From an uncultured Candidatus Saccharibacteria bacterium (GTDB lineage Bacteria; Patescibacteriota; Minisyncoccia; Sungbacterales; HO2-52-23): 55,703 bases of DNA. The notes beneath the pieces were generated by a model, which had not been told where the DNA came from, searched no databases, and saw nothing but the letters and a program-made list of their open reading frames with translations. This document shows positions 1 to 55,703 of the stretch, in pieces; the first letter of the stretch is position 1; every line of letters starts with the position of its first letter. The stretch spans positions 1 through 55,703 of the forward strand of contig CAYPPK010000005.1 in NCBI GenBank assembly GCA_964412615.1. Direction: 5' to 3'. Made by a program: the position numbers and the translations under genes.

Positions 1-521
<521 letters not shown>

Positions 522-550
522 ACAATTTAATTAATTAAATTTTTAAGTGA

Positions 551-734
551 GCGGCATGGTCAAGGCCTGTCGCCGAGAAAAACATTGCGGAGGACGCTGA
601 AGTGGGAACTAATTTAAAAGTTAAAGGTTTAAAGCGGACTCCGCACTGAGCGAAGACGGAATGTATCGTATTTAAAGATTTTATAGCCCGGCGAGCGTCT
701 TTTGGAGGCGATAGGCCGAGGGAACCGTGCCAGC
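551..734. ncRNA. structured ~180-nt element in the groES 5' leader (candidate leader structure or independent small RNA; strand unresolved)
   Basis: There is long-range pairing of 553-560 with 724-731 and of 564-574 with 708-718. An inner helix pairs 589-598 with 694-703. No ORF is present. The element lies between CIRCE and the groES start. Confidence 0.35.
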
Positions 735-742
735 GAACGATT

Positions 743-769
743 TTAGCACTCTAACGACCTGACTGCTAA
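743..769 (-). promoter_or_regulatory. CIRCE operator (HrcA binding site) of groES-groEL
   Basis: TTAGCACTC-N9-GACTGCTAA differs from the CIRCE consensus TTAGCACTC-N9-GAGTGCTAA at one position. It sits immediately downstream of the -10 box. Confidence 0.85.
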
Positions 770-771
770 CC

Positions 772-799
772 ATTATATGTAACTGCCGAATAGTGTCAA
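772..799 (-). promoter_or_regulatory. sigma-70 type promoter of groES-groEL
   Basis: The minus strand reads TTGACA (794-799), a 16-nt spacer, then TATAAT (772-777). Confidence 0.8.
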
Positions 800-812
800 G
801 AGGTAACAAAAA

Positions 813-836
813 GCCGCTGGGTTTGCCCCAGGCGGC
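813..836 (-). terminator. intrinsic terminator after ORF 838-1221
   Basis: GC stem gccgctggg/cccaggcggc is followed on the minus strand by TTTTT (plus-strand A run 808-812). It starts right after the TGA stop. Confidence 0.7.
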
Positions 837-837
837 G

Positions 838-1221
838 TCAGGTTTCTATCTCCCGCTTAGCGGAAATGGTCACAGCATTGCCTCCAAATTTAATCGTAAA
901 GCTTAACCCTTTTTCCAGCTTTGCCCAAAGATCGGCAAATTCCGGGCGTATCTTGTGAATCCAGTCTTCTTCCACATAGAAGCCGCCTCCGCTATAACCT
1001 GATAGTATTTGAATTCTGTTGTTAACCGTTGCCTCCTCGTTAAGGGCAGGGCCGACCAGTATCTCTACTCCTAATCCCAAGCTTAGGAAATTGCAGATTA
1101 TCTTAAGCATTTCGTGGCTAAGATTTACATTGCGCCAAAAAATAAAACGCCTTATTTCTTGGTTGATTCCGGAGCTCTTAAAGCCTATGCCGATATCAAA
1201 GATCTCCAGTTGCCGTTCCAT
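838..1221 (-). CDS. hypothetical protein (127 aa)
   Basis: The ORF has AAGGAG at 1228-1233, 6 nt upstream of the ATG, and its own terminator. It lies downstream of uvrA on the same strand. I do not recognise a family. Confidence 0.6.
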   Translation of the reverse strand: MERQLEIFDIGIGFKSSGINQEIRRFIFWRNVNLSHEMLKIICNFLSLGLGVEILVGPALNEEATVNNRIQILSGYSGGGFYVEEDWIHKIRPEFADLWAKLEKGLSFTIKFGGNAVTISAKREIET

Positions 1222-1287
1222 CTCTATCTCCTTGCCTATCTACTGTTTCCAGTATCGCCTCTATGAAATAAAAAGCAACCTAAATTT

Positions 1288-4134
1288 TCAAGATTTTTTA
1301 AGCCAGTCCCCGGTATAAGAGTTTTTTGCCTTCATCAAGGCCTCGGGAGTTCCTTCGGCCACCACTTCTCCACCTTTTTCTCCTCCTTCCGGCCCCAGAT
1401 CAATTATCCAGTCGGCGTTTTTCAACACGTCTAAATTATGCTCAATCACCAGCACGGTGTTGCTTTTGTCCACTAAAGCTCTAAGCACGGTAAGCAATTT
1501 GCGGATATCGTCAAAATGCAAGCCGGTCGTGGGCTCGTCCAGAATATACAAAGTTTTGCCGGTATCGCGGCGCGATAATTCCGTAGCCAGTTTGACTCGC
1601 TGGGCCTCGCCCCCGGATAGAGTCGGGGCCGGCTGACCCAATTTCATATAGCCCAAACCTACCTCGTGCAAAGTTTGCAATTTTGCTTTAATGGGCGGAA
1701 TGTCTTCAAAGAATTTCAGCGCTTCTTCCAACGACATATTCAAAACTTCAGCAATATTTTTACTTTTGTACTCAATTTCCAGCGCTTCCCGATTGTAGCG
1801 CCGGCCCTTGCATTCTTCGCATTCCACATAAACGTCCGGCAAAAAATACATTTCAATTTTCTTTACCCCCTGTCCCTCGCACGCTTCGCATCTGCCTCCT
1901 TTTACATTAAAACTGAATCTTCCCGGCTCGTAACCACGGGCGCGGGCTTCCGGCGTTTTGGCAAAAATACCTCGGATAAAGCCAAAAGCGCCGGTATAGG
2001 TTGCCGGATTGGAGCGCGGCGTGCGGCCGATGGGAGATTGATCCACCACCACGGCTTTATTAATGTTTTCCGTGCCGTCCAGTTTTTGGTGCTTACCGGG
2101 AAAAAGGTGGGCGTTATAAAATTTCACCAGCAGAGCTTTGGCAATAATGTCATTCACCAGCGTAGATTTGCCCGAGCCGGAAACTCCGGAAATGGCCACC
2201 AATTTTTCCAAAGGTATTTTGATTGTAAAATTTTTTAAATTATGTTCAGCCGCTCCTTTGACCGTTAAAAATTTTTGTTTTCTAGCAGAACCGGAATGTT
2301 TTGATTTTATGTTTATGGTTTTTTTGCCGCTTAGATATTGCCCGGTTAAAGAATGAGCTCGGAACAATTTTTCAGGAGTGCCGGCAAAAATAACTTCACC
2401 ACCGTGCTTGCCCGCTCCGGGTCCCAGATCAATTACCCAGTCGGCCTGCCGCATGGTTTCGGCGTCATGTTCCACTACCATGACCGTATTGCCAAGATCC
2501 CGCAGTTCTTTGAGCGTAGCAATCAGGCGCGCATGATCCCGGGGGTGCAAACCTATGGAGGGTTCATCCAAAATATAAATAATGCCGGTCAGGCGGGATC
2601 CGATTTGGGTAGCCAGCCGAATACGTTGGGCTTCTCCTCCGGAAAGCGAGGTAGATTCCCTGGCCAGCGTAAGGTATTCAACACCTACATCGGTTAAAAA
2701 TTTTAAACGCTTGACGATTTCTTTGAGCAAAGGAGACGCTATCTTAAAATCGCTGGCCGATAATTTGATATTTTTTTGCGCCAAGAAATTCTGAAAAAAT
2801 TTTTGCGCGTTTTCGGACGTGCGGTCGGTAACCGAGGCGATATTTTCTTCCCCGATTTTCACGGCCAAAGCTTCAGAGCGCAGTCGTTTTCCTTTGCATG
2901 CCGGGCATACTTTGATGATCATGTATTTTTCAATTTCTGCCCTGGTAAAATCAGAATCGGTTTCTTTCCATCTTCGCTTGAGATTGGGAATTACGCCTTC
3001 AAAGGCGGCCGAGCCGCGCTTTTCCTCTTTTTCGCCGTAAAGAATGAGGTCCCTAACCTGCGCTGATAGCTTCTCGACGGGTGAATTTAAAGAAAATTTA
3101 TATCGGCTGGCCAAATCATCCAAAATCCACCAATACCAGCTTTGCCTTCCCACTCGGTGTGAGGCCGAAGCCCAGGGACGGATAGCGCCTTCCGCGATAG
3201 TAAGACGCTTATTGGGTACTACCAATTCCGGATCAACTTCCAGCGTGGAGCCAAGACCGGTGCAAGTCGGGCAGGCGCCGTAAGGACTATTGAAACTGAA
3301 AATTCTCGGTTCAATTTCCGGCAGGCTGATGTCGCATTCCAGGCAAGCGAAATGCTCGGAATAATTAAGGTCCGCATGTCCGGAGCGAGCGATTATTAAT
3401 AAACCCTTGCCGATTTTTAAGGCGGTTTCCACCGAATCCCGAATCCTCGCCCGTTCAATATCGGCAGAAAGGGCAAAGCGATCCACCACCACTTCAATGG
3501 AGTGTTTTTTATTTTTATCCAAAATTTTTTCAATGGCGTCATCCAGCAGCATCATTTCGCCGTCAACTCGCGAACGAATAAATCCGGCCCTTTTTACTTC
3601 TTCCAGGACGGTCCGGTGCTCTCCTTTTTTCCCGCGGATTAAGGGCGCCAAAATTAAAAGCTCTTCGCTTTTGGGCAATTTGGAAAGGGAATTTACAATA
3701 TGATCCGAAGTTTGCCTGGAAACTGACTGGCCGCAATTGGGACAATGCGGCTTTCCTATGCGGGCAAAAAGAATTCTTAAATAGTCATAAATTTCCGTAA
3801 TTGTGCCCACGGTAGAGCGCGGATTGCGCGAGATGGATTTTTGATCTATAGAAATGGCCGGCGAAAGCCCGTCAATTGACTCTACTTCGGGTTTGTCCTG
3901 AACTCCTAAGAATTGACGGGCATAAGAAGAAAGGGATTCCACAAATCGCCTTTCCGCTTCCGCATAAATAGTATCAAAAGCCAAAGAAGATTTTCCCGAA
4001 CCAGAAAGCCCGGTGATCACCACTAGCTTATTTTTAGGTATATCCAAATCAATATTTTTCAGGTTATGCACCCGAGCGCCGCGGATTTTTATATACTGAC
4101 CTTCGGTTTGTCTTTTCTTCTTCACCATGGCCAT
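1288..4134 (-). CDS. uvrA: excinuclease ABC subunit A
   Basis: Two ABC ATPase modules are present ([26 protein letters not shown] twice) with zinc-finger Cys clusters, about 950 aa. The start is placed at MAMVKKK; the TTG-initiated extension to 4158 is unlikely. Confidence 0.95.
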
Positions 4135-4184
4135 ACATGATATACCCAATTGCAACAAAAATCAATTGCTTACGATAAAAATAA

Positions 4185-4200
4185 CCCGTCTTAAGACGGG
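4185..4200 (-). terminator. hairpin terminator overlapping the stop of ORF 4191-4745
   Basis: cccgtc-ttaa-gacggg is followed on the minus strand by TTATTTTTA. Confidence 0.5.
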
Positions 4201-4745
4201 CTTGGTATTGGTTCTTGAACGGGAGCAAGAAACCTTTTGGCGGCTGAAGCGCCGGCTTCAAGCCATTTCTTTATTTTTGATTTGGCTGGAGGAAGAGGAT
4301 CACAAGCAAGGAAATATTCGAAACAATTGTAAAAAAGAAAATATAGTATATATCCCACCCCGACCAGCGAAAAAACACCCACAGCCAGAAGAGTTAGCGC
4401 AGAAAACGCAAATAAACAACTAATTCGTGATCTCCAATAACTGACCTTGAATGGATTGGAATATCCATTGTTGGCATATTGCGTAACTATTTTTTTTGCT
4501 TTTACATTCAACAACCAGGCCGGAACTATGGAAACAAACATAAAGGTTGGACCTAGTATGACAGCAAAATTGAAACCTAGCAGTAAGGCAAACCACGAAA
4601 AGTATAGAGAAAAACCGAGGAAAGCAAGCACTAAAGATAGCTTGCCAAGCCAGAAACAATCATGTCCGGTAAGTTTTTGCCAACGGTGGCTAAATTTTTC
4701 AAATCCAGCAAGAATTAAGCCATCCAATTTGAACAAACCTTCCAT
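4191..4745 (-). CDS. hypothetical integral membrane protein (about 4 TM segments)
   Basis: It contains hydrophobic segments (LSLVLAFLGFSLYF, ALLLGFNFAVILGPTFMFVSIV, LFAFSALTLLAVGVFSLVGVGYILYF). The start is moved to MEGLFKL (4745) because the longer ORF would overlap the uvrC start. Confidence 0.6.
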   Translation of the reverse strand: MEGLFKLDGLILAGFEKFSHRWQKLTGHDCFWLGKLSLVLAFLGFSLYFSWFALLLGFNFAVILGPTFMFVSIVPAWLLNVKAKKIVTQYANNGYSNPFKVSYWRSRISCLFAFSALTLLAVGVFSLVGVGYILYFLFYNCFEYFLACDPLPPAKSKIKKWLEAGASAAKRFLAPVQEPIPSPS

Positions 4746-4806
4746 GACGGACTCCTTGGTTTGTGAACTATTTAATGTTATACTATGAAAAATCTTTTCC
4801 GTCAAA

Positions 4807-6111
4807 ATGATTTTGCTGCCCAAAAAACTTCCCAATAATCCCGGCGTTTATATTTTCCGAGCAAGGAATGGAGCGCCTATTTATATCGGGAAAGCCGCGA
4901 GTTTAAAAAAACGGCTGGTTTCGTATTGGCGCAAGGACATAAGTTCCAAAGTTAAGCAGATGTTGGAGGAGGCGCAAAGGTTAGAATGGGTTGAAACTGA
5001 ATCCGAGATTGATGCTTTGCTTAAAGAAGCGGAATTCATCAAGGCACATCTTCCTAAATTTAATATTCTCCTGCGGGATGACAAAAATTTCTTTTTCGTG
5101 GGAATTACCAAGGAGAAATTTCCCAGAATATTTCTGACTCACCAGCCCCGCACTTTCTTTATTCATTTCCAGAAAAATGTTCCTAAAATAGATTTTATTG
5201 GGCCGTTTACTAGTGGTTCGTCGCTAAAAATAGTTTTGCGCTTATTGCGTGGCATATTCCCCTACTGCACCTGCCAAGAGAAGCATAAGCGCCCTTGCCT
5301 AAATTCAGAAATCGGAAGGTGCCCGGGTTTTTGCTGCCTAAAAGAAAACAAAGAATCTTCGACGGAACATGTTGCCGAATATCAAAAAAACATAAGAAGT
5401 ATCGTTTCCGTATTAAATGGCAGAAAGAAGAAAATTTTAAAGGAGTTAGAAAGAGAGATGAAGGAGGCGGCTAAAAATCAAGCATTTGAAAAAGCCGCTA
5501 AAATCAGAAATCAAAGGCAAGGATTGGAAAATATCTTTGCCCATGCGGTTCTGAATAATCAGGCCATCCGGCGGCCTTTTAACTGGTCCAAAATCCAAAA
5601 AAATCTTAAGTCGCTTCTGGGAACAAATATCAGGCGAGCTGAAGGCTATGATATATCCAATGTATCCGGAACTGATGCGACTGGCTCCATGGTTGTTTTT
5701 ATTGATGGCCAGCCGGCAAAATCCGAGTATCGGAAATTTAAAATTCGCACGATGCGGCAGCCCAATGATATTGCCATGCACCGGGAAGTTATTCGCCGCC
5801 GCCTTACTCATTCCGAATGGCCATATCCGGATTTAATGCTTATTGACGGCGGCAAAGCACAGCTTAATGCGGCGCTTGCTGCATTGCGGAATTTTCAATT
5901 TTCAATGGCCAATTTTCAAAAGCCGGCTGTCGCGGCTCTTGCCAAACGCGAAGAGGAATTATATTTGCCCAATCGCAGCACTCCTTTGCGACTGGCTTCA
6001 CTTCCACCGGATACCGCTTTTTTCTTCCAACGAATTCGCGATGAATCCCATCGTTTCGCCAAAAAATATCATCATAAGCGGCGCGAAATACTATTCCGTG
6101 GTAAAAATTAA
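4807..6111 (+). CDS. uvrC: excinuclease ABC subunit C, short form lacking the C-terminal (HhH)2 domain
   Basis: It has a GIY-YIG N-terminus (PGVYIFRARNGAPIYIGKA), a Cys-rich segment, a UVR-like helix (AAKNQAFEKAAKIRNQ) and an endonuclease V-like domain (GYDISN...). It ends at 434 aa. Confidence 0.85.
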   Translation: MILLPKKLPNNPGVYIFRARNGAPIYIGKAASLKKRLVSYWRKDISSKVKQMLEEAQRLEWVETESEIDALLKEAEFIKAHLPKFNILLRDDKNFFFVGITKEKFPRIFLTHQPRTFFIHFQKNVPKIDFIGPFTSGSSLKIVLRLLRGIFPYCTCQEKHKRPCLNSEIGRCPGFCCLKENKESSTEHVAEYQKNIRSIVSVLNGRKKKILKELEREMKEAAKNQAFEKAAKIRNQRQGLENIFAHAVLNNQAIRRPFNWSKIQKNLKSLLGTNIRRAEGYDISNVSGTDATGSMVVFIDGQPAKSEYRKFKIRTMRQPNDIAMHREVIRRRLTHSEWPYPDLMLIDGGKAQLNAALAALRNFQFSMANFQKPAVAALAKREEELYLPNRSTPLRLASLPPDTAFFFQRIRDESHRFAKKYHHKRREILFRGKN

Positions 6112-6113
6112 AA

Positions 6114-6137
6114 CCGTCTGGGACGTGCCCAGAACGG
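6114..6137 (-). terminator. hairpin between convergent uvrC and ORF 6142-6579
   Basis: ccgtctggg/cccagaacgg stem; T-rich on the minus-strand side. Confidence 0.5.
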
Positions 6138-6141
6138 CAAA

Positions 6142-6579
6142 CTAAAAAGTGCGAATTATTCCGACATCATCAATAAAAAATGTTTCTACTGGCAAGTCGG
6201 GAAACCATTTCTCAACTAGATCCTTTACTTTGCAATGTTCTTGGAGATGGCATTCCAATTCTAGTTTTCTGTTCTGAAATCTTGCAAAACCTCCAAAATA
6301 AAGGCAATCATGGTGCGTGAACAAGAGCGCTTTTTTTGCTCTATGGGATTTAACCGAGATTTGCATTTGGTGGCGCATGAAATCTCGTATGCCGGGAAAC
6401 TGTGGGGTTGAGAATACGGCAGCACCACCCGCAGCAGTATATTGGTCCAATCTAGTGATATTGAGGCTTCGCATAAATGCTTTGAATGCCTTCCAAAATC
6501 TATCATCTACGCAACGTACTACCACCGCATCCGCTGTATAGCCGTTAAGATCAGCAGGGTGCCGAAAGATGTAGTCCAC
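6142..6579 (-). CDS. beta-carbonic-anhydrase-like small protein, paralog 2 (145 aa)
   Basis: It carries RCVDDRF (C-x-D-x-R) and THHDCLYFGG (H-x-x-C). It has a GTG start with AAGGAG at 6587-6592. It is a clear paralog of ORF 6662-7105. Confidence 0.6.
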   Translation of the reverse strand: MDYIFRHPADLNGYTADAVVVRCVDDRFWKAFKAFMRSLNITRLDQYTAAGGAAVFSTPQFPGIRDFMRHQMQISVKSHRAKKALLFTHHDCLYFGGFARFQNRKLELECHLQEHCKVKDLVEKWFPDLPVETFFIDDVGIIRTF

Positions 6580-6661
6580 CTGTTTTCTCCTTCTCTGTGC
6601 CGCATAATAAAATACCGCAAAAAAATGCGGTTGGCAAGAGGGTAAGCTAATAACAGCTTAT

Positions 6662-7105
6662 TTAAGATATTTTTATTACACCGCCTAAATCAATGAAATA
6701 GCTATCCACCGGCATATCGGGAAATTTTTTTGCAATTACCTTGCGAGCCTTATTATGCTCTGCCTCATGAAAGGCAAATTCTTCTTTTTTGTTCCCGGCA
6801 AAGCGGGAACTGCCGCCGTATGCTCCGCAATCCTGATGGGTAAAAAGAAAAACTCGCGTGGTATGGTGAAGTTTGATTGATTTTTCCAGTTCTCGCAGCA
6901 TAAAACCGCGGTCACTCTCTTTTTCCGGAGAAGCAAACACTTTTGCGCCACCAGCCACAGATTCGGTATCAATGTGGTCAAGTTGTAGATGTTTTATGAA
7001 GCGTTTGAAAGTTTTCCAAAAGCGGTTATCAAAACAGCGAACGGCGAACGCGTCCGCTCCATAGTGATCCGGCTTGGTTTCAAATTTGAAAACGTATTGC
7101 CCCAT
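6662..7105 (-). CDS. beta-carbonic-anhydrase-like small protein, paralog 1 (147 aa)
   Basis: It carries RCFDNRF (C-x-D-x-R) and THQDCGAYGG (H-x-x-C-G). Its ATG lies 2 nt after the atpC stop (TAATTATG), which implies translational coupling. Confidence 0.6.
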   Translation of the reverse strand: MGQYVFKFETKPDHYGADAFAVRCFDNRFWKTFKRFIKHLQLDHIDTESVAGGAKVFASPEKESDRGFMLRELEKSIKLHHTTRVFLFTHQDCGAYGGSSRFAGNKKEEFAFHEAEHNKARKVIAKKFPDMPVDSYFIDLGGVIKIS

Positions 7106-7107
7106 AA

Positions 7108-7347
7108 TTAACTATCGGCCAGTACTACCACCTCGCTCTCCGGCCGCACTTCCAGAAAACCTGACTTTACCGGAATGACGTTGCGCTTTCCCTTTTTTTC
7201 TGTTTCCAGAGCCGGTCCTTTCAGCAAAGTTATTAAGGGCAAATGATTTTCCAGAACCGTAATTTCGCCCATGGCGGTTTTGGCGATAACCTTATCTACT
7301 TCGCCTGCAAAAAGAGTATTTTTAATCGTGTATACAGATAATTTCAT
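7108..7347 (-). CDS. atpC: F1 ATP synthase epsilon subunit, N-terminal beta-sandwich only (79 aa)
   Basis: It sits directly after atpD, and its sequence MKLSVYTIKNTLFAGEVDKVIAKTAMGEITVLENHLPLIT is epsilon-like. The C-terminal helical hairpin is absent. Confidence 0.8.
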   Translation of the reverse strand: MKLSVYTIKNTLFAGEVDKVIAKTAMGEITVLENHLPLITLLKGPALETEKKGKRNVIPVKSGFLEVRPESEVVVLADS

Positions 7348-7356
7348 AACTATTCA

Positions 7357-8730
<1,374 letters not shown>

Positions 8731-8733
8731 CTA

Positions 8734-9657
8734 TTAATTTCCCTCCAGGAATTCTTTGCCGGCCGTGATTTCGGTTAATTCGCGAGTAATGCCTGCTTGC
8801 CGGGCTTTGTTAAAAACTAAGGTCAATTCTGACATTAATTCCCTCGCGTTGTCGGAGGCATTTTTCATGGCAACCATTCGCGCTGAATGCTCGGAGGCAT
8901 TTGATTCCAGAATCAACTGGTGGATGTGCATGCGTAAAAGTTGAGGAACTAAAGCGGTTAAAATTTCTGCCGGTGAAGGTTCAAATTTATATTCGTAGCT
9001 ATATATGTCAGGTATTTTTTGTTCTGCCGGCAGCGAGGAAAATTTTCCGTATTCGGGCAAGATAGACACTACTGCCTCCCGAATACTGGCTGCGCTGGCT
9101 GGCAAAATCTTTTTGGCAACCGCCTCTTGTAATAGAGTAGTGCGAAAATTAGTATAAATAACTTCTACTTCGTCAAATTCGCCGCGTTGAAACCCCTCTA
9201 AGACAGTCTCGGCCACCGATTGGGTTTCGCCGAGAGTTGAATAATCTCCAAATCCCCAAAAACTTTTGGCGACCGGAATATTTCTTCGTTCAAAATAGTC
9301 GCGAGCTTTTTTCCCTACCGTGATGAGTGCAAACGGCTGCTGCTTGAGCCTTAATTCGGCTTTCCGCAAGACATTGGCGTTGAATGCGCCTGCTAATCCT
9401 TTATCCGACGTGATCACCAAAAGTGCAGTTTTTTTAACATCGCGCTTTTGCAGGAGAGGCGGCAAATTTTCTGCGGGTGTCCGCCCCAATAAGTTTTTTA
9501 ATATTTCCAGTGAAGCAACCGCGTAAGGCCGGGCTGCCAGGGCAAACCCTTGCGCCTTGCGCATTTTGGTTGCCGAAACCACCTCCATAGCTTTGGTAAT
9601 TTGGGAAGTATTTTTAACTGATTTTATTCTTTGTTTGATAGCTTTGGTTGATGGCAT
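8734..9657 (-). CDS. atpG: F1 ATP synthase gamma subunit
   Basis: It has the N-terminus IKQRIKSVKNTSQITKAMEVVSATKMRKAQ and the C-terminus NKARQAGITRELTEI. Confidence 0.9.
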   Translation of the reverse strand: MPSTKAIKQRIKSVKNTSQITKAMEVVSATKMRKAQGFALAARPYAVASLEILKNLLGRTPAENLPPLLQKRDVKKTALLVITSDKGLAGAFNANVLRKAELRLKQQPFALITVGKKARDYFERRNIPVAKSFWGFGDYSTLGETQSVAETVLEGFQRGEFDEVEVIYTNFRTTLLQEAVAKKILPASAASIREAVVSILPEYGKFSSLPAEQKIPDIYSYEYKFEPSPAEILTALVPQLLRMHIHQLILESNASEHSARMVAMKNASDNARELMSELTLVFNKARQAGITRELTEITAGKEFLEGN

Positions 9658-9693
9658 AGACCGAAGATAAAAGTAAAAAGATAAAGGATAAAA

Positions 9694-11262
9694 TTATAAT
9701 TTAAAGAATTCGGCCAGAGATTTCTTTAATATTTCTTCCATGTCTGCGCTAAGTTCGCCTGAAGTCCTAATTTTTTCCAGCACGGAATCGGCATATAATT
9801 TTTCCATGTAATCCAGCATCTTTGCGGATTGCTCCCTGACATCCTCTATGGCTGCCTCATCAAAATAACCATTAGTTCCGGCATAGATCAGCACCACTTG
9901 CTTTTCAAAAGGTATAGGCTGAAGTTCAGGCTGCTTAAGAAGCTCGGTAAGTACCCGGCCCCTCTCCAAGCGTTTGCGGGTTGATTCATCCAATTCCGAA
10001 GCAAACTGGGCAAAAGCGGCTAATTCGCGATATTGGGCAAGTTCCAGGCGCAACCTGCCAGCCACTTTTTTCATGGCTTTGGTTTGGGCGGCTGATCCCA
10101 CTCGGGATACTGAAAGTCCCACGTTTACTGCTGGTCTAATGCCCTGAAAGAAAAGCTCCGGCTCTAAATAAATTTGACCATCAGTAATGGAAATAACATT
10201 AGTTGGAATATAAGCGGAAACATCGCCCAACTGGGTTTCAATTATAGGCAAAGCAGTCAGCGATCCTCCCCCGTTTTCTTTATTAAGTTTGGCTGCTCGC
10301 TCCAAAAGCCGGGAATGCAAATAAAAAATATCGCCTGGATAGGCTTCTCGTCCCGGAGGACGGCGCAGCAGCAAAGAAAGTTCCCGATAGGCCCAGGCAT
10401 GCTTGGAAAGGTCATCATAAATTACCAAAGCATCTTTTCCTTGGTGCATAAAATATTCTCCGATAGCGGTGGCGCTGTAAGGCGCCAAATACCACAAGGA
10501 GGCGGGCAGAGAAGCCGGGGCCGAAACAACAATGGTATAATCCATGGCGCCTTGTTCTTTCAAGGTGGCGACAATTTTTGCCACTTTGGATTCTTTTTGC
10601 CCAATCGCCACATAAATACAAATGGGAGTAGCGTAGCGCTTTTCTTTGCCTTGATTAATAATAGTGTCTACGACAATGGAAGTTTTTCCAATCTGGCGAT
10701 CGCCAATAATAAGTTCGCGTTGGCCCCGGCCGATCGGAATCATGGCATCAATGGCTTTAATGCCGGTATGCAAAGGGGTATTAACCGGTTCTCGCATCAC
10801 TACCGTAGGGGCTAGACGCTCGACGGGAAAATAAATTCCTTCATCGGTATCTTTCCCGCCCCTTTGGGGCGAGGCCTCGCCAGCTTTGCGGGCGGAAAAA
10901 ATGGGACCGCGGCCGTCAATTGGGTTGCCTAAGGGATCAACTACTCGCCCAATCAATTCATCTCCGACTCGCAAAGATAGAACTCTGCCGGTGGGTTTTA
11001 CCGTATTCCCCTCCTTAATTTTTAAGTAATCACCCAAAATAATTGCCCCAACCGTATCTTCTTCTAAATTAAAGGCGATTCCAGAAACCTGTCCGCCTTC
11101 AGTTTCAAAATCAAGCATTTCTTGGGAGGCAGCTTCACCTAAACCGTAAATTTTTGCAATGCCGTCCCCTATTTCAAGCACTCGGCCGATTTTTTCGGCC
11201 TTTATTTTGCGCTTAAATCCTTCTATTTCCTGGCGTAAATTTTCTACAATAAAGTCTTTCAT
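9694..11262 (-). CDS. atpA: F1 ATP synthase alpha subunit
   Basis: It has the Walker A motif GDRQIGKT and, at 522 aa, typical alpha sequence. Confidence 0.95.
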
Positions 11263-11283
11263 TTTTGATCAGACACAATTTTA

Positions 11284-11312
11284 ATTATACAAGATGGAGG
11301 CTCTTCCTGCAA
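11284..11312 (-). promoter_or_regulatory. promoter of atpAGDC
   Basis: The minus strand reads TTGCAG (11307-11312), a 17-nt spacer, then TATAAT (11284-11289), just downstream of the dnaJ terminator. Confidence 0.6.
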
Positions 11313-11314
11313 GT

Positions 11315-11345
11315 AAAAAACCGCATAAGCATTGAACTTATCCGG
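11315..11345 (-). terminator. intrinsic terminator after dnaJ
   Basis: On the minus strand, ccggataag-ttcaat-cttatgcgg (one mismatch) is followed by TTTTTT. Confidence 0.65.
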
Positions 11346-11369
11346 CTCTTATTGATCGTCTAAAATTAA

Positions 11370-12470
11370 TTATAATCCTTCTTTTTTAAGCTCTTCAATA
11401 ATTTCCTTTACTTTTTTGCTTGTTTTCCTGGGCAAATCTACTTTAATTTCAATCAGCAAATCTCCCCGTCCGTAGCCGGATGCGCTGAATGCTCCCTTGC
11501 CGCGCAGTTTTAACACATCACCAGGTTGAGTTCCTTCCGGCACCTTAAGCTTAATAATTCCATCCAAAGAATTGATTTCAACCGTGCTGCCTAAAATAGC
11601 CTGCGAAAGCGAGATGGGCAGTTGCATGACTATATCGTCTCCTTGGCGGCTGAAAATTTCGTGCGGAATCACCTGGATTTTTATATACAAATCACCCGGG
11701 GTTCCGCCGTAGAAAGAAGCTTCGCCTTTGCCGGTCATTTTTAGCACCTCGCCATCTTTAACTCCGCGAGGAATGAATATTTCTATATTTTCACTGGCCT
11801 GCACAGCTCCGCGCCCGCGGCATCCTGTGCATAGGATATCCGGCCGCTTGCCGGTGCCGCTGCATTCTTGGCAGGTCGTGACTTGGGTAAAAGAACCCAA
11901 GAAAGTGCGTTGAGTTTTTTGCACATTCCCTCTGCCTTGGCAAGCGGGGCAGGTCTTTTGCTTAGCTCCAGGCTCACCGCCCGATCCTTGGCAGCGCGAG
12001 CAGCGTACTAATTTAGTTATAGTGGCCTCCTGCTTTCCGCCAAAAATTGATTCTGCAAAAGATATGCGAACTTCAAGTTTAATATCCTTGCCTCGGCGTC
12101 CCCTGGTGGTTCTGGCTTTGCCACCTCCACCCATTCCGGCAAAAAAATCTTCAAAAATATCGCTGAAATCAAAGTCGCCTTGACCCATGTTGCCAAAATC
12201 AAACCGAAATCCGCCCGGCCATTCAAATCCGCCTTGCTGAAAGCCGCCCTGAAATCCGGAACCCTCAAATACTTGGCCAAATTGATCGTATTGAGAACGC
12301 TTTCGATCATCTGCCAAGATTTGGTAAGCCTCGTTTATTTCCTTAAAACGCTGTTCATCCCCGCCTTTATCTGGATGATATTTATGTGCCAGAGCGCGAT
12401 AGGCTTTTTTTATTTCTTCTTTAGTCGCATTGCGAGCGACTCCTAAAATTTTATAGTAGTCTTTGGGCAT
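11370..12470 (-). CDS. dnaJ: chaperone DnaJ
   Basis: It has a J domain with HPD (YHPDKGG), a Gly/Phe-rich linker and four CxxCxGxG zinc motifs. Confidence 0.95.
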
Positions 12471-12478
12471 TGGAAATG

Positions 12479-13255
12479 CTAAAGAGTGAACCTTTCAATT
12501 TCTATTTGTAACTTCTCTTTAGTCACTATTTTACTAAAAATCATGAATTTAAGCAAGAGAAAAACGAAAATTAGCGTTAGATAATAGATAGGAACCGTGA
12601 AAGCCTTGAAGGCAAAGAAAAAAATTAGAGCCGAAGCCAAAGGGAGAAAACTCCGGTAAGGCCCTAAAATATATTGCAATTCCGTTACCATCGCTTCATA
12701 AAAATCATCGGCATTAAATTGTAAGGCTTCCCCGGTCAGATTTTGCGAAACTTGATTAAAAGCAAAATTCACTGCCGGGCGCGGCAACAACCCATAGATA
12801 GCCAGCTCTTCATCCACGCTCACCAAATAAAAACTTGTCACTACCAAAGCGATGGCCGTGAAATAAAGGGGCAGTCCGGTGCGGGCAATTTTAGAAAGGC
12901 TAAAACCGATAGAAAGCAAATGCTCTTGCCGAATGCGGTGAACGGCAAAACCGACAATAAACAGATTCGCGATTAATATGGTAAGTATAGTTCTGGTGGC
13001 TTCCAGAAAGAAAAAAGGGATTGCTATACCAGCCACAAGCAAAGGATAAACCAATTTGGAATTGCGGATAAAAATGGCCGCCAGGACAAAAAATCCGCCA
13101 GCCATAATTAATCCGGCTACGGGAGCAATCAGACTGTAGTCACTAAAATCTCCGGCGACGATCAACGGCACGACTCCCCGCCAAAGCCAAAGTACCAGCA
13201 CGGTTACGCCGGCGGCTAAAACACCTATTATTAATTCTTTAGGAGAAAATTTCAC
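12479..13255 (-). CDS. hypothetical polytopic membrane protein embedded between dnaK and dnaJ
   Basis: The 258-aa ORF is strongly hydrophobic. Its GTG start abuts the dnaK stop. Confidence 0.6.
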
Positions 13256-15145
13256 TTAAGAAGAATTTTCTTCGTCAGGTTTTCGCTCCTGGTTATCTTG
13301 AGGATTTGGATTATTATCCGGACCGGTTTGGCTGTTGGTTCCCGCTTGTTTGTATAATACCTCGCCTATTTTTTGCAGAGAAGTGGATAACTCTTGTGAA
13401 GCTCGCTTAATTGTTTCCGGATCGTTGCCATCTTTGACCTCTTTGAGAGATTTTATTTTTTCTTCAACTTCTTTTTTTACTTCCTCGCTGACTTTGTCCC
13501 CGGCATCGCGCACTGCTTTTTCGGCGGTATAAACCATGGTATCAGCCATATTGCGGCTATCTGCTAATTCACGTTTTTTACGGTCTTCTTCGGCGTGCAG
13601 TCCCGCGTCTTTTTTCATACGTTCTATTTCTTCCTTGGAAAGGGAAGTAGAAGCTTCAATGCGCACCGATTGCTCCTTGCCGGTTGCTTTATCTTTGGCT
13701 TTGACCGAAAGCACGCCGTTGGCGTCCAAGTCAAAAGTTACTTCTACCTGCGGCAGGCCGCGGGGCGAAGGTGGAATTCCGTCCAGAATAAAACGGGCCA
13801 GGGTTTTATTGTCCCCCGCCATTTCCCGCTCTCCCTGCAAAACATGGATCTCTACCGAGGTTTGGTTGTCTGCCGCTGTGGAAAAAATTTGGGATTTGGC
13901 CGTCGGGACAGTGGTATTTTTTTCAATAATTCTGGTCATCACCCCGCCCAAAGTCTCAATGCCGAGGGACAACGGAATAACGTCCAAAAGCAAAATATCC
14001 TTTACTTCGCCCTGCAAGATGCCGGCTTGCACGGCAGCCCCGTCCGCCACTACTTCATCGGGATTTATGCTGCGGTTTGGTTCTTTGCCAAAAAGTTCCT
14101 TAACCGCGTTGATGATAGCAGGCATCCTGGTTTGGCCGCCTACTAAAATAATTTCATCAATATCACTAAGCTGAAAGCCGGAATCTTTGACTACCTGTCT
14201 GGTGATTTCAATGGAGCGGTCAATCATGTCCCGTACCAATTCCTCCAGTTTAGCTCGCGCCATGCGCATTACTAAATGTTTCGGTCCGGAAGCATCGGAA
14301 GTAATAAAAGGCAAATTTATCTCAGTTTCCGGAGTGGTTGAAAGTTCATGTTTGGCGCGCTCAGCTGCTTCTTTCAAGCGTTGTAGAGCCAAAGTATCTC
14401 GGGAAAGATCAATTCCCTGCTCTTTTTTATATTCTTCGGTGATCCATCTAATGATGTGTTGATCAAAATCGTCTCCCCCCAGATGGGTATCGCCTCCAAC
14501 CGCCTTTACTTCAATGGTATCTCCGGTAACCTCCAAGACCGAAAGATCAAAAGTTCCGCCGCCAAAGTCGTAAACCACTATTTGCTCGTCTTTCTTTTTA
14601 TTAAAGCCATAAGCCAAAGCGGCAGCCGTAGGTTCATTCAAGATGCGGCGCACTTTCAAGCCGGCAATTTCACCGGCCGCTTGAGTGGCTTTTCTTTGCG
14701 AATCGTCAAAGTACGCCGGCACGGTAATAACCGCTTCGGTTATTTTTTGGCCCAGCTTTTCTTCCGCGTCCTGCTTTAGTTTCTGCAAAACCATCGCCGA
14801 GACTTCTTCCGGTCTTACCCAATTGTCAGCCAGTTTTATCTCCACCCCGCCGTTTTGGGCTTGGCGCATTTCATAAGGGAGCCAGGATTTATCGCGCTGA
14901 ACTTCCGGATCGGTAAATTTGCGGCCGATTAAGCGCTTGATAGAAAAAAGAGTGTTCTTGGGGTTAGTTACGGCTTGGCGCTTAGCTAGCAGCCCCGCCA
15001 GTCGGTCTCCGGACTTGGAAACAGCCACCATGGAGGGGGTAGTTCTGGCTCCTTCTTTATTTTCAACAATTTTGGGTTCGCTTCCTTCAATAACTGCCAT
15101 GGCGGAATTAGTAGTACCCAAATCTATGCCTAAAATTTTGCTCAT
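13256..15145 (-). CDS. dnaK: chaperone DnaK (Hsp70)
   Basis: It has GIDLGTTNS, DFGGGTFD and EEIERMKKDA, is 629 aa, and has a P/N/D-rich tail. Confidence 0.97.
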   Translation of the reverse strand: MSKILGIDLGTTNSAMAVIEGSEPKIVENKEGARTTPSMVAVSKSGDRLAGLLAKRQAVTNPKNTLFSIKRLIGRKFTDPEVQRDKSWLPYEMRQAQNGGVEIKLADNWVRPEEVSAMVLQKLKQDAEEKLGQKITEAVITVPAYFDDSQRKATQAAGEIAGLKVRRILNEPTAAALAYGFNKKKDEQIVVYDFGGGTFDLSVLEVTGDTIEVKAVGGDTHLGGDDFDQHIIRWITEEYKKEQGIDLSRDTLALQRLKEAAERAKHELSTTPETEINLPFITSDASGPKHLVMRMARAKLEELVRDMIDRSIEITRQVVKDSGFQLSDIDEIILVGGQTRMPAIINAVKELFGKEPNRSINPDEVVADGAAVQAGILQGEVKDILLLDVIPLSLGIETLGGVMTRIIEKNTTVPTAKSQIFSTAADNQTSVEIHVLQGEREMAGDNKTLARFILDGIPPSPRGLPQVEVTFDLDANGVLSVKAKDKATGKEQSVRIEASTSLSKEEIERMKKDAGLHAEEDRKKRELADSRNMADTMVYTAEKAVRDAGDKVSEEVKKEVEEKIKSLKEVKDGNDPETIKRASQELSTSLQKIGEVLYKQAGTNSQTGPDNNPNPQDNQERKPDEENSS

Positions 15146-15152
15146 AATTTAT

Positions 15153-15180
15153 TTGACTTAATTTTATTTTATATTATAAT
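15153..15180 (+). promoter_or_regulatory. promoter of the antisense small membrane ORF
   Basis: TTGACT (15153-15158), a 16-nt spacer, then TATAAT (15175-15180). Confidence 0.65.
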
Positions 15181-15205
15181 TTCTACTAGATCCAAGGAGA
15201 CTGCG

Positions 15206-15505
15206 ATGCTGGAAAACGCTGCCGGAACAATTTTTCTTACTGTCGTATCGCTGATTGTGGCTGTAATTATTTTTCGCGGCACTTCTTATCACAAAGTTCT
15301 TCCGCCCATTTTTTTGATTGCCGCGATTATGGTAATTGTTACCCTGGTTATGGTCGTACTGAAAGTCTATCAAATCTGTTTGGTTAAGTTTCTTTCCGCC
15401 CTACTATTTCTGGGCGGGGCAAGCTGGCTGATTATCAGAATCCGCACCATCCTTCGCGAAAATCGCCAAGATCCTCGCAGCGGCTGGATAGACGCCTCTC
15501 GTTAA
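15206..15505 (+). CDS. small membrane protein (99 aa, about 3 TM) antisense within the heat-shock operon
   Basis: It has AAGGAG at 15194-15199, 6 nt before the ATG, a consensus promoter upstream, and hydrophobic segments (IFLTVVSLIVAVIIF, PPIFLIAAIMVIVTLVMVVL, LSALLFLGGASWLII). Confidence 0.6.
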   Translation: MLENAAGTIFLTVVSLIVAVIIFRGTSYHKVLPPIFLIAAIMVIVTLVMVVLKVYQICLVKFLSALLFLGGASWLIIRIRTILRENRQDPRSGWIDASR

Positions 15506-15521
15506 ATCGGGAGGCAGTTTT

Positions 15522-16097
15522 TTATTTTTTGCTTTTTGCCAGCCGCACTCGCACGGGTCTTAAAACTTTTCCCTTCAAAAAATATCCTTTCTGCACTTCT
15601 TCGGCAATTGATCCCTCCGGCAGATCCGTCTCAATTTCTCCGATAGCTTCATGCTTTTCCGGGTCAAATTGATCCCCTACCTCCACCTTTATTTGTTCTA
15701 ACCCCCGTTTGCGCAAAATGTCTTCAAATTGGGAGCGGATTAAAAGAATGCCTTTTTCCAGCGCGGGATCCCGCCCGCCTGCCGCTGGCCTAGACTCGCC
15801 CTTGAAATGAAATTCAAGGGCGGCAAAACTATCCAGTACCGGCATTATTTCTTGGACAATCCCCGCGGTGATAAATCGAGCCATATCCTCCAGCCGTTTG
15901 CCTTCCTCATTTTTATAATTGATATGATCGGCTTTTGCTCTCTGCCAGCCGGCTAAATAATCCTGGCGCTCGGCATCACATTTCCTTAACTCCTCTTTCA
16001 ATTGTTTAATTTTTTTCTGGGCGTCGGGCAAAGCAGCATTGCTATCTTCATCGGCTATCATTTCTAAATCGTCATTTGTTTTGTCTTCTTCGTCCAT
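15522..16097 (-). CDS. grpE: nucleotide exchange factor GrpE
   Basis: It has a coiled-coil N-terminus and a C-terminus FDPEKHEAIGE...VQKGYFLKGKVLRPVRV typical of GrpE. Confidence 0.9.
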   Translation of the reverse strand: MDEEDKTNDDLEMIADEDSNAALPDAQKKIKQLKEELRKCDAERQDYLAGWQRAKADHINYKNEEGKRLEDMARFITAGIVQEIMPVLDSFAALEFHFKGESRPAAGGRDPALEKGILLIRSQFEDILRKRGLEQIKVEVGDQFDPEKHEAIGEIETDLPEGSIAEEVQKGYFLKGKVLRPVRVRLAKSKK

Positions 16098-16104
16098 AAA
16101 TAAG

Positions 16105-16818
16105 TTATTTATCCGATTGATTTTGTATTTTTTTTAAACTCCGCACTAAAGCTTTATGCCGGTTATAATCCGTGCGCTTAGGACTAATCAAAGTTACAAA
16201 CCCGCTAAAACCTTCCGGGTGCTGCCAAGAAGAAAAAATCATAGAGCATTCGGCCGCTTCTTTCAAAGGATTTTCCTGGCCGATAAAAATTCTGCCAGAT
16301 TCGGAATTATTTTCGGCAATATCCCACAGTCTCTCGTCCAAGATATCCAATAAGCGGCCCAAGGCGCGAGCATTGGCTGGTTCATAAAATTCAGGTTCTT
16401 CCATCAGGTGGGAAAAGCCGGTTTCGTAAAGCAGATCATCTTCAAACATCCCGGCCACTGCAAAAGTCCGGGAAATTGCCGAAACAGTTTTGCTGAATTC
16501 GCGGATAAAATCTTCCATCTCATCTATGGCGAATACTTCCTGCAGCAGTTTTTCGTCGTGCTTGTGCAAAAAATCATTTTCCAGTAAATTATCAACAAAA
16601 AACCGGTAGCCTTTATCGGTTGGTATGCGCCCGGCTGAAGTATGCGGCTGAGTAAGCAGCCCCAATTCATCTAAGGCCAGCATTTCGTTTCTGATGGTCG
16701 CTGAACTTAAATCTCCTGGCAGAAGTTTGGCCAATTCTTGGGAAGCGATGGGACGAGCAGTGCGTACGAATTCCTGTACGGTGGCAAAAAGAATGGATTT
16801 TTGGCGATCTTTCAACAT
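16105..16818 (-). CDS. hrcA: heat-inducible transcription repressor HrcA (short form)
   Basis: The N-terminal winged helix (LKDRQKSILFATVQEFVRTARPIASQELAK...ATIRNEMLALDELGLL) is HrcA-like. It is the first gene of hrcA-grpE-dnaK, and CIRCE lies upstream. Confidence 0.85.
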   Translation of the reverse strand: MLKDRQKSILFATVQEFVRTARPIASQELAKLLPGDLSSATIRNEMLALDELGLLTQPHTSAGRIPTDKGYRFFVDNLLENDFLHKHDEKLLQEVFAIDEMEDFIREFSKTVSAISRTFAVAGMFEDDLLYETGFSHLMEEPEFYEPANARALGRLLDILDERLWDIAENNSESGRIFIGQENPLKEAAECSMIFSSWQHPEGFSGFVTLISPKRTDYNRHKALVRSLKKIQNQSDK

Positions 16819-16825
16819 TGTTGGT

Positions 16826-16853
16826 ATTATAGTTTATTTAGCAGTCAAGTCAA
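16826..16853 (-). promoter_or_regulatory. hrcA promoter overlapping CIRCE
   Basis: The minus strand reads TTGACT (16848-16853), a 16-nt spacer, then TATAAT (16826-16831). Only 7 nt separate the -10 box from the ATG. Confidence 0.6.
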
Positions 16854-16863
16854 GGAGTGCTAA
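16838..16863 (-). promoter_or_regulatory. CIRCE-like operator upstream of hrcA
   Basis: TTAGCAGTC-aagtcaag-GAGTGCTAA. The arms match CIRCE with one mismatch. By my count the spacer is 8 nt rather than 9. Confidence 0.75.
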
Positions 16864-16917
16864 ATCATGGCAATACCTGTTCATTTTTAGTTCATCTGAA
16901 AGTAGATTAATTAGTTC

Positions 16918-17328
16918 ATGAGATTAAAATTAGGCACCCAGGAAAATGGCCCGGTTGGGGAAAATTTTGCCAACCAGCGGCGCGTTTTAATCGTGGACGA
17001 TAATACCAATTTAGCTAGGTTATTTGAATACCTGCTTTGCTCGTGGGGCCACACGGTGAAGGTGGTAAACGACAGCACAGAGGCGGTTCGCGAGTTCAGC
17101 GATTTCAAACCAGATATTGCCATGCTGGATATTGGGCTTCCTGGCTTGGATGGTTATGCCATAGCGGCAGAATTGCGTTATCGCTCCCAAACTTTAACTA
17201 TTATAGGGGTCAGCAGCTATAAAAATCATATCAGTGCCGAACGCCTGCAAGAAATCGGTTTTAATCACTACTTAACTAAGCCTTTTGACGTTAAAACCCT
17301 AAAAGAAATAGTAGAGATCAAGGTTTAA
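16918..17328 (+). CDS. stand-alone response-regulator receiver domain protein (CheY-like)
   Basis: VLIVDDN...PDIAMLDIGLPGLDG...KP has the receiver acidic pocket, the phospho-Asp position and the conserved Lys. There is no output domain. Confidence 0.8.
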   Translation: MRLKLGTQENGPVGENFANQRRVLIVDDNTNLARLFEYLLCSWGHTVKVVNDSTEAVREFSDFKPDIAMLDIGLPGLDGYAIAAELRYRSQTLTIIGVSSYKNHISAERLQEIGFNHYLTKPFDVKTLKEIVEIKV

Positions 17329-17340
17329 CTCATTGCTTTC

Positions 17341-17373
17341 ATCCCGCCTAAAGTCACTTTAGGCGGGATTTTG
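17341..17373 (+). terminator. intrinsic terminator after the receiver gene
   Basis: A perfect 14-nt inverted repeat, atcccgcctaaagt/actttaggcgggat, is followed by TTTT. Confidence 0.8.
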
Positions 17374-17400
17374 CTTTACGCCTGAATTTGTTATATTGAG

Positions 17401-18354
17401 TTGACCATGCAAATTTTACTAAACTCGCTATTTCTACTTTTGGCCTTGCTGGCCGTTGCCCGGGGCGCCCGGTTAATAGTTAAATATGCTCCGCCCTTGG
17501 CAATGCTGCTTGGCATGTCAGGATTTCTTACCAGTTTTCTGGTCATCGGCGTAATTTCAGTATTTCCGGAATTTGCTATTGCTCTCATTTCCAGCTGGAA
17601 AGGAGTTCCCACGCTAGGGCTGGGGACTTTATTCGGCTCTAATGTGGCCGATCTTACTTTAGTTTTGGGCATAGCCGCGTTGTTTGCCGGAAAAGGACTG
17701 GCGGTAAAAACAGATTTTTTGAAAGACGATTTAATTCTTATTGCCCCTCTGATATTGCCGGTCTTTTTGGGGATAGACGGCAATTTCTCCCGTTTAGATG
17801 GGATTTTACTTATAACCGCCGGTCTGCTTTTATTTTTGTTTCTTTACAAGAGAAACCGGCGGCATGCGTTAAGAGAAGTTAAATTTTCAACCGGGATGGA
17901 GATGCTGCAAACTGTTCTCTTATTTCTTTTGGGGCTGGCAGCTTTGCTTGGCGGGGCTTATGCCACCGTAATTGTCGCCAATAGAATTTCCGGCCTGCTG
18001 GTTTTGCCGGAAGTTCTCATCGGCATTTCTTTCGTAACTTTGGGAACATTAATCCCGGAACTTACTTTTGCCATTAAAGCAGCGCGAGAAAAAGAAGGCG
18101 AACTGGTTTTGGGAGATATCCTGGGCATAGTAATAACCGATATCACTTTGGTGCTGGGAGCCATGGCTTTTTTCAGTCCTTTCTCTTTTGATCCGAAACT
18201 TATTTCCGTGACGGGATTTGCCATGGTTTTTGCCGCCATCATTTCACTCAATTTTATGAAATCGGACAAATTGCTTTCCAAAAATGAAGGGGTGGTGTTG
18301 ATTTTTCTCTATATAATATTTTTGGCCGCGGTATTTTCTTCCCAAGGAATATAG
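17401..18354 (+). CDS. Ca2+/cation antiporter family (CaCA/YrbG-like) membrane protein
   Basis: It has about 10 TM segments with two internal repeats resembling alpha-repeats (FPEFAIAL...GSNVADLTLVLG and GTLIPELTFAI...GDILGIVITDITLVLG). Confidence 0.7.
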   Translation: MTMQILLNSLFLLLALLAVARGARLIVKYAPPLAMLLGMSGFLTSFLVIGVISVFPEFAIALISSWKGVPTLGLGTLFGSNVADLTLVLGIAALFAGKGLAVKTDFLKDDLILIAPLILPVFLGIDGNFSRLDGILLITAGLLLFLFLYKRNRRHALREVKFSTGMEMLQTVLLFLLGLAALLGGAYATVIVANRISGLLVLPEVLIGISFVTLGTLIPELTFAIKAAREKEGELVLGDILGIVITDITLVLGAMAFFSPFSFDPKLISVTGFAMVFAAIISLNFMKSDKLLSKNEGVVLIFLYIIFLAAVFSSQGI

Positions 18355-18362
18355 ACGGAACC

Positions 18363-19727
18363 ATGTTAAAATTTTTTAATACTCTAACTCGCAAAAAAGA
18401 GAATTTTAAACCCATCCGCAAGGATTGGGTTGGTTTATATACCTGCGGACCTACGGTTTATAACTATGTGCATATTGGAAATTTTAGGACTTACCTTTTT
18501 CAAGATATTTTAAAACGGGTTCTCCTATATGGCGGCTTTAACGTAAAGCATATTATGAATACGACGGATGTTGACGATAAAACCATCCGCGGGGCAAAGG
18601 AAGCCGGGAAGACCTTAAAAAAATTTACCTCTTTTTATGAGCGAGCATTTTTAAATGATTTAAAACTTTTAAATATAAAGCCGCCCAGCCGTTTGGTTAG
18701 AGCAACTGACCATATTCCCGATATGATTAAATTTATCCAGAAGCTTTTGCTGAAAGGCATAGCATACCAGAAAAATAACTCCATATATTTTTCCCTAAAC
18801 AAATTCAAGCCTTATGGAAAACTGTCACATTTGAGTAAAAGAAAGCTAAAGCCGGGGGCCCGAGTTGACGTTGACGAATATTCAAAAGAGAACGTTCAAG
18901 ATTTTGTTCTTTGGAAAGGCAAAAAATCCGGCGAGCCGTCTTGGCCAGCTCCTTTCGGAGAAGGACGACCTGGCTGGCATATTGAATGTTCTGCCATGTC
19001 TATAAAATATTTGGGCCTTCCTTTTGACCTCCATTCCGGCGGGGTTGATCTTATCTTCCCCCACCACGAAAATGAAATCGCGCAAGCAGAGGCCGCTTAC
19101 CGAAAAAAATTTGCTAAATTATGGATACATGGTGAACATCTTTTAGTTGAAGGCGAGAAAATGGCAAAATCGCTGGGAAATATTTATACTTTGCGCGATA
19201 TTATGATAAAAAAAATTGATCCCTTAGCTTTCCGCTATTTGCTGCTAAGTTCGCATTATCGTTCCAAGTTAAATTTCACTTGGGAATCGCTGGTCGCGGC
19301 TCAGAGTTCGTTAACACGGCTTTATGAATTTTTAAGAAAACTTAAAATAGCAGGCAGGAGTAGGGGTAAGCTTCCTGTTAAATATGGAAATTCATTTAAA
19401 CAGGCGATTTTTGACGATTTAAATACGCCTCGCGCCTTGGCAATTATTTGGCAATTAATATCAGACTATAATAAGCACTCTCAAATTTATAATTCCAAAG
19501 AAATTTTAAATTTGCTTTATAAATTTGACCAGGTATTAGGTTTAAAATTTAGAGAAGTAAAAACTGAAAAAATACCGGCAAAGATTTTAAAACTTAGCCA
19601 ACAAAGAGAAAACTTTCGTAAAGGGAAACATTGGCAAGAGGCAGATCAGATACGCAAAAAAATAGAAAAATTAGGCTATTTGATAGACGATACTTCTCAC
19701 GGGCCAAAGGTAAGATCAGCCAATTAG
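18363..19727 (+). CDS. cysS: cysteine--tRNA ligase
   Basis: It has a class I HIGN motif (YNYVHIGNFRTY), KMAKS and the CysRS-typical N-terminus FNTLTRKKENF. Confidence 0.92.
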   Translation: MLKFFNTLTRKKENFKPIRKDWVGLYTCGPTVYNYVHIGNFRTYLFQDILKRVLLYGGFNVKHIMNTTDVDDKTIRGAKEAGKTLKKFTSFYERAFLNDLKLLNIKPPSRLVRATDHIPDMIKFIQKLLLKGIAYQKNNSIYFSLNKFKPYGKLSHLSKRKLKPGARVDVDEYSKENVQDFVLWKGKKSGEPSWPAPFGEGRPGWHIECSAMSIKYLGLPFDLHSGGVDLIFPHHENEIAQAEAAYRKKFAKLWIHGEHLLVEGEKMAKSLGNIYTLRDIMIKKIDPLAFRYLLLSSHYRSKLNFTWESLVAAQSSLTRLYEFLRKLKIAGRSRGKLPVKYGNSFKQAIFDDLNTPRALAIIWQLISDYNKHSQIYNSKEILNLLYKFDQVLGLKFREVKTEKIPAKILKLSQQRENFRKGKHWQEADQIRKKIEKLGYLIDDTSHGPKVRSAN

Positions 19728-19876
19728 ACATAAACAACCAGTGCACAGTTTTTCCATTGTTTTGCCAAGCCGACGCTCTGGTCGGCTCCCCGACTTCAAT
19801 ATTATGATATTAAAAACAGCGCGTCGGGGTTGCCTTAAATTAAATAAGAATCTATGCTGGCCTTGACCTTATAATT

Positions 19877-21241
19877 ATGGCACAAGAAGCGACTCGAAAA
19901 CCTCCTCAAGATTTGGAAGCGGAAATATCGGTTCTAGGTTCTTTAATGTTGGACAAAGAGGCTATTTACCGGGTGGTTGATTATTTAAGCGTTAAGGATT
20001 TCTATAAACCAGTCCATCAAGATATCTATGGCGCCATGCTGGACCTTTGCAATCGCCGAGAGCCTTTGGATGTTTTAAGCGCAACTAGCCGGTTGCGAGA
20101 ATTAGGCAAATTGGAGGAAATTGGAGGGTCTTCTTATCTGGCCACCCTCATAAATTCTGTTCCGACGGCCAGCCACGTGGAGCATTACGCTTCAATTGTG
20201 CGCCGTAAGCGGCTTTTGCGGGATTTGATTGATGCCTCCCATCACATTGCGCAACTCGGCTACAACGAGGCCGGAGATGTGGAGCAACTACTGGATGAGG
20301 CAGAGCAAAGAATCTTCGGCATTACCAAAGATTCTTTGCGCCAAGAATTTCTAGCTATCCGCGATGCACTGGAAGAAGCTTGGGAACGAATTGAGCGAAT
20401 CCACCATGAACGGGATACTTTGCGCGGAGTTACCACTGGTTTTTCTGATTTGGATCAAATCTTGGGCGGATTGCAGCGCTCTGACCTTGTAGTGCTGGCC
20501 GCTCGTCCCAGTTTGGGAAAGACTTCTTTGGCCTTAGATATTGCCCGTAATGCCGCCCACAAATCTCATCCGGTTGGATTCTTCAGCCTAGAAATGTCAC
20601 GCGAGCAATTAATAGACCGTTTAATCGCGGCGGAAGCAGGAGTAGATTTATGGCGCCTGCGCACCGGCCACTTGCGCTCGGAGGGTGAAAATAACGATTT
20701 TTCACTCCTGCAATCCGCTATGGCCAAACTTTCCGGCATTCCGGTATATTTGGATGATTCTCCTTCTCCCACGGTGATGGAATTGCGCGCTAAAGCCCGT
20801 CGTTTGCAGGCCGAGAAAAAATTGGACCTGGTGGTAGTAGATTATCTTCAACTTATTAAAGGCCATGGCAGCCCGGAATCGCGGGTGCAAGAAGTGTCGG
20901 AAATATCCCGTTCACTCAAAGCTATGGCCAAAGAATTGAATATCCCGGTACTGGCTATTTCCCAGCTTTCCCGCGGCGTAGAAATGCGCCCTTCTTCCGT
21001 GCCCAAACTTTCTGATCTTCGCGAATCCGGATCAATTGAACAGGATGCGGACGTGGTCATGTTTATTTATAGAGAAGATAAGGTGCGAGAAAATTCTGAC
21101 CGAAAAAATATCGCCGAAATCAGGGTGGAGAAGCACCGCAACGGCCCCACCGGAAAAATAGAATTATTCTTCCACGAAGAAACATCATCTTTCCGCTCCA
21201 TGGCCAAGCATTACGAAGAAGCAATGGCGGTTAGCCTCTGA
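19877..21241 (+). CDS. dnaB: replicative DNA helicase DnaB
   Basis: It has PQDLEAEISVLGSLM at the N-terminus, the Walker A motif ARPSLGKTS, and the RecA-like C-terminal motifs (ISQLSR, SGSIEQDAD). Confidence 0.95.
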   Translation: MAQEATRKPPQDLEAEISVLGSLMLDKEAIYRVVDYLSVKDFYKPVHQDIYGAMLDLCNRREPLDVLSATSRLRELGKLEEIGGSSYLATLINSVPTASHVEHYASIVRRKRLLRDLIDASHHIAQLGYNEAGDVEQLLDEAEQRIFGITKDSLRQEFLAIRDALEEAWERIERIHHERDTLRGVTTGFSDLDQILGGLQRSDLVVLAARPSLGKTSLALDIARNAAHKSHPVGFFSLEMSREQLIDRLIAAEAGVDLWRLRTGHLRSEGENNDFSLLQSAMAKLSGIPVYLDDSPSPTVMELRAKARRLQAEKKLDLVVVDYLQLIKGHGSPESRVQEVSEISRSLKAMAKELNIPVLAISQLSRGVEMRPSSVPKLSDLRESGSIEQDADVVMFIYREDKVRENSDRKNIAEIRVEKHRNGPTGKIELFFHEETSSFRSMAKHYEEAMAVSL

Positions 21242-21248
21242 AGCGAAT

Positions 21249-21875
21249 ATGTACCCCAAGTCAATCAAGGTTTTAATTGATTTATTCACTAAATTTCCGA
21301 GCGTGGGTCCGCGCCAAGCATCCCGTTTTGCTTTTTTTGTCCTTAAGCAGAATGGAGGATATTTGGCCGAGCTTAGGGACGCTTTAAAAAATCTGCAAGA
21401 AAAGGTTGTTTTTTGCTCCCAATGTTTTCGTTCCATGGAAGCAAACGGGCAGAATGGATTATGTTCTCTTTGTGCTGATAATAAAAGAGACATCTCCATC
21501 ATTGCCGTGGTGGAAAAAGAGTCAGATATGCAGAATTTAGAAAAAACCGGCGCTTACACCGGACTTTATCACGTGCTGGGAGGAACTATTTCCCCGCTAG
21601 ACGCGGACTCTCCTAAAAAAATACACTTAAAGGAACTCTATGAAAGAGTTAAAAATAAACTGGAAGCAAAACAAAAATGCGAAATAGTCCTAGCGACTAA
21701 TCCAACCACGGAGGGTGATACTACTGCGCTCTACATAGAAAGAGTGCTGGCTCCTTTGCAAAACCACTTTCAAGGTTTCAAAGTATCGCGCCTGGGCCGC
21801 GGCTTATCTTTAGGTTCGGAACTTGAGCACGTAGACGAAACAACTCTTAAGAACGCGCTAAAAAATAGAAATTAA
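21249..21875 (+). CDS. recR: recombination protein RecR
   Basis: It has an HhH N-terminus (LIDLFTKFPSVGPRQASRFAF), a C4 zinc finger (CSQC...CSLC) and a Toprim domain. Confidence 0.9.
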   Translation: MYPKSIKVLIDLFTKFPSVGPRQASRFAFFVLKQNGGYLAELRDALKNLQEKVVFCSQCFRSMEANGQNGLCSLCADNKRDISIIAVVEKESDMQNLEKTGAYTGLYHVLGGTISPLDADSPKKIHLKELYERVKNKLEAKQKCEIVLATNPTTEGDTTALYIERVLAPLQNHFQGFKVSRLGRGLSLGSELEHVDETTLKNALKNRN

Positions 21876-21879
21876 AAAT

Positions 21880-21921
21880 CAATTAACATAATATATGCGA
21901 TCGCATATATTATGTTAATCA
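21880..21921. repeat. palindromic repeat element, copy A (perfect 38-bp palindrome 21882-21919)
   Basis: attaacataatatatgcga|tcgcatatattatgttaat. A near-identical copy lies at 22316-22357. Confidence 0.9.
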
Positions 21922-21948
21922 ACGTTAATCAGCCTCAAGAGTTTTTAT

Positions 21949-22266
21949 CTAAGAAATAACCTTCTTTATTTCCACCTCGGTGTAAGATTGGCGATGTCCT
22001 TTCTTTTTGCGATAACGGGTCTTGGCGTGGTATTTGAAAACAATCACCTTTCTTCCTCGGCCCTGTTTAAGCACTTTTGCCTCTACCTTTGCGCCCTTAA
22101 GAGTCGGAGTGCCAATTTCCGCATTTTTGTCTTCGCCGGCCAGCAGCACTTGATCAAACAGAAAAATGTCGCCCTCGTTGGCGTCCAATTTTTCTACCTT
22201 TATTTTTTGCCCGGGACTCACCAGATACTGCTTGCCACCGGTTTTTATTACGGCAAATTGAGACAC
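21949..22266 (-). CDS. rplU: 50S ribosomal protein L21
   Basis: MSQFAVIKTGGKQYLVSPGQKIKVEKL... is typical L21. It has a GTG start. Confidence 0.93.
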   Translation of the reverse strand: MSQFAVIKTGGKQYLVSPGQKIKVEKLDANEGDIFLFDQVLLAGEDKNAEIGTPTLKGAKVEAKVLKQGRGRKVIVFKYHAKTRYRKKKGHRQSYTEVEIKKVIS

Positions 22267-22275
22267 AATGGAATG

Positions 22276-22304
22276 ACTATAACAAAATTGGCTTAAAAAC
22301 GCAA
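22276..22304 (-). promoter_or_regulatory. candidate rplU promoter
   Basis: The minus strand reads TTGCGT (22299-22304), a 17-nt spacer, then TATAGT (22276-22281). The -10 box is 9 nt from the GTG start. Confidence 0.45.
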
Positions 22305-22315
22305 GTATTACAGGA

Positions 22316-22357
22316 CAATTAGCATAATATATGCGACCGCATATAAAATGTTAATCA
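22316..22357. repeat. palindromic repeat element, copy B
   Basis: attagcataatatatgcgaccgcatataaaatgttaat matches copy A at 34 of 38 core positions and shares the flanks ca...ca. Confidence 0.9.
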
Positions 22358-22376
22358 TCATCAAATAAAAATTAAT

Positions 22377-23411
22377 TTATTCTGCTTCAGCCGGCCCGGC
22401 AACAGCTAGTGGTTCAACACCTACTTTCTCGCCGGTGATGCGTAAAACATCCTTATCTATTTTGCCAAATTCTTTATAAGCGTGATTATACATGCTAACC
22501 GTGGTGCCAAGATTTTTACCGAGTTTCTGCATATATTCATCAAACCCGGAAAGATGCCTGCCCAGATTTTCTACTTGCTTAATTATCTCTTTTGCTTGCT
22601 CAGAAATTTTCTGGTTTTTCAGTCCCTGTAGAACTGTTTGCAGATAAGCAAGAAAAGACGTGGGTGATACGATAATTACCCGCCTCTGGCCGGCATAGTG
22701 AATGAGATTTCGGGTGTCATCGGCCACCGCGCCCACTTTGTTTATCAGCAAATCATAATATACCGCCTCCGAGGGGATAAACATAAAAGCAAAATCCATG
22801 GTATTTTCCTCCGGCTTTACGTATTTAGATGTTTCATCAATCCTGGTCTTTAAGTCAGCAATAAGAGCGCTCTCATGTCGTTTTTTTTCATTCGGATCTT
22901 TTGCTTCCAAAATTCGGTTATAATTTTCCAAGCTGAATTTGGAATCAATAGGGATGATCCGCTTATCCACGAAGACCACCGCGTCTACAATAACCTTATC
23001 AGAAAACGGATATTGCATCTGATAGGAGCCGGGGGGCAGCACATTTTTAAGAACTGTTTCTAAATAATATTCTCCTAAAATTCCTCGCTGTTTGGGGTTT
23101 TTCAATATATCCTGCAGATTTTTTAGCTGATCGGCGAAATTTACCACCTGGCGGTTGGTCTCATCCAGTTTTACCAATTTTTCCGTAACTTCTTGGACAA
23201 TTTTCGTACTGGCGCCAAATTGATTTTGCAGCATTCGGTTGGATTCGTTCAGCCGTTCATCCAAAGTGCGCACCACCTGGTTAATCTGATTTTGCAGCAT
23301 TAACAGCGAATCCTGGGGTTTTTCCGGTTCTCTCTTTCTTGTCAAAACCCAAAATAAACCGGCAAAACCGGCCAGCACAATCAATGACAGAAGAATAAAC
23401 TCAAAACTCAT
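22377..23411 (-). CDS. rmuC: DNA recombination protein RmuC family (short)
   Basis: It has an N-terminal TM anchor, a coiled coil, and then a RmuC-like nuclease region (DAVVFVDKRIIPIDSKF...FMFIPSEAVY). Confidence 0.75.
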   Translation of the reverse strand: MSFEFILLSLIVLAGFAGLFWVLTRKREPEKPQDSLLMLQNQINQVVRTLDERLNESNRMLQNQFGASTKIVQEVTEKLVKLDETNRQVVNFADQLKNLQDILKNPKQRGILGEYYLETVLKNVLPPGSYQMQYPFSDKVIVDAVVFVDKRIIPIDSKFSLENYNRILEAKDPNEKKRHESALIADLKTRIDETSKYVKPEENTMDFAFMFIPSEAVYYDLLINKVGAVADDTRNLIHYAGQRRVIIVSPTSFLAYLQTVLQGLKNQKISEQAKEIIKQVENLGRHLSGFDEYMQKLGKNLGTTVSMYNHAYKEFGKIDKDVLRITGEKVGVEPLAVAGPAEAE

Positions 23412-23457
23412 TAAAACAATTATACCGATTCAGAGCTAAATTGGAAAGCAGCAGATC

Positions 23458-24834
23458 TTAAGAGGAAACCAGCAAGAGTTTTTTTAGTTCAAATAGTTTT
23501 TTGTTATATAGTTCTTGATTTTTCGCCTCCAAGACCAGACGCACTAATGGTTCGGTATTGGAGGGCCTGATATTAAACCACCAGTCCGGAAATTCCACGG
23601 TTATGCCATCCAGGGCGCTGATTTTTGCCTTTTGATAATAGCGCTTTATTTTATCCATTATTGATATTTTATCTTTAACTTCAAAATTTATTTCCGGAGA
23701 AGTAACATAGCGTTCCAGCGGTTCTATCAGCTGCGAAAGCGGACGCGGAGAAGAAGCAATAATCTGCGCAAGCCGGATAAAAGCAAGCAGACCGGATTCA
23801 TCAAAAAAGAAATCCCGAAAATATAATTTTCCGGAAAGCTCAACTCCCAAAAAGGCGTCATTGGCTCGCATTAGCTTTTCCACATTGGTATACCCCACCG
23901 GCGACAACTTGACCTCGCCACCAAGCTCTTTTATTGATTCCCGCACGCCATTGGAAGTATTTACAGTTAAAATAAAAGTCCCGCTTTTATTTTTCTTAAG
24001 CATTTCTTGGGCAAAAAGAGCTGAGATGAAATCTTGGCGAATAAATCTGCCTTTTTCGTCCAGAAAGACAACCCGGTCGCCGTCGCCATCAAAGATGGCG
24101 CCAAAACGATATTTGCCGTTCTTTAGTTCAGCCTGGATATGCTTTTGGGCTTCATCCAGAAGAGGGTTGGGCAAGTGACGACTGAAAGACCCATCCGGTT
24201 CAAAAAAAATGGGCTTATAAGTAATATTGGGAAAACGATTTAGGAGATCTGGCAGGAAAAATGCCGTACTTCCGCCGCTGGCGTCTACTGCTACCGAAAT
24301 TTTGGAAGAGATAGATATGTTGCGGGAAATATATTTAATATATTTTTCTTTATAATTATTCTGCACTGGCAAAACCATTCCTGTTTTTCTCTTATCGGTT
24401 ATGTCGGTTTTCTCAATTATTTTTTGAATTTCGCTTAATCCACTGTCCAGGCTGACGGCCTTGCCCCCTTTACTGCGTATTTTAAAGCCATTATATTCGG
24501 CAGGGTTATGAGAAGCAGTCACCATAATGCCACCATCTACGCTCTCGGTGTGAGTAAGGAAATAAAAAAACGGCGTAGTACCTATACCAATATCAACGAC
24601 GTCGCTTCCTTGGTTCATAACCCCTTTTATTAAAGCCTTTGTGAGAACCGGTGAAGAGTCGCGCACATCCCGGCAAATTAAAAAAGTATTTTTCCTTTTC
24701 TTGTTCTTTTTAGCCAAAAATTCCGCCACTGCCCAGCCGATTTTTTCTGCAATCTCCGGATTAATTTCCCTTGGAAATTTTCCGCGAATATCGTATGCTT
24801 TAAAGATATTTGAGTTTATTTTTACAGTTTTCAT
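23458..24834 (-). CDS. phosphomannomutase/phosphoglucomutase family protein
   Basis: It has an active-site loop TASHNPAEYNGFK and a metal loop FDGDGDR, and is 458 aa. Confidence 0.88.
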   Translation of the reverse strand: MKTVKINSNIFKAYDIRGKFPREINPEIAEKIGWAVAEFLAKKNKKRKNTFLICRDVRDSSPVLTKALIKGVMNQGSDVVDIGIGTTPFFYFLTHTESVDGGIMVTASHNPAEYNGFKIRSKGGKAVSLDSGLSEIQKIIEKTDITDKRKTGMVLPVQNNYKEKYIKYISRNISISSKISVAVDASGGSTAFFLPDLLNRFPNITYKPIFFEPDGSFSRHLPNPLLDEAQKHIQAELKNGKYRFGAIFDGDGDRVVFLDEKGRFIRQDFISALFAQEMLKKNKSGTFILTVNTSNGVRESIKELGGEVKLSPVGYTNVEKLMRANDAFLGVELSGKLYFRDFFFDESGLLAFIRLAQIIASSPRPLSQLIEPLERYVTSPEINFEVKDKISIMDKIKRYYQKAKISALDGITVEFPDWWFNIRPSNTEPLVRLVLEAKNQELYNKKLFELKKLLLVSS

Positions 24835-24849
24835 TATTAGTTTAAGTAT

Positions 24850-25911
24850 ATGCCATTAAAGATAGGAATTGTAGGTTTGCCCAATGTCGGCAAGTCCACT
24901 TTATTCAAGGCCCTGACCAGACAGTCGGTGGATATTGCCAATTATCCTTTTGCCACTATTGACCCAAATGTGGGCATAGTGCAAGTGCCTGACGAGAGAC
25001 TGGCAAAATTAGCTGAACTTTCTCACTCTAAAAAAACAATTCCCGCTACGGTTGAATTTGTAGACATAGCCGGCTTGGTGAAGGGCGCGGCCGAGGGGGA
25101 AGGACTCGGAAATAAATTTCTAACTCACATTCGTGAAGTGGACGCCGTAGCAGAGGTGGTGAGGGTTTTTAGTGATCCTGACATAATCCATGTCTCCGGA
25201 GCTCCTGATCCTCTTACTGATATAAAAGTAATTGAGTATGAATTAATTCTGAAGGATTTAGAAACAGCCGAAAAACGACTGGAATCGCTGCAGAAAGAAG
25301 TAAAGTCTGGCAAGAAAGGAGCAGCGGAAGAATTAATCAATTTGCAAAAAATTACGGATAGCCTTAAAGCCGGCCATCGGCAATATTTTAATGGAATGTC
25401 CAGCGGATTACAGCTGCTGACCGAAAAACCGGTTGTCTATGTCTTTAATGCCTCGGAAGACCAATTAAAAGAAAAATGGGAGCCTAGGGGAGAATTAAAA
25501 GAGAAAATTGCTGATCAACCTTGGGTCTTGATCTCGGCCAAGACCGAAGCCGAATTGGCTGATCTTTCCGATGAGGAAAGGCAAGAATTTTTAAGTACTT
25601 TGGAAATTACGGAGAGCGGTTTAAATCAACTCATCAAGGTGAGCTATAAGATGCTGGAACTTATGACTTTTCTTACCACCGGAGAAGATGAGACGCGTGC
25701 CTGGACTATACCGGTTGGATCCTCCGCTCCTCGGGCCGGGCGCGCTATTCACTCTGACTTTGAAGAAAAATTTATCAGGGCGGAAGTAATCAATTGGCAG
25801 AAATTATTGGAAGCCGATTCTTGGGCCCAAGCACGAGAATTGGGTTGGCTGAGGACTGAAGGCAAGGAGTATATAGTGCAAGATGGCGATGTGATTGAGT
25901 TTAAAATTTAA
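24850..25911 (+). CDS. ychF: ribosome-binding ATPase YchF
   Basis: It has the G1 motif GLPNVGKST, the YchF-typical NYPFATIDPNVG, and a C-terminal TGS domain ending GDVIEFKI. Confidence 0.93.
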   Translation: MPLKIGIVGLPNVGKSTLFKALTRQSVDIANYPFATIDPNVGIVQVPDERLAKLAELSHSKKTIPATVEFVDIAGLVKGAAEGEGLGNKFLTHIREVDAVAEVVRVFSDPDIIHVSGAPDPLTDIKVIEYELILKDLETAEKRLESLQKEVKSGKKGAAEELINLQKITDSLKAGHRQYFNGMSSGLQLLTEKPVVYVFNASEDQLKEKWEPRGELKEKIADQPWVLISAKTEAELADLSDEERQEFLSTLEITESGLNQLIKVSYKMLELMTFLTTGEDETRAWTIPVGSSAPRAGRAIHSDFEEKFIRAEVINWQKLLEADSWAQARELGWLRTEGKEYIVQDGDVIEFKI

Positions 25912-25915
25912 AAAA

Positions 25916-25930
25916 GGCGCTTAGTGCGCC
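25916..25930 (-). terminator. short GC hairpin at the convergent ychF / ORF 25921 junction
   Basis: ggcgc-ttagt-gcgcc, with a T run on the minus-strand side (plus-strand A run 25910-25915). Confidence 0.4.
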
Positions 25931-26268
25931 TGTGGTTGTGAAGGCCGAACAGAAATAGTGATGATCCAGGAAGGATAATTTTCAAAATCAAACCTATCGC
26001 ATCTATCTTCGTCTATCAATGTACCGTCCATTACTATATCTAACTCGCATGGATGCCCATTATGGTCATGAAATGGAATATTGAGATAATTTGCTGCTTT
26101 TCTTTGGCCATGTTTGTTGCTAGACAAATACCAGCCAGTCCAAGTTACATGCTCAAAAAATTTCTCGAGATATGAAGGCAAATATCCTCCTTTAATAAGT
26201 GCGCGCACGCCTTGAGCCAAGGTCATATCTACTTGAGTAACCCTCGCTTTAAACTGAATAACCGTCAT
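25921..26268 (-). CDS. hypothetical protein (115 aa)
   Basis: The ORF has GGGAG about 6 nt upstream. I do not recognise a family. Confidence 0.5.
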   Translation of the reverse strand: MTVIQFKARVTQVDMTLAQGVRALIKGGYLPSYLEKFFEHVTWTGWYLSSNKHGQRKAANYLNIPFHDHNGHPCELDIVMDGTLIDEDRCDRFDFENYPSWIITISVRPSQPQAH

Positions 26269-26388
26269 CTACTTCTCCCGAGTTAAGTTCTAGACATAAG
26301 CATACTGCAAAAAGCAAAAGTGTCAATAATTTTGTGCTTCCAATCACTAACTTGAATTTTTATTCATATATGTTACACTAATTGGGAT

Positions 26389-26826
26389 ATGACTGAAGCC
26401 AAAAAATATGAGCTTGCCTATCTTCTTTCCCCGGCTATTGCCGAAGAGGAGGTTTTAGTTTGGGCGGGAAAACTGGCAAAAATAATTGAAGATGCAGGCG
26501 GCATAGTGCGCCACCAAGAAAGTCCAACCAAGCGCAAGCTGGCCTTTGAAATTAAAAAAGAGCGAAATGCCTACTTTGGCTGGACCACTTTTACCACGGC
26601 AGCAGAAACCATAAATACGCTAGAAAAGAAATTAAAAAATGCGGAAAATGTGCTGCGCCACATGATCGTAGCCGAAGAAGAAGTCATTCAATCTGCTCGA
26701 ATTTTCACTCCCCGGCCCGCTGTTCTACCCAGAAGCAAGCCCGCTCCGGTTGCTCCGGAAAAATCCGAAGAAAAACTGGATTTGGAAGAATTGGACAAAA
26801 AATTGGAGGAAATTTTAGGAAAATAG
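26389..26826 (+). CDS. rpsF: 30S ribosomal protein S6 (with C-terminal extension)
   Basis: YELAYLLSP...VRHQESPTKRKLAFEIKK is S6-like. It is the first gene of rpsF-ssb-rpsR. Confidence 0.88.
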   Translation: MTEAKKYELAYLLSPAIAEEEVLVWAGKLAKIIEDAGGIVRHQESPTKRKLAFEIKKERNAYFGWTTFTTAAETINTLEKKLKNAENVLRHMIVAEEEVIQSARIFTPRPAVLPRSKPAPVAPEKSEEKLDLEELDKKLEEILGK

Positions 26827-26961
26827 TATAGTAGAAGCATGAATCCCACACATAACTTGTACTGGCTCAATGCGCCTTGTGTGGGATAACGAAAAATGCA
26901 TAACTAACGACTTGTATACTATATCGTTTCCTGGCACAGGACATGGGGTGGAATACAAGTT

Positions 26962-27429
26962 ATGCGTGGGATGAATCTAAACAAAGTGTTCGTTTTGGGA
27001 AATTTGACCAGAGACCCGGAACTTCGCCAAACCCCGTCTGGGCAAGCGGTTTGTTCTTTTGGGGTCGCTACCAACAGATTTTATACCGACAGCGCCGGCC
27101 AAAAGCAAAAACAGGCGGAATTTCATAATATTGTATCTTGGGGACGGCAAGCTGAAATTGTAAATCAATACCTGAAGAAAGGAAGCGCCATTCTAGTGGA
27201 GGGACATTTGCAAACTCGTTCTTGGCAAGATCAGCAGGGAGCAAAACATTGGAGAACGGAGATAATTGCCGAAAGGGTTCAGCTCCCTCCGAGAAACATG
27301 GACGGAGGCCGGGAGGAGGGCGCGCAAAACGCGCCGGAAGACTCAGGAATACAACCAGACGCGTCCACTCCGGTAATTGAGCTTTCGGAAGGAGGAGAAG
27401 AAATTAACATGAAAGACATACCATTCTAG
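26962..27429 (+). CDS. ssb: single-stranded DNA-binding protein
   Basis: It has an OB fold (NKVFVLGNLTRDPELRQTPSGQAV...FHNIVSWGRQAE) and the acidic C-terminal tip DIPF. Confidence 0.93.
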   Translation: MRGMNLNKVFVLGNLTRDPELRQTPSGQAVCSFGVATNRFYTDSAGQKQKQAEFHNIVSWGRQAEIVNQYLKKGSAILVEGHLQTRSWQDQQGAKHWRTEIIAERVQLPPRNMDGGREEGAQNAPEDSGIQPDASTPVIELSEGGEEINMKDIPF

Positions 27430-27430
27430 G

Positions 27431-27494
27431 AATTAGCTGGTAGAAATTAGCTGGTAGGTTTACCTACAAGCTACAAGCTACAAGCTACAAGCTA
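27431..27494. repeat. two short tandem repeats in the ssb-rpsR spacer
   Basis: aattagctggtag occurs twice (27431-27443 and 27445-27457). ctacaag occurs four times plus a partial copy (27464-27494). The two arrays are imperfect reverse complements of one another. Confidence 0.9.
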
Positions 27495-27496
27495 AC

Positions 27497-27715
27497 TTGC
27501 AGCAGCAAATTGAAAAAAAACAATGTTTCTTTTGTACCACTAACCGTGATGTAATTGACTATAAAGATGCGGAATTGCTGCGTCGGTTCATGAGCGTGCA
27601 AGCCAAAATTTATCCGCGCCGAAAGTCCGGACTTTGCGCCAGACACCAGAGGCACTTGGCCGTAGCAGTCAAAAGAGCCCGTTATCTGGCTCTGGTGCCC
27701 TATACCACGCGATAG
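27497..27715 (+). CDS. rpsR: 30S ribosomal protein S18
   Basis: CFFCTTNRDVIDYKDAELLRRFMS...RHQRHLAVAVKRARYLALVPY is S18. It has a TTG start. Confidence 0.9.
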   Translation: MQQQIEKKQCFFCTTNRDVIDYKDAELLRRFMSVQAKIYPRRKSGLCARHQRHLAVAVKRARYLALVPYTTR

Positions 27716-27783
27716 CTGGCCATCAAAATACAAATATAAAAGCGCCAGATTCTGGCGCTTTTATATTTGGGCAAATTAGCAAA

Positions 27784-28797
27784 CTAAATTTCTTTTTTCT
27801 CTTCTTTCATTGCCTCTCGCACTTTTTTCATTATTTCATCTCTTACTTTGGGATTTTCCTTAAGATATTGCTTGGCATTGTCAAACCCTTGCCCCAGGCG
27901 CACCGAATCATAAGTTAAACTGGCCCCGGACTTTTTGATGACATTGTATTTCAAGCCATTATTGATGACATCGGCTTCATAAGATATTCCCTCATTATAA
28001 AAAATATCAAATTCCGCGGTGCGGAAAGGAGGCGCTACTTTGTTTTTTACCACCTTGGCTTTTACCCGGTTTCCGATAATGTCTTCTCCCTTTTTAATTT
28101 GCGCTGCCCGGCGCACGTCTATGCGAACGGAAGAATAAAATTTCAGCGCTTTGCCCCCAGGCGTGGTTTCCGGATTCCCCCACATTATGCCGATCTGCAT
28201 CCGAATTTGGTTTATAAATATAATTACCGTCTTAGATTTGGAAACAATAGCCGTAAGCTTGCGCAAGGCATGCGACATCAGCCGCGCCTGTAATCCAACC
28301 TGCTGCTGGCCCATTTCGCCTTCAATTTCCGCTCGGGGAGTAAGCGCTGCCACCGAGTCTACTACTATCACGTCAACCGCGTTAGATCGCACCAATGATT
28401 CCACAATTTCCAAAGCCTGCTCTCCGGTATCTGGCTGGCTGATTAAAAGGTCATTTACTTTTACGCCGATTCTTTTGGCGTATTCGGGGTCAAGAGCGTG
28501 TTCGGCGTCTACAAAAGCGCATAATCCGTTTTTGCGCTGCGCTTCGCGAATAATATGCAGGGCTAAAGTAGTTTTACCGGATGATTCCGGCCCAAAAATT
28601 TCAATTATGCGGCCCCTGGGCACGCCGCCTACTCCCAAGGCCACATCCAAAGAAAAAGCGCCGGTAGGTATGGTGTCCACGTCCACCTTCCTGACTGCTC
28701 CCAACATCATAATGGCGCCCTCGCCGTATTTATCCTGGATTTCTTTCACGGTTGATTCCAATATTTTAATTTTATCTAATTTTTCTTCTTTGGCCAT
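27784..28797 (-). CDS. recA: recombinase RecA
   Basis: It has [12 protein letters not shown], the L1/L2 loop regions and typical RecA sequence throughout, at 337 aa. Confidence 0.97.
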
Positions 28798-28799
28798 TG

Positions 28800-29456
28800 T
28801 TATTGAATTAAAATATTTCTTATGACTTTTGATTCTTTACCAAAGCGATTTTGAGCCAAAAATTCTAAAGTGTGTGCTCCCGCCGGCAATTCGATGTTTT
28901 CCGAAAAATTTCCTGATTCATCAATCTTAATTTCTCGGCCGTTTACTGTCAATTTGCTTTCCTTCTCGGTTTTCCCTTTTACTAAAACCAAGGGCTGAGT
29001 GTAAATTGCTTGCTCCAGCGGTTCTTGCAAGTCTAAAGTTGGGGTTCCTAAAAATTTAGTGAGCCGGAAACCCAGAAAGGCAAGGAAAATCAGGAGGGCC
29101 GCTGCTCCAACCGCGATCCCCAGACGCGCGGGGGTGATTAAGGGAGATATGCCGCGATTTTCCGGAAGCGGCGCAAGTTCTTTGTGTTTTCGGAAATTAC
29201 GCACTTCCCATTCCGCTGCAAATTCTTTTAAAAAAAGTTCCCGTTCACCCATTTTCAGCGTTTCCAGTAAGTGCTTTAAAACTCCAAGCGCATATACTTT
29301 GGCCGAAAAGATCTCAACTTCATCCGCCTCCAGAGCCGTTATATACCTTAGGGGTGCCTGCGTTTCGTGGGCCGCTTCTTCCACCGACATTTCCAGTTCT
29401 TCTCGGCGGTGCCGGCGTCTTTCCCCCAATGTTTCGCGTTCTTTAGGTTTGGACAT
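28800..29456 (-). CDS. RodZ-like helix-turn-helix membrane protein
   Basis: It has an N-terminal HTH ([34 protein letters not shown]), a single TM segment and an extracellular beta-rich C-terminus. Confidence 0.6.
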
Positions 29457-29539
29457 AACCGAATTAAATTTTATAAGCGACCGGGCGCGTCATGATCTAT
29501 CAAATAATAAGTTTCAAGGACGATCAGGAACCCCAGAAT

Positions 29540-31702
29540 TTAAATTTCTTCCGTAGTTGTTGCTTCAGAATTATGGCCGAAAACTTCCCGTGGTTTGGCG
29601 CCATCGGCCGGACCCACTATTCCTTTTGCTTCCATAATATCCAAAAGACGGGCGGCCCGCGCATAGCCTACTCGCAGGCGGCGCTGCAAATAAGAAGCAG
29701 AGGCCTTGCCCGCCTGCAGAACCAATTCCCTAGCTTCGTCATACAAGGGATCATTATCGCCAGATACATCATTGCCGAGATCCTCACTATCATCTGCTCT
29801 GGCATCAAAAATCGCTTCCTCATAGTCAGGAGCATCGGCTTCGCGCAAAAAGCCAACCACTTTCTTAACTTCCGACTCGGAAACAAAAGCCCCTTGAATG
29901 CGGCGCGGCTTGGAAGTATCGCCGGCCAAGAAAAGCATATCGCCATTGCCCAAAAGCTTTTCCGCCCCCGCCATATCCAAAACCGTGCGCGAGTCAATTT
30001 GAGACGCGACCTGAAAGGCAATGCGGGAAGTAATATTGGCCTTAATTAAACCAGTAATAACTTCCACCGAAGGCCGTTGGGTAGCTACAATTAAGTGTAT
30101 TCCTACCGCCCGCGCCATCTGCGCCAAACGAATAATTGATGCCTCTACCTCCCGAGGAAACATGGCCATAAGGTCAGCTAATTCATCAATCAAAATTACG
30201 ATATAAGGCAGCAATTCTTCTCCAGTTTTGGCAGCTTGGTTATTGAATCCCATGATGTCTCGCACATGATTTTGGGAAAGCAAATCATAGCGCCGATCCA
30301 TTTCTCTGGTAGCCCAGCGCAGGGCTTGGACGGTTTTTTTGGGATCGGTAATAACCGGTGTCAGCAAATGCGGAATATCGTTGTAAACCGAAAGTTCCAC
30401 TCTCTTTGGATCAACAATAATAAAACGCAAAATTTCAGGCGGGTTGCGGAAAATAAAAGAAGTCATAAGAGAGTGCGCCGAAACCGATTTGCCTGTTCCG
30501 GTAGCGCCCGAAATTAAAAGATGCGGCATTTTGGCCAAATCCGCAAAAACCGGTCCTCCGGTTACATCTCGGCCCAACGCGAAAAGCAATGGACTAGGAG
30601 CTTCCTGAAATAATTTATGTTCCAGAAGGGAGCGCAATCCAACCAGAGCAATGGAGCGATTGGGAACCTCTATGCCTACCAACGATTTGCCCGGAATAGG
30701 AGCTTCTATGCGTATGGGGTGAGCCGCCAAGGCTAAAGAAAGATCATTATGTAAAGCTACGATGCGAGACAGTTTTACTCCTTCAGCCGGCTTTAGGGTA
30801 TATTGAGTTACCGTAGGCCCGACAGAAACTTCACTCATATCAACTTCAATGCCAAAATTTTCCAAAGTTCTCTTGATGATATTGGCGTTGGCTTTGATGT
30901 CTCCGGAAGAAGGAGTGCCCCGGTCTCCCTGCAATAATTCCAAAGGAGGTTTTTTATAATCAAATTTTTTAGCATATCTTTTTACCGGCAATTCTGCCTG
31001 CCCTAAATCTATTTTATTTTGGTCTAGGGCCGCCGACGAGATAGCGGCAGAAGAATCTTTCCCTTTTTCCAATACTGTTTTTACGGCATTGCCAATTTCG
31101 TTTAAAACTTTAGCGGCCTCCGGAATTTCTTCTGCTGCGGTTTCTTCCTCGTTGCCTTCTTCGGTTTCTCCTTTCCGCCAGAGCGGAATATTAAGCATAA
31201 GTAGAAGGGAGATGGCAAAAAATCCGACCGCGATAATAAGCCCGGCCCAAAAATCAAATGCCTTAAGAAGTATTGACCCAAAAAGTCCGCCCAAAACCCC
31301 TCCGGTCCCTTCGCCAAAAATTATATGCAAATTAGTTAAACTTGTCAGTAAAAATAGAAATCCCCCTAATAAAGAAGCGGCTAAAATTTTTCTTTTTTCA
31401 GAAAATAAAAGTGAGAAGCCAATTAAAATGAAAGAAAGCGGCGCAAAAAAATAGCCGCCGCCCAAAAGCCAGCCTAGAGCCCGATAAATGCCATTACCCG
31501 CGCTTCCTCCCTTGCCCGCGTAACTTATGGCCAGCAGGGCAGCCGCCATGAAAGCAAAAATCGCCAAAGCGGATTTTTTGGTTTCGGGATGCAGATCCGC
31601 GTGCCAAGACTGCCTGTTTTTTTCTTCTCCGTCATCTCTCCTGCTCTTTTTCTTTTTCCGTGCCATCTTATTTATCATAGGCGAACGGGGCCACACTTTC
31701 AA
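29540..31702 (-). CDS. ftsK: DNA translocase FtsK/SpoIIIE
   Basis: It has N-terminal TM segments, a motor domain with Walker A GATGTGKS, and a C-terminal gamma winged helix (ASYLQRRLRVGYARAARLLD). The exact start is uncertain. Confidence 0.92.
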   Translation of the reverse strand: MKVWPRSPMINKMARKKKKSRRDDGEEKNRQSWHADLHPETKKSALAIFAFMAAALLAISYAGKGGSAGNGIYRALGWLLGGGYFFAPLSFILIGFSLLFSEKRKILAASLLGGFLFLLTSLTNLHIIFGEGTGGVLGGLFGSILLKAFDFWAGLIIAVGFFAISLLLMLNIPLWRKGETEEGNEEETAAEEIPEAAKVLNEIGNAVKTVLEKGKDSSAAISSAALDQNKIDLGQAELPVKRYAKKFDYKKPPLELLQGDRGTPSSGDIKANANIIKRTLENFGIEVDMSEVSVGPTVTQYTLKPAEGVKLSRIVALHNDLSLALAAHPIRIEAPIPGKSLVGIEVPNRSIALVGLRSLLEHKLFQEAPSPLLFALGRDVTGGPVFADLAKMPHLLISGATGTGKSVSAHSLMTSFIFRNPPEILRFIIVDPKRVELSVYNDIPHLLTPVITDPKKTVQALRWATREMDRRYDLLSQNHVRDIMGFNNQAAKTGEELLPYIVILIDELADLMAMFPREVEASIIRLAQMARAVGIHLIVATQRPSVEVITGLIKANITSRIAFQVASQIDSRTVLDMAGAEKLLGNGDMLFLAGDTSKPRRIQGAFVSESEVKKVVGFLREADAPDYEEAIFDARADDSEDLGNDVSGDNDPLYDEARELVLQAGKASASYLQRRLRVGYARAARLLDIMEAKGIVGPADGAKPREVFGHNSEATTTEEI

Positions 31703-31769
31703 TGGGTATAATCAACAATAAACAACGGCGACTAGGCAAAACTTGCCGTTTAAATAAATTAACCGCAGT

Positions 31770-32294
31770 ATGAGCTTAGATAGTTCTTTGGAGACAAATA
31801 TGGATCTCAGTGTGACCTATCAAGTAATTCAAGTTGCCGTTACCAGAGCCGTGCAAGAAGTTAATCCCTTATTGCCGGATGAAGAAAAGCATCGCAAGGG
31901 CGGATATCTTTGTCTTAGCGATCGTCAGTTTCCTTGGCCGCCGCTTTTTATAACCGGCATAGGCGAATTATTGCTAAGCGCCCCGGAACGAGGGTTGTAT
32001 TATAATCAATGCCAAGAAAGAGTTAAGCATTTGATTCATATTACATTTCCCAAGCATGTTAGTGGCCGTATGGGCATGGTCCCCTCGTCAGCAAAACGAG
32101 ATGGCGGCATTAAAACAGATTTTTATCTTATGGCTTTCGCTGGTCTTTATCCAGATATGGCCAATGAAGCGGTGGTACTTCTAGCCGCCCGGCGTCTTGG
32201 CTTGCTTAGCCGCAAAAAGGCTGATGCAATTGCAAAAGCGAGCAGCAATTCATTCTTTCTCGGCCGAGAATGGCCCATTACCGGAGGACCTTAA
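31770..32294 (+). CDS. hypothetical protein (174 aa)
   Basis: A long ORF in an otherwise empty gap. I do not recognise a family. Confidence 0.45.
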   Translation: MSLDSSLETNMDLSVTYQVIQVAVTRAVQEVNPLLPDEEKHRKGGYLCLSDRQFPWPPLFITGIGELLLSAPERGLYYNQCQERVKHLIHITFPKHVSGRMGMVPSSAKRDGGIKTDFYLMAFAGLYPDMANEAVVLLAARRLGLLSRKKADAIAKASSNSFFLGREWPITGGP

Positions 32295-32417
32295 TAATTT
32301 TATAATGCCTCATCTGACGGTAAAAATCTTCGGATTAGGCAATTTTTAATTGCGCATATAGAAAGAGATAGTTTTATATATACGATCGTAGGTGGAATGT
32401 AAATATAACCGGAAGCC

Positions 32418-35400
32418 TTAATCCTTTTTAAAACCGGTACCAGCTGGTATTAAACGCCCAATGATGACATTTTCTTTTAGGCCGCGTAATTCATCTTTTT
32501 TACCGCGAATAGCTGCATCAATAAGCACCCGAGCAGTTTCTTGAAAGGAGGCAGCCGAAAGAAAGCTGTCAGTAGAAAGCGCAACTCTGGTAATACCCAA
32601 GAGCAGCTGAAAAGCACGAGCTGGTTTTTTGCCTTCCCGCACCGCCTTGATGTTAGCCCGGCGGAATTCTCTTTTTTCCAGCACTTCTCCTACGCTTAGA
32701 TCAGTTTCTCCGGAGTCCTTAACCCGCACTCGGCTGAACATTTGTTTGACAATCACTTCAATGTGCTTGTCATGAATGGGGGCGCCTTGCAAAGAATAAA
32801 TCTTCTGCACCTCTTTAACTACATAGCGCTCTACCGCTTCTTTTCCCGCATACTTGAATAGTTCCCGCAAATCCGCATGGCCTTCCGAAAGTATATCCCC
32901 TTTTTTTATTTTGGATCCTTTCTTTATTAAGATGCCGGTGGCAGGCGGAATAATAAATTCCTTAATGTCTCGCTGAGCCGCGCCAATTTTTAACAAAGAT
33001 TTTTTCTTAGGTGCTTCTTCTTCGCCGGGTTCAACTTGCACTCGGATGATTTTATCCCGGCCGGCTTCGGCAATTTCTACTACTTCGCCAGCTGCGTCAC
33101 TTAAAATTGCTTTACCTTTCGGAGGGCGCACCTCAAAGATTTCTTCCACCCGCGGCAGACCGGTAGTGATATCTCCGCCTCCCGCCACGCCTCCAGTATG
33201 AAAGGTACGCATGGTAAGCTGAGTTCCCGGCTCGCCAATGGCCTGTGCGGCTACAATTCCCACTGCTTCCCCTAAACGTATTGGCAGGTTATTGCCCAAA
33301 TCATAGCCGTAGCATTTTTGGCAAACACCGGTTAAACTGCGGCAAGAAATGGGCGAGCGAACAATAATTTCTCCTATTCCCAATTCATCTAATTTCTTCC
33401 CTTTTTCATGATCAATTATTTCTCCGGCAGCCAAAACCATATTTCCTTGGCTGTCTTTGACGTCAACAAAAAGCATGCGGCCAAAAGCTCTTTGGCCTAA
33501 AGACTTATTGATTTCTTCTGAATCCTCGGGCCGGATTGCCAGGCCTTTTTTAGTTTTGCAGTCTTCTTCATAAACAATGACGTCTTGAGCCACGTCCACT
33601 AAGCGTCGCGTTAAATAACCAGCAGCGGAAGTCCGCAAAGCAGTATCAGCAGTTCCCTTACGCGCGCCGTGAGTGGAAATGAAGTATTCCAGCACGTTTA
33701 AGCCTTCTTTATAAGAAGAAAGTACCGGCAGCTCAATAATTTTACCGGCCGGGTTTACTACTAATCCTTTCATGCCTGACATCTGCCTGATTTGAGTCCA
33801 AGAGCCGCGTGCTTTAGCGTCTACCATGCTATAAATGGAACCCTCTCGCGCGAGTGAATCTGGCACCAATTTGGTAATTTTATCCACCACTCCTTGCCAC
33901 AATTCTACGATACGGTCATAACGCTCTTTTTCGGTCAGCAATCCGCGCTGGTATTGATCCACAATTTCCGTAACCTTAGCTTCGGCCTCGCGGATAAGAT
34001 TTTTTTTGTCAGAAGGAATAATGAGGTCGTCAATACCCCAAGAAATACCGGAACGGGTGGCAAATTCAAAACCAAAATTCTTGATTTTATCCAAAATTGG
34101 AGGAGTTTCTTTGATGCCGTAGCGCTTCACGGCTCGAGCCACGATTTCCCCCAGATCGCGCTTGCGCAGCTGTTGATTCACAAAAGGAAAATCAGCCGGC
34201 AAAGCGCGGTTAAAAAGCATGCGGCCGACGGAAGTTTCAATAATTTGGGTCCCCTCCTCTTGGGGATTGCCTGCCTGCGCAGTCAGACCGTTTAATTTGG
34301 CTTTGGGCAAGCGCACTTTTATTTTGGCCTGCAAATCAACTGCTTTAAAATCATAGGCCAACATAGCGTCTTCCTCGGAAGCAAAAATTTTTCCAGTACC
34401 CGGTAAATTTTCTTTAATTAAAGTGGCAAAATAGCAACCCAACACAATATCCTGGGTCGGATCTACAATCGGGTCGCCGGTTGCCGGCTTCAATAAGTTT
34501 TTTACCGAGAGCATTATCTCCCTGGCTTCGGTCTGCGCTTCTTGGGTTAGAGGCAAGTGTACGGCCATCTGATCTCCGTCAAAGTCGGCATTGAAAGCGG
34601 GACAGACCATGGGATGAATTTGAATTGCGTCGCCTTCAATAAGCACCGGTTGAAAGGCTTGAATTCCCAGCCGATGTAAAGTAGGGGCGCGGTTCAGAAG
34701 CACATATCGCCCCTCAATAACTTCTTCCAACACAGCCCAAACCCTTGGATCCTGATCTTCAATCATGCGGCCTGCTCCTTTTATATTATAGGCAAATTCT
34801 TTTTCAATCAGCCGGCGGATAACAAAGGGTTTGAAAAGTTCCAAAGCCATTTTCTTGGGCAAGCCGCATTGGTGCAAAGCCAGTTCCGGACCGACGACGA
34901 TGACCGAGCGACCGGAATAGTCCACTCTTTTTCCGAGCAGATTTTGTCTGAATCGTCCTTGCTTACCCTTCAAAATATCAGCCAGGGATTTTAGCGGCCG
35001 GCGCTGTACCTGTGAAGCAACCGGAGCGGTGCCGCGGCGGATGGAATTATCAATCAAAGCATCCACTGCTTCCTGCAACATGCGTTTTTCATTGCGGGTG
35101 ATTACTTCCGGCGCATTTAACTCAAATAAGCGCTTGAGGCGGTTGTTGCGGTTGATAACTCGGCGATAAAGGTCATTGAGATCAGACGTAGCGTAGCGGC
35201 CTCCATCCAGTTGCACCATCGGACGCAAATCCGGCGGAATAATGGGTAGAACGGTAAGAAACATCCATTCCGGCCTTACCCCAGCCCGAATCATGCCTTT
35301 TATAATTTGCAGCCGGCGCTGAGTTTTGCGGGCCAGGGCCGGCGGTTGATCAAGCACTTCAGCTTCCAACTTTTTTCGCAAATCATCTAATTTCAATTCC

Positions 35401-36065
35401 TCCAATATTTTACTAATAGCTTCCGCTCCGATGGCTGCTTCAAAAATTTCACCAAACTTGCGGCTTAAGCGGTGATATTCCACTTCTGAAATTACTTGAT
35501 GCCGCTCCAAGCCGCGCAATTCTTCTTTGGTTTTTTCTTTGGCATCTTTGAGCCGAGAAAGTTCTTCTTTACCCAGGTCTTTGGATTTAGCTTTAAACTC
35601 GCGCTCTATCTCTTCCAGGGCTTTAGTGCGAGCGGTTTCGTCAATTTTAGTTACAACGTAGCCGGCAAAATAAATTACTTTTTCTAAATCATTGACGGAT
35701 AGATCAAGCATCAAGCCGATTTTGGAAGGAACCCCGCGCAAAAACCAGATATGCGAAACCGGAGCCGCCAATTTCACGTGCCCCATACGTTCCCGGCGGA
35801 CAATAGAGCGGGTAACTTCTACACCGCATTTGTCACAAATAATGCCTTTATAGCGAATGCGCCGATACTTGCCGCAATAGCATTCCCAATCCTTGATCGG
35901 GCCGAAAATTCGTTCATCAAATAAGCCATCGCGTTCCGGCTTGGCGGTACGGTAATTGATGGTTTCTGGTTTGGTAACTTCGCCAAAAGACCACGTGGTA
36001 ATATTCTCGGGCGAAGCGAGTTTTAAAACAATTGCGCGGAAATCTTGTAGAGCAGTTTGTTCCAT
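32418..36065 (-). CDS. rpoC: DNA-directed RNA polymerase subunit beta'
   Basis: It has the NADFDGD catalytic motif and a zinc-binding N-terminus (CYCGKYRRIRYKGIICDKCGVEV), and is 1215 aa. Confidence 0.98.
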   Translation of the reverse strand: MEQTALQDFRAIVLKLASPENITTWSFGEVTKPETINYRTAKPERDGLFDERIFGPIKDWECYCGKYRRIRYKGIICDKCGVEVTRSIVRRERMGHVKLAAPVSHIWFLRGVPSKIGLMLDLSVNDLEKVIYFAGYVVTKIDETARTKALEEIEREFKAKSKDLGKEELSRLKDAKEKTKEELRGLERHQVISEVEYHRLSRKFGEIFEAAIGAEAISKILEELKLDDLRKKLEAEVLDQPPALARKTQRRLQIIKGMIRAGVRPEWMFLTVLPIIPPDLRPMVQLDGGRYATSDLNDLYRRVINRNNRLKRLFELNAPEVITRNEKRMLQEAVDALIDNSIRRGTAPVASQVQRRPLKSLADILKGKQGRFRQNLLGKRVDYSGRSVIVVGPELALHQCGLPKKMALELFKPFVIRRLIEKEFAYNIKGAGRMIEDQDPRVWAVLEEVIEGRYVLLNRAPTLHRLGIQAFQPVLIEGDAIQIHPMVCPAFNADFDGDQMAVHLPLTQEAQTEAREIMLSVKNLLKPATGDPIVDPTQDIVLGCYFATLIKENLPGTGKIFASEEDAMLAYDFKAVDLQAKIKVRLPKAKLNGLTAQAGNPQEEGTQIIETSVGRMLFNRALPADFPFVNQQLRKRDLGEIVARAVKRYGIKETPPILDKIKNFGFEFATRSGISWGIDDLIIPSDKKNLIREAEAKVTEIVDQYQRGLLTEKERYDRIVELWQGVVDKITKLVPDSLAREGSIYSMVDAKARGSWTQIRQMSGMKGLVVNPAGKIIELPVLSSYKEGLNVLEYFISTHGARKGTADTALRTSAAGYLTRRLVDVAQDVIVYEEDCKTKKGLAIRPEDSEEINKSLGQRAFGRMLFVDVKDSQGNMVLAAGEIIDHEKGKKLDELGIGEIIVRSPISCRSLTGVCQKCYGYDLGNNLPIRLGEAVGIVAAQAIGEPGTQLTMRTFHTGGVAGGGDITTGLPRVEEIFEVRPPKGKAILSDAAGEVVEIAEAGRDKIIRVQVEPGEEEAPKKKSLLKIGAAQRDIKEFIIPPATGILIKKGSKIKKGDILSEGHADLRELFKYAGKEAVERYVVKEVQKIYSLQGAPIHDKHIEVIVKQMFSRVRVKDSGETDLSVGEVLEKREFRRANIKAVREGKKPARAFQLLLGITRVALSTDSFLSAASFQETARVLIDAAIRGKKDELRGLKENVIIGRLIPAGTGFKKD

Positions 36066-36066
36066 T

Positions 36067-39000
36067 TTATTTTACTCGTGCTCGTGCTCGAGCAGGTTTA
36101 GCAACTTCACCGGCAGGTCGTTCTCCCGCCTCGGCTTCTTTTTTAACAATTTCCACATTCAAGGCTAAGCCTTTTAATTCATTAACCAACACATTGAAAG
36201 AAGCAGGAATATTAGGCTTGCGAATGGGCTCTCCATTTATAATGGCTTCATAAGTCGCCGAGCGGCCTAAAACATCATCGGATTTTATGGTCAGCATTTC
36301 TTGCAAAGTATGGCTTGCCCCATAACCTTCTAAGGCCCATACTTCCATTTCTCCAAATCGCTGCCCGCCGAATTGCGCTTTGCCTCCCAAAGGCTGTTGG
36401 GTGATAAGCGAATAAGGGCCGATAGAACGCATGTGAATTTTATCTTCCACCAAATGGATCAATTTCATTATATACATGTAGCCCACCGTAATATTTTGAT
36501 GGAATTTTTCTCCGGTTCGGCCGTCGCGCAAAGTTACCTTGCCTTCTGTCGGCAAGCCGGCTAATTGCAGTTCGCGTTTTATTTCTTCCTCCAAAACTCC
36601 CGCCAAAGCCGGCGTAACCGCGCTATAGCCTAATTTGCTGGCCGCCCAGCCAAGATGTGTTTCCAAAATCTGGCCCAAGTTCATGCGTGACGCTACCCCC
36701 AAAGGATTTAAAATCATTTCTACCGGTGTGCCGTCTTCCAAGTAGGGCATGTCTTCCTCGGGCAAAATTTTAGCAATTACTCCCTTGTTCCCATGCCGAC
36801 CGGCAAGCTTGTCTCCAACGGCAATATTGCGCAGTTGCGCCACGTCTATTTGCACTTGTTTTATTACGCCCGCTTCCAATTTATCCCCTTTTTCCCGCGA
36901 AAATACCTTGACTCCAACTACGCGGCCTCGTTTGCCGTGCGACAAACGCAAAGAAGTATCTTTTACGTCCCGAGCCTTTTCACCGAAAATCGCCCGCAAT
37001 AATTTTTCTTCCGGGGTTAAATCCGACTCCCCTTTGGGAGAAATCTTGCCTACTAAAATATCATTGGATCTAACATCCGCTCCCAAACGCACAATGCCGT
37101 CCTCATCCAAATTTTTTAATTTTTCTTCACCCACATTAGGAATATCCGGAGTGGTTATTTCCGGCCCCAGTTTAGTGTCCCGCACATCAATACTGAAATC
37201 TTCAATATGGATTGAAGAGAAGCGATCATCTTTTAAAAGTTTCTCCGAAATAATAATAGCATCTTCATAGTTGGCCCCGGACCAGGACAAGAAGGCAACC
37301 AAGATATTTTGTCCCAAAGCCAATTCCCCGGCTTCCGTGGAAGAACTGTCGGCCAAGAGATCACTGCGCTTGACTTTAGCTCCTTTGTTTATAATCGGGT
37401 GCTGACGAATAGCTGTAAAAGCATTGGTGCGCTGAAACTGCACCAATGGATAGGCGCGCAAGCGCCCGGTTTTTTCTTTTACTACAATTTCTTTGCCATC
37501 AACCGCCTCTACCACCCCCTCCTCTTCGGCAATGATTATGCGGCCTGAATCGCGGGCGGCTCTGGCTTCCACTCCTGTTCCCACTAAAGGAGCTTTTGGT
37601 CGTACGCAAGGCACAGCTTGCCTCTGCATGTTAGAGCCCATCATAGCGCGGTTAGCATCATCGTGTTCCAAAAACGGAATCAAACTGGTAGCCACGCTGA
37701 TTGCTTGCTGTGGTGATACATCTATATAGTCAACTTCATTTTTATTAACCAGCCCCGGGCTGCCGTGGATTCTGGCTTCAACTTGCTCTTCCGTAATATT
37801 TCCATCCTTATCAATTCCTATGCCGGCATGGGCAATGCGATATTTAATTTCGGCTGACGCGTCCAAATACTGAATTTCACTGGCAAGACGTCCATTTTTT
37901 ACTTTGCGGTAGGGAGTCTCAATCAAGCCTAAATCATTTAGGCGGGCGTATCCTGCCAAATGGCCTACCAAGCCGATGTTAGGACCTTCGGGAGTTTCTA
38001 TTGGACAAATACGACCGTAATGAGAAGGATGGACGTCGCGCACCTCAAAGCCAGCTCGTTCTCTTTGCAATCCGCCGGGACCCATCGCTGACAAGCGGCG
38101 TTTGTGCTCCAATTCAGAAAGCGGATTTACTTGATCCATAAATTGCGAAAGCTGGGAAGAGGTGAAAAATTCTTTCACCGATGCCATAAAAGGACGGGCA
38201 TTGATAAGCTGAGCAGGAGTAATGGTAAAAGGATCTAGCGTAGACATGCGGTCTTTTACAATGCGCCCCATGCGCGCTACGCCGACGCGTAATTTATTTT
38301 GCAAAAGCTCCCCCACTCCTCTTACCCGGCGATTTCCCAGATGGTCTATATCATCTGCCGGAGCGTCTCCTAAATTATTCAGCCGGATAATTTCGGTAAG
38401 CACGGCGATGATATCTTCCGAATTTAGAATCCTTGGATTTTTGCGCTCGCTTTTAGATTTTTTGGCATCGGTTTTGTTTTCCGATTCGCTAAGCGAAACT
38501 TCTTTTTTGTTTTGCAGACGCTGGTTAAATTTGTATCTTCCCACTTCGGCCAAATCGTAACGGTCGAAACTGAACATGGATTGGATCAAAGAACGAGCAT
38601 TATCAACCGTGGCTAAATCGCCCGGTCTTATGCGCTTATAAATTTCAATAAAGGAATCTTCTTGATTTTTAGTCGGATCGCGCTCCAGGGTTTTCTTAAT
38701 ATAGGAAATCTCTCCGTTATCTTTGGCACTAAACGCCGCTTGAATAGCTTCATTATTGGTAAGGCCAAAAACTTTTAGCAAGGCCGTAGCCGGAATTTTG
38801 CGCTTGCGATCTATCTTCACGTTAATAGTTCCGTCCAGGTCAGTTTCAAATTCCAGCCACGCTCCGCGGTTGGGAATGATTTTAGCGCCAAAATATTTGC
38901 GACCGCGAGCGGCATAACTGGTAAAATACACACCCGAGGAACGAATCAATTGCGATACCACTACCCGCTCCACGCCGTTTACGACAAAAGTTCCCCGTGG

Positions 39001-39336
39001 GGTCATGACCGGAAAATCGCCAAGATAAATTTCTTGTTCTTTTACTTCTTTGGTTTTTTTATTCGTCAGACGAGCACGGATACGCAAGGCCGCTTCAAAA
39101 GAAAGATTCAAAGCCCGAGCTTGATCTTCAACATATTTAGGTTCATCCAAATAATAATCAACAAATTCAAGAATTATTCCCTCCCCGGCAAATTCTTCTT
39201 TAATAGGAGAAACCTCAGCAAAAAGTTCGCGCAAGCCTTTGGCAAAAAACCATTTATAAGAATCCAGCTGAACTTCAGCCAGATTGGGTAATCCCACTAA
39301 GGGAAGCTTATGGCGCGAGAAATATTTTTTTTCCAT
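36067..39336 (-). CDS. rpoB: DNA-directed RNA polymerase subunit beta
   Basis: At 1089 aa it has conserved beta regions ([32 protein letters not shown]). Confidence 0.98.
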
Positions 39337-39541
39337 AAAACGCTATCTCTTAAAAAAGAGTAAAAAAAAGTTTGATTATTTAAACAAAATTAGGCAAAAT
39401 GAGAATACACCCTAAAAGCTCCCTTGTTACTTAGGGCTATTATCAAACTGGAGATTAGTACCTAATCTCGCAAGTAATAGAAGTATTAAAACTTAATTTT
39501 TAACGCACCCAGCCTTCCGTAAAAGTCTCGCAGTTATTTCT

Positions 39542-39570
39542 AGTATAAAGGATAAAGCGAAACTTGTCAA
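39542..39570 (-). promoter_or_regulatory. candidate rpoBC promoter with a ~200-nt leader
   Basis: The minus strand reads TTGACA (39565-39570), a 17-nt spacer, then TATACT (39542-39547). Confidence 0.55.
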
Positions 39571-39661
39571 TTCCTGCTCTATCCTTGGCTAAACTATAAT
39601 AAAACCGCAAAAATAAGGCAAGTAGAGTTATCCACACGTCCCCTATCTGCCTATTCCCAAA

Positions 39662-40048
39662 TTGCTTCTTAAAAATATTGCTTCGGCCTTCATTTTGTGC
39701 TACGGTAATCTTGTGGGGTTTTTAACCAAGCTTATAGCCAAAATACTCCTTAATGGCGGAGCCCTATATGTCGCCCGGATCTACGTGCCGGGATTTCTAT
39801 TGGCTGAAGGATCGTATACGCTTGCCTTTGGCGGTTTGGTGCTAGCATTGTTGAATATTTTTGTCCGTCCGCTTTTAAGATTTATTGCTTCGCCTTTGGT
39901 CTGGATAACTTTCGGCTTGTTTAATATCGTAATTCATGTCGCTATTCTTTGGATTGCCGATACTCTCTTGACGCAGCTTACCATCACGAGTTTCTCCGCG
40001 CTTTTCTGGGCAGCAATCATTATAGCGATTGCTAACATCTTTATTTAA
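39662..40048 (+). CDS. small 4-TM membrane protein, phage-holin-4_2/DUF360-like
   Basis: It has four hydrophobic segments. The pattern LNGGALYVARIYVPGF ... LLNIFVRPLLRFIASPL ... LFNIVIHVAILWIAD resembles the YvlD/DUF360 family. The start codon is uncertain. Confidence 0.55.
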   Translation: MLLKNIASAFILCYGNLVGFLTKLIAKILLNGGALYVARIYVPGFLLAEGSYTLAFGGLVLALLNIFVRPLLRFIASPLVWITFGLFNIVIHVAILWIADTLLTQLTITSFSALFWAAIIIAIANIFI

Positions 40049-40058
40049 AACTTAGACC

Positions 40059-40277
40059 ATGATTCAAATTCTAAATATCATACAAATAATCATAGCAGTC
40101 TTATTGGTAGGCGCTATTTTGTTGCAGCAACGAGGTGGCGGACTTTCTCCGGTATTCGGAGGCGATTCCGGCGCTTATCGCACCCGCCGAGGGGTGGAAA
40201 AAAGCCTTTTTATTGCCACTATTATTTTATCTTTTTTGTTTTTGGCTACGGCTATCCTCCACATAATGCTTAGCTAG
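40059..40277 (+). CDS. secG: preprotein translocase subunit SecG
   Basis: The 72-aa protein has two TM segments and a central LLQQRGGGLSPVFGG motif. Confidence 0.8.
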   Translation: MIQILNIIQIIIAVLLVGAILLQQRGGGLSPVFGGDSGAYRTRRGVEKSLFIATIILSFLFLATAILHIMLS

Positions 40278-40285
40278 AGGGCAAC

Positions 40286-42064
40286 GTGAACTTTATTATC
40301 ACTCAATTAAAGCAAATTTTTCCTGACCGAGATTTCCGCAAGCTTTTCCGGAATTGGAAATTGCTTTCTCCAAGAAAAATACTTTACTTCCCGCATATAT
40401 TTTCCCAAGGCGAAAAGAGATTTTTGCTTCTTTTTTTGGCAATTGCCGTTTTATCGGGGAGCGCCTTTTGGCTGCGCCTCTATGTTGCCAATACTTCCAT
40501 TGCCCCCCAGGTTGGGAAAACCTATACCGAAGGAATGCTGCGCGAACCCAGGAATATCAATCCTATTTACGCCACTACTGACGGAGACCGCGATCTGGCC
40601 CGGCTTATTTTTTCCCGACTTTTTACTTATTCCGGAACCGGCGCCTTCGAGCCGGACGCCGCCGAAAGTTATGAAATAAGTCCGGACGGAAAAATTTATA
40701 CCGTAAAACTTAAAAATAATGTCTATTGGCATGATGGCAGACAACTTACCGCCGACGATGTCATTTTTACCGCGAAAACAATTCAAAATCCTTTATACAA
40801 AAGTCCGTTGCGAGCCAATTGGCAGGGAGTAACGGTTGATAAAATCGACACCCATACAATTAAATTTACGCTTAGGTCACCTTATGCCCCGTTTATTGAA
40901 AATCTAACTTTCGGAATCCTGCCCAAACATTTGTGGGAAAGCGTCAGCCCGGAACAGGCCTTATTGCACGAGCTAAATTTAAAACCGATTGGATCCGGCC
41001 CGTATAAATTCAGCAATTTGCGTCAAGCAAAAGACGGGTCCATTACCAGCTATGAAGTGCGTCTGAATTCTAATTATTATGGAGTAGGCCCGTGGCTTAA
41101 AAAAATTAATTTTGTGTTTTTTAAAAGCGAAGATGAAATGTTGGCTGCTTGGCAGAAAGAAAGGATTGATGGTTTTGGCCCTTTCCCTGCTAACCGAGCC
41201 CGGGAGTTAGCACGCGAAACCGTTAATATTTCGCCCATAACCATGCCCCGCCTTTTCGGCCTATTTTTCAATGGAAAAAACAATTCTATCTTGGCCGACA
41301 AAAAAATCAGGCAGGCCATCGCTCACGGTATAGATAAAAAGGAGATAGCCACTAACGTTATTTCTAGCGGTGCCATACCTGCCAGTTCTATGCTTCCCCT
41401 AGGAAGTTCCGGATACACCAGCGAAATAACTACTTACGCTTATGATCCTGGCCAGAGCAAAACCTTGTTGGAGAGTGCCGGCTGGAAGGATTCAGATGGA
41501 GATGGTATACGGGAAAAAAGCGTGAAAAAGGGAAACAAAACAGAAATTACTCCTCTTTCTTTTACCCTTACTACCTCTGATTGGCCTGATTTGTTAAAAA
41601 CCGCAGTGGCGGTGCAGACAGCTTTGCGGGAAATAGGCATAGAGGTACTAATTCAAAAATATCCATTATCTGAACTGGAATCAGCCGTAATCCGTCCACG
41701 TAATTTTGAAGTGCTTCTTTTTGGTCAGGTATATGGGTATGAGCCAGACCCGTTTGCTTTTTGGCATTCTTCTCAAATTAAAGACCCCGGATTAAATATC
41801 GCTCTCTACGCCAGTAAAAAAGCAGACCAGCTTTTGGAACAAGCGCGACAAATATCAGACTTAAAATCACGCGAAGCAAAATATGCAGAATTGCAAAAAT
41901 TGATCGCCGATGACCTCCCGGCCATATTTTTATATTCCCAACTCTATTTATATGCTTTGCCCAATAGCATAAAGAGTCCTGAAATATCCGTGATTTCTTT
42001 GCCCGCTGATCGTTTCAATGAAATTAACAAATGGTTCATAGAAACTCGCCGAGTTTTCCGGTAG
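40286..42064 (+). CDS. ABC-transporter family-5 (peptide/nickel type) substrate-binding protein, membrane anchored
   Basis: At about 590 aa it has an N-terminal TM anchor, and segments such as YTVKLKNNVYWHDG and GPYKF are typical of SBP_bac_5. No permease or ATPase gene is adjacent. Confidence 0.75.
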   Translation: MNFIITQLKQIFPDRDFRKLFRNWKLLSPRKILYFPHIFSQGEKRFLLLFLAIAVLSGSAFWLRLYVANTSIAPQVGKTYTEGMLREPRNINPIYATTDGDRDLARLIFSRLFTYSGTGAFEPDAAESYEISPDGKIYTVKLKNNVYWHDGRQLTADDVIFTAKTIQNPLYKSPLRANWQGVTVDKIDTHTIKFTLRSPYAPFIENLTFGILPKHLWESVSPEQALLHELNLKPIGSGPYKFSNLRQAKDGSITSYEVRLNSNYYGVGPWLKKINFVFFKSEDEMLAAWQKERIDGFGPFPANRARELARETVNISPITMPRLFGLFFNGKNNSILADKKIRQAIAHGIDKKEIATNVISSGAIPASSMLPLGSSGYTSEITTYAYDPGQSKTLLESAGWKDSDGDGIREKSVKKGNKTEITPLSFTLTTSDWPDLLKTAVAVQTALREIGIEVLIQKYPLSELESAVIRPRNFEVLLFGQVYGYEPDPFAFWHSSQIKDPGLNIALYASKKADQLLEQARQISDLKSREAKYAELQKLIADDLPAIFLYSQLYLYALPNSIKSPEISVISLPADRFNEINKWFIETRRVFR

Positions 42065-42152
42065 TTTGCATAATTTCTGTCTTCATGGTATAGTTATCAT
42101 ACCTTATTATCCTCCAGTAAAAACGCATTTTTTTGCGTCCAGTATAATGTTT

Positions 42153-42236
42153 GCCCCCCTGGCGGAACTGGCAGACGCGCTAGCTTCAGGAGCTAGTGAG
42201 AGAAATCTCGTAGAGGTTCAAATCCTCTGGGGGGCA
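42153..42236 (+). tRNA. tRNA-Leu (anticodon CAG)
   Basis: The cloverleaf was folded by hand: acceptor GCCCCCC/GGGGGGC, anticodon stem CTAGC/GCTAG, loop TTCAGGA, long variable arm, T-loop GGTTCAAATCC. No CCA is encoded. Confidence 0.9.
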
Positions 42237-42341
42237 TAGCTAATATTTAGCCCTATTTATTAACTTAAGACGGATTATTTTGCCGTTTATCTCTTTGAGA
42301 TTTAGGCCCTATTTTATTCGTCAAATCAAAACATAAATAAA

Positions 42342-44135
42342 ATGAGAACGCAACGAACGATTGCCAGGCGCAAATTTACTCGACTGCCCGCTGGCCAAAT
42401 GCGACGCGGCTTCAGAGCAGAAAGAAAACAAGCCCCGCCAGAAATAAAATTTACCAGCCACGGCGAAAAGGGTTTGCTTAAATTTCTGCCTTTAGGCGGA
42501 TGCGGCGAAGTAACTCGCAGCATGTATGTCTACGAGTATGAAGACGATATAGTCATAGTTGATATGGGGCTGCAATGGCCGGATGAAGACATGCCCGGAA
42601 TTGATTACATTATTCCTAATATTGAATATCTTCGCCCCAAAAGCAAAAACATCCGCGGCATCATCATAACCCACGGACATTATGACCATATCGGTGCCAT
42701 ACCGCATCTTCTGCCGGCATTAGGAAATCCGCCTATTTATACCACCGCGCTTACGCGGGGCATAATTCTCAAGCGACAAGAGGACTTTAAGGGTGCTATC
42801 TCGCCCAAGATTGAAGTAATAACTACCGAATCAAAACTTACCCTAGGATCTTTAAAGATAGAATTTTTCCATGTCAATCACAATATTCCGGATAGCGTGG
42901 GTGTAGTACTAAAAACTCCGGTGGGCACGGTTGTCCATACTGGAGATTTCAAGCTTGACCATACGCCAGTAAACGAGCGGCCGGCCGATATTGCGCGCTT
43001 GAAAGAAATCAGCCAGGATGGCGTGCTGTTACTGGTTGCCGACAGCACCAATGCTTGGGTTTCCGGACGCCAAATATCGGAAAGCGACGTGCAGCGCGCT
43101 TTGGAAGAAATATTTAAAGTAGCTAAAGGGCGGATTATTGCCGCAACTTTTTCTTCCCTGCTGACCCGTATCCAGCAATTGGTTTGGCTTTCGGAAAAGT
43201 ATGACCGCAAGGTGGCCATTGAGGGCTATAGCATGAAGCAAAACACTGCTATCGCGCGTGAATTGGGCTATCTTAAAGTCCAGAAAAATACTCTTATTGA
43301 TGCCAAAGAAATCCATAAGTACCCGGAAAATAAAATCACTATTGCCTGCACCGGCGCTCAAGGCGAAGATCGCGCCGTTCTCATGCGCATCGCCAACCAC
43401 GAGCATAAAAATATTTTTCTGAATCCGACCGACTCGGTTATCTTTTCTTCTTCGGCCGTGCCCGGGAACGAAAATACCGTTCAGCGAGTGAAAGATCTGC
43501 TTTATAAGAAAGCCGGCAAAATTTATCACTACCAAAACATGGACATCCATGCGGGAGGACATGCACGAGCAGACGAGATACGAGACCTGGTGGATATCAT
43601 GAGGCCGAAATATTTTATTCCCATGCACGGCAATTACTTTATGCTCCGCGAAAACGTGGATATTGCCATTGAACGGGGTGTTGTAAAAAACAACGCCCTG
43701 GTGGTGGAGGACGGAGAGATTGCCGCCATTACCGCGCAGGAAATTAAAAAAATGAAGGAAAAAGCCCCGATGGATTACGTGATGGTAGACGGCTTAGGCA
43801 TAGGCGATGTAAAAGAAGTGGTTATCCGTGATCGCCAGCACCTGGCAGAAGACGGAATTTTTGTTATTATAACCATAGTAGATTCCAAAACCGGTAAAGT
43901 AAGAACCAGTCCGGATATTATTTCGCGCGGCTTTATATATTTGAAAGAATCGCAGGACCTGCTCAAAGAAGTGCGCCATCGCACCCGCCATATTGTGGAG
44001 GAGATAACCGTAGCCGAGGCACATCCCATTAACTGGGCGCATATTAAAGACAATTTGCGCGAAAAAATAGGCCAGTATTTGTTCAGCAAGACTCAAAGAA
44101 GGCCCATGGTATTGCCGGTGGTAATAGAAGTTTAA
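42342..44135 (+). CDS. rnj: ribonuclease J
   Basis: It has the metallo-beta-lactamase motif HGHYDHIG, a beta-CASP domain and an RNase J C-terminal domain. It has a basic N-terminal extension of about 45 aa, so the true start is uncertain. Confidence 0.9.
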   Translation: MRTQRTIARRKFTRLPAGQMRRGFRAERKQAPPEIKFTSHGEKGLLKFLPLGGCGEVTRSMYVYEYEDDIVIVDMGLQWPDEDMPGIDYIIPNIEYLRPKSKNIRGIIITHGHYDHIGAIPHLLPALGNPPIYTTALTRGIILKRQEDFKGAISPKIEVITTESKLTLGSLKIEFFHVNHNIPDSVGVVLKTPVGTVVHTGDFKLDHTPVNERPADIARLKEISQDGVLLLVADSTNAWVSGRQISESDVQRALEEIFKVAKGRIIAATFSSLLTRIQQLVWLSEKYDRKVAIEGYSMKQNTAIARELGYLKVQKNTLIDAKEIHKYPENKITIACTGAQGEDRAVLMRIANHEHKNIFLNPTDSVIFSSSAVPGNENTVQRVKDLLYKKAGKIYHYQNMDIHAGGHARADEIRDLVDIMRPKYFIPMHGNYFMLRENVDIAIERGVVKNNALVVEDGEIAAITAQEIKKMKEKAPMDYVMVDGLGIGDVKEVVIRDRQHLAEDGIFVIITIVDSKTGKVRTSPDIISRGFIYLKESQDLLKEVRHRTRHIVEEITVAEAHPINWAHIKDNLREKIGQYLFSKTQRRPMVLPVVIEV

Positions 44136-44136
44136 T

Positions 44137-45123
44137 ATGCCTAAGCAAATTATTTTAAGCGGCATTCGTCCTTCGGGGATAATGCATATTGGCAATTATC
44201 TCGGAGCTCTTAAGCAATGGGTGGATCTGCAGGATCGTTACCGGCTTTTTGCCATGATCGCGGACCTGCATGCCATCACCACCCCGATTGCTCCGAAAGA
44301 ATTGAGCGAAGCCACCTTGGCAACCGCCATGTTTTATATTGCCTGCGGCATTAATCCCCAAAAATCCGCCATCTTTGTGCAGTCCCAAGTTCCCGCCCAT
44401 GCCGAACTCGGCTGGATTTTAAACACCATAACGCCCATTGGCGAGTTGGAGCGCATGACGCAATTCAAGGAAAAAAAACAAACCGCAGGAACCTTGGCCG
44501 GCCTTTTGAATTACCCGGTATTGCAAGCAGCAGACGTACTCTTATACCAAACCGACGTAGTCCCGATTGGCGAGGATCAGCTGCAGCATCTTGAATTTAC
44601 TCGCGCCCTCGCGCGCAAATTCAACAATCGCTTTGGCAAGACCTTCAAAGAGCCCAGGGCCTTAGTGCAAAAAGAAACAGCCAGAATCATGGCCTTGGAT
44701 GATCCGGCCAAAAAGATGTCAAAATCCGCTGCCAATCCCAATAACTATGTAGCACTCCTGGATTCTCCTGCCGATATCCGGCGCAAAATTAAAACAGCTG
44801 TTACTGATTCCGGCAAAGAGATTCGCTATAACGAAATTGATAAACCCGCTATCTCTAATTTAATTTCAATCTACGGTTCTTTTTCCGGACTTTCATTTAA
44901 AGAAGTTGAGCAGCAATATGCCGACAAGAGTTATGCCGAATTCAAAAATGGTTTAGCCGAACTTTTAATAGAAAAACTTGAACCTATGCAAGAACGATAC
45001 CAGGAACTTTTAAAAAACAAAGGGGACGTGCTGAAAATTCTCAAAGCAGGAGCAAAAAAAGCCGCAACCGCAGCCAATAAAACTCTCGCCGATACAAAAA
45101 AGAAAGCAGGATTTGTGCTCTAA
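44137..45123 (+). CDS. trpS: tryptophan--tRNA ligase
   Basis: It has SGIRPSGIMHIGNYLGA (the HIGH region) and KMSKS, and is 328 aa. Confidence 0.95.
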   Translation: MPKQIILSGIRPSGIMHIGNYLGALKQWVDLQDRYRLFAMIADLHAITTPIAPKELSEATLATAMFYIACGINPQKSAIFVQSQVPAHAELGWILNTITPIGELERMTQFKEKKQTAGTLAGLLNYPVLQAADVLLYQTDVVPIGEDQLQHLEFTRALARKFNNRFGKTFKEPRALVQKETARIMALDDPAKKMSKSAANPNNYVALLDSPADIRRKIKTAVTDSGKEIRYNEIDKPAISNLISIYGSFSGLSFKEVEQQYADKSYAEFKNGLAELLIEKLEPMQERYQELLKNKGDVLKILKAGAKKAATAANKTLADTKKKAGFVL

Positions 45124-45128
45124 CCAGC

Positions 45129-45163
45129 AAAAAGAAAAAGCCTTTAAAAGGCTTTTTCTTTTT
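45129..45163. terminator. bidirectional terminator between trpS and ORF 45172-45768
   Basis: Perfect palindrome aaaagaaaaagcctt-taa-aaggctttttctttt. Confidence 0.75.
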
Positions 45164-45171
45164 AGATTCTT

Positions 45172-45768
45172 TTATTTTCCTCCGCTAGGACCATCTGATG
45201 GATTAAATGATTGCAGAGTGTCTTCGCCTTGATTAGTGTTTGCCTGGCCCGGATCTTCGGTTGGTTCAGAAGGATTAAATGATTGTGCGGTATCTTCTCC
45301 TTGTTTAGCAGCCGTTTCTTCTGGGGTTTGCGTTGGCGGGGCAGGAGTGGTGTCAAAGAAACTGCCCAGCCATCCGAAAAGAGCACCAAATACAAATCCT
45401 AGAGCCCACCCAGCTACTGGCCCGCCGACTGCGGTACCGACAACATTTCCGACCACTGTGCCCACAACCGCAATCGTTTGCGCCACAGTCGGAGCACGTC
45501 CTTGAGCTACATTCAAAGCAAAACCTACGGTGGTCGGCGTATTAGGAGCGTCGTTGACTGCTTCTGTTACAGAACCATAGGTTGATTCGGAAGGCGCTTC
45601 AGAACGCCCGCCAGATTCAGGACCCTCAGACGTAGGGACAGCCGGGCCTGATGTCTCCGAGTATCCCGGCTGCCCAGCTTGAGCTAAAGACACTAAGGGT
45701 GCGGCCACTACTAAGAACCCGACCAAATATATACTGATTAATTTAGCGCCCATGGAATCACTCTTCAT
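45172..45768 (-). CDS. secreted/membrane-associated glycine-zipper protein with short C-terminal repeats
   Basis: It has a signal peptide (LISIYLVGFLVVAAPLVSLAQA), a Gly-zipper segment (GTVVGNVVGTAVGGPVAGWALGFVFGALFGWLG), and a duplicated C-terminal motif QGEDT(A/L)QSFNPS. Confidence 0.6.
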   Translation of the reverse strand: MKSDSMGAKLISIYLVGFLVVAAPLVSLAQAGQPGYSETSGPAVPTSEGPESGGRSEAPSESTYGSVTEAVNDAPNTPTTVGFALNVAQGRAPTVAQTIAVVGTVVGNVVGTAVGGPVAGWALGFVFGALFGWLGSFFDTTPAPPTQTPEETAAKQGEDTAQSFNPSEPTEDPGQANTNQGEDTLQSFNPSDGPSGGK

Positions 45769-45943
45769 AGGGATTTTTTTTTGGTTCTGAGCTTAAGAGC
45801 GTCATCCTTTTAATAGGTTTCCCGCCTGCGCCGCCTTTCGGTGGTTGGATAAAAAATTTGGAAAATAAAATCCTCAATAAGGACACAAAAGCCGACCCCA
45901 GAGCGGAGTAGATTAGTATGAGCACAGCCGAAGATATATCCAT
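45758..45943 (-). CDS. possible small membrane protein (61 aa)
   Basis: It has a hydrophobic N-terminus (SSAVLILIYSALGSAFVSLLRILF) and overlaps the next ORF by 11 nt. There is little else to support it. Confidence 0.35.
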   Translation of the reverse strand: MDISSAVLILIYSALGSAFVSLLRILFSKFFIQPPKGGAGGKPIKRMTLLSSEPKKNPYEE

Positions 45944-45993
45944 AAATTTATGGTAGGCGTTATCTCTCTTCTAAACAACCTCCTTTATCCACA

Positions 45994-46581
45994 TCATAGA
46001 TAAAATCTCCATAACTTATTTCCCCATTTCCCGGCATAATTCACCCCGATTCGTTTGCCCTGTTGGATTGCGCTTGCTGGAACTCGAACTTTCCGATCCT
46101 CTATCCAGAGACCAGCTTTTTTATTGGCTGACCGGGCGTTGAGATTCCTATCAATTTCCAATTTTTTACATACTCTTCCCGGACCCTTAGTTTCAAACAT
46201 TCCAACATTCTGCAGAATGTTGGAATGTTTTGCCGACATGGCAACCGAGCGGATAAGCACGGCGGCTGGATACCCTTCTTTTTCGGTAACAATATTCAGG
46301 CAGCAATGCATTCCATACACCAAATAGACATACCAGTATCCGGATTTGCCAAACATAACCTCGGTTCGCGGAGTTTTGCCGCGGGCCGCCCGAGGCGAGC
46401 CCCGCCAAAGGCGGGAAGCATGCGAGGCCTTATCCTCCGGCCCGATATACGCTTCAACTTCCGTAATCATGCCTGAAATTATTTTCTGGCCGACTTTCCG
46501 AACCAAAAATTTACCCAATAAATCATGGGCCACCTGAAGGGTTGGGCGATTGAAAAAATTTTGCGAAAGAATTTTAGCCAA
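45994..46581 (-). CDS. DNA-3-methyladenine glycosylase (Mpg/AAG family)
   Basis: FFNRPTLQVAHDLLGKFLV...ITEVEAYIGPEDKASHA...YVYLVYGMHCCLN is typical of the Mpg family. Confidence 0.85.
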   Translation of the reverse strand: MAKILSQNFFNRPTLQVAHDLLGKFLVRKVGQKIISGMITEVEAYIGPEDKASHASRLWRGSPRAARGKTPRTEVMFGKSGYWYVYLVYGMHCCLNIVTEKEGYPAAVLIRSVAMSAKHSNILQNVGMFETKGPGRVCKKLEIDRNLNARSANKKAGLWIEDRKVRVPASAIQQGKRIGVNYAGKWGNKLWRFYL

Positions 46582-47730
46582 CTATGCTTTTATTGCTTGG
46601 GAAACGGTTTTTACCAGGCGCCGATCAAACATTCCCGGAACTATGCTTTGGGGGCCGGGATGGACCACCAACCCGGCGATGGCATGTGCGGCTTTTCTTT
46701 TCATTTTATCTGTAATTTGCCTTACTTGGTTATCTAGAGCTCCCCGAAAAACTCCGGGGAAAACTTGGGAATTATTCAATTGGTTCGGGAAATCGCTTCT
46801 TCCGGTTGCCGCAACCTTGGCGCCTGCTTTAAGAGCAACATCCGGCATAATTTCCGGCAGAGGATTGGCGAGGGCAAAAACAATAGCGTCTTTGGACATC
46901 TGGCGAATCATTTTTTCAGAAACCAAATTGGGGCCGGAGACGCCAATAAAGACATCGGCTCCTTTCAGGGCGTCTTCCAAATTTCCTTTTTTCTTTCCCC
47001 GATTGGTGATTTTTGCCAAAAGCCTTTTCTCTTGTTTTAGCCCCGGCCTGCCTTTATAAATAATTCCCTCTCGGTCGGTTACCAAGATATTTTTCCCTCC
47101 CTCCTGCAAAATTATTTTTACAATAGCCGTCCCGGCCGCGCCTGCTCCGCTGATTGCAATTTTTACTTTAGAAATGTTTTTTCTTACGACTTTTAGGGAA
47201 TTTAATAATCCGGCCAGGACAATAATGGCAGTTCCATGCTGGTCATCGTGCATAACCGGTATGGCAAGCTCTTTTTTGAGCCGTTCTTCAATTTCAAAAC
47301 AGCGGGGGGCTGAAATATCTTCCAGATTTATTCCCCCGAATCCCGGAGCGATGGCTTTTACTATTTTGATAATTTCCTCGCTGTCTTGGGTGGCCAGCAC
47401 CAGAGGAACAGCGTCTATATCGGCGAATTTTTTAAACAAAAGGCACTTCCCCTCCATGACCGGCAAGGCGCCTTCGGGTCCGATATTTCCTAGTCCCAGT
47501 ACTGCCGATCCGTCCGAAACCACCGCCACGCTGTTTCCTTTCATGGTATATTCTCTTGTTTGGCTTTTATTTTTGGCCAAAAAAGAGCTTACTGCTCCAA
47601 CTCCGGGCGTATAAATCAGACTTAAATCTTGCATATTCCGGACGGGAACTTTGCTCGCAATGGAAAATTTTCCCCTTGCTTTTTTGTGCAAAACCAAAGC
47701 CCTGTCCCCCACTGATATTTTTTTTGTCAT
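46582..47730 (-). CDS. NAD(P)-dependent malic enzyme (short form)
   Basis: It has LSLIYTPGVG, VVSDGSAVLGLGNIG, FGGINLEDI and GAGAAG. The start is set at MTKKISV (47730) because the annotated extension overlaps tRNA-Glu. Confidence 0.88.
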   Translation of the reverse strand: MTKKISVGDRALVLHKKARGKFSIASKVPVRNMQDLSLIYTPGVGAVSSFLAKNKSQTREYTMKGNSVAVVSDGSAVLGLGNIGPEGALPVMEGKCLLFKKFADIDAVPLVLATQDSEEIIKIVKAIAPGFGGINLEDISAPRCFEIEERLKKELAIPVMHDDQHGTAIIVLAGLLNSLKVVRKNISKVKIAISGAGAAGTAIVKIILQEGGKNILVTDREGIIYKGRPGLKQEKRLLAKITNRGKKKGNLEDALKGADVFIGVSGPNLVSEKMIRQMSKDAIVFALANPLPEIMPDVALKAGAKVAATGRSDFPNQLNNSQVFPGVFRGALDNQVRQITDKMKRKAAHAIAGLVVHPGPQSIVPGMFDRRLVKTVSQAIKA

Positions 47731-47759
47731 AAGGTTATTACCCGCCCAAGTTTTGTCCA

Positions 47760-47832
47760 CGCTCCCACCGGGATTCGAACCCGGGTTACTGGAATGAGAA
47801 TCCAGCGTCCTAGGCCTCTAGACGATAGGAGC
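47760..47832 (-). tRNA. tRNA-Glu (anticodon CUC)
   Basis: The minus strand reads GCTCCTATCGTCTAGAGGCCTAGGACGCTGGATTCTCATTCCAGTAACCCGGGTTCGAATCCCGGTGGGAGCG. It has a Glu-type D-arm and anticodon loop TTCTCAT. Confidence 0.88.
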
Positions 47833-47946
47833 ATTTGTGGACAAAATTTGGGTGGGACGATAGGGCCTAACCAGGGAATTATAGCAACATAAGATATGTC
47901 TTGACAATTATCAAATTGGCGTTGCTATTGCTTTTTTCAAAAAAAA

Positions 47947-47969
47947 TGATATAATTAATAGTAAGGAGG
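47947..47969 (+). promoter_or_regulatory. extended -10 promoter and strong SD of the GC-islet ORF
   Basis: TGaTATAAT at 47947-47955 and AAGGAGG at 47963-47969, 5 nt before the ATG at 47975. Confidence 0.55.
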
Positions 47970-47974
47970 ATGCC

Positions 47975-48277
47975 ATGAACATCATGATCGTGGTCCTGCT
48001 CCTGGGTCTCTCCGTCGCCGTCGGCGGATGCATCGGCGGCGATTACGTCCTCTACCAGGCCGGAAAGCAGTTGTTCCGGCCGGGGTACGAACCCTATTTC
48101 GTTTATCCGCCAGGAGGCGGGGAACCGTACATAGCAATGGACTGCCGTCTCCCCGGTGCTTTTGACCGGGCGCGGCAGAAGGCACTCCCGGTTCGGAAAG
48201 AAACCGGGAGGTGGCCCGAGGTTCGGTGCCTTCCCGGCACCGAACCGGCAACCGTCAACCCGGGGAGCGCGAAGTAG
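47975..48277 (+). CDS. putative small lipoprotein encoded in a GC-rich islet (100 aa)
   Basis: It has a signal peptide with lipobox-like LSVAVGG|C and GC-biased third codon positions. Its 3' part is occupied by strong hairpins, so the true length and coding status are uncertain. Confidence 0.45.
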   Translation: MNIMIVVLLLGLSVAVGGCIGGDYVLYQAGKQLFRPGYEPYFVYPPGGGEPYIAMDCRLPGAFDRARQKALPVRKETGRWPEVRCLPGTEPATVNPGSAK

Positions 48278-48306
48278 CCCATGTGCTACCCGCGCTCCCC
48301 CAACCC

Positions 48307-48340
48307 GCAGCCCTTCCGAAAGGAGGGGCTGCAAAAATTT
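48307..48340 (+). terminator. GC hairpin with GAAA tetraloop at the end of the GC islet
   Basis: gcagcccttcc-gaaa-ggaggggctgc (11 bp including one G-U pair) is followed by AAAAATTTTT. Confidence 0.5.
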
Positions 48341-48343
48341 TTA

Positions 48344-48370
48344 TAAACAAAAGGCTGCTCGGCGAGCAGC
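48344..48370 (-). terminator. intrinsic terminator after ORF 48370-48609 (end of the dcw transcription unit)
   Basis: gctgctc-ggc-gagcagc is followed on the minus strand by CTTTTGTTT. Confidence 0.65.
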
Positions 48371-48609
48371 TATGCACTGGATAAAATTGCCAATTTTTCT
48401 CTCCTCTGTTCTATGTATGTTTTTGCGGACAGGGTCTCCTCAAAATCAGTAACTTTCCATTCACAGGTTTTACGCCATCTCTCTGTGCCGCTGGGATTGC
48501 TGCCATCGTAAACGTATTCTATCCCCCAGAATTCATCGTCGTATCTTTCGTAATAATATTTAAGTCCCAATTTTATCTCCTTTGGATCTATCTTTATCTT
48601 ATGCTTCAA
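48370..48609 (-). CDS. hypothetical protein (79 aa) appended to the dcw cluster
   Basis: The ORF has a TTG start 8 nt after the murF stop and is followed by a terminator. I do not recognise a family. Confidence 0.45.
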   Translation of the reverse strand: MKHKIKIDPKEIKLGLKYYYERYDDEFWGIEYVYDGSNPSGTERWRKTCEWKVTDFEETLSAKTYIEQRREKLAILSSA

Positions 48610-48617
48610 CTTTGACT

Positions 48618-49916
48618 TTACAATGAAGAGATATGCACAGATTTTTCTTGCCTAACTAAAAATTTTTCAGCTTTTTGAGGATCTTTCATGATTTCTTCCA
48701 CTGTTTTTTCCAGGCGCATGGATTGGCTGCCCTTTACTAAGATTAAATCCCCTGGCTGAATAATCGGATCAAGGGCTTTGCCGGCTGAAATTGGATCATT
48801 AAATTTGAGTATTTGGCCGGCTGTTAATTTCCGGGCAGCTTGATCGGCTATAAATTTTGCCCGAGGCCCGACGGTTATCAAGATATCGGCAAATTCCGCT
48901 ATTTGATCTCCGATCGCGCGATGCACTTGTTCCGAAAATTTGCCGATTTCCAGCATATCGCCGAGCACGGCAATTTTTCTTTTGCCGGGAAGAGTTTTTA
49001 AAGTGTCAATGGCCGCTCGCATTGCCTCCGGCGCGGCATTATAGGTATCATCCAGGATAAAAGACCTTTTGATTCCGGGGATCAGCCGCATCCGGCCCGC
49101 GGGAGGAATATATGCTCTCAGCGCTTCTGAAATTTCAACCAAATTAATGCCTAAAGCAATCCCCACTCCGGCCGCCGCCGCTGCCGCGTACGCCTGCGGC
49201 TTGCCAAAAGCGCCTTTTATCCAGAAGGGCACCACATGTCCCTGGTGTTCTATTTTCAAAGTTATGCCCTCCGGAACGTCTCCCAAGTCCGCGTCTTTTC
49301 TAATTCCCAATTCATAATTCCTGATCCCTATTTCTGCGTGTTCTTCAAAACCAAAGGTAAGAACTTTCGCCTTTGTCTTTTCCTTCATATCAAAGACGGC
49401 ATAATCATCGTGATTTAAAATTGCCCATCCATCTACGGGCAAGGCTTGCACCAGCTTGGATTTTTCATTTATTAATTCTTCCGGATCTTTAAAAAATTCC
49501 ACATGCACCGGAATCTCGCCTATCGCCGTGACCACGCCTATATTAGGCTTAACAATAGCAAGCAGGTGATCCATATCACCGAGGCGATCAACACCGTATT
49601 CCAGCACCAGGACTTCGGGATACTTACTTTTCTTAAAAAGAAAACTGAAAAATATGCGGATAAAAGCCAGTTTCCAAGCAAAGATATTTTTGCCGTAATG
49701 AGGAATGCCGAGAATTGTCAGGGGCAGGCCGATTTCGTTATTATAATTTTTCTCCGCGGTCCTTACCCTATACTTCTTCTTTAGCACCGCAAAAATCGCC
49801 TCCCGTGTGGAGGTCTTGCCCACCGAACCGGTAATGCCGATAATTATCGGGTCATATTTCCGTACGGTAGCTCTTGCCAATACCGCTAAAATTTTCTCCA
49901 ATATTGTCTTTTTCAT
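48618..49916 (-). CDS. murF: UDP-N-acetylmuramoyl-tripeptide--D-alanyl-D-alanine ligase
   Basis: It has the Mur ligase P-loop GITGSVGKTSTRE, is 432 aa, and has a MurF-like C-terminal domain. It sits after ftsI. Confidence 0.8.
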   Translation of the reverse strand: MKKTILEKILAVLARATVRKYDPIIIGITGSVGKTSTREAIFAVLKKKYRVRTAEKNYNNEIGLPLTILGIPHYGKNIFAWKLAFIRIFFSFLFKKSKYPEVLVLEYGVDRLGDMDHLLAIVKPNIGVVTAIGEIPVHVEFFKDPEELINEKSKLVQALPVDGWAILNHDDYAVFDMKEKTKAKVLTFGFEEHAEIGIRNYELGIRKDADLGDVPEGITLKIEHQGHVVPFWIKGAFGKPQAYAAAAAAGVGIALGINLVEISEALRAYIPPAGRMRLIPGIKRSFILDDTYNAAPEAMRAAIDTLKTLPGKRKIAVLGDMLEIGKFSEQVHRAIGDQIAEFADILITVGPRAKFIADQAARKLTAGQILKFNDPISAGKALDPIIQPGDLILVKGSQSMRLEKTVEEIMKDPQKAEKFLVRQEKSVHISSL

Positions 49917-49984
49917 ATTTTTTAAGTCATAGATGCTTAGGGTGTCACAAAAATAAGATACCCACCGAGCCAGACTGGCGGGTG

Positions 49985-51712
49985 CTATTTCTCATCGGGA
50001 GGAACTTCGTAATAATTCAAGATATATTCCGCCAGATCATGAAATGCAGGCGTCAGGGTGTTGGCGGCAAAGCGGTTGCCCTGCGGCTCATTCATTTGTA
50101 AATAAATCAAAAATCTGGGATCAAAGGCCGGGGCGTATCCGACAAAAGAATGAATCACCTGATCGGAATATCCCCTGCCATCTGTCTTGGGAATTTGAGC
50201 AGTTCCAGTTTTGCCTGCCACAAAATATCCTAGGACGCCAGCTCTGTTTTCAAACCCCTTACTTACGGCCGATACCAGCATTTTAGTCAGAGTTTCGGCG
50301 GTTTCGGACGATATCACTTCCCTTGTAATTTTCGGATTATTTTTATATTCATTGCCGGAATCATCCACAATTGTATCAACAATATAAGGCTCCATCAATT
50401 TGCCTCCGTTAGCCAGAACCGCTATGGCTGATGCCATTTGCAGGGGTGTAACTGCAATTCCCTGGCCAAAAGAAGCAGTAGCGTAATCAATATCCCTCCC
50501 CTCTTTTAGATTGGAAATGTTGCCCGGCACTTCGCCCGGCAGATCAATAGCCGTTTTTTCTCCAAAACCGAATTTCTGCAAATAAGCATATTGTTTTCCC
50601 TTGCCCAAAAGCTTGGAAACAAATACCAGACCGGTATTTAAAGATTTTTCCAGAACTTGAGTCATAGTTTGCACGTCATGAGCTTTTAGGTCAAAGTTTC
50701 TAATGGTGTAGCCCCCGATTTTAACCTCTCCGGAATCAACATAGGTCGTTTCAGGTTTAACTGCTTTTTCCTCAATGGCCGCAGCCATAGTTATCGGCTT
50801 AACCACTGATCCCAATTCGTAGACAGACTCCACGGCTGGATTTAAAAACACGCTATAATTTTTTTCTTTAGAAAATTCATTCGGGTTAAAAGTTGGTTGG
50901 GCAGCTTGGGCTAAAATTTTCCCGGTTTTTGGTTCCAGAATCAAGACCAGGCCGGAATTTGCTCCCCATTTATGCAAAGTGTTGGTTAGCACCTCCTCGG
51001 CTTTGGTCTGAATATAATAATCAATAGTAAGAGTAAGATTGTCGCCATTAGCAGAAGGTCGGAGAATTTTTCTGCCTAGCGTAACCCAAAAACCGGCCGC
51101 GCCCTTGGCTCCTTGCAAAAACCCGCGCTCGCCGGATAAATTTTCTTGGTAATACCGCTCCAAGCCGTATCTTCCGGCTTCTTCCGTTTCTTCTATGCTG
51201 ACAAAACCCAGGAGGTGAGCCGCCAAAGAATCATGCGGGTAAATCCTGCGCCGATTTTCTTCAAAAAAAAGACCCGGCAGAAGTTTTTCCGCTAAATTTT
51301 CAGCGAGTTTGACGTCTACATCTTTAGCTATGACCTCATAAGCATCATTTGGCTTTGCTAGTTTTCCCGAGACCTCGTCTTTATCCAAATTAAATTCTTG
51401 CGAAATAAATTCCGCGGCCATGGCGACGTCTTCAATATCTCTGGGAGAAGCGACTAAAGTTTTCTGAACTTTATTTGATGCCAGGGGAATATGATTGCCG
51501 TTTTTATCTTGGGCGAAAATAAAGCCCCTTTCGGGAAAAAGCCCCTGGCTAAGATTATGCTGTCTGGCTGCCAATTTTTGATACTCTCGGTGGTTTACAA
51601 TTTGCAGCAAAAAAAGCCGACCGATTAAGACTAAAATCGCCACTAAAAAAAAGAGGAGGACAAACGTTATCCGCCTCTGAATATTTTTTTCCAAAGATTT
51701 TTTTACCGGCAA
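49985..51712 (-). CDS. ftsI: penicillin-binding protein 2/3 family transpeptidase
   Basis: It has an N-terminal TM segment, a dimerisation domain, and a transpeptidase domain with SVVKP (SxxK) and KTGTA. It lies in the dcw context. Confidence 0.88.
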   Translation of the reverse strand: MPVKKSLEKNIQRRITFVLLFFLVAILVLIGRLFLLQIVNHREYQKLAARQHNLSQGLFPERGFIFAQDKNGNHIPLASNKVQKTLVASPRDIEDVAMAAEFISQEFNLDKDEVSGKLAKPNDAYEVIAKDVDVKLAENLAEKLLPGLFFEENRRRIYPHDSLAAHLLGFVSIEETEEAGRYGLERYYQENLSGERGFLQGAKGAAGFWVTLGRKILRPSANGDNLTLTIDYYIQTKAEEVLTNTLHKWGANSGLVLILEPKTGKILAQAAQPTFNPNEFSKEKNYSVFLNPAVESVYELGSVVKPITMAAAIEEKAVKPETTYVDSGEVKIGGYTIRNFDLKAHDVQTMTQVLEKSLNTGLVFVSKLLGKGKQYAYLQKFGFGEKTAIDLPGEVPGNISNLKEGRDIDYATASFGQGIAVTPLQMASAIAVLANGGKLMEPYIVDTIVDDSGNEYKNNPKITREVISSETAETLTKMLVSAVSKGFENRAGVLGYFVAGKTGTAQIPKTDGRGYSDQVIHSFVGYAPAFDPRFLIYLQMNEPQGNRFAANTLTPAFHDLAEYILNYYEVPPDEK

Positions 51713-51731
51713 AGTAATGAATTAATAAGAG

Positions 51732-52103
51732 TTACGGCCGTAAAAAGGTATGCGAAACGGCCACGTTTTCCGGCCTGATATAACGAATGGAAGAAACCCG
51801 CTCCATTGATTCTAACTGGGATGCCTTGCCCTCGGCAAGCAGATCCAGCTTTCTTTGCCAAGCAAGCTCGGCTTGCCGCAGATTCTTAACGTATCCTTTT
51901 TGCTTAATTGCTTGCTGCTGAATATTAAAACCAAAGGAAAAAGAAATAAATAGCGCCACTAAATAAATAGCTATAAAGAAAGCTATTATGGCAAATAAAA
52001 CAGCTGTGCCGTTGGCAAAATTAAAATTCAGCTTTTCCGACAAGGTACTGCTAATCAGCCGGGGCAGAGAAAATCTCTTATAAGCTAAAACTAAAGTAGT
52101 CAT
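51732..52103 (-). CDS. FtsL-like cell-division membrane protein
   Basis: It has a single TM segment followed by a coiled-coil region, lies between rsmH and ftsI, and overlaps rsmH by 4 nt. Confidence 0.5.
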   Translation of the reverse strand: MTTLVLAYKRFSLPRLISSTLSEKLNFNFANGTAVLFAIIAFFIAIYLVALFISFSFGFNIQQQAIKQKGYVKNLRQAELAWQRKLDLLAEGKASQLESMERVSSIRYIRPENVAVSHTFLRP

Positions 52104-52987
52104 GATATCTTTTGCGCGACCCGCAATTTAGCCGAGCGGGCTCGGGGGTTGTTTCTTTTCTCTTCTTCCCCGGCGCTAAGCGGTTTTTTGGTTATAATTT
52201 TTATTACCTCTTTTTTTTGCATATTCCGAAAAAAATTCTTTACTATCCGATCCTCCAAAGAATGGAAAGATATTACTGCCAACTTTCCTTTTCTGCTTAA
52301 AACTCCAATTGCCGCAGGAAGAAATTCTTCTAAATTATCCAATTCGCGATTAACTGCTATTCTTAAGGCTTGAAAAGTGCGGGTAGCGGGATGGATTTTT
52401 GCTTTTAGATATGACGGCGGGACGCTTCGGATAATAATCTCCACAAGCTTCCTTGTCGTACTAAAGGGACGGCTTTGGCAGATTCCTGCGGCAATTCTCC
52501 TGGCAAAGCGTTCTTCCCCAAAACGGAAAAGGATATCCGCGATTGTTTTTTCTTCCCAAGTATTGATAATGATCGCTGCGGTAAGTTCATTGGTTTTAGG
52601 GTTATAGCGCATATCCAACGGTTCATCCTTAGTGAAAGAAAATCCTCTGCCCGCCTCCAATTGCCATGAACTAAAACCCAGATCAGCAACAATTCCGGAA
52701 ATATTTTTAAAATTATTTCGGGCAACAACCTCTTTTATATTTGCATAGTTGTCGCATTCCAGAATTAAATTTCTTATTTTTTTATTTTCATCTTCTAACT
52801 TCGCGATAAGCGCGCAGTCCCAGTCAATGCCAAGTAGTTTTCCGGCGGACCCAATTTTATTTAATATCTCCTTGGCATGTCCTCCCCCATTTATGGTTGC
52901 GTCTACGAAATTATCTCCTGGTTGGGGGTCTAAAATTTTAAGGACTTCTTGCCGTAATACCGGTTGATGCATTTTCTTGCCAGCCAC
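52100..52987 (-). CDS. rsmH: 16S rRNA (cytosine1402-N4)-methyltransferase
   Basis: HQPVLRQEVL...DATINGGGHA...DLGFSSWQL...SFHSLEDRIVK is typical RsmH/MraW. The likely ATG is at 52972. Confidence 0.93.
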   Translation of the reverse strand: MAGKKMHQPVLRQEVLKILDPQPGDNFVDATINGGGHAKEILNKIGSAGKLLGIDWDCALIAKLEDENKKIRNLILECDNYANIKEVVARNNFKNISGIVADLGFSSWQLEAGRGFSFTKDEPLDMRYNPKTNELTAAIIINTWEEKTIADILFRFGEERFARRIAAGICQSRPFSTTRKLVEIIIRSVPPSYLKAKIHPATRTFQALRIAVNRELDNLEEFLPAAIGVLSRKGKLAVISFHSLEDRIVKNFFRNMQKKEVIKIITKKPLSAGEEEKRNNPRARSAKLRVAQKIS

Positions 52988-53012
52988 TAGTTTCTAGTCG
53001 CCAGTCGCTTCG

Positions 53013-53462
53013 TTAATAAAGTCCAAGTTCTCCTAATTTTTCCGCTATCATATCGGTGTTTTTTTCCACTTCTGTTTTGTAGTTAGTCCAGCGCTCGTCA
53101 TCCCATATTTCCAAACGGTCGTATACTCCCACGATTGTTATTTTTTGTTTAAATCCGGCGTAGGTTTTTAAAAAATCCGGAATTAATACTCTTCCCAATT
53201 GATCCATTTCCACTTCCACTGCTCCGGAAAACATCAGCCGCAAAAAACTTCTGGTATCTCCCTGTCCTACTGGGAGCTGGCTTAATTTTTCAGTAAGTTT
53301 CTGCCACTGTTCCATCGGGTAGAGCACCAGACAGTTATTCAATCCCCGAGTAAGAATGGCGCGCTCCCCTATTAGCTTTCGCAATTTGGACGGAATAGAA
53401 AGCCGCTTTTTTGTGTCCAGAGTATGTTGATATTCGCCAATTAGCATAAGGGGGTTATACAC
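53013..53462 (-). CDS. mraZ: transcriptional regulator MraZ
   Basis: It has two SpoVT/AbrB-like repeats (LDTKKRLSIPSKLR and MDQLGRVLIPDFL). The likely start is MLIGEY at 53447. Confidence 0.9.
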   Translation of the reverse strand: MYNPLMLIGEYQHTLDTKKRLSIPSKLRKLIGERAILTRGLNNCLVLYPMEQWQKLTEKLSQLPVGQGDTRSFLRLMFSGAVEVEMDQLGRVLIPDFLKTYAGFKQKITIVGVYDRLEIWDDERWTNYKTEVEKNTDMIAEKLGELGLY

Positions 53463-53474
53463 TTTTAAGTGGAC

Positions 53475-53505
53475 TTATCCACAGTTCTATCCACATTTTT
53501 CCACT
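53475..53505 (-). promoter_or_regulatory. direct-repeat array upstream of mraZ (candidate MraZ operator; also matches DnaA-box consensus)
   Basis: The plus strand reads TTATCCACA (53475-53483), cTATCCACA (53487-53495) and TTtTCCACt (53497-53505). On the gene strand these are GTGGA(A/T)A repeats spaced 10-12 nt apart. Confidence 0.6.
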
Positions 53506-53564
53506 TCTATTCAATTTTATACCACTCTTATACATAACACAAGAAATATGAACCACTTATGAAA

Positions 53565-53590
53565 ATAAAAAAGTGGCTTATTTAAGCCAC
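53565..53590 (-). terminator. intrinsic terminator after the PRTase-like gene
   Basis: gtggctt-(loop)-aagccac is followed on the minus strand by TTTTTTATTTT. Confidence 0.7.
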
Positions 53591-53621
53591 CCATCTTAAT
53601 TAAATCCACAAGTTATTCACT

Positions 53622-54299
53622 TTATTCTATCGGCGCAGGAACTAACTTTGATTTTGGCCTATTAACCACCGGAATACCCTCTCTACACCAAAGGCAGAGA
53701 TTCCCGGGTTCATACACTTGTCCTGGATCACGTGCTATTGCTACCTTAGGTATGGCGACAAGCTCTTCCTGGGACCGATCTATTCCCACCGCTGCAGCAA
53801 TTACTAACCCTTGAAATGCTTTCATGACAGCTTTTAAGGTCCCACCGGTAGCAAACAAGTCATCAACAAATATGCCAACCATGCCTGGTTTATATTCAAA
53901 CCAGGACGGAATCTCTAAAGGACTCAAAAGATCATCCGTATTTTTTTTCAAAGTGAGAACACGGATGTCATTCACCGGCAGAATAAATGCTAACGCGTAT
54001 TGCAAAGGTATTCCTCCAAACGCCGGCGCTAAAAGAAACAATGGTCCTTCACTGTCGAAAGTCGGTAAAGATCCCCGAAAAAGTTGCAATATACCGCTAT
54101 TACAAATACCTCTGGCTAAAAGGCGAGCAAGATACTCTGTGAAATTGCGAGACTGAAAAGCACGGGAAAGATCATAAAAATTACCAACATGCAGACCGGA
54201 ACGGCCCAGCCGGTAGTGCTCCCCAGTTTCTCCGACGTCAAAATATGCATTCAGCGGAGCAAGCATCTCTCGATATTCCTGAATATCAAGGATCACCAT
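53622..54299 (-). CDS. type I phosphoribosyltransferase, orotate-PRTase-like, divergent
   Basis: It has the PRPP loop VGIFVDDLFATGGTLKAV, a PyrE-like GEHYRLGRSGLHVGNFYD, and LLAPAFGGIPL. The C-terminal tail has CLWC. Confidence 0.65.
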   Translation of the reverse strand: MVILDIQEYREMLAPLNAYFDVGETGEHYRLGRSGLHVGNFYDLSRAFQSRNFTEYLARLLARGICNSGILQLFRGSLPTFDSEGPLFLLAPAFGGIPLQYALAFILPVNDIRVLTLKKNTDDLLSPLEIPSWFEYKPGMVGIFVDDLFATGGTLKAVMKAFQGLVIAAAVGIDRSQEELVAIPKVAIARDPGQVYEPGNLCLWCREGIPVVNRPKSKLVPAPIE

Positions 54300-54391
54300 T
54301 CTTTTTCTCCGTCAAAAATCTTTTTTAAAGATACATGATTTCCTTAGGTTTGCAAACTACAAGGGCCGCTGAATGGCTGAGCTGCAATCCT

Positions 54392-54430
54392 AAAAATCAA
54401 AAAGCCGAAGCCATGATAGCATGACTTCGG
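54392..54430 (-). terminator. intrinsic terminator of the small-ORF cassette
   Basis: The minus strand reads CCGAAGUCAUG-cuau-CAUGGCUUCGG (one G-U pair) followed by CUUUUUGAUUUUU. Confidence 0.75.
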
Positions 54431-54452
54431 ACACAGTTTAATGCTTTGTTCT

Positions 54453-54663
54453 TTATATAAAATATGAGCATCGTTCCTCTAATCCCCTTCTGATTTCTTC
54501 CAGAGCTTGTTCCAGCGCATCCAATCCCCCTTTGATCAGCTCCGTCCCCAAAACCGCCAAATCAGAACCTTCCCTGATCAATTATATCTCCATATGACAC
54601 ATCTTCATCAAATGCAAAGCATAATCGGCTAACTAAATCTATCTGGCTTGGTTTGGAAGGCAT
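54453..54663 (-). pseudogene. two overlapping short reading frames (33 codons, then up to 42 codons in another frame): a frameshifted ~70-aa gene or a pair of small ORFs
   Basis: The ATG at 54663 is preceded by GAGGAG (54669-54674). The first frame stops at 54562. The second frame is open from 54581 to 54453 and encodes ...DLAVLGTELIKGGLDALEQALEEIRRGLEERCSYFI. Confidence 0.4.
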
Positions 54664-54678
54664 ATTTTCTCCTCAAAG

Positions 54679-54718
54679 ATCTTGAAATCAAGATATCACA
54701 AGGAGTTGATCGGAGCAA
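54679..54718 (-). promoter_or_regulatory. promoter plus operator-like palindrome of the small-ORF cassette
   Basis: The minus strand reads TTGCTC (54713-54718), a 17-nt spacer, then TATCTT (54690-54695). The palindrome atcttga-aa-tcaagat (54679-54694) overlaps the -10 box. Confidence 0.45.
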
Positions 54719-54775
54719 TAATCTATCCCTCGAGCGAGCCAAGCAGTTTGCTTGCTCCTGCAGCGAAAACAATAT

Positions 54776-54800
54776 AAAAAGCGCCTTAAAGACGCTTTTT
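54776..54800 (-). terminator. weak A/T-rich hairpin downstream of the tRNA pair
   Basis: aaaaagcg-ccttaaaga-cgcttttt. Confidence 0.35.
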
Positions 54801-54808
54801 ATATATTT

Positions 54809-54892
54809 TGGGCAGGGTGAGAGTCGAACTCACTGGGCCACTTGGACAACAGATTTACAGTCTGCCCCCGCACCCTACGGGACTACCTGCCC
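54809..54892 (-). tRNA. tRNA-Tyr (anticodon GUA)
   Basis: The minus strand reads GGGCAGGTAGTCCCGTAGGG...GCAGACTGTAAATCTGT... with a long variable arm and T-loop GAGTTCGACTCTC. The acceptor stem is GGGCAGG/CCTGCCC. Confidence 0.88.
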
Positions 54893-54904
54893 ATTTATTC
54901 AATC

Positions 54905-54977
54905 AGCCGGTAGAGGGATTCGAACCCCCGACACCCTGTTTACAAAACAGGTGCTCTAACCCCTGAGCTATACCGGC
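54905..54977 (-). tRNA. tRNA-Thr (anticodon UGU)
   Basis: The minus strand reads GCCGGTATAGCTCAGGGGTTAGAGCACCTGTTTTGTAAACAGGGTGTCGGGGGTTCGAATCCCTCTACCGGCT. The anticodon loop is TTTGTAA. Confidence 0.9.
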
Positions 54978-54978
54978 C

Positions 54979-55425
54979 TTATTCTTTTTTCCTAACTTCT
55001 TCAATTATACGAGATTTAGACGGCGATGTTGTAGCAGTCGTTTCTTGTCTTCTCTTAAGCTTTTCCCAATAATCTTTATCGTTCATTTCGTAATTTCCAT
55101 TTCCATTGCCGTTTACCACACCTCCATAAGTTCGTATTTCTTTTAACCAGACCACTATGCCATTATCCAATCGCAGCAAAAATAAATGTATTCGGTAAAA
55201 TAACTTTGCCAAGAATGTCCAGAAAACTTGTTTATGCTTCCCCTCCCGATAATAAATCTTGATTTTCAGCAGAAAAAGACGCAGCCGGGCCGAATCTTCT
55301 TCCAGTCTTTCCGTGATTACCTGATCTGGAATTGCGACCAACTCCGGAATCTTTAAAGAAACTCGGTACCAGAAAATGGCAGCACTAGCTAGAAAAACAA
55401 CGGCAAGAATAACATCTACTAGCAT
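54979..55425 (-). CDS. hypothetical membrane-anchored protein (148 aa)
   Basis: It has an N-terminal TM segment (VILAVVFLASAAIFWY), an NGNGNGN stretch and a basic tail. It lies directly downstream of tsf. Confidence 0.5.
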   Translation of the reverse strand: MLVDVILAVVFLASAAIFWYRVSLKIPELVAIPDQVITERLEEDSARLRLFLLKIKIYYREGKHKQVFWTFLAKLFYRIHLFLLRLDNGIVVWLKEIRTYGGVVNGNGNGNYEMNDKDYWEKLKRRQETTATTSPSKSRIIEEVRKKE

Positions 55426-55429
55426 AGAA

Positions 55430-55703
55430 TTAAACTTCTAAACGAGTGAATTTACCCACTTTTATATTTTCCCCGAATTTGCCCACCGCTTCGTTTAGAA
55501 TATCGCGAATAGTTTTCCCCTGATCTTTTATAAATGATTGTTCCAAGAAAGCATTTTCATCGGTGGGACTCATGGCGGCAATTTGCATCGCTAAGTTGTG
55601 CGCCAACTCTTTAAATTCCGGATTGCGAGCCACAAAATCGGTTTCGCACAAAACTTCCACCAAAGCTCCTATTTTACCGTTCCCGTGAACGTAACTCTCT
55701 ACT
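55430..55703 (-). CDS. tsf: elongation factor Ts, C-terminal part (gene runs off the window end)
   Basis: Hand translation to the window edge gives ...VHGNGKIGALVEVLCETDFVARNPEFKELAHNLAMQIAA..., the conserved EF-Ts core. Confidence 0.88.
   Translation of the reverse strand, partial: VESYVHGNGKIGALVEVLCETDFVARNPEFKELAHNLAMQIAAMSPTDENAFLEQSFIKDQGKTIRDILNEAVGKFGENIKVGKFTRLEV

Follow-up and report, generated by a model that had tools for sequence, protein, structure and literature searches.

Why should two small proteins that resemble carbonic anhydrases be encoded at the end of an F1 ATPase gene cluster in a member of the Patescibacteria (CPR)? The locus that raises this question lies in a window of 55,703 nucleotides, the whole stretch of DNA analysed here, and its features are collected in Table 1. 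On the minus strand the genes run atpA-G-D-C, followed by the two open reading frames at issue, copy 1 and copy 2. The cluster encodes F1 subunits only: the ORF list and a Pfam scan place dnaJ, not Fo or delta genes, immediately 5' of atpA (the order upstream being hrcA-grpE-dnaK-258 aa-dnaJ), and tblastn found no Fo or delta gene in the window; we assume an intact F1Fo enzyme in this organism. The epsilon subunit consists of the beta-sandwich domain alone, without the C-terminal helical domain, and all 78 of its 78 database relatives are likewise short, at 70-109 aa.

Table 1. Features of the atp/Pro_CA_2 locus, with positions in the window.
Feature	Positions	Strand	Remarks
atpA (F1 alpha)	9694..11262	-	opens F1-only cluster; 62-78% identity to alpha subunits of related loci
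atpG (F1 gamma)	8734..9657	-	ORF list and comparison with related loci
atpD (F1 beta)	7357..8724	-	76-88% identity to beta subunits of related loci
atpC (short epsilon, 79 aa)	7108..7347	-	PF02823 over residues 1-79, E 7e-19
Pro_CA_2 copy 1 (147 aa, ATG start)	6662..7105	-	PF20393; model; Foldseek; Can register
Copy 1 CxDxR (RCFDNRF; putative first zinc-ligand Cys and Asp-Arg dyad)	7022..7036	-	Cys24 codon 7036-7034
Copy 1 HxxC (THQDCGAYGG; putative second and third zinc ligands)	6827..6838	-	His90/Cys93
Terminator-like hairpin ACCGCAUUUUUUUGCGGU with U-rich tail	6604..6631 (6631-6614 also given)	-	in copy 1/copy 2 spacer
AAGGAG Shine-Dalgarno	6587..6592	-	7 nt 5' of copy 2 GTG
Pro_CA_2 copy 2 (145 aa, GTG start)	6142..6579	-	PF20393; model; Foldseek; divergent paralogue
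Terminator-like hairpin 3' of copy 2	6117..6133	-	in gap ahead of convergent uvrC
uvrC	4807-6111	+	convergent with copy 2

The original prediction recognized in both ORFs the signature of beta-class carbonic anhydrases (beta-CAs), a CxDxR motif followed by HxxC with an A-G-G stretch between them, and every element of that signature is in place. Copy 1 has C24-x-D26-x-R28 and H90-x-x-C93-G94, while copy 2 has C23-x-D25-x-R27 (RCVDDRF; Cys23 codon 6513-6511) and H89-x-x-C92-L93 (THHDCLYFGG; His89 and Cys92, codons 6315-6304); in each protein the His comes 66 residues after the first Cys, and AGGA lies between the motifs in both. The two proteins, which had been judged by eye to be diverged paralogues at a third to 40% identity, share 42% identity over 142 residues (BLASTP E 4e-44). 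Copy 2 does have Leu in place of the near-invariant Gly after its HxxC, as had been noticed: Gly follows the second Cys in 119 of 133 divergent family representatives and Leu in two, and the string DCLYFG is unique among the relatives. The five motif residues themselves are invariant in 120 homologues, and in the 133 representatives Cys, Asp, Arg, His and Cys are retained in 129, 129, 128, 131 and 132 sequences, respectively (96-99%). The family adds near-invariant residues of its own, present in both copies, namely D46 (132/133), G52 (133/133) and H80 (133/133).

The pair had at first been left without a named family, and on this point the original prediction has to be corrected. Both proteins match PF20393, labelled Pro_CA_2, 'putative carbonic anhydrase', over profile positions 6-118 of 125, copy 1 at 44.8 bits (E 1.8e-11) and copy 2 at 42 bits (E 1.3e-10), and both pass the gathering score of 30 bits. 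Because both match this profile, and because the Cys, Asp, Arg, His and Cys are invariant in the 120 homologues, the signature is not a chance occurrence. Judged by these scores, the window proteins are new members of an already catalogued family. Among the matches listed, the domain is present in 120 of 120 copy 1 relatives, and the family comprises 2025 clusters at 50% identity (E <= 0.001) and extends to at least 559 species genomes; some homologues carry the JGI and NCBI label 'carbonic anhydrase', and neither copy is covered by an NCBIfam model. In the literature searched we found nothing relevant on PF20393 or Pro_CA_2, on carbonic anhydrase together with Patescibacteria, or on carbonic anhydrase together with the ATP synthase operon. 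PF20393 is thus a sizeable family for which that literature holds no reported activity of any member. In a neighbour-joining tree without support values, copy 2 forms the longest branch, lying near genes of two loci that are not atp-linked (L012 and L013) and not pairing with the second copy of another tandem locus (L084).

How close the family stands to the beta-CAs is best seen from the structure predictions, which bear the proposed likeness out. The AlphaFold models are confident (pLDDT 97.4 for copy 1 and 95.9 for copy 2), and when the copy 1 model is compared with the PDB by Foldseek, the first 44 matches are all beta-CAs or the CS2 hydrolase of beta-CA fold, with a best E of 4e-5, probability 1.0 and TM of 0.45-0.63; copy 2 gives the same picture, with beta-CAs on top, and the rmsd is high for both models, at 5-10 A. 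Little else is retrieved, and both copies are accordingly modelled with the beta-CA alpha/beta fold. Profile comparison points the same way. By hhalign, a profile of the 133 representatives aligns with nine classical beta-CAs (probability 72%, E 3e-5) and sets C24, D26, R28, H90, C93 and G94 on C42, D44, R46, H98, C101 and G102 of E. coli Can, so that D26/R28 of copy 1, like D25/R27 of copy 2, align with the Asp-Arg dyad D44/R46. This alignment covers Can residues 23-144 only (147 aa against 220 aa), and it was obtained only with the more diverse profile; a narrow profile of 120 sequences gave insignificant hhalign results against E. coli Can alone and against the nine classical beta-CAs (probability 2-6%). 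Sequence searches reach less far: PF00484 (Pro_CA) matches neither copy even at E <= 10, copy 1 searched against the PDB sequences returned no match, and a 24-sequence profile returned one insignificant PDB match (E 0.5), to the HxDCG motif of Rv1284. Two relatives nevertheless pass the PF00484 cut-off of 25.7 bits as well as that of PF20393, P0375 with a PF00484 score of 26.6 bits and P0386 with one of 32 bits. On the models, Pro_CA_2 is a minimal offshoot, of about 120-150 aa, of the beta-class carbonic anhydrase fold, and few proteins that carry the full set of beta-CA catalytic residues are as small as its members, which makes them a good target for defining a minimal carbonic anhydrase.

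The attachment of the pair to the ATPase cluster is tight at its first junction. Between the atpC stop codon (TAA, 7110-7108) and the copy 1 ATG stand only the two letters TT ('TAATTATG'), a gap of 2 nt that agrees with the close coupling first proposed, and the junction sequence has no Shine-Dalgarno ahead of this ATG. Copy 2 has the AAGGAG Shine-Dalgarno and GTG start that had been ascribed to it and follows a spacer of 82 nt. The hairpin said to precede it is present in that spacer but has little statistical weight, with a fold z-score of -1.6 and four terminator-like sites found in the scan against 2.4 expected.

Is this arrangement peculiar to one genome? In the Patescibacteria it is conserved: the Pro_CA_2 gene is tied to atp genes in 25 of 28 loci, and in 20 of the 28 it lies directly 3' of a (short) atpC, at gaps of -8 to +232 nt and with differing downstream genes. 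One of those 20, L022, keeps the atpC-Pro_CA_2 pair together even though it is detached from atpAGD. In three further loci (L103, L105 and L107) one ORF stands between the atp genes and Pro_CA_2, in L104 Pro_CA_2 is head-to-head with atpC, and on a single 2.5-kb contig (P0256) it is fused to ATPase_gene1 (AtpZ-like), directly ahead of atpB. About half of the atpC/Pro_CA_2 junctions overlap or are separated by 14 nt or less, which implies co-translation, and the linked proteins are 41-66% identical to copy 1. Tandem paralogues recur as well, in the window, in L084 and in L103/L106/L107, a pattern compatible with heterodimers. Among the loci examined, atp linkage is confined to the Patescibacteria, with none in 61 loci from elsewhere (58 mostly acidobacterial and three from Nitrospira); since the gene is unlinked in all of these and in three of the 28 CPR loci, Pro_CA_2 can function without the ATPase. 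No gene family occurs in more than nine of the 58 mostly acidobacterial neighbourhoods. By eye, the recurring neighbours there are adenylosuccinate synthetase-like, nucleoside-diphosphate-kinase-like and ferredoxin-like genes, housekeeping in appearance and from one related subgroup. Judged by gene order, Pro_CA_2 is a conserved member of the atp gene cluster across Patescibacteria lineages. No earlier description of the atpC/Pro_CA_2 linkage was found in the literature searched, and its recurrence in many CPR lineages points to a link of CO2/bicarbonate chemistry with the ATPase that seems not to have been described.

A second line of evidence comes from domain fusions. In the Nitrospira relatives Pro_CA_2 is fused to SulP and STAS, that is, to an anion transporter, and together with the AtpZ-like fusion on the CPR contig this makes two independent fusions that tie the family to ion-translocating machinery. 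Classical beta-CAs adjoin SulP genes in four plasmids. No SulP gene was found among the Pfam-scanned window genes (most of the large ORFs), and the window pair is not SulP-adjacent.

Overall, we believe the window proteins are best read as cytoplasmic zinc enzymes of CO2/HCO3- that work with the F-type ATPase, a reading to which we give a probability of roughly 0.55; what the analysis itself shows is the family membership, the fold, the conserved catalytic residues, the gene linkage and the domain fusions. Consider a non-respiring, fermentative host. CPR bacteria have no respiratory chain and may use their ATPase to pump protons at the expense of ATP (PMC8080830). In such a host, where the ATPase may serve as a proton pump driven by ATP, the window pair, with zinc bound at the putative site, would interconvert CO2 and HCO3- + H+, holding the three at equilibrium beside the ATPase and thereby supplying and buffering its protons. 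Both copies would be expressed with the F1 genes, copy 1 coupled to atpC through termination-reinitiation and copy 2 either by read-through past the weak hairpin or under signals of its own. They would have the F-type ATPase as their functional partner and, most specifically, its epsilon gene. In beta-CAs the dimer is the basic unit and the active site lies at its interface, and because these enzymes act as dimers the two paralogues may form a heterodimer. Bicarbonate might be supplied too; it belongs to the oxyanions, a class that lifts the inhibition of ATP hydrolysis by Mg-ADP. Such relief is stronger without the epsilon C-terminal domain (PMC8039183), and bicarbonate has been named as one of the oxyanions for which a reversal of IF1 inhibition is reported in mitochondrial F1-ATPase (PMC3603449). 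What the F-type ATPase does in non-respiring Patescibacteria has yet to be settled (PMC8080830), and a conserved carbonic-anhydrase-like gene at atpC provides a testable hypothesis: that CO2/HCO3-/H+ equilibration serves an ATP-driven proton pump, or that bicarbonate controls an enzyme with a truncated epsilon. We also entertain, as an improbable but consequential extension, the idea that Pro_CA_2 is a lineage-specific partner of the Patescibacteria F-type ATPase, possibly a heterodimer, that binds F1/epsilon or acts on it directly and makes ATP hydrolysis or proton pumping responsive to CO2/bicarbonate; if true, this would be a regulatory module of ATP synthase derived from a carbonic anhydrase and would bear on what the ATPase does without a respiratory chain. 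If the proteins have no activity, the finding shrinks to the ordinary annotation of a known Pfam domain.

Other readings have to be weighed against this one. The proteins might not primarily be enzymes, and might instead act as an accessory or regulator of F1/epsilon (for example a zinc/thiol, redox or CO2/bicarbonate sensor) that replaces the control exerted by the missing epsilon C-terminal domain. The persistence of atpC as the tightest neighbour, even when detached from atpAGD or head-to-head, would fit such a role, as would an epsilon cut to the beta-sandwich in the window and most linked loci and the fusion of one relative to a membrane protein of the atp operon; yet three loci (L087, L088 and L090) have a short epsilon with no Pro_CA_2 after atpC, two others (L103, 146 aa, and L104, 141 aa) link Pro_CA_2 to a full-length epsilon, the family has no atp neighbours in Acidobacteriota and Nitrospira, and the retention of the full catalytic residue set argues for catalysis. 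We consider a regulatory role unlikely. One version of it, Pro_CA_2 as a general substitute for the epsilon C-terminal domain, is ruled out by these same five loci.

Somewhat less probable still, in our estimate, is that the beta-CA fold and metal site serve another substrate, by COS/CS2 hydrolysis or some other small-molecule hydration, and that the atp linkage has nothing to do with CO2 or H+. The substrate could differ because the classical active-site Gln (Can Q33) is replaced, by Y15 in copy 1 and, in 118 of the 133 representatives, by either Tyr or His, and because D46, G52 and H80 are invariant residues peculiar to the family; missing from it, too, are those parts of classical beta-CAs that give the pocket its shape across the dimer, and a CS2 hydrolase (3ten/3teo) is among the Foldseek matches. 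On the other side, the SulP-STAS fusion parallels the way in which classical beta-CAs are known to pair with SulP bicarbonate transporters, and no sulfur-metabolism genes recur in the neighbourhoods examined. Several unrelated genes (Rce1-like, PemK, NYN, CYTH and 23S_rRNA_IVP) also lie within CPR atp operons. That the linkage is inherited synteny of no functional meaning, a small gene that settled at the end of a strongly expressed operon in an ancestor of these Patescibacteria and stayed there, is the least likely account: its limitation to one phylum, the presence of those other genes and the three unlinked CPR loci would suit it, but the link has outlasted considerable protein divergence, changing downstream genes and the break-up of the operon, about half of its junctions are tight, and it exists in a second form as the ATPase_gene1 fusion at the operon 5' end.

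Among known systems, the best structural matches to the proposed CO2/HCO3- enzymes are the Cab-type beta-CAs (M. thermoautotrophicum Cab, 1g5c; M. tuberculosis Rv1284, 1ylk; S. mutans, 3las), which share the CxDxR ... HxxCG order and the ligand spacing class; the window proteins are about 20 residues shorter, 13-21% identical and without a PF00484 match, and their family differs in having Tyr/His for the classical Gln and its own invariant Asp46, Gly52 and His80. In E. coli Can/CynT and other PF00484 proteins the acidic residue of PG(E/D)xF aligns with the invariant D46, and AGGAK takes the place of the FVHRN part of the conserved PGELFVHRN stretch; neither the helical arm at the N-terminus nor the C-terminal subdomain is present in the window proteins. 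From PF20393 itself they do not differ in sequence, but that family is known as a computational entry, and the one-line Pfam description given with the match does not mention the atp-operon context. Within bacterial atp operons, atpI and atpZ are likewise non-structural genes, AtpZ having a role in ion homeostasis (PMC4453477), and the P0256 fusion ties Pro_CA_2 to AtpZ-like ATPase_gene1. AtpI and AtpZ are small membrane proteins encoded at the operon 5' end, whereas the window proteins appear soluble and enzyme-like and are encoded at the 3' end. Fusions of SulP with carbonic anhydrase have been used in the literature to argue for bicarbonate transport (Felce & Saier 2004, cited through PMC6458275). 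The SulP-STAS-Pro_CA_2 proteins of Nitrospira follow the same logic as the SulP/beta-CA pairs of the Rv3273 type and as the SulP neighbours of beta-CA genes in the four plasmids, whereas the partner of the window pair is an ATPase and not an anion transporter. In animal acid-secreting cells, carbonic anhydrase, proton ATPases and anion exchangers make up a 'transport metabolon'. That system involves alpha-class enzymes and V- or P-type ATPases in eukaryotes, has no operon or genetic linkage and implies no homology, but the logic is shared: a carbonic anhydrase feeds H+ to an ATP-driven pump and HCO3- to a carrier of the SLC26/SulP kind.

Two tandem ORFs follow atpC in the window, and the original prediction is borne out in every detail of their motifs and junctions; only the strand, minus, had been missing. 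Copy 1 begins 2 nt after the atpC stop (TAATTATG) with no Shine-Dalgarno sequence ahead of it, and an 82-nt spacer separates it from copy 2, where the expected hairpin, AAGGAG element and GTG start were all found. The spacer hairpin is statistically weak (z -1.6), and another terminator-like hairpin separates copy 2 from the convergent uvrC. The copies are paralogous as proposed (42% identical, E 4e-44). Both carry CxDxR (Cys24 and Cys23) with HxxC exactly 66 residues on; the residue following the second Cys is Gly in copy 1 and Leu in copy 2.

The view that neither protein could be placed in a named family proved wrong, as both pass the curated cut-off (30 bits) of Pfam PF20393 (Pro_CA_2, putative carbonic anhydrase), copy 1 with 44.8 bits and copy 2 with 42. 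Neither copy matches an NCBIfam model or PF00484, the classical beta-class carbonic anhydrase (beta-CA) model. Among 5.8 billion proteins we found 144 relatives at 53-77% identity; among the matches listed, 120 of 120 carry PF20393, public pipelines have given a few of them the name 'carbonic anhydrase', and those with a source name are Patescibacteria (Sungbacteria, Paceibacterota, Parcubacteria). Every relative used in this analysis derives from a metagenome assembly, and the taxon names attached to them may be loose. An exhaustive profile search returned 2025 clusters (50% identity) at E <= 0.001, and a scan of one genome per species placed the family in at least 559 genomes. The copies add new members to an already catalogued family; their protein identity is itself ordinary. 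Two family members, P0375 and P0386, reach the PF00484 cut-off, and PF20393 and PF00484 are therefore linked via intermediate sequences. Longer proteins of 306-313 aa (P0393-P0399) begin with a Pro_CA_2 domain, which touches PF00484 as well, and continue for ~150 uncharacterised residues.

Coordinates of features in the window and in loci of other genomes (L-numbers)
Feature	Locus	Position	Strand	Remark
hrcA-grpE-dnaK-(258-aa ORF)-dnaJ-atpA-atpG-atpD-atpC	window	7108-16818	minus	gene order
258-aa ORF	window	12479-13255	minus	between dnaK and dnaJ
atpA	window	11262-9694	minus	
atpG	window	9657-8734	minus	
atpD	window	8724-7357	minus	
atpC	window	7347-7108	minus	79 aa
Copy 1	window	7105-6662	minus	147 aa, after atpC
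Terminator-like hairpin	window	6631-6614		in spacer between copies
AAGGAG	window	6592-6587		7 nt ahead of copy 2 GTG
Copy 2	window	6579-6142	minus	145 aa, GTG start, after copy 1
Malic enzyme gene	window	46582-47760	minus	
Region of the atpC-Pro_CA_2 pair	L022	5257-7904		
Region of P0256	L102	1367-2476		
Region of the closest relatives of copy 2	L012	5868-7340		
	L013	1333-2768		
Genes inserted in atp operons	L003	5017-5550		
	L088	972-1469		
	L090	1723-2106		
	L105	2453-3067		
	L107	3531-3887		
~180-aa protein	L103	5383-5943		
	L106	4260-4802		
	L107	4332-4880		
SulP (PF00916) + STAS + Pro_CA_2 fusion	L016	2244-4352		Nitrospira
	L020	4291-6465		Nitrospira
	L023	2-1804		Nitrospira

The F1 genes of the window are split from the remainder of the ATP synthase genes. 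A tblastn search of the whole 55.7-kb window, using the a, c, b and delta subunits of a relative, found no Fo or delta genes, so that a complete ATP synthase is assumed; the full atpBEFHAGDC operon is present in relatives such as L001 and L003. The 258-aa ORF has no Pfam match and is ruled out as grpE, which sits upstream of dnaK.

The atpC-adjacent position recurs elsewhere in Patescibacteria and is absent from the acidobacterial and Nitrospira loci. In 20 of 28 distinct Patescibacteria loci, window included, Pro_CA_2 lies directly 3' of a short atpC (79-103 aa), at gaps of -8 to +232 nt, about half of them 14 nt or less, and the genes further downstream vary (PPIase, DUF1003, PRTase, metK and uvrC, among others). 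The L022 pair, atpC and Pro_CA_2, overlaps by 8 nt and is flanked by rplI and metK, detached from atpAGD; in L104 (Daviesbacteria) Pro_CA_2 stands head-to-head with a full-length atpC, 4 kb from atpD; and in L103, L105 and L107 one ORF intervenes. P0256 is a 213-aa fusion of Pro_CA_2 with an AtpZ-like ATPase_gene1 domain (PF09527, two hydrophobic helices), with atpB beginning at the base right after its gene and carA divergent upstream; because it comes from a single 2.5-kb contig, the fusion may be a frameshift or assembly artefact. Three of the 28 loci (L012, L013, L106) lack atp linkage. The L012 and L013 genes, 50-54% identical to copy 2, are followed by a gene for a VIT1-family metal transporter with a ferritin-like N-terminal part. 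Unrelated genes also lie inside several Patescibacteria atp operons (Rce1-like protease, NYN nuclease, PemK toxin, CYTH, 23S_rRNA_IVP). A search of an incomplete literature library found no paper on carbonic anhydrase in atp operons or on PF20393 itself, and the atpC linkage is thus 'undescribed' only within that scope.

Outside Patescibacteria, no atp genes occur within 6 kb in 58 mostly acidobacterial loci or in 3 Nitrospira loci, and no conserved neighbourhood was found among the acidobacterial loci. In Nitrospira (three assemblies, one a complete chromosome), a SulP-STAS transporter of 700-724 aa ends in a Pro_CA_2 domain, an architecture also seen in the fragment P0125. These domains nest within Patescibacteria sequences in a neighbour-joining tree drawn without support values, a placement that hints at transfer between the two phyla. 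SulP bicarbonate transporters are known to be paired with, or fused to, classical beta-CAs, according to a passage of PMC6458275 citing Felce & Saier 2004, and we saw such a beta-CA gene adjoining a SulP gene in four plasmids. A useful, testable lead comes from the linkage to atpC, which is conserved, together with the two transporter/ATPase fusions.

Tandem pairs also recur. Among relatives whose contigs are long enough, the closest, L084, carries a pair of Pro_CA_2 genes behind atpC, and L011 has a further copy 2.3 kb downstream. Immediately upstream of Pro_CA_2 in L103, L106 and L107 lies a conserved ~180-aa protein with no Pfam match, which aligns with Pro_CA_2 at weak profile support, retains Cys, Asp, His and Cys (CxDGD ... 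HxPCG) and varies at Arg; this protein probably represents a highly diverged beta-CA-like paralogue, making another type of tandem pair. The recurrence of pairs would be compatible with hetero-oligomers, in a fold whose working form is a dimer.

Beyond what is observed here (family, fold, catalytic residue set, operon linkage and fusions), we infer that zinc is bound through Cys24, His90 and Cys93. In beta-CAs an Asp-Arg dyad orients the zinc-bound water during CO2 hydration, and Asp26 and Arg28 would by analogy do the same. A carbonic anhydrase made stoichiometrically with epsilon, the atpC product, would keep the CO2/HCO3-/H+ system equilibrated at the pump, where protons would be buffered and fed. 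CPR bacteria have no respiratory chains; according to one proposal (PMC8080830), their F-type ATPase works in reverse and pumps protons. The window also encodes malic enzyme, a CO2-releasing decarboxylase and a possible internal source of CO2 for the putative carbonic anhydrases. [quoted passage not shown] The 79-aa window epsilon is the beta-sandwich alone, without the C-terminal helical regulatory domain, and 78 of 78 database relatives are between 70 and 109 aa. Short epsilon without a following Pro_CA_2 occurs in the CPR loci L087, L088 and L090, and full-length epsilon alongside Pro_CA_2 also occurs; the two features are therefore not strictly coupled. Rivals to CO2 hydration at the pump are a substrate other than CO2, such as COS or CS2, and a non-catalytic role as a regulatory partner of epsilon. 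That the atp adjacency is inherited synteny without function is weakened by the depth of divergence, by a link that outlasts operon break-up, and by its recurrence as a fusion at the opposite operon end.

The structural comparison supports the suspected beta-CA relationship. AlphaFold2 models of copies 1 and 2 are very confident (pLDDT 97.4 and 95.9), and in Foldseek searches of the PDB the first 44 matches to the copy 1 model are either beta-CAs or CS2 hydrolase, an enzyme with the beta-CA fold, and the small Cab-type enzymes 3las, 1g5c and 1ylk rank highest (best E 4e-5, probability 1.0, TM 0.45-0.63); the copy 2 model gives the same picture. Profile comparison agreed in part: a narrow family profile had no significant match to classical beta-CAs, whereas one built from 133 mutually divergent representatives matched nine of them, from E. 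coli and plasmids, with 72% probability (E 3e-5, 117 columns). It places C24/D26/R28 on C42/D44/R46 of Can, the E. coli enzyme, and H90/C93/G94 on H98/C101/G102, and the five residues C, D, R, H and C are each kept in 128-132 of the 133. Leu after the second Cys occurs in 2 of the 133, the copy 2 'DCLYFG' is unique among relatives examined, and copy 2 sits on the longest branch of the neighbour-joining tree (no support values). Compared with classical beta-CAs, the copies are, as predicted, roughly two thirds the length, lacking the N-terminal arm and C-terminal subdomain. The Can pocket Gln, Q33, is Tyr15 in copy 1 and Tyr or His across PF20393. Asp46, Gly52 and His80 are invariant features peculiar to PF20393: Asp46 falls on the acidic position of the PG(E/D)xF motif of classical beta-CAs, and His80 stands in for an invariant Leu of those enzymes.

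Follow-up and report, generated by a model that had tools for sequence, protein, structure and literature searches.

A GC-rich islet beside tRNA-Glu in a Patescibacteria genome is probably a moron-like lipoprotein mini-gene with a diverged second copy

Analysis of a 55.7-kb stretch of Patescibacteria DNA (the window) indicated that a GC-rich islet between murF and tRNA-Glu is probably a moron-like mini-gene for a lipoprotein, autonomous and with an mRNA stabilised by its structure. Its 100-codon frame, ORF100, is protein-coding, and on sequence comparison the islet belongs to an orphan gene family with two diverged copies. It is neither a new RNA class nor a new mechanism. The positions of its features and of the neighbouring signals are given in Table 1, together with the content of the corresponding interval in related genomes.

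Table 1. Features of the islet, its surroundings, and the matching interval in four relatives.
Feature	Position	Strand	Basis or remark
Divergent promoter of tRNA-Glu(CUC) and malic enzyme (TTGTCA, 18 nt, TATAAT with TG)	47878-47907	-	promoter scan; left edge of the insertion site
Whole cassette, promoter to terminator T-run	47922-48345	+	homologous to L104 ~2672-3065 in DNA alignment
Promoter-like site (-35 TTGCTT, 16-nt spacer, extended -10 TGATATAAT at 47947-47955)	47928-47955	+	read in the sequence; layout repeated in the paralogue
Shine-Dalgarno AAGGAGG, 5 nt upstream of the ATG (47975)	47963-47969	+	sequence; AGGAGG and the following GATGCC kept in the paralogue
ORF100 (P0001), 100 aa, putative small lipoprotein	47975-48277	+	codon composition, polymorphism, paralogue
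H1, 8 perfect pairs at 48058-48081, 11 pairs with one mismatch	48055-48084	+	inside a 16-codon stretch missing from the paralogue in the protein alignment
H2, perfect 9-bp stem, codons 71-79	48185-48210	+	hairpin search
H3, perfect 11-bp stem, codes VRCLPGTEP	48220-48246	+	hairpin search
H4, 10-bp stem and inner 5-bp stem (48274-78 with 48285-89), encloses the stop TAG (48275-48277)	48262-48300	+	hairpin search
H5 and AAAAATTTTT, candidate intrinsic terminator of the cassette	48307-48342	+	terminator scan; stem kept in the paralogue
Terminator of the convergent murF-ORF79 unit	48354-48370	-	terminator scan; right edge of the insertion site
L082, murF...tRNA-Glu interval			73-aa ORF only
L083, murF...tRNA-Glu interval			~220 nt of non-coding DNA
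L084 and L085, murF...tRNA-Glu interval			GH15 gene

The initial annotation had described the islet as sharply bounded, and its limits proved real: 47989-48332, at 66% G+C, was the strongest GC segment in the window, with a score of 63 compared with 31 for the next best. The window averaged 44.6% G+C; the 300-nt bin 48001-48300 reached 65.7%, and every other bin was at or below 55.3%. A recount of the lines that had been counted by hand returned identical values (41/60 for 48001-48060, 42/60 for 48241-48300, and 18/60 for 47881-47940). The switch to high G+C lies at the ATG, both in the islet and in a second copy of the cassette. DNA alignment of the two copies found no homology beyond the cassette limits given in Table 1, and no further copies of any part of the islet were present in the window.

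The islet was found at the depth of its flanks in Logan contigs from seven public groundwater runs of two studies (X1, X2, X3, X4, X5, X6, and X22; independent unitig assemblies), and one X1 contig spanned 47807-49200 with zero mismatches. An assembly chimera had been among the options initially considered, and the sharp compositional boundary is the only point in its favour. The assemblies of all seven runs gave the same sequence and spanned both junctions at flank depth, and none of their contigs joined the flanks without the islet, which refutes a chimera; the probability that the islet is an assembly artefact or a contaminating fragment is negligible. The X3 contigs carried a different allele at the same locus, with two synonymous changes (TAC>TAT and ATA>ATC), an Ala to Thr replacement (GCA>ACC), and an in-frame AGG insertion; two further substitutions lay in the terminator stem, with pairing retained. 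Over ~1.6 kb of flanks, the X3 contigs showed zero substitutions, and strain differences were denser inside the gene than around it.

The extended -10, the AAGGAGG, and the ATG were all found where the initial annotation had placed them. The promoter-like site was not listed by a stricter sigma-70 scan because its -35 fits the consensus at only 3/6 positions; the paralogue has the same arrangement (TTGATT, 16 nt, TGATATAAT), giving a -35 consensus of TTG(C/A)TT for the two copies. Rich in A+T, the promoter and 5' UTR resemble the host's own tRNA promoter. On the minus strand, the promoter scan found no promoter-like sites within the islet. Downstream, the GC-rich stem-loop at 48307-48332 followed by AAAAATTTTT has the sequence characters of an intrinsic terminator, the efficiency of which is uncertain because the U-run begins 5 nt past the stem.

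Codon composition argues strongly for translation of ORF100. Its G+C content by codon position is 0.66/0.49/0.75, and the difference between GC3 and GC2 is significant (p = 5e-5, permutation); for codons 70-101 alone, the periodicity is non-significant (p = 0.18). Native genes have a GC3 of 0.44 +/- 0.045 with a maximum of 0.50, placing the GC3 of ORF100 ~7 SD higher. AlphaFold prediction from the single sequence gave pLDDT values of 84-88 for residues 41-90, arranged as strand-strand-helix-strand; the antisense ORF, modelled as a control, scored 45.5.

The N-terminus of ORF100 reads MNIMIVVLLLGLSVAVGGC, with a signal peptide ending at the lipobox Cys19 (48029-48031). In a pattern scan of the PROSITE PS51257 type, which requires [LIVMFWSTAG](2)-[LIVMFYSTAGCQ]-[AGS]-C after a hydrophobic h-region, a Cys within residues 15-35, and an uncharged stretch before it, ORF100 matched at ...LLLGLSVAVGG-C19; the paralogue carries ...LLLLILVSAG-C17. 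The lipoprotein-type start proposed in the initial annotation thus agrees with both the lipobox pattern and the signal peptide of the paralogue; against it, the lipobox AVGGC is only loosely canonical, and the n-region (first 7 residues, MNIMIVV) lacks Lys and Arg, whereas that of the paralogue contains Arg6. On sequence, the reading of ORF100 as a bacterial lipoprotein-like precursor is supported.

The second locus was first seen by low-identity read-laying. A 30-nt overhang allowed the C-terminus of the paralogue to be predicted, and with this prediction the protein P0122 was retrieved, followed by the DNA contigs L104 and L105; the genome sequence covered was the 55.7-kb window plus 7 kb. 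L104 (also L105) proved to carry a whole second cassette with a 91-aa product (P0122/P0123). Because the depth of the second copy tracks that of the first in five runs (28.6 vs 30, 37.1 vs 38.3, 3.8 vs ~5, 3.3 vs 3.5-7, and 3.6 vs 4-5), the two copies belong to the same genome. In the deep runs, only two loci matched, and both were whole-cassette copies. Like the first, the second copy is a GC islet (62% G+C, with GC1/2/3 of 0.62/0.52/0.73), and the GC3 of its neighbours is 0.41-0.52.

Comparison of ORF100 with the paralogue (BLASTP E = 4e-9) revealed a common signal peptide, the lipobox Cys, a D-C...C-LPGT core, and the identical end VNPGSAK. Cys57 and Cys85 of ORF100 and its C-terminal CLPGT..VNPGSAK are kept in the paralogue, and in both proteins the two Cys are 28 positions apart (Cys-27 residues-Cys). 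At the DNA level, the promoter, AGGAGG, GATGCC, and ATGAAC are kept between the copies, and the stretch from GAGGT (48218) to the T-run is ~88% identical; the centre of the cassette is unalignable. Synonymous sites are near saturation, with an overall pS of 0.64, and the part from EVRC to the stop codon, encoded by H3-H4, has a pS of 0.41 and a pN of 0.12. Conservation in the promoter, the ribosome-binding site, and the 3' hairpins exceeds that at synonymous sites. The conserved flanks and protein termini, the variable centre, and the raised strain polymorphism inside the gene suggest that the family may be surface-exposed and under diversifying pressure.

All four consecutive hairpins listed in the initial annotation were present in their places; the first, given as a 7-bp stem, is the perfect 9-bp stem H2, and of the 11 pairs of H5, confirmed together with its GAAA loop, one is a U.G wobble that pairs on the plus strand only. 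A fifth hairpin, H1, was observed in addition. The recurrence of GGTTCGG among the hairpins is at chance level, since by our own estimate ~1.3 such 7-mer pairs are expected within 150 nt at this composition. The window contains ~20 perfect hairpins of at least 8 bp, of which 3 lie within the islet, and GC-rich perfect hairpins were found only in the islet and at 15797. The predicted 386-nt transcript folds at z = -7.5 relative to shuffled controls, with z = -8.3 for its 3' 166 nt and only -2.9 for its first 221 nt. For the paralogue, the corresponding z values were -6.5 (whole unit) and -6.6 (3' part).

The four-hairpin 3' layout is repeated in the paralogue despite sequence change. Its H2 is an 8-bp hairpin with a homologous 3' arm (ACCGG) and a differently placed 5' arm, and its H3 is a bulged stem of ~10 bp formed via a register shift. 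H4 is ~90% identical, the change at 48291 (C>T) turning a G-C into a G.U pair. The 11-bp stem of H5 is kept, its wobble replaced by a Watson-Crick pair, with 1/22 stem bases changed compared with 4/4 loop bases; since every loop base changes, the GAAA loop is not essential, and H5 behaves as a terminator stem. All one-sided stem changes yield G.U or A-U pairs valid on the plus strand. Among three sequences (two of them independent), no double-sided covariation in a fixed register was found in H3-H5, and the shuffle control was non-discriminating. These patterns suggest RNA-level selection on H2-H4; the conservation of H4-H5 could instead come from recent gene conversion.

Homology searches of ~15 billion proteins, by word-indexed and exhaustive phmmer searches, returned only the ORF100 query itself, and no significant matches were found in JGI metagenomes, GTDB genomes, viral contigs, phage records, or plasmid records. 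ORF100 and the antisense ORF had no match in Pfam, NCBIfam, or PHROGs, and two other frames had none in NCBIfam or PHROGs. A Foldseek search of the PDB found no structural match (best E = 0.66). The exact hairpin 27-mer and a paralogue 30-mer had zero matches in GTDB genomes. Scanning viral contigs with the promoter/Shine-Dalgarno pattern gave 31 hits, 30 in one unrelated phage region and 1 in an unrelated contig, with no similar gene among them.

At gathering thresholds, Rfam 15, whose families include RNase P, tmRNA, SRP, 6S, and Transposase-2, detected only tRNAs over the whole window, so that the hairpin region, for which the initial annotation had proposed a structured RNA, matched no family. 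Searching 47800-48450 at E values up to 10 returned noise, the best sub-threshold match being Transposase-2 (RF03015). This match is full-length but weak (48264-48333, over H4-H5) and begins at the 5' end with a GAGCGCGAA segment, followed by a variable hairpin, a GC hairpin whose loop has four bases, and CUGCA; it scores 22.3 bits against a gathering threshold of 42.7, and the loop and other matched bases change in the paralogue. Transposase-2 RNA was rejected because of this low score and the lack of conservation of the matched bases. A scan of GTDB genomes with the Transposase-2 consensus pattern gave 15 scattered hits, none of which was confirmed by cmscan. The main text of PMC5737381 contains no description of this family, and searching the literature for its name was without result.

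Several other classes of element were also rejected. A target of a diversity-generating retroelement, an idea raised by the GAAA-loop hairpin downstream of a variable region, would require a reverse transcriptase and, close to the variable region, a template repeat ~80-90% identical to it; the 55.7-kb window contains no template repeat. REP/BIME or MITE-type repeats consist of many dispersed copies of one palindromic unit, independent of gene context; here there were no other copies in the window, and the deep runs held only the two whole-cassette loci. The toxin of a type I toxin-antitoxin system is a peptide of less than ~60 aa, essentially one transmembrane helix, accompanied by an antisense RNA promoter; the product here has 100 aa with a predicted folded extracytoplasmic domain, and the minus strand of the islet lacks a promoter-like site. 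By eye, there were no R'/R'' core sites of an integron attC, and tRNA-targeted integration was set aside with the islet on the 5' side of the tRNA.

The islet lies between the convergent murF-ORF79 unit and the divergent tRNA-Glu(CUC)/malic enzyme promoter, with murF, tRNA-Glu, malic enzyme, and a DNA glycosylase as neighbours. The host is a member of the Patescibacteria/Parcubacteria; its best MurF relatives were from Candidatus Sungbacteria, with closest protein identities of 60-75%. In four relatives (L082-L085), the order murF...tRNA-Glu is kept with varying intervening content, and the islet was absent from the syntenic site in all four. The islet therefore appears to have arrived by insertion, and by this comparison it is a lineage-specific insertion in a hypervariable interval. 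Integrases usually target the 3' end of tRNAs. Because the promoters are divergent and the islet is on the tRNA's 5' side, its adjacency to tRNA-Glu appears incidental. For the nested tRNA-like pieces in the relatives, an intron-tolerant ARAGORN run detected no enclosing outer tRNA.

Among the remaining explanations, a non-coding structured RNA gene with an accidental ORF would account for a GC-rich, strongly folding unit of ~380 nt between a promoter and a terminator, and 100-codon ORFs are not rare at 66% G+C (~9% per frame, by our own estimate); the antisense frame is open too. This part of the RNA option in the initial annotation was nevertheless rejected because of the codon periodicity, the synonymous and in-frame polymorphism, the conserved paralogous protein, in which the hydrophobic codon run persists as a signal peptide, pN below pS, and a predicted fold that is confident only for the sense product, not for the antisense one. 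The lack of an Rfam match also stands against it, and we regard it as highly improbable. What survives of the RNA option is the recurrence of the hairpin layout in the paralogue (z = -6.6) and a 3' UTR more conserved than synonymous sites, which lead to a different proposal: that the 3' hairpin stack (48185-48342) of a coding transcript is also an RNA module, e.g., a 3'-end-derived small RNA or a protein-binding element, and that RNA-structure selection keeps the region GC-rich. The four-hairpin layout is kept although the sequences of H2 and H3 differ and the 5' arm of H2 has moved; the 3' UTR differs by only ~10% between copies, compared with a synonymous pS of 0.41-0.64; wobble pairs suit the plus strand only; and z values are ~-6.6 to -8.3 in both copies. 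However, no Rfam family matches (Transposase-2, the best, reaches ~22 bits against 42.7), the comparison consists of two independent sequences in which no stem in a fixed register shows compensatory changes on both sides, H2-H3 is constrained at the protein level, and a plain terminator with stabilising hairpins accounts for the same data. A dual-function transcript is a rather unlikely reading.

Recent horizontal acquisition from a donor of ~62-65% G+C, with the high G+C as foreign composition not yet ameliorated and the hairpins as the donor's terminator and REP-like baggage, is a serious possibility that falls short of being probable. The initial annotation had offered a high-GC donor as an option, and in its favour are the absence of the islet from the syntenic site in four relatives and the GC3 ~7 SD above that of native genes; the GC1/2/3 values of 0.66/0.49/0.75 fit a donor genome of ~62% G+C, and the interval is hypervariable, with other cargo in each relative. 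On the other side, no donor or homologue was found in ~15 billion proteins, JGI metagenomes, GTDB genomes, viral contigs, phages, or plasmids, and there are two old GC-rich copies. The promoter and 5' UTR conserved between the copies are rich in A+T and host-like in character, and in both copies the GC switch falls at the ATG. With a pS of 0.64 between the copies, both would have to be recent arrivals from one donor, and had they diverged in place, the host mutation bias should have eroded their GC3 of ~0.74. Since near-saturated copies both have this GC3, either a single GC-rich source supplied both of them recently or their high G+C is maintained. A maintained GC property fits at least as well as recent transfer, and the G+C may come from a donor or be kept up through RNA-structure selection or GC-biased conversion between copies.

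Under the mini-gene reading that we favour, the extended -10 promoter and the strong ribosome-binding site would drive the 100-codon frame, the product of which would be exported and lipid-anchored after the lipobox Cys, leaving a mature protein of ~81 aa. The mature protein would form a small beta-beta-alpha-beta domain held by the Cys-27 residues-Cys pair, with a conserved C-terminus ending in lysine. The final third of the message and the 3' UTR are predicted to fold into four successive GC-rich hairpins, the last being the terminator; these may protect the mRNA from 3' exonucleases and stop transcription ahead of the convergent murF unit. It is a more doubtful extension of this model, offered tentatively, that the cassette is lineage-specific in Patescibacteria, that its GC richness is maintained as the coding sequence doubles as structured RNA (for stability, 3' small RNA processing, or localisation), and that it spreads within the genome as a promoter-to-terminator unit.

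In its anatomy, the islet resembles the phage moron. Morons are autonomous promoter-gene-terminator units between conserved genes, often encoding lipoproteins, as in lambdoid phages. As in a moron, the islet has its own predicted promoter and factor-independent terminator, a deviant composition, and a small predicted exported protein; it is present or absent between syntenic genes that lie closer together in related genomes. Unlike a phage moron, it lies outside any recognisable prophage, as two diverged copies in a Patescibacteria chromosome: its neighbours are housekeeping genes, it has no PHROG match, and none was found in phage records or viral contigs.

Resemblances to established lipoprotein systems are partial. 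The Vlp/Vsa proteins of Mycoplasma and the lipoprotein paralogues of Borrelia are variable surface families with conserved upstream regions. The islet family shares with them a conserved 5' region, signal peptide, and lipobox, a divergent mature region, multiple copies, and raised strain variation. It differs in that two copies were seen, without tandem repeats, a homopolymer, or an invertible promoter; its C-terminus and 3' UTR are also conserved, and its GC-rich composition and hairpin stack are foreign to those families. The lpp (Braun lipoprotein) mRNA of E. coli is short, with many stable hairpins and a long half-life. The islet likewise encodes a very small lipoprotein-like product that ends in lysine, its promoter and ribosome-binding site are strong, and its mRNA is short and hairpin-rich, but there is no sequence or Pfam similarity, and ORF100 is predicted to form an alpha/beta domain with a Cys pair rather than a coiled coil. 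By analogy with Braun lipoprotein, one may speculate that the C-terminal lysine could be linked to peptidoglycan.

The islet is a clean natural example in which to ask why a coding region can stay 20 points above the G+C content of its genome, with transfer, mRNA-structure selection, and biased gene conversion as candidate causes. Patescibacteria (CPR) are mostly uncultured episymbionts, the surface proteins of which are thought to mediate attachment to hosts; to our knowledge, very few of these proteins have been characterised. The two-member lipoprotein-like family is apparently strongly expressed, and with its compact form, conserved control regions, variable centre, and raised strain diversity, it is a reasonable candidate for a surface factor.

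The tRNA-Glu(CUC) gene was 100% identical between the window and two relatives whose loci lack the islet, L083 and L085. Its leader and trailer pair to form a helix of about 20 bp enclosing the tRNA, and comparison of the three sequences revealed three pairs that were altered on both sides with pairing kept. This helix looks like a conserved processing stem, with the tRNA apparently co-transcribed with the malic enzyme gene. The features discussed here are summarized in the table.

In L083 and L085, the tRNA-Glu(CUC) gene and its helix apparently lie nested within a second tRNA-Glu-like gene that is split into pieces on either side, with the 5' piece beginning GCCCTTATCGTC and the 3' piece ending CCCGGGTTCGATTCCCGGTGAGGGCGCCA; a remnant of this gene was also found in the window. 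GC-rich palindromes also interrupt the second gene in both relatives, and among these is a 20-nt sequence, CCTGCCTGCCGGCAGGCAGG, common to the two. ARAGORN, with introns allowed, called no outer tRNA around the nested pieces. The locus may represent a pseudogene that has been disrupted, or else an unusual arrangement resembling an intron.

Family searches with ORF79 returned sub-threshold matches only, and no tblastx alignment (E <= 0.01) was obtained between it and the 73-aa ORF that occupies its position in another islet-free relative, L082. The small gene carried in the murF to tRNA-Glu interval differed from lineage to lineage. Between ORF79 and murF, the contigs of four islet-bearing groundwater runs (X1, X2, X3, and X22) carried a 19-nt intergenic insertion, ATTCATTTTCCTTGCCAAT, at window position 48640 relative to the window sequence, which is a strain-level indel.

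On L104, the contig of the same organism bearing the second, diverged cassette copy, the 722-aa protein encoded upstream of the copy had no Pfam match on record; downstream lie a convergent 136-aa ORF and then SpoIIM-like and ABC-transporter genes. The window also contains several long perfect AT-rich palindromes with stems of 16–18 bp, some of which resemble bidirectional terminators.

Coordinates of the tRNA-Glu, ORF79, cassette-flanking, and palindrome features
Feature	Location	Strand	Remark
tRNA-Glu(CUC) gene	window 47759-47833	-	
Leader/trailer helix of tRNA-Glu(CUC)	window 47741-47760 with 47837-47856	-	~20 bp
tRNA-Glu(CUC) helix region in relatives	L083:5620-5740; L085:7700-7820		
Pieces of second tRNA-Glu-like gene	L083:5500-5790; L085:7510-7820		
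Remnant of second tRNA-Glu-like gene	window ~47858-47868	-	GCCCTATCGTC
ORF79	window 48370-48609	-	small orphan between murF and islet
Gene upstream of second cassette copy	L104:460-2628		encodes 722-aa protein
AT-rich perfect palindrome	window 21882-21919		
AT-rich perfect palindrome	window 27731-27769		
AT-rich perfect palindrome	window 45129-45163		
AT-rich perfect palindrome	window 46195-46230		within DNA glycosylase ORF
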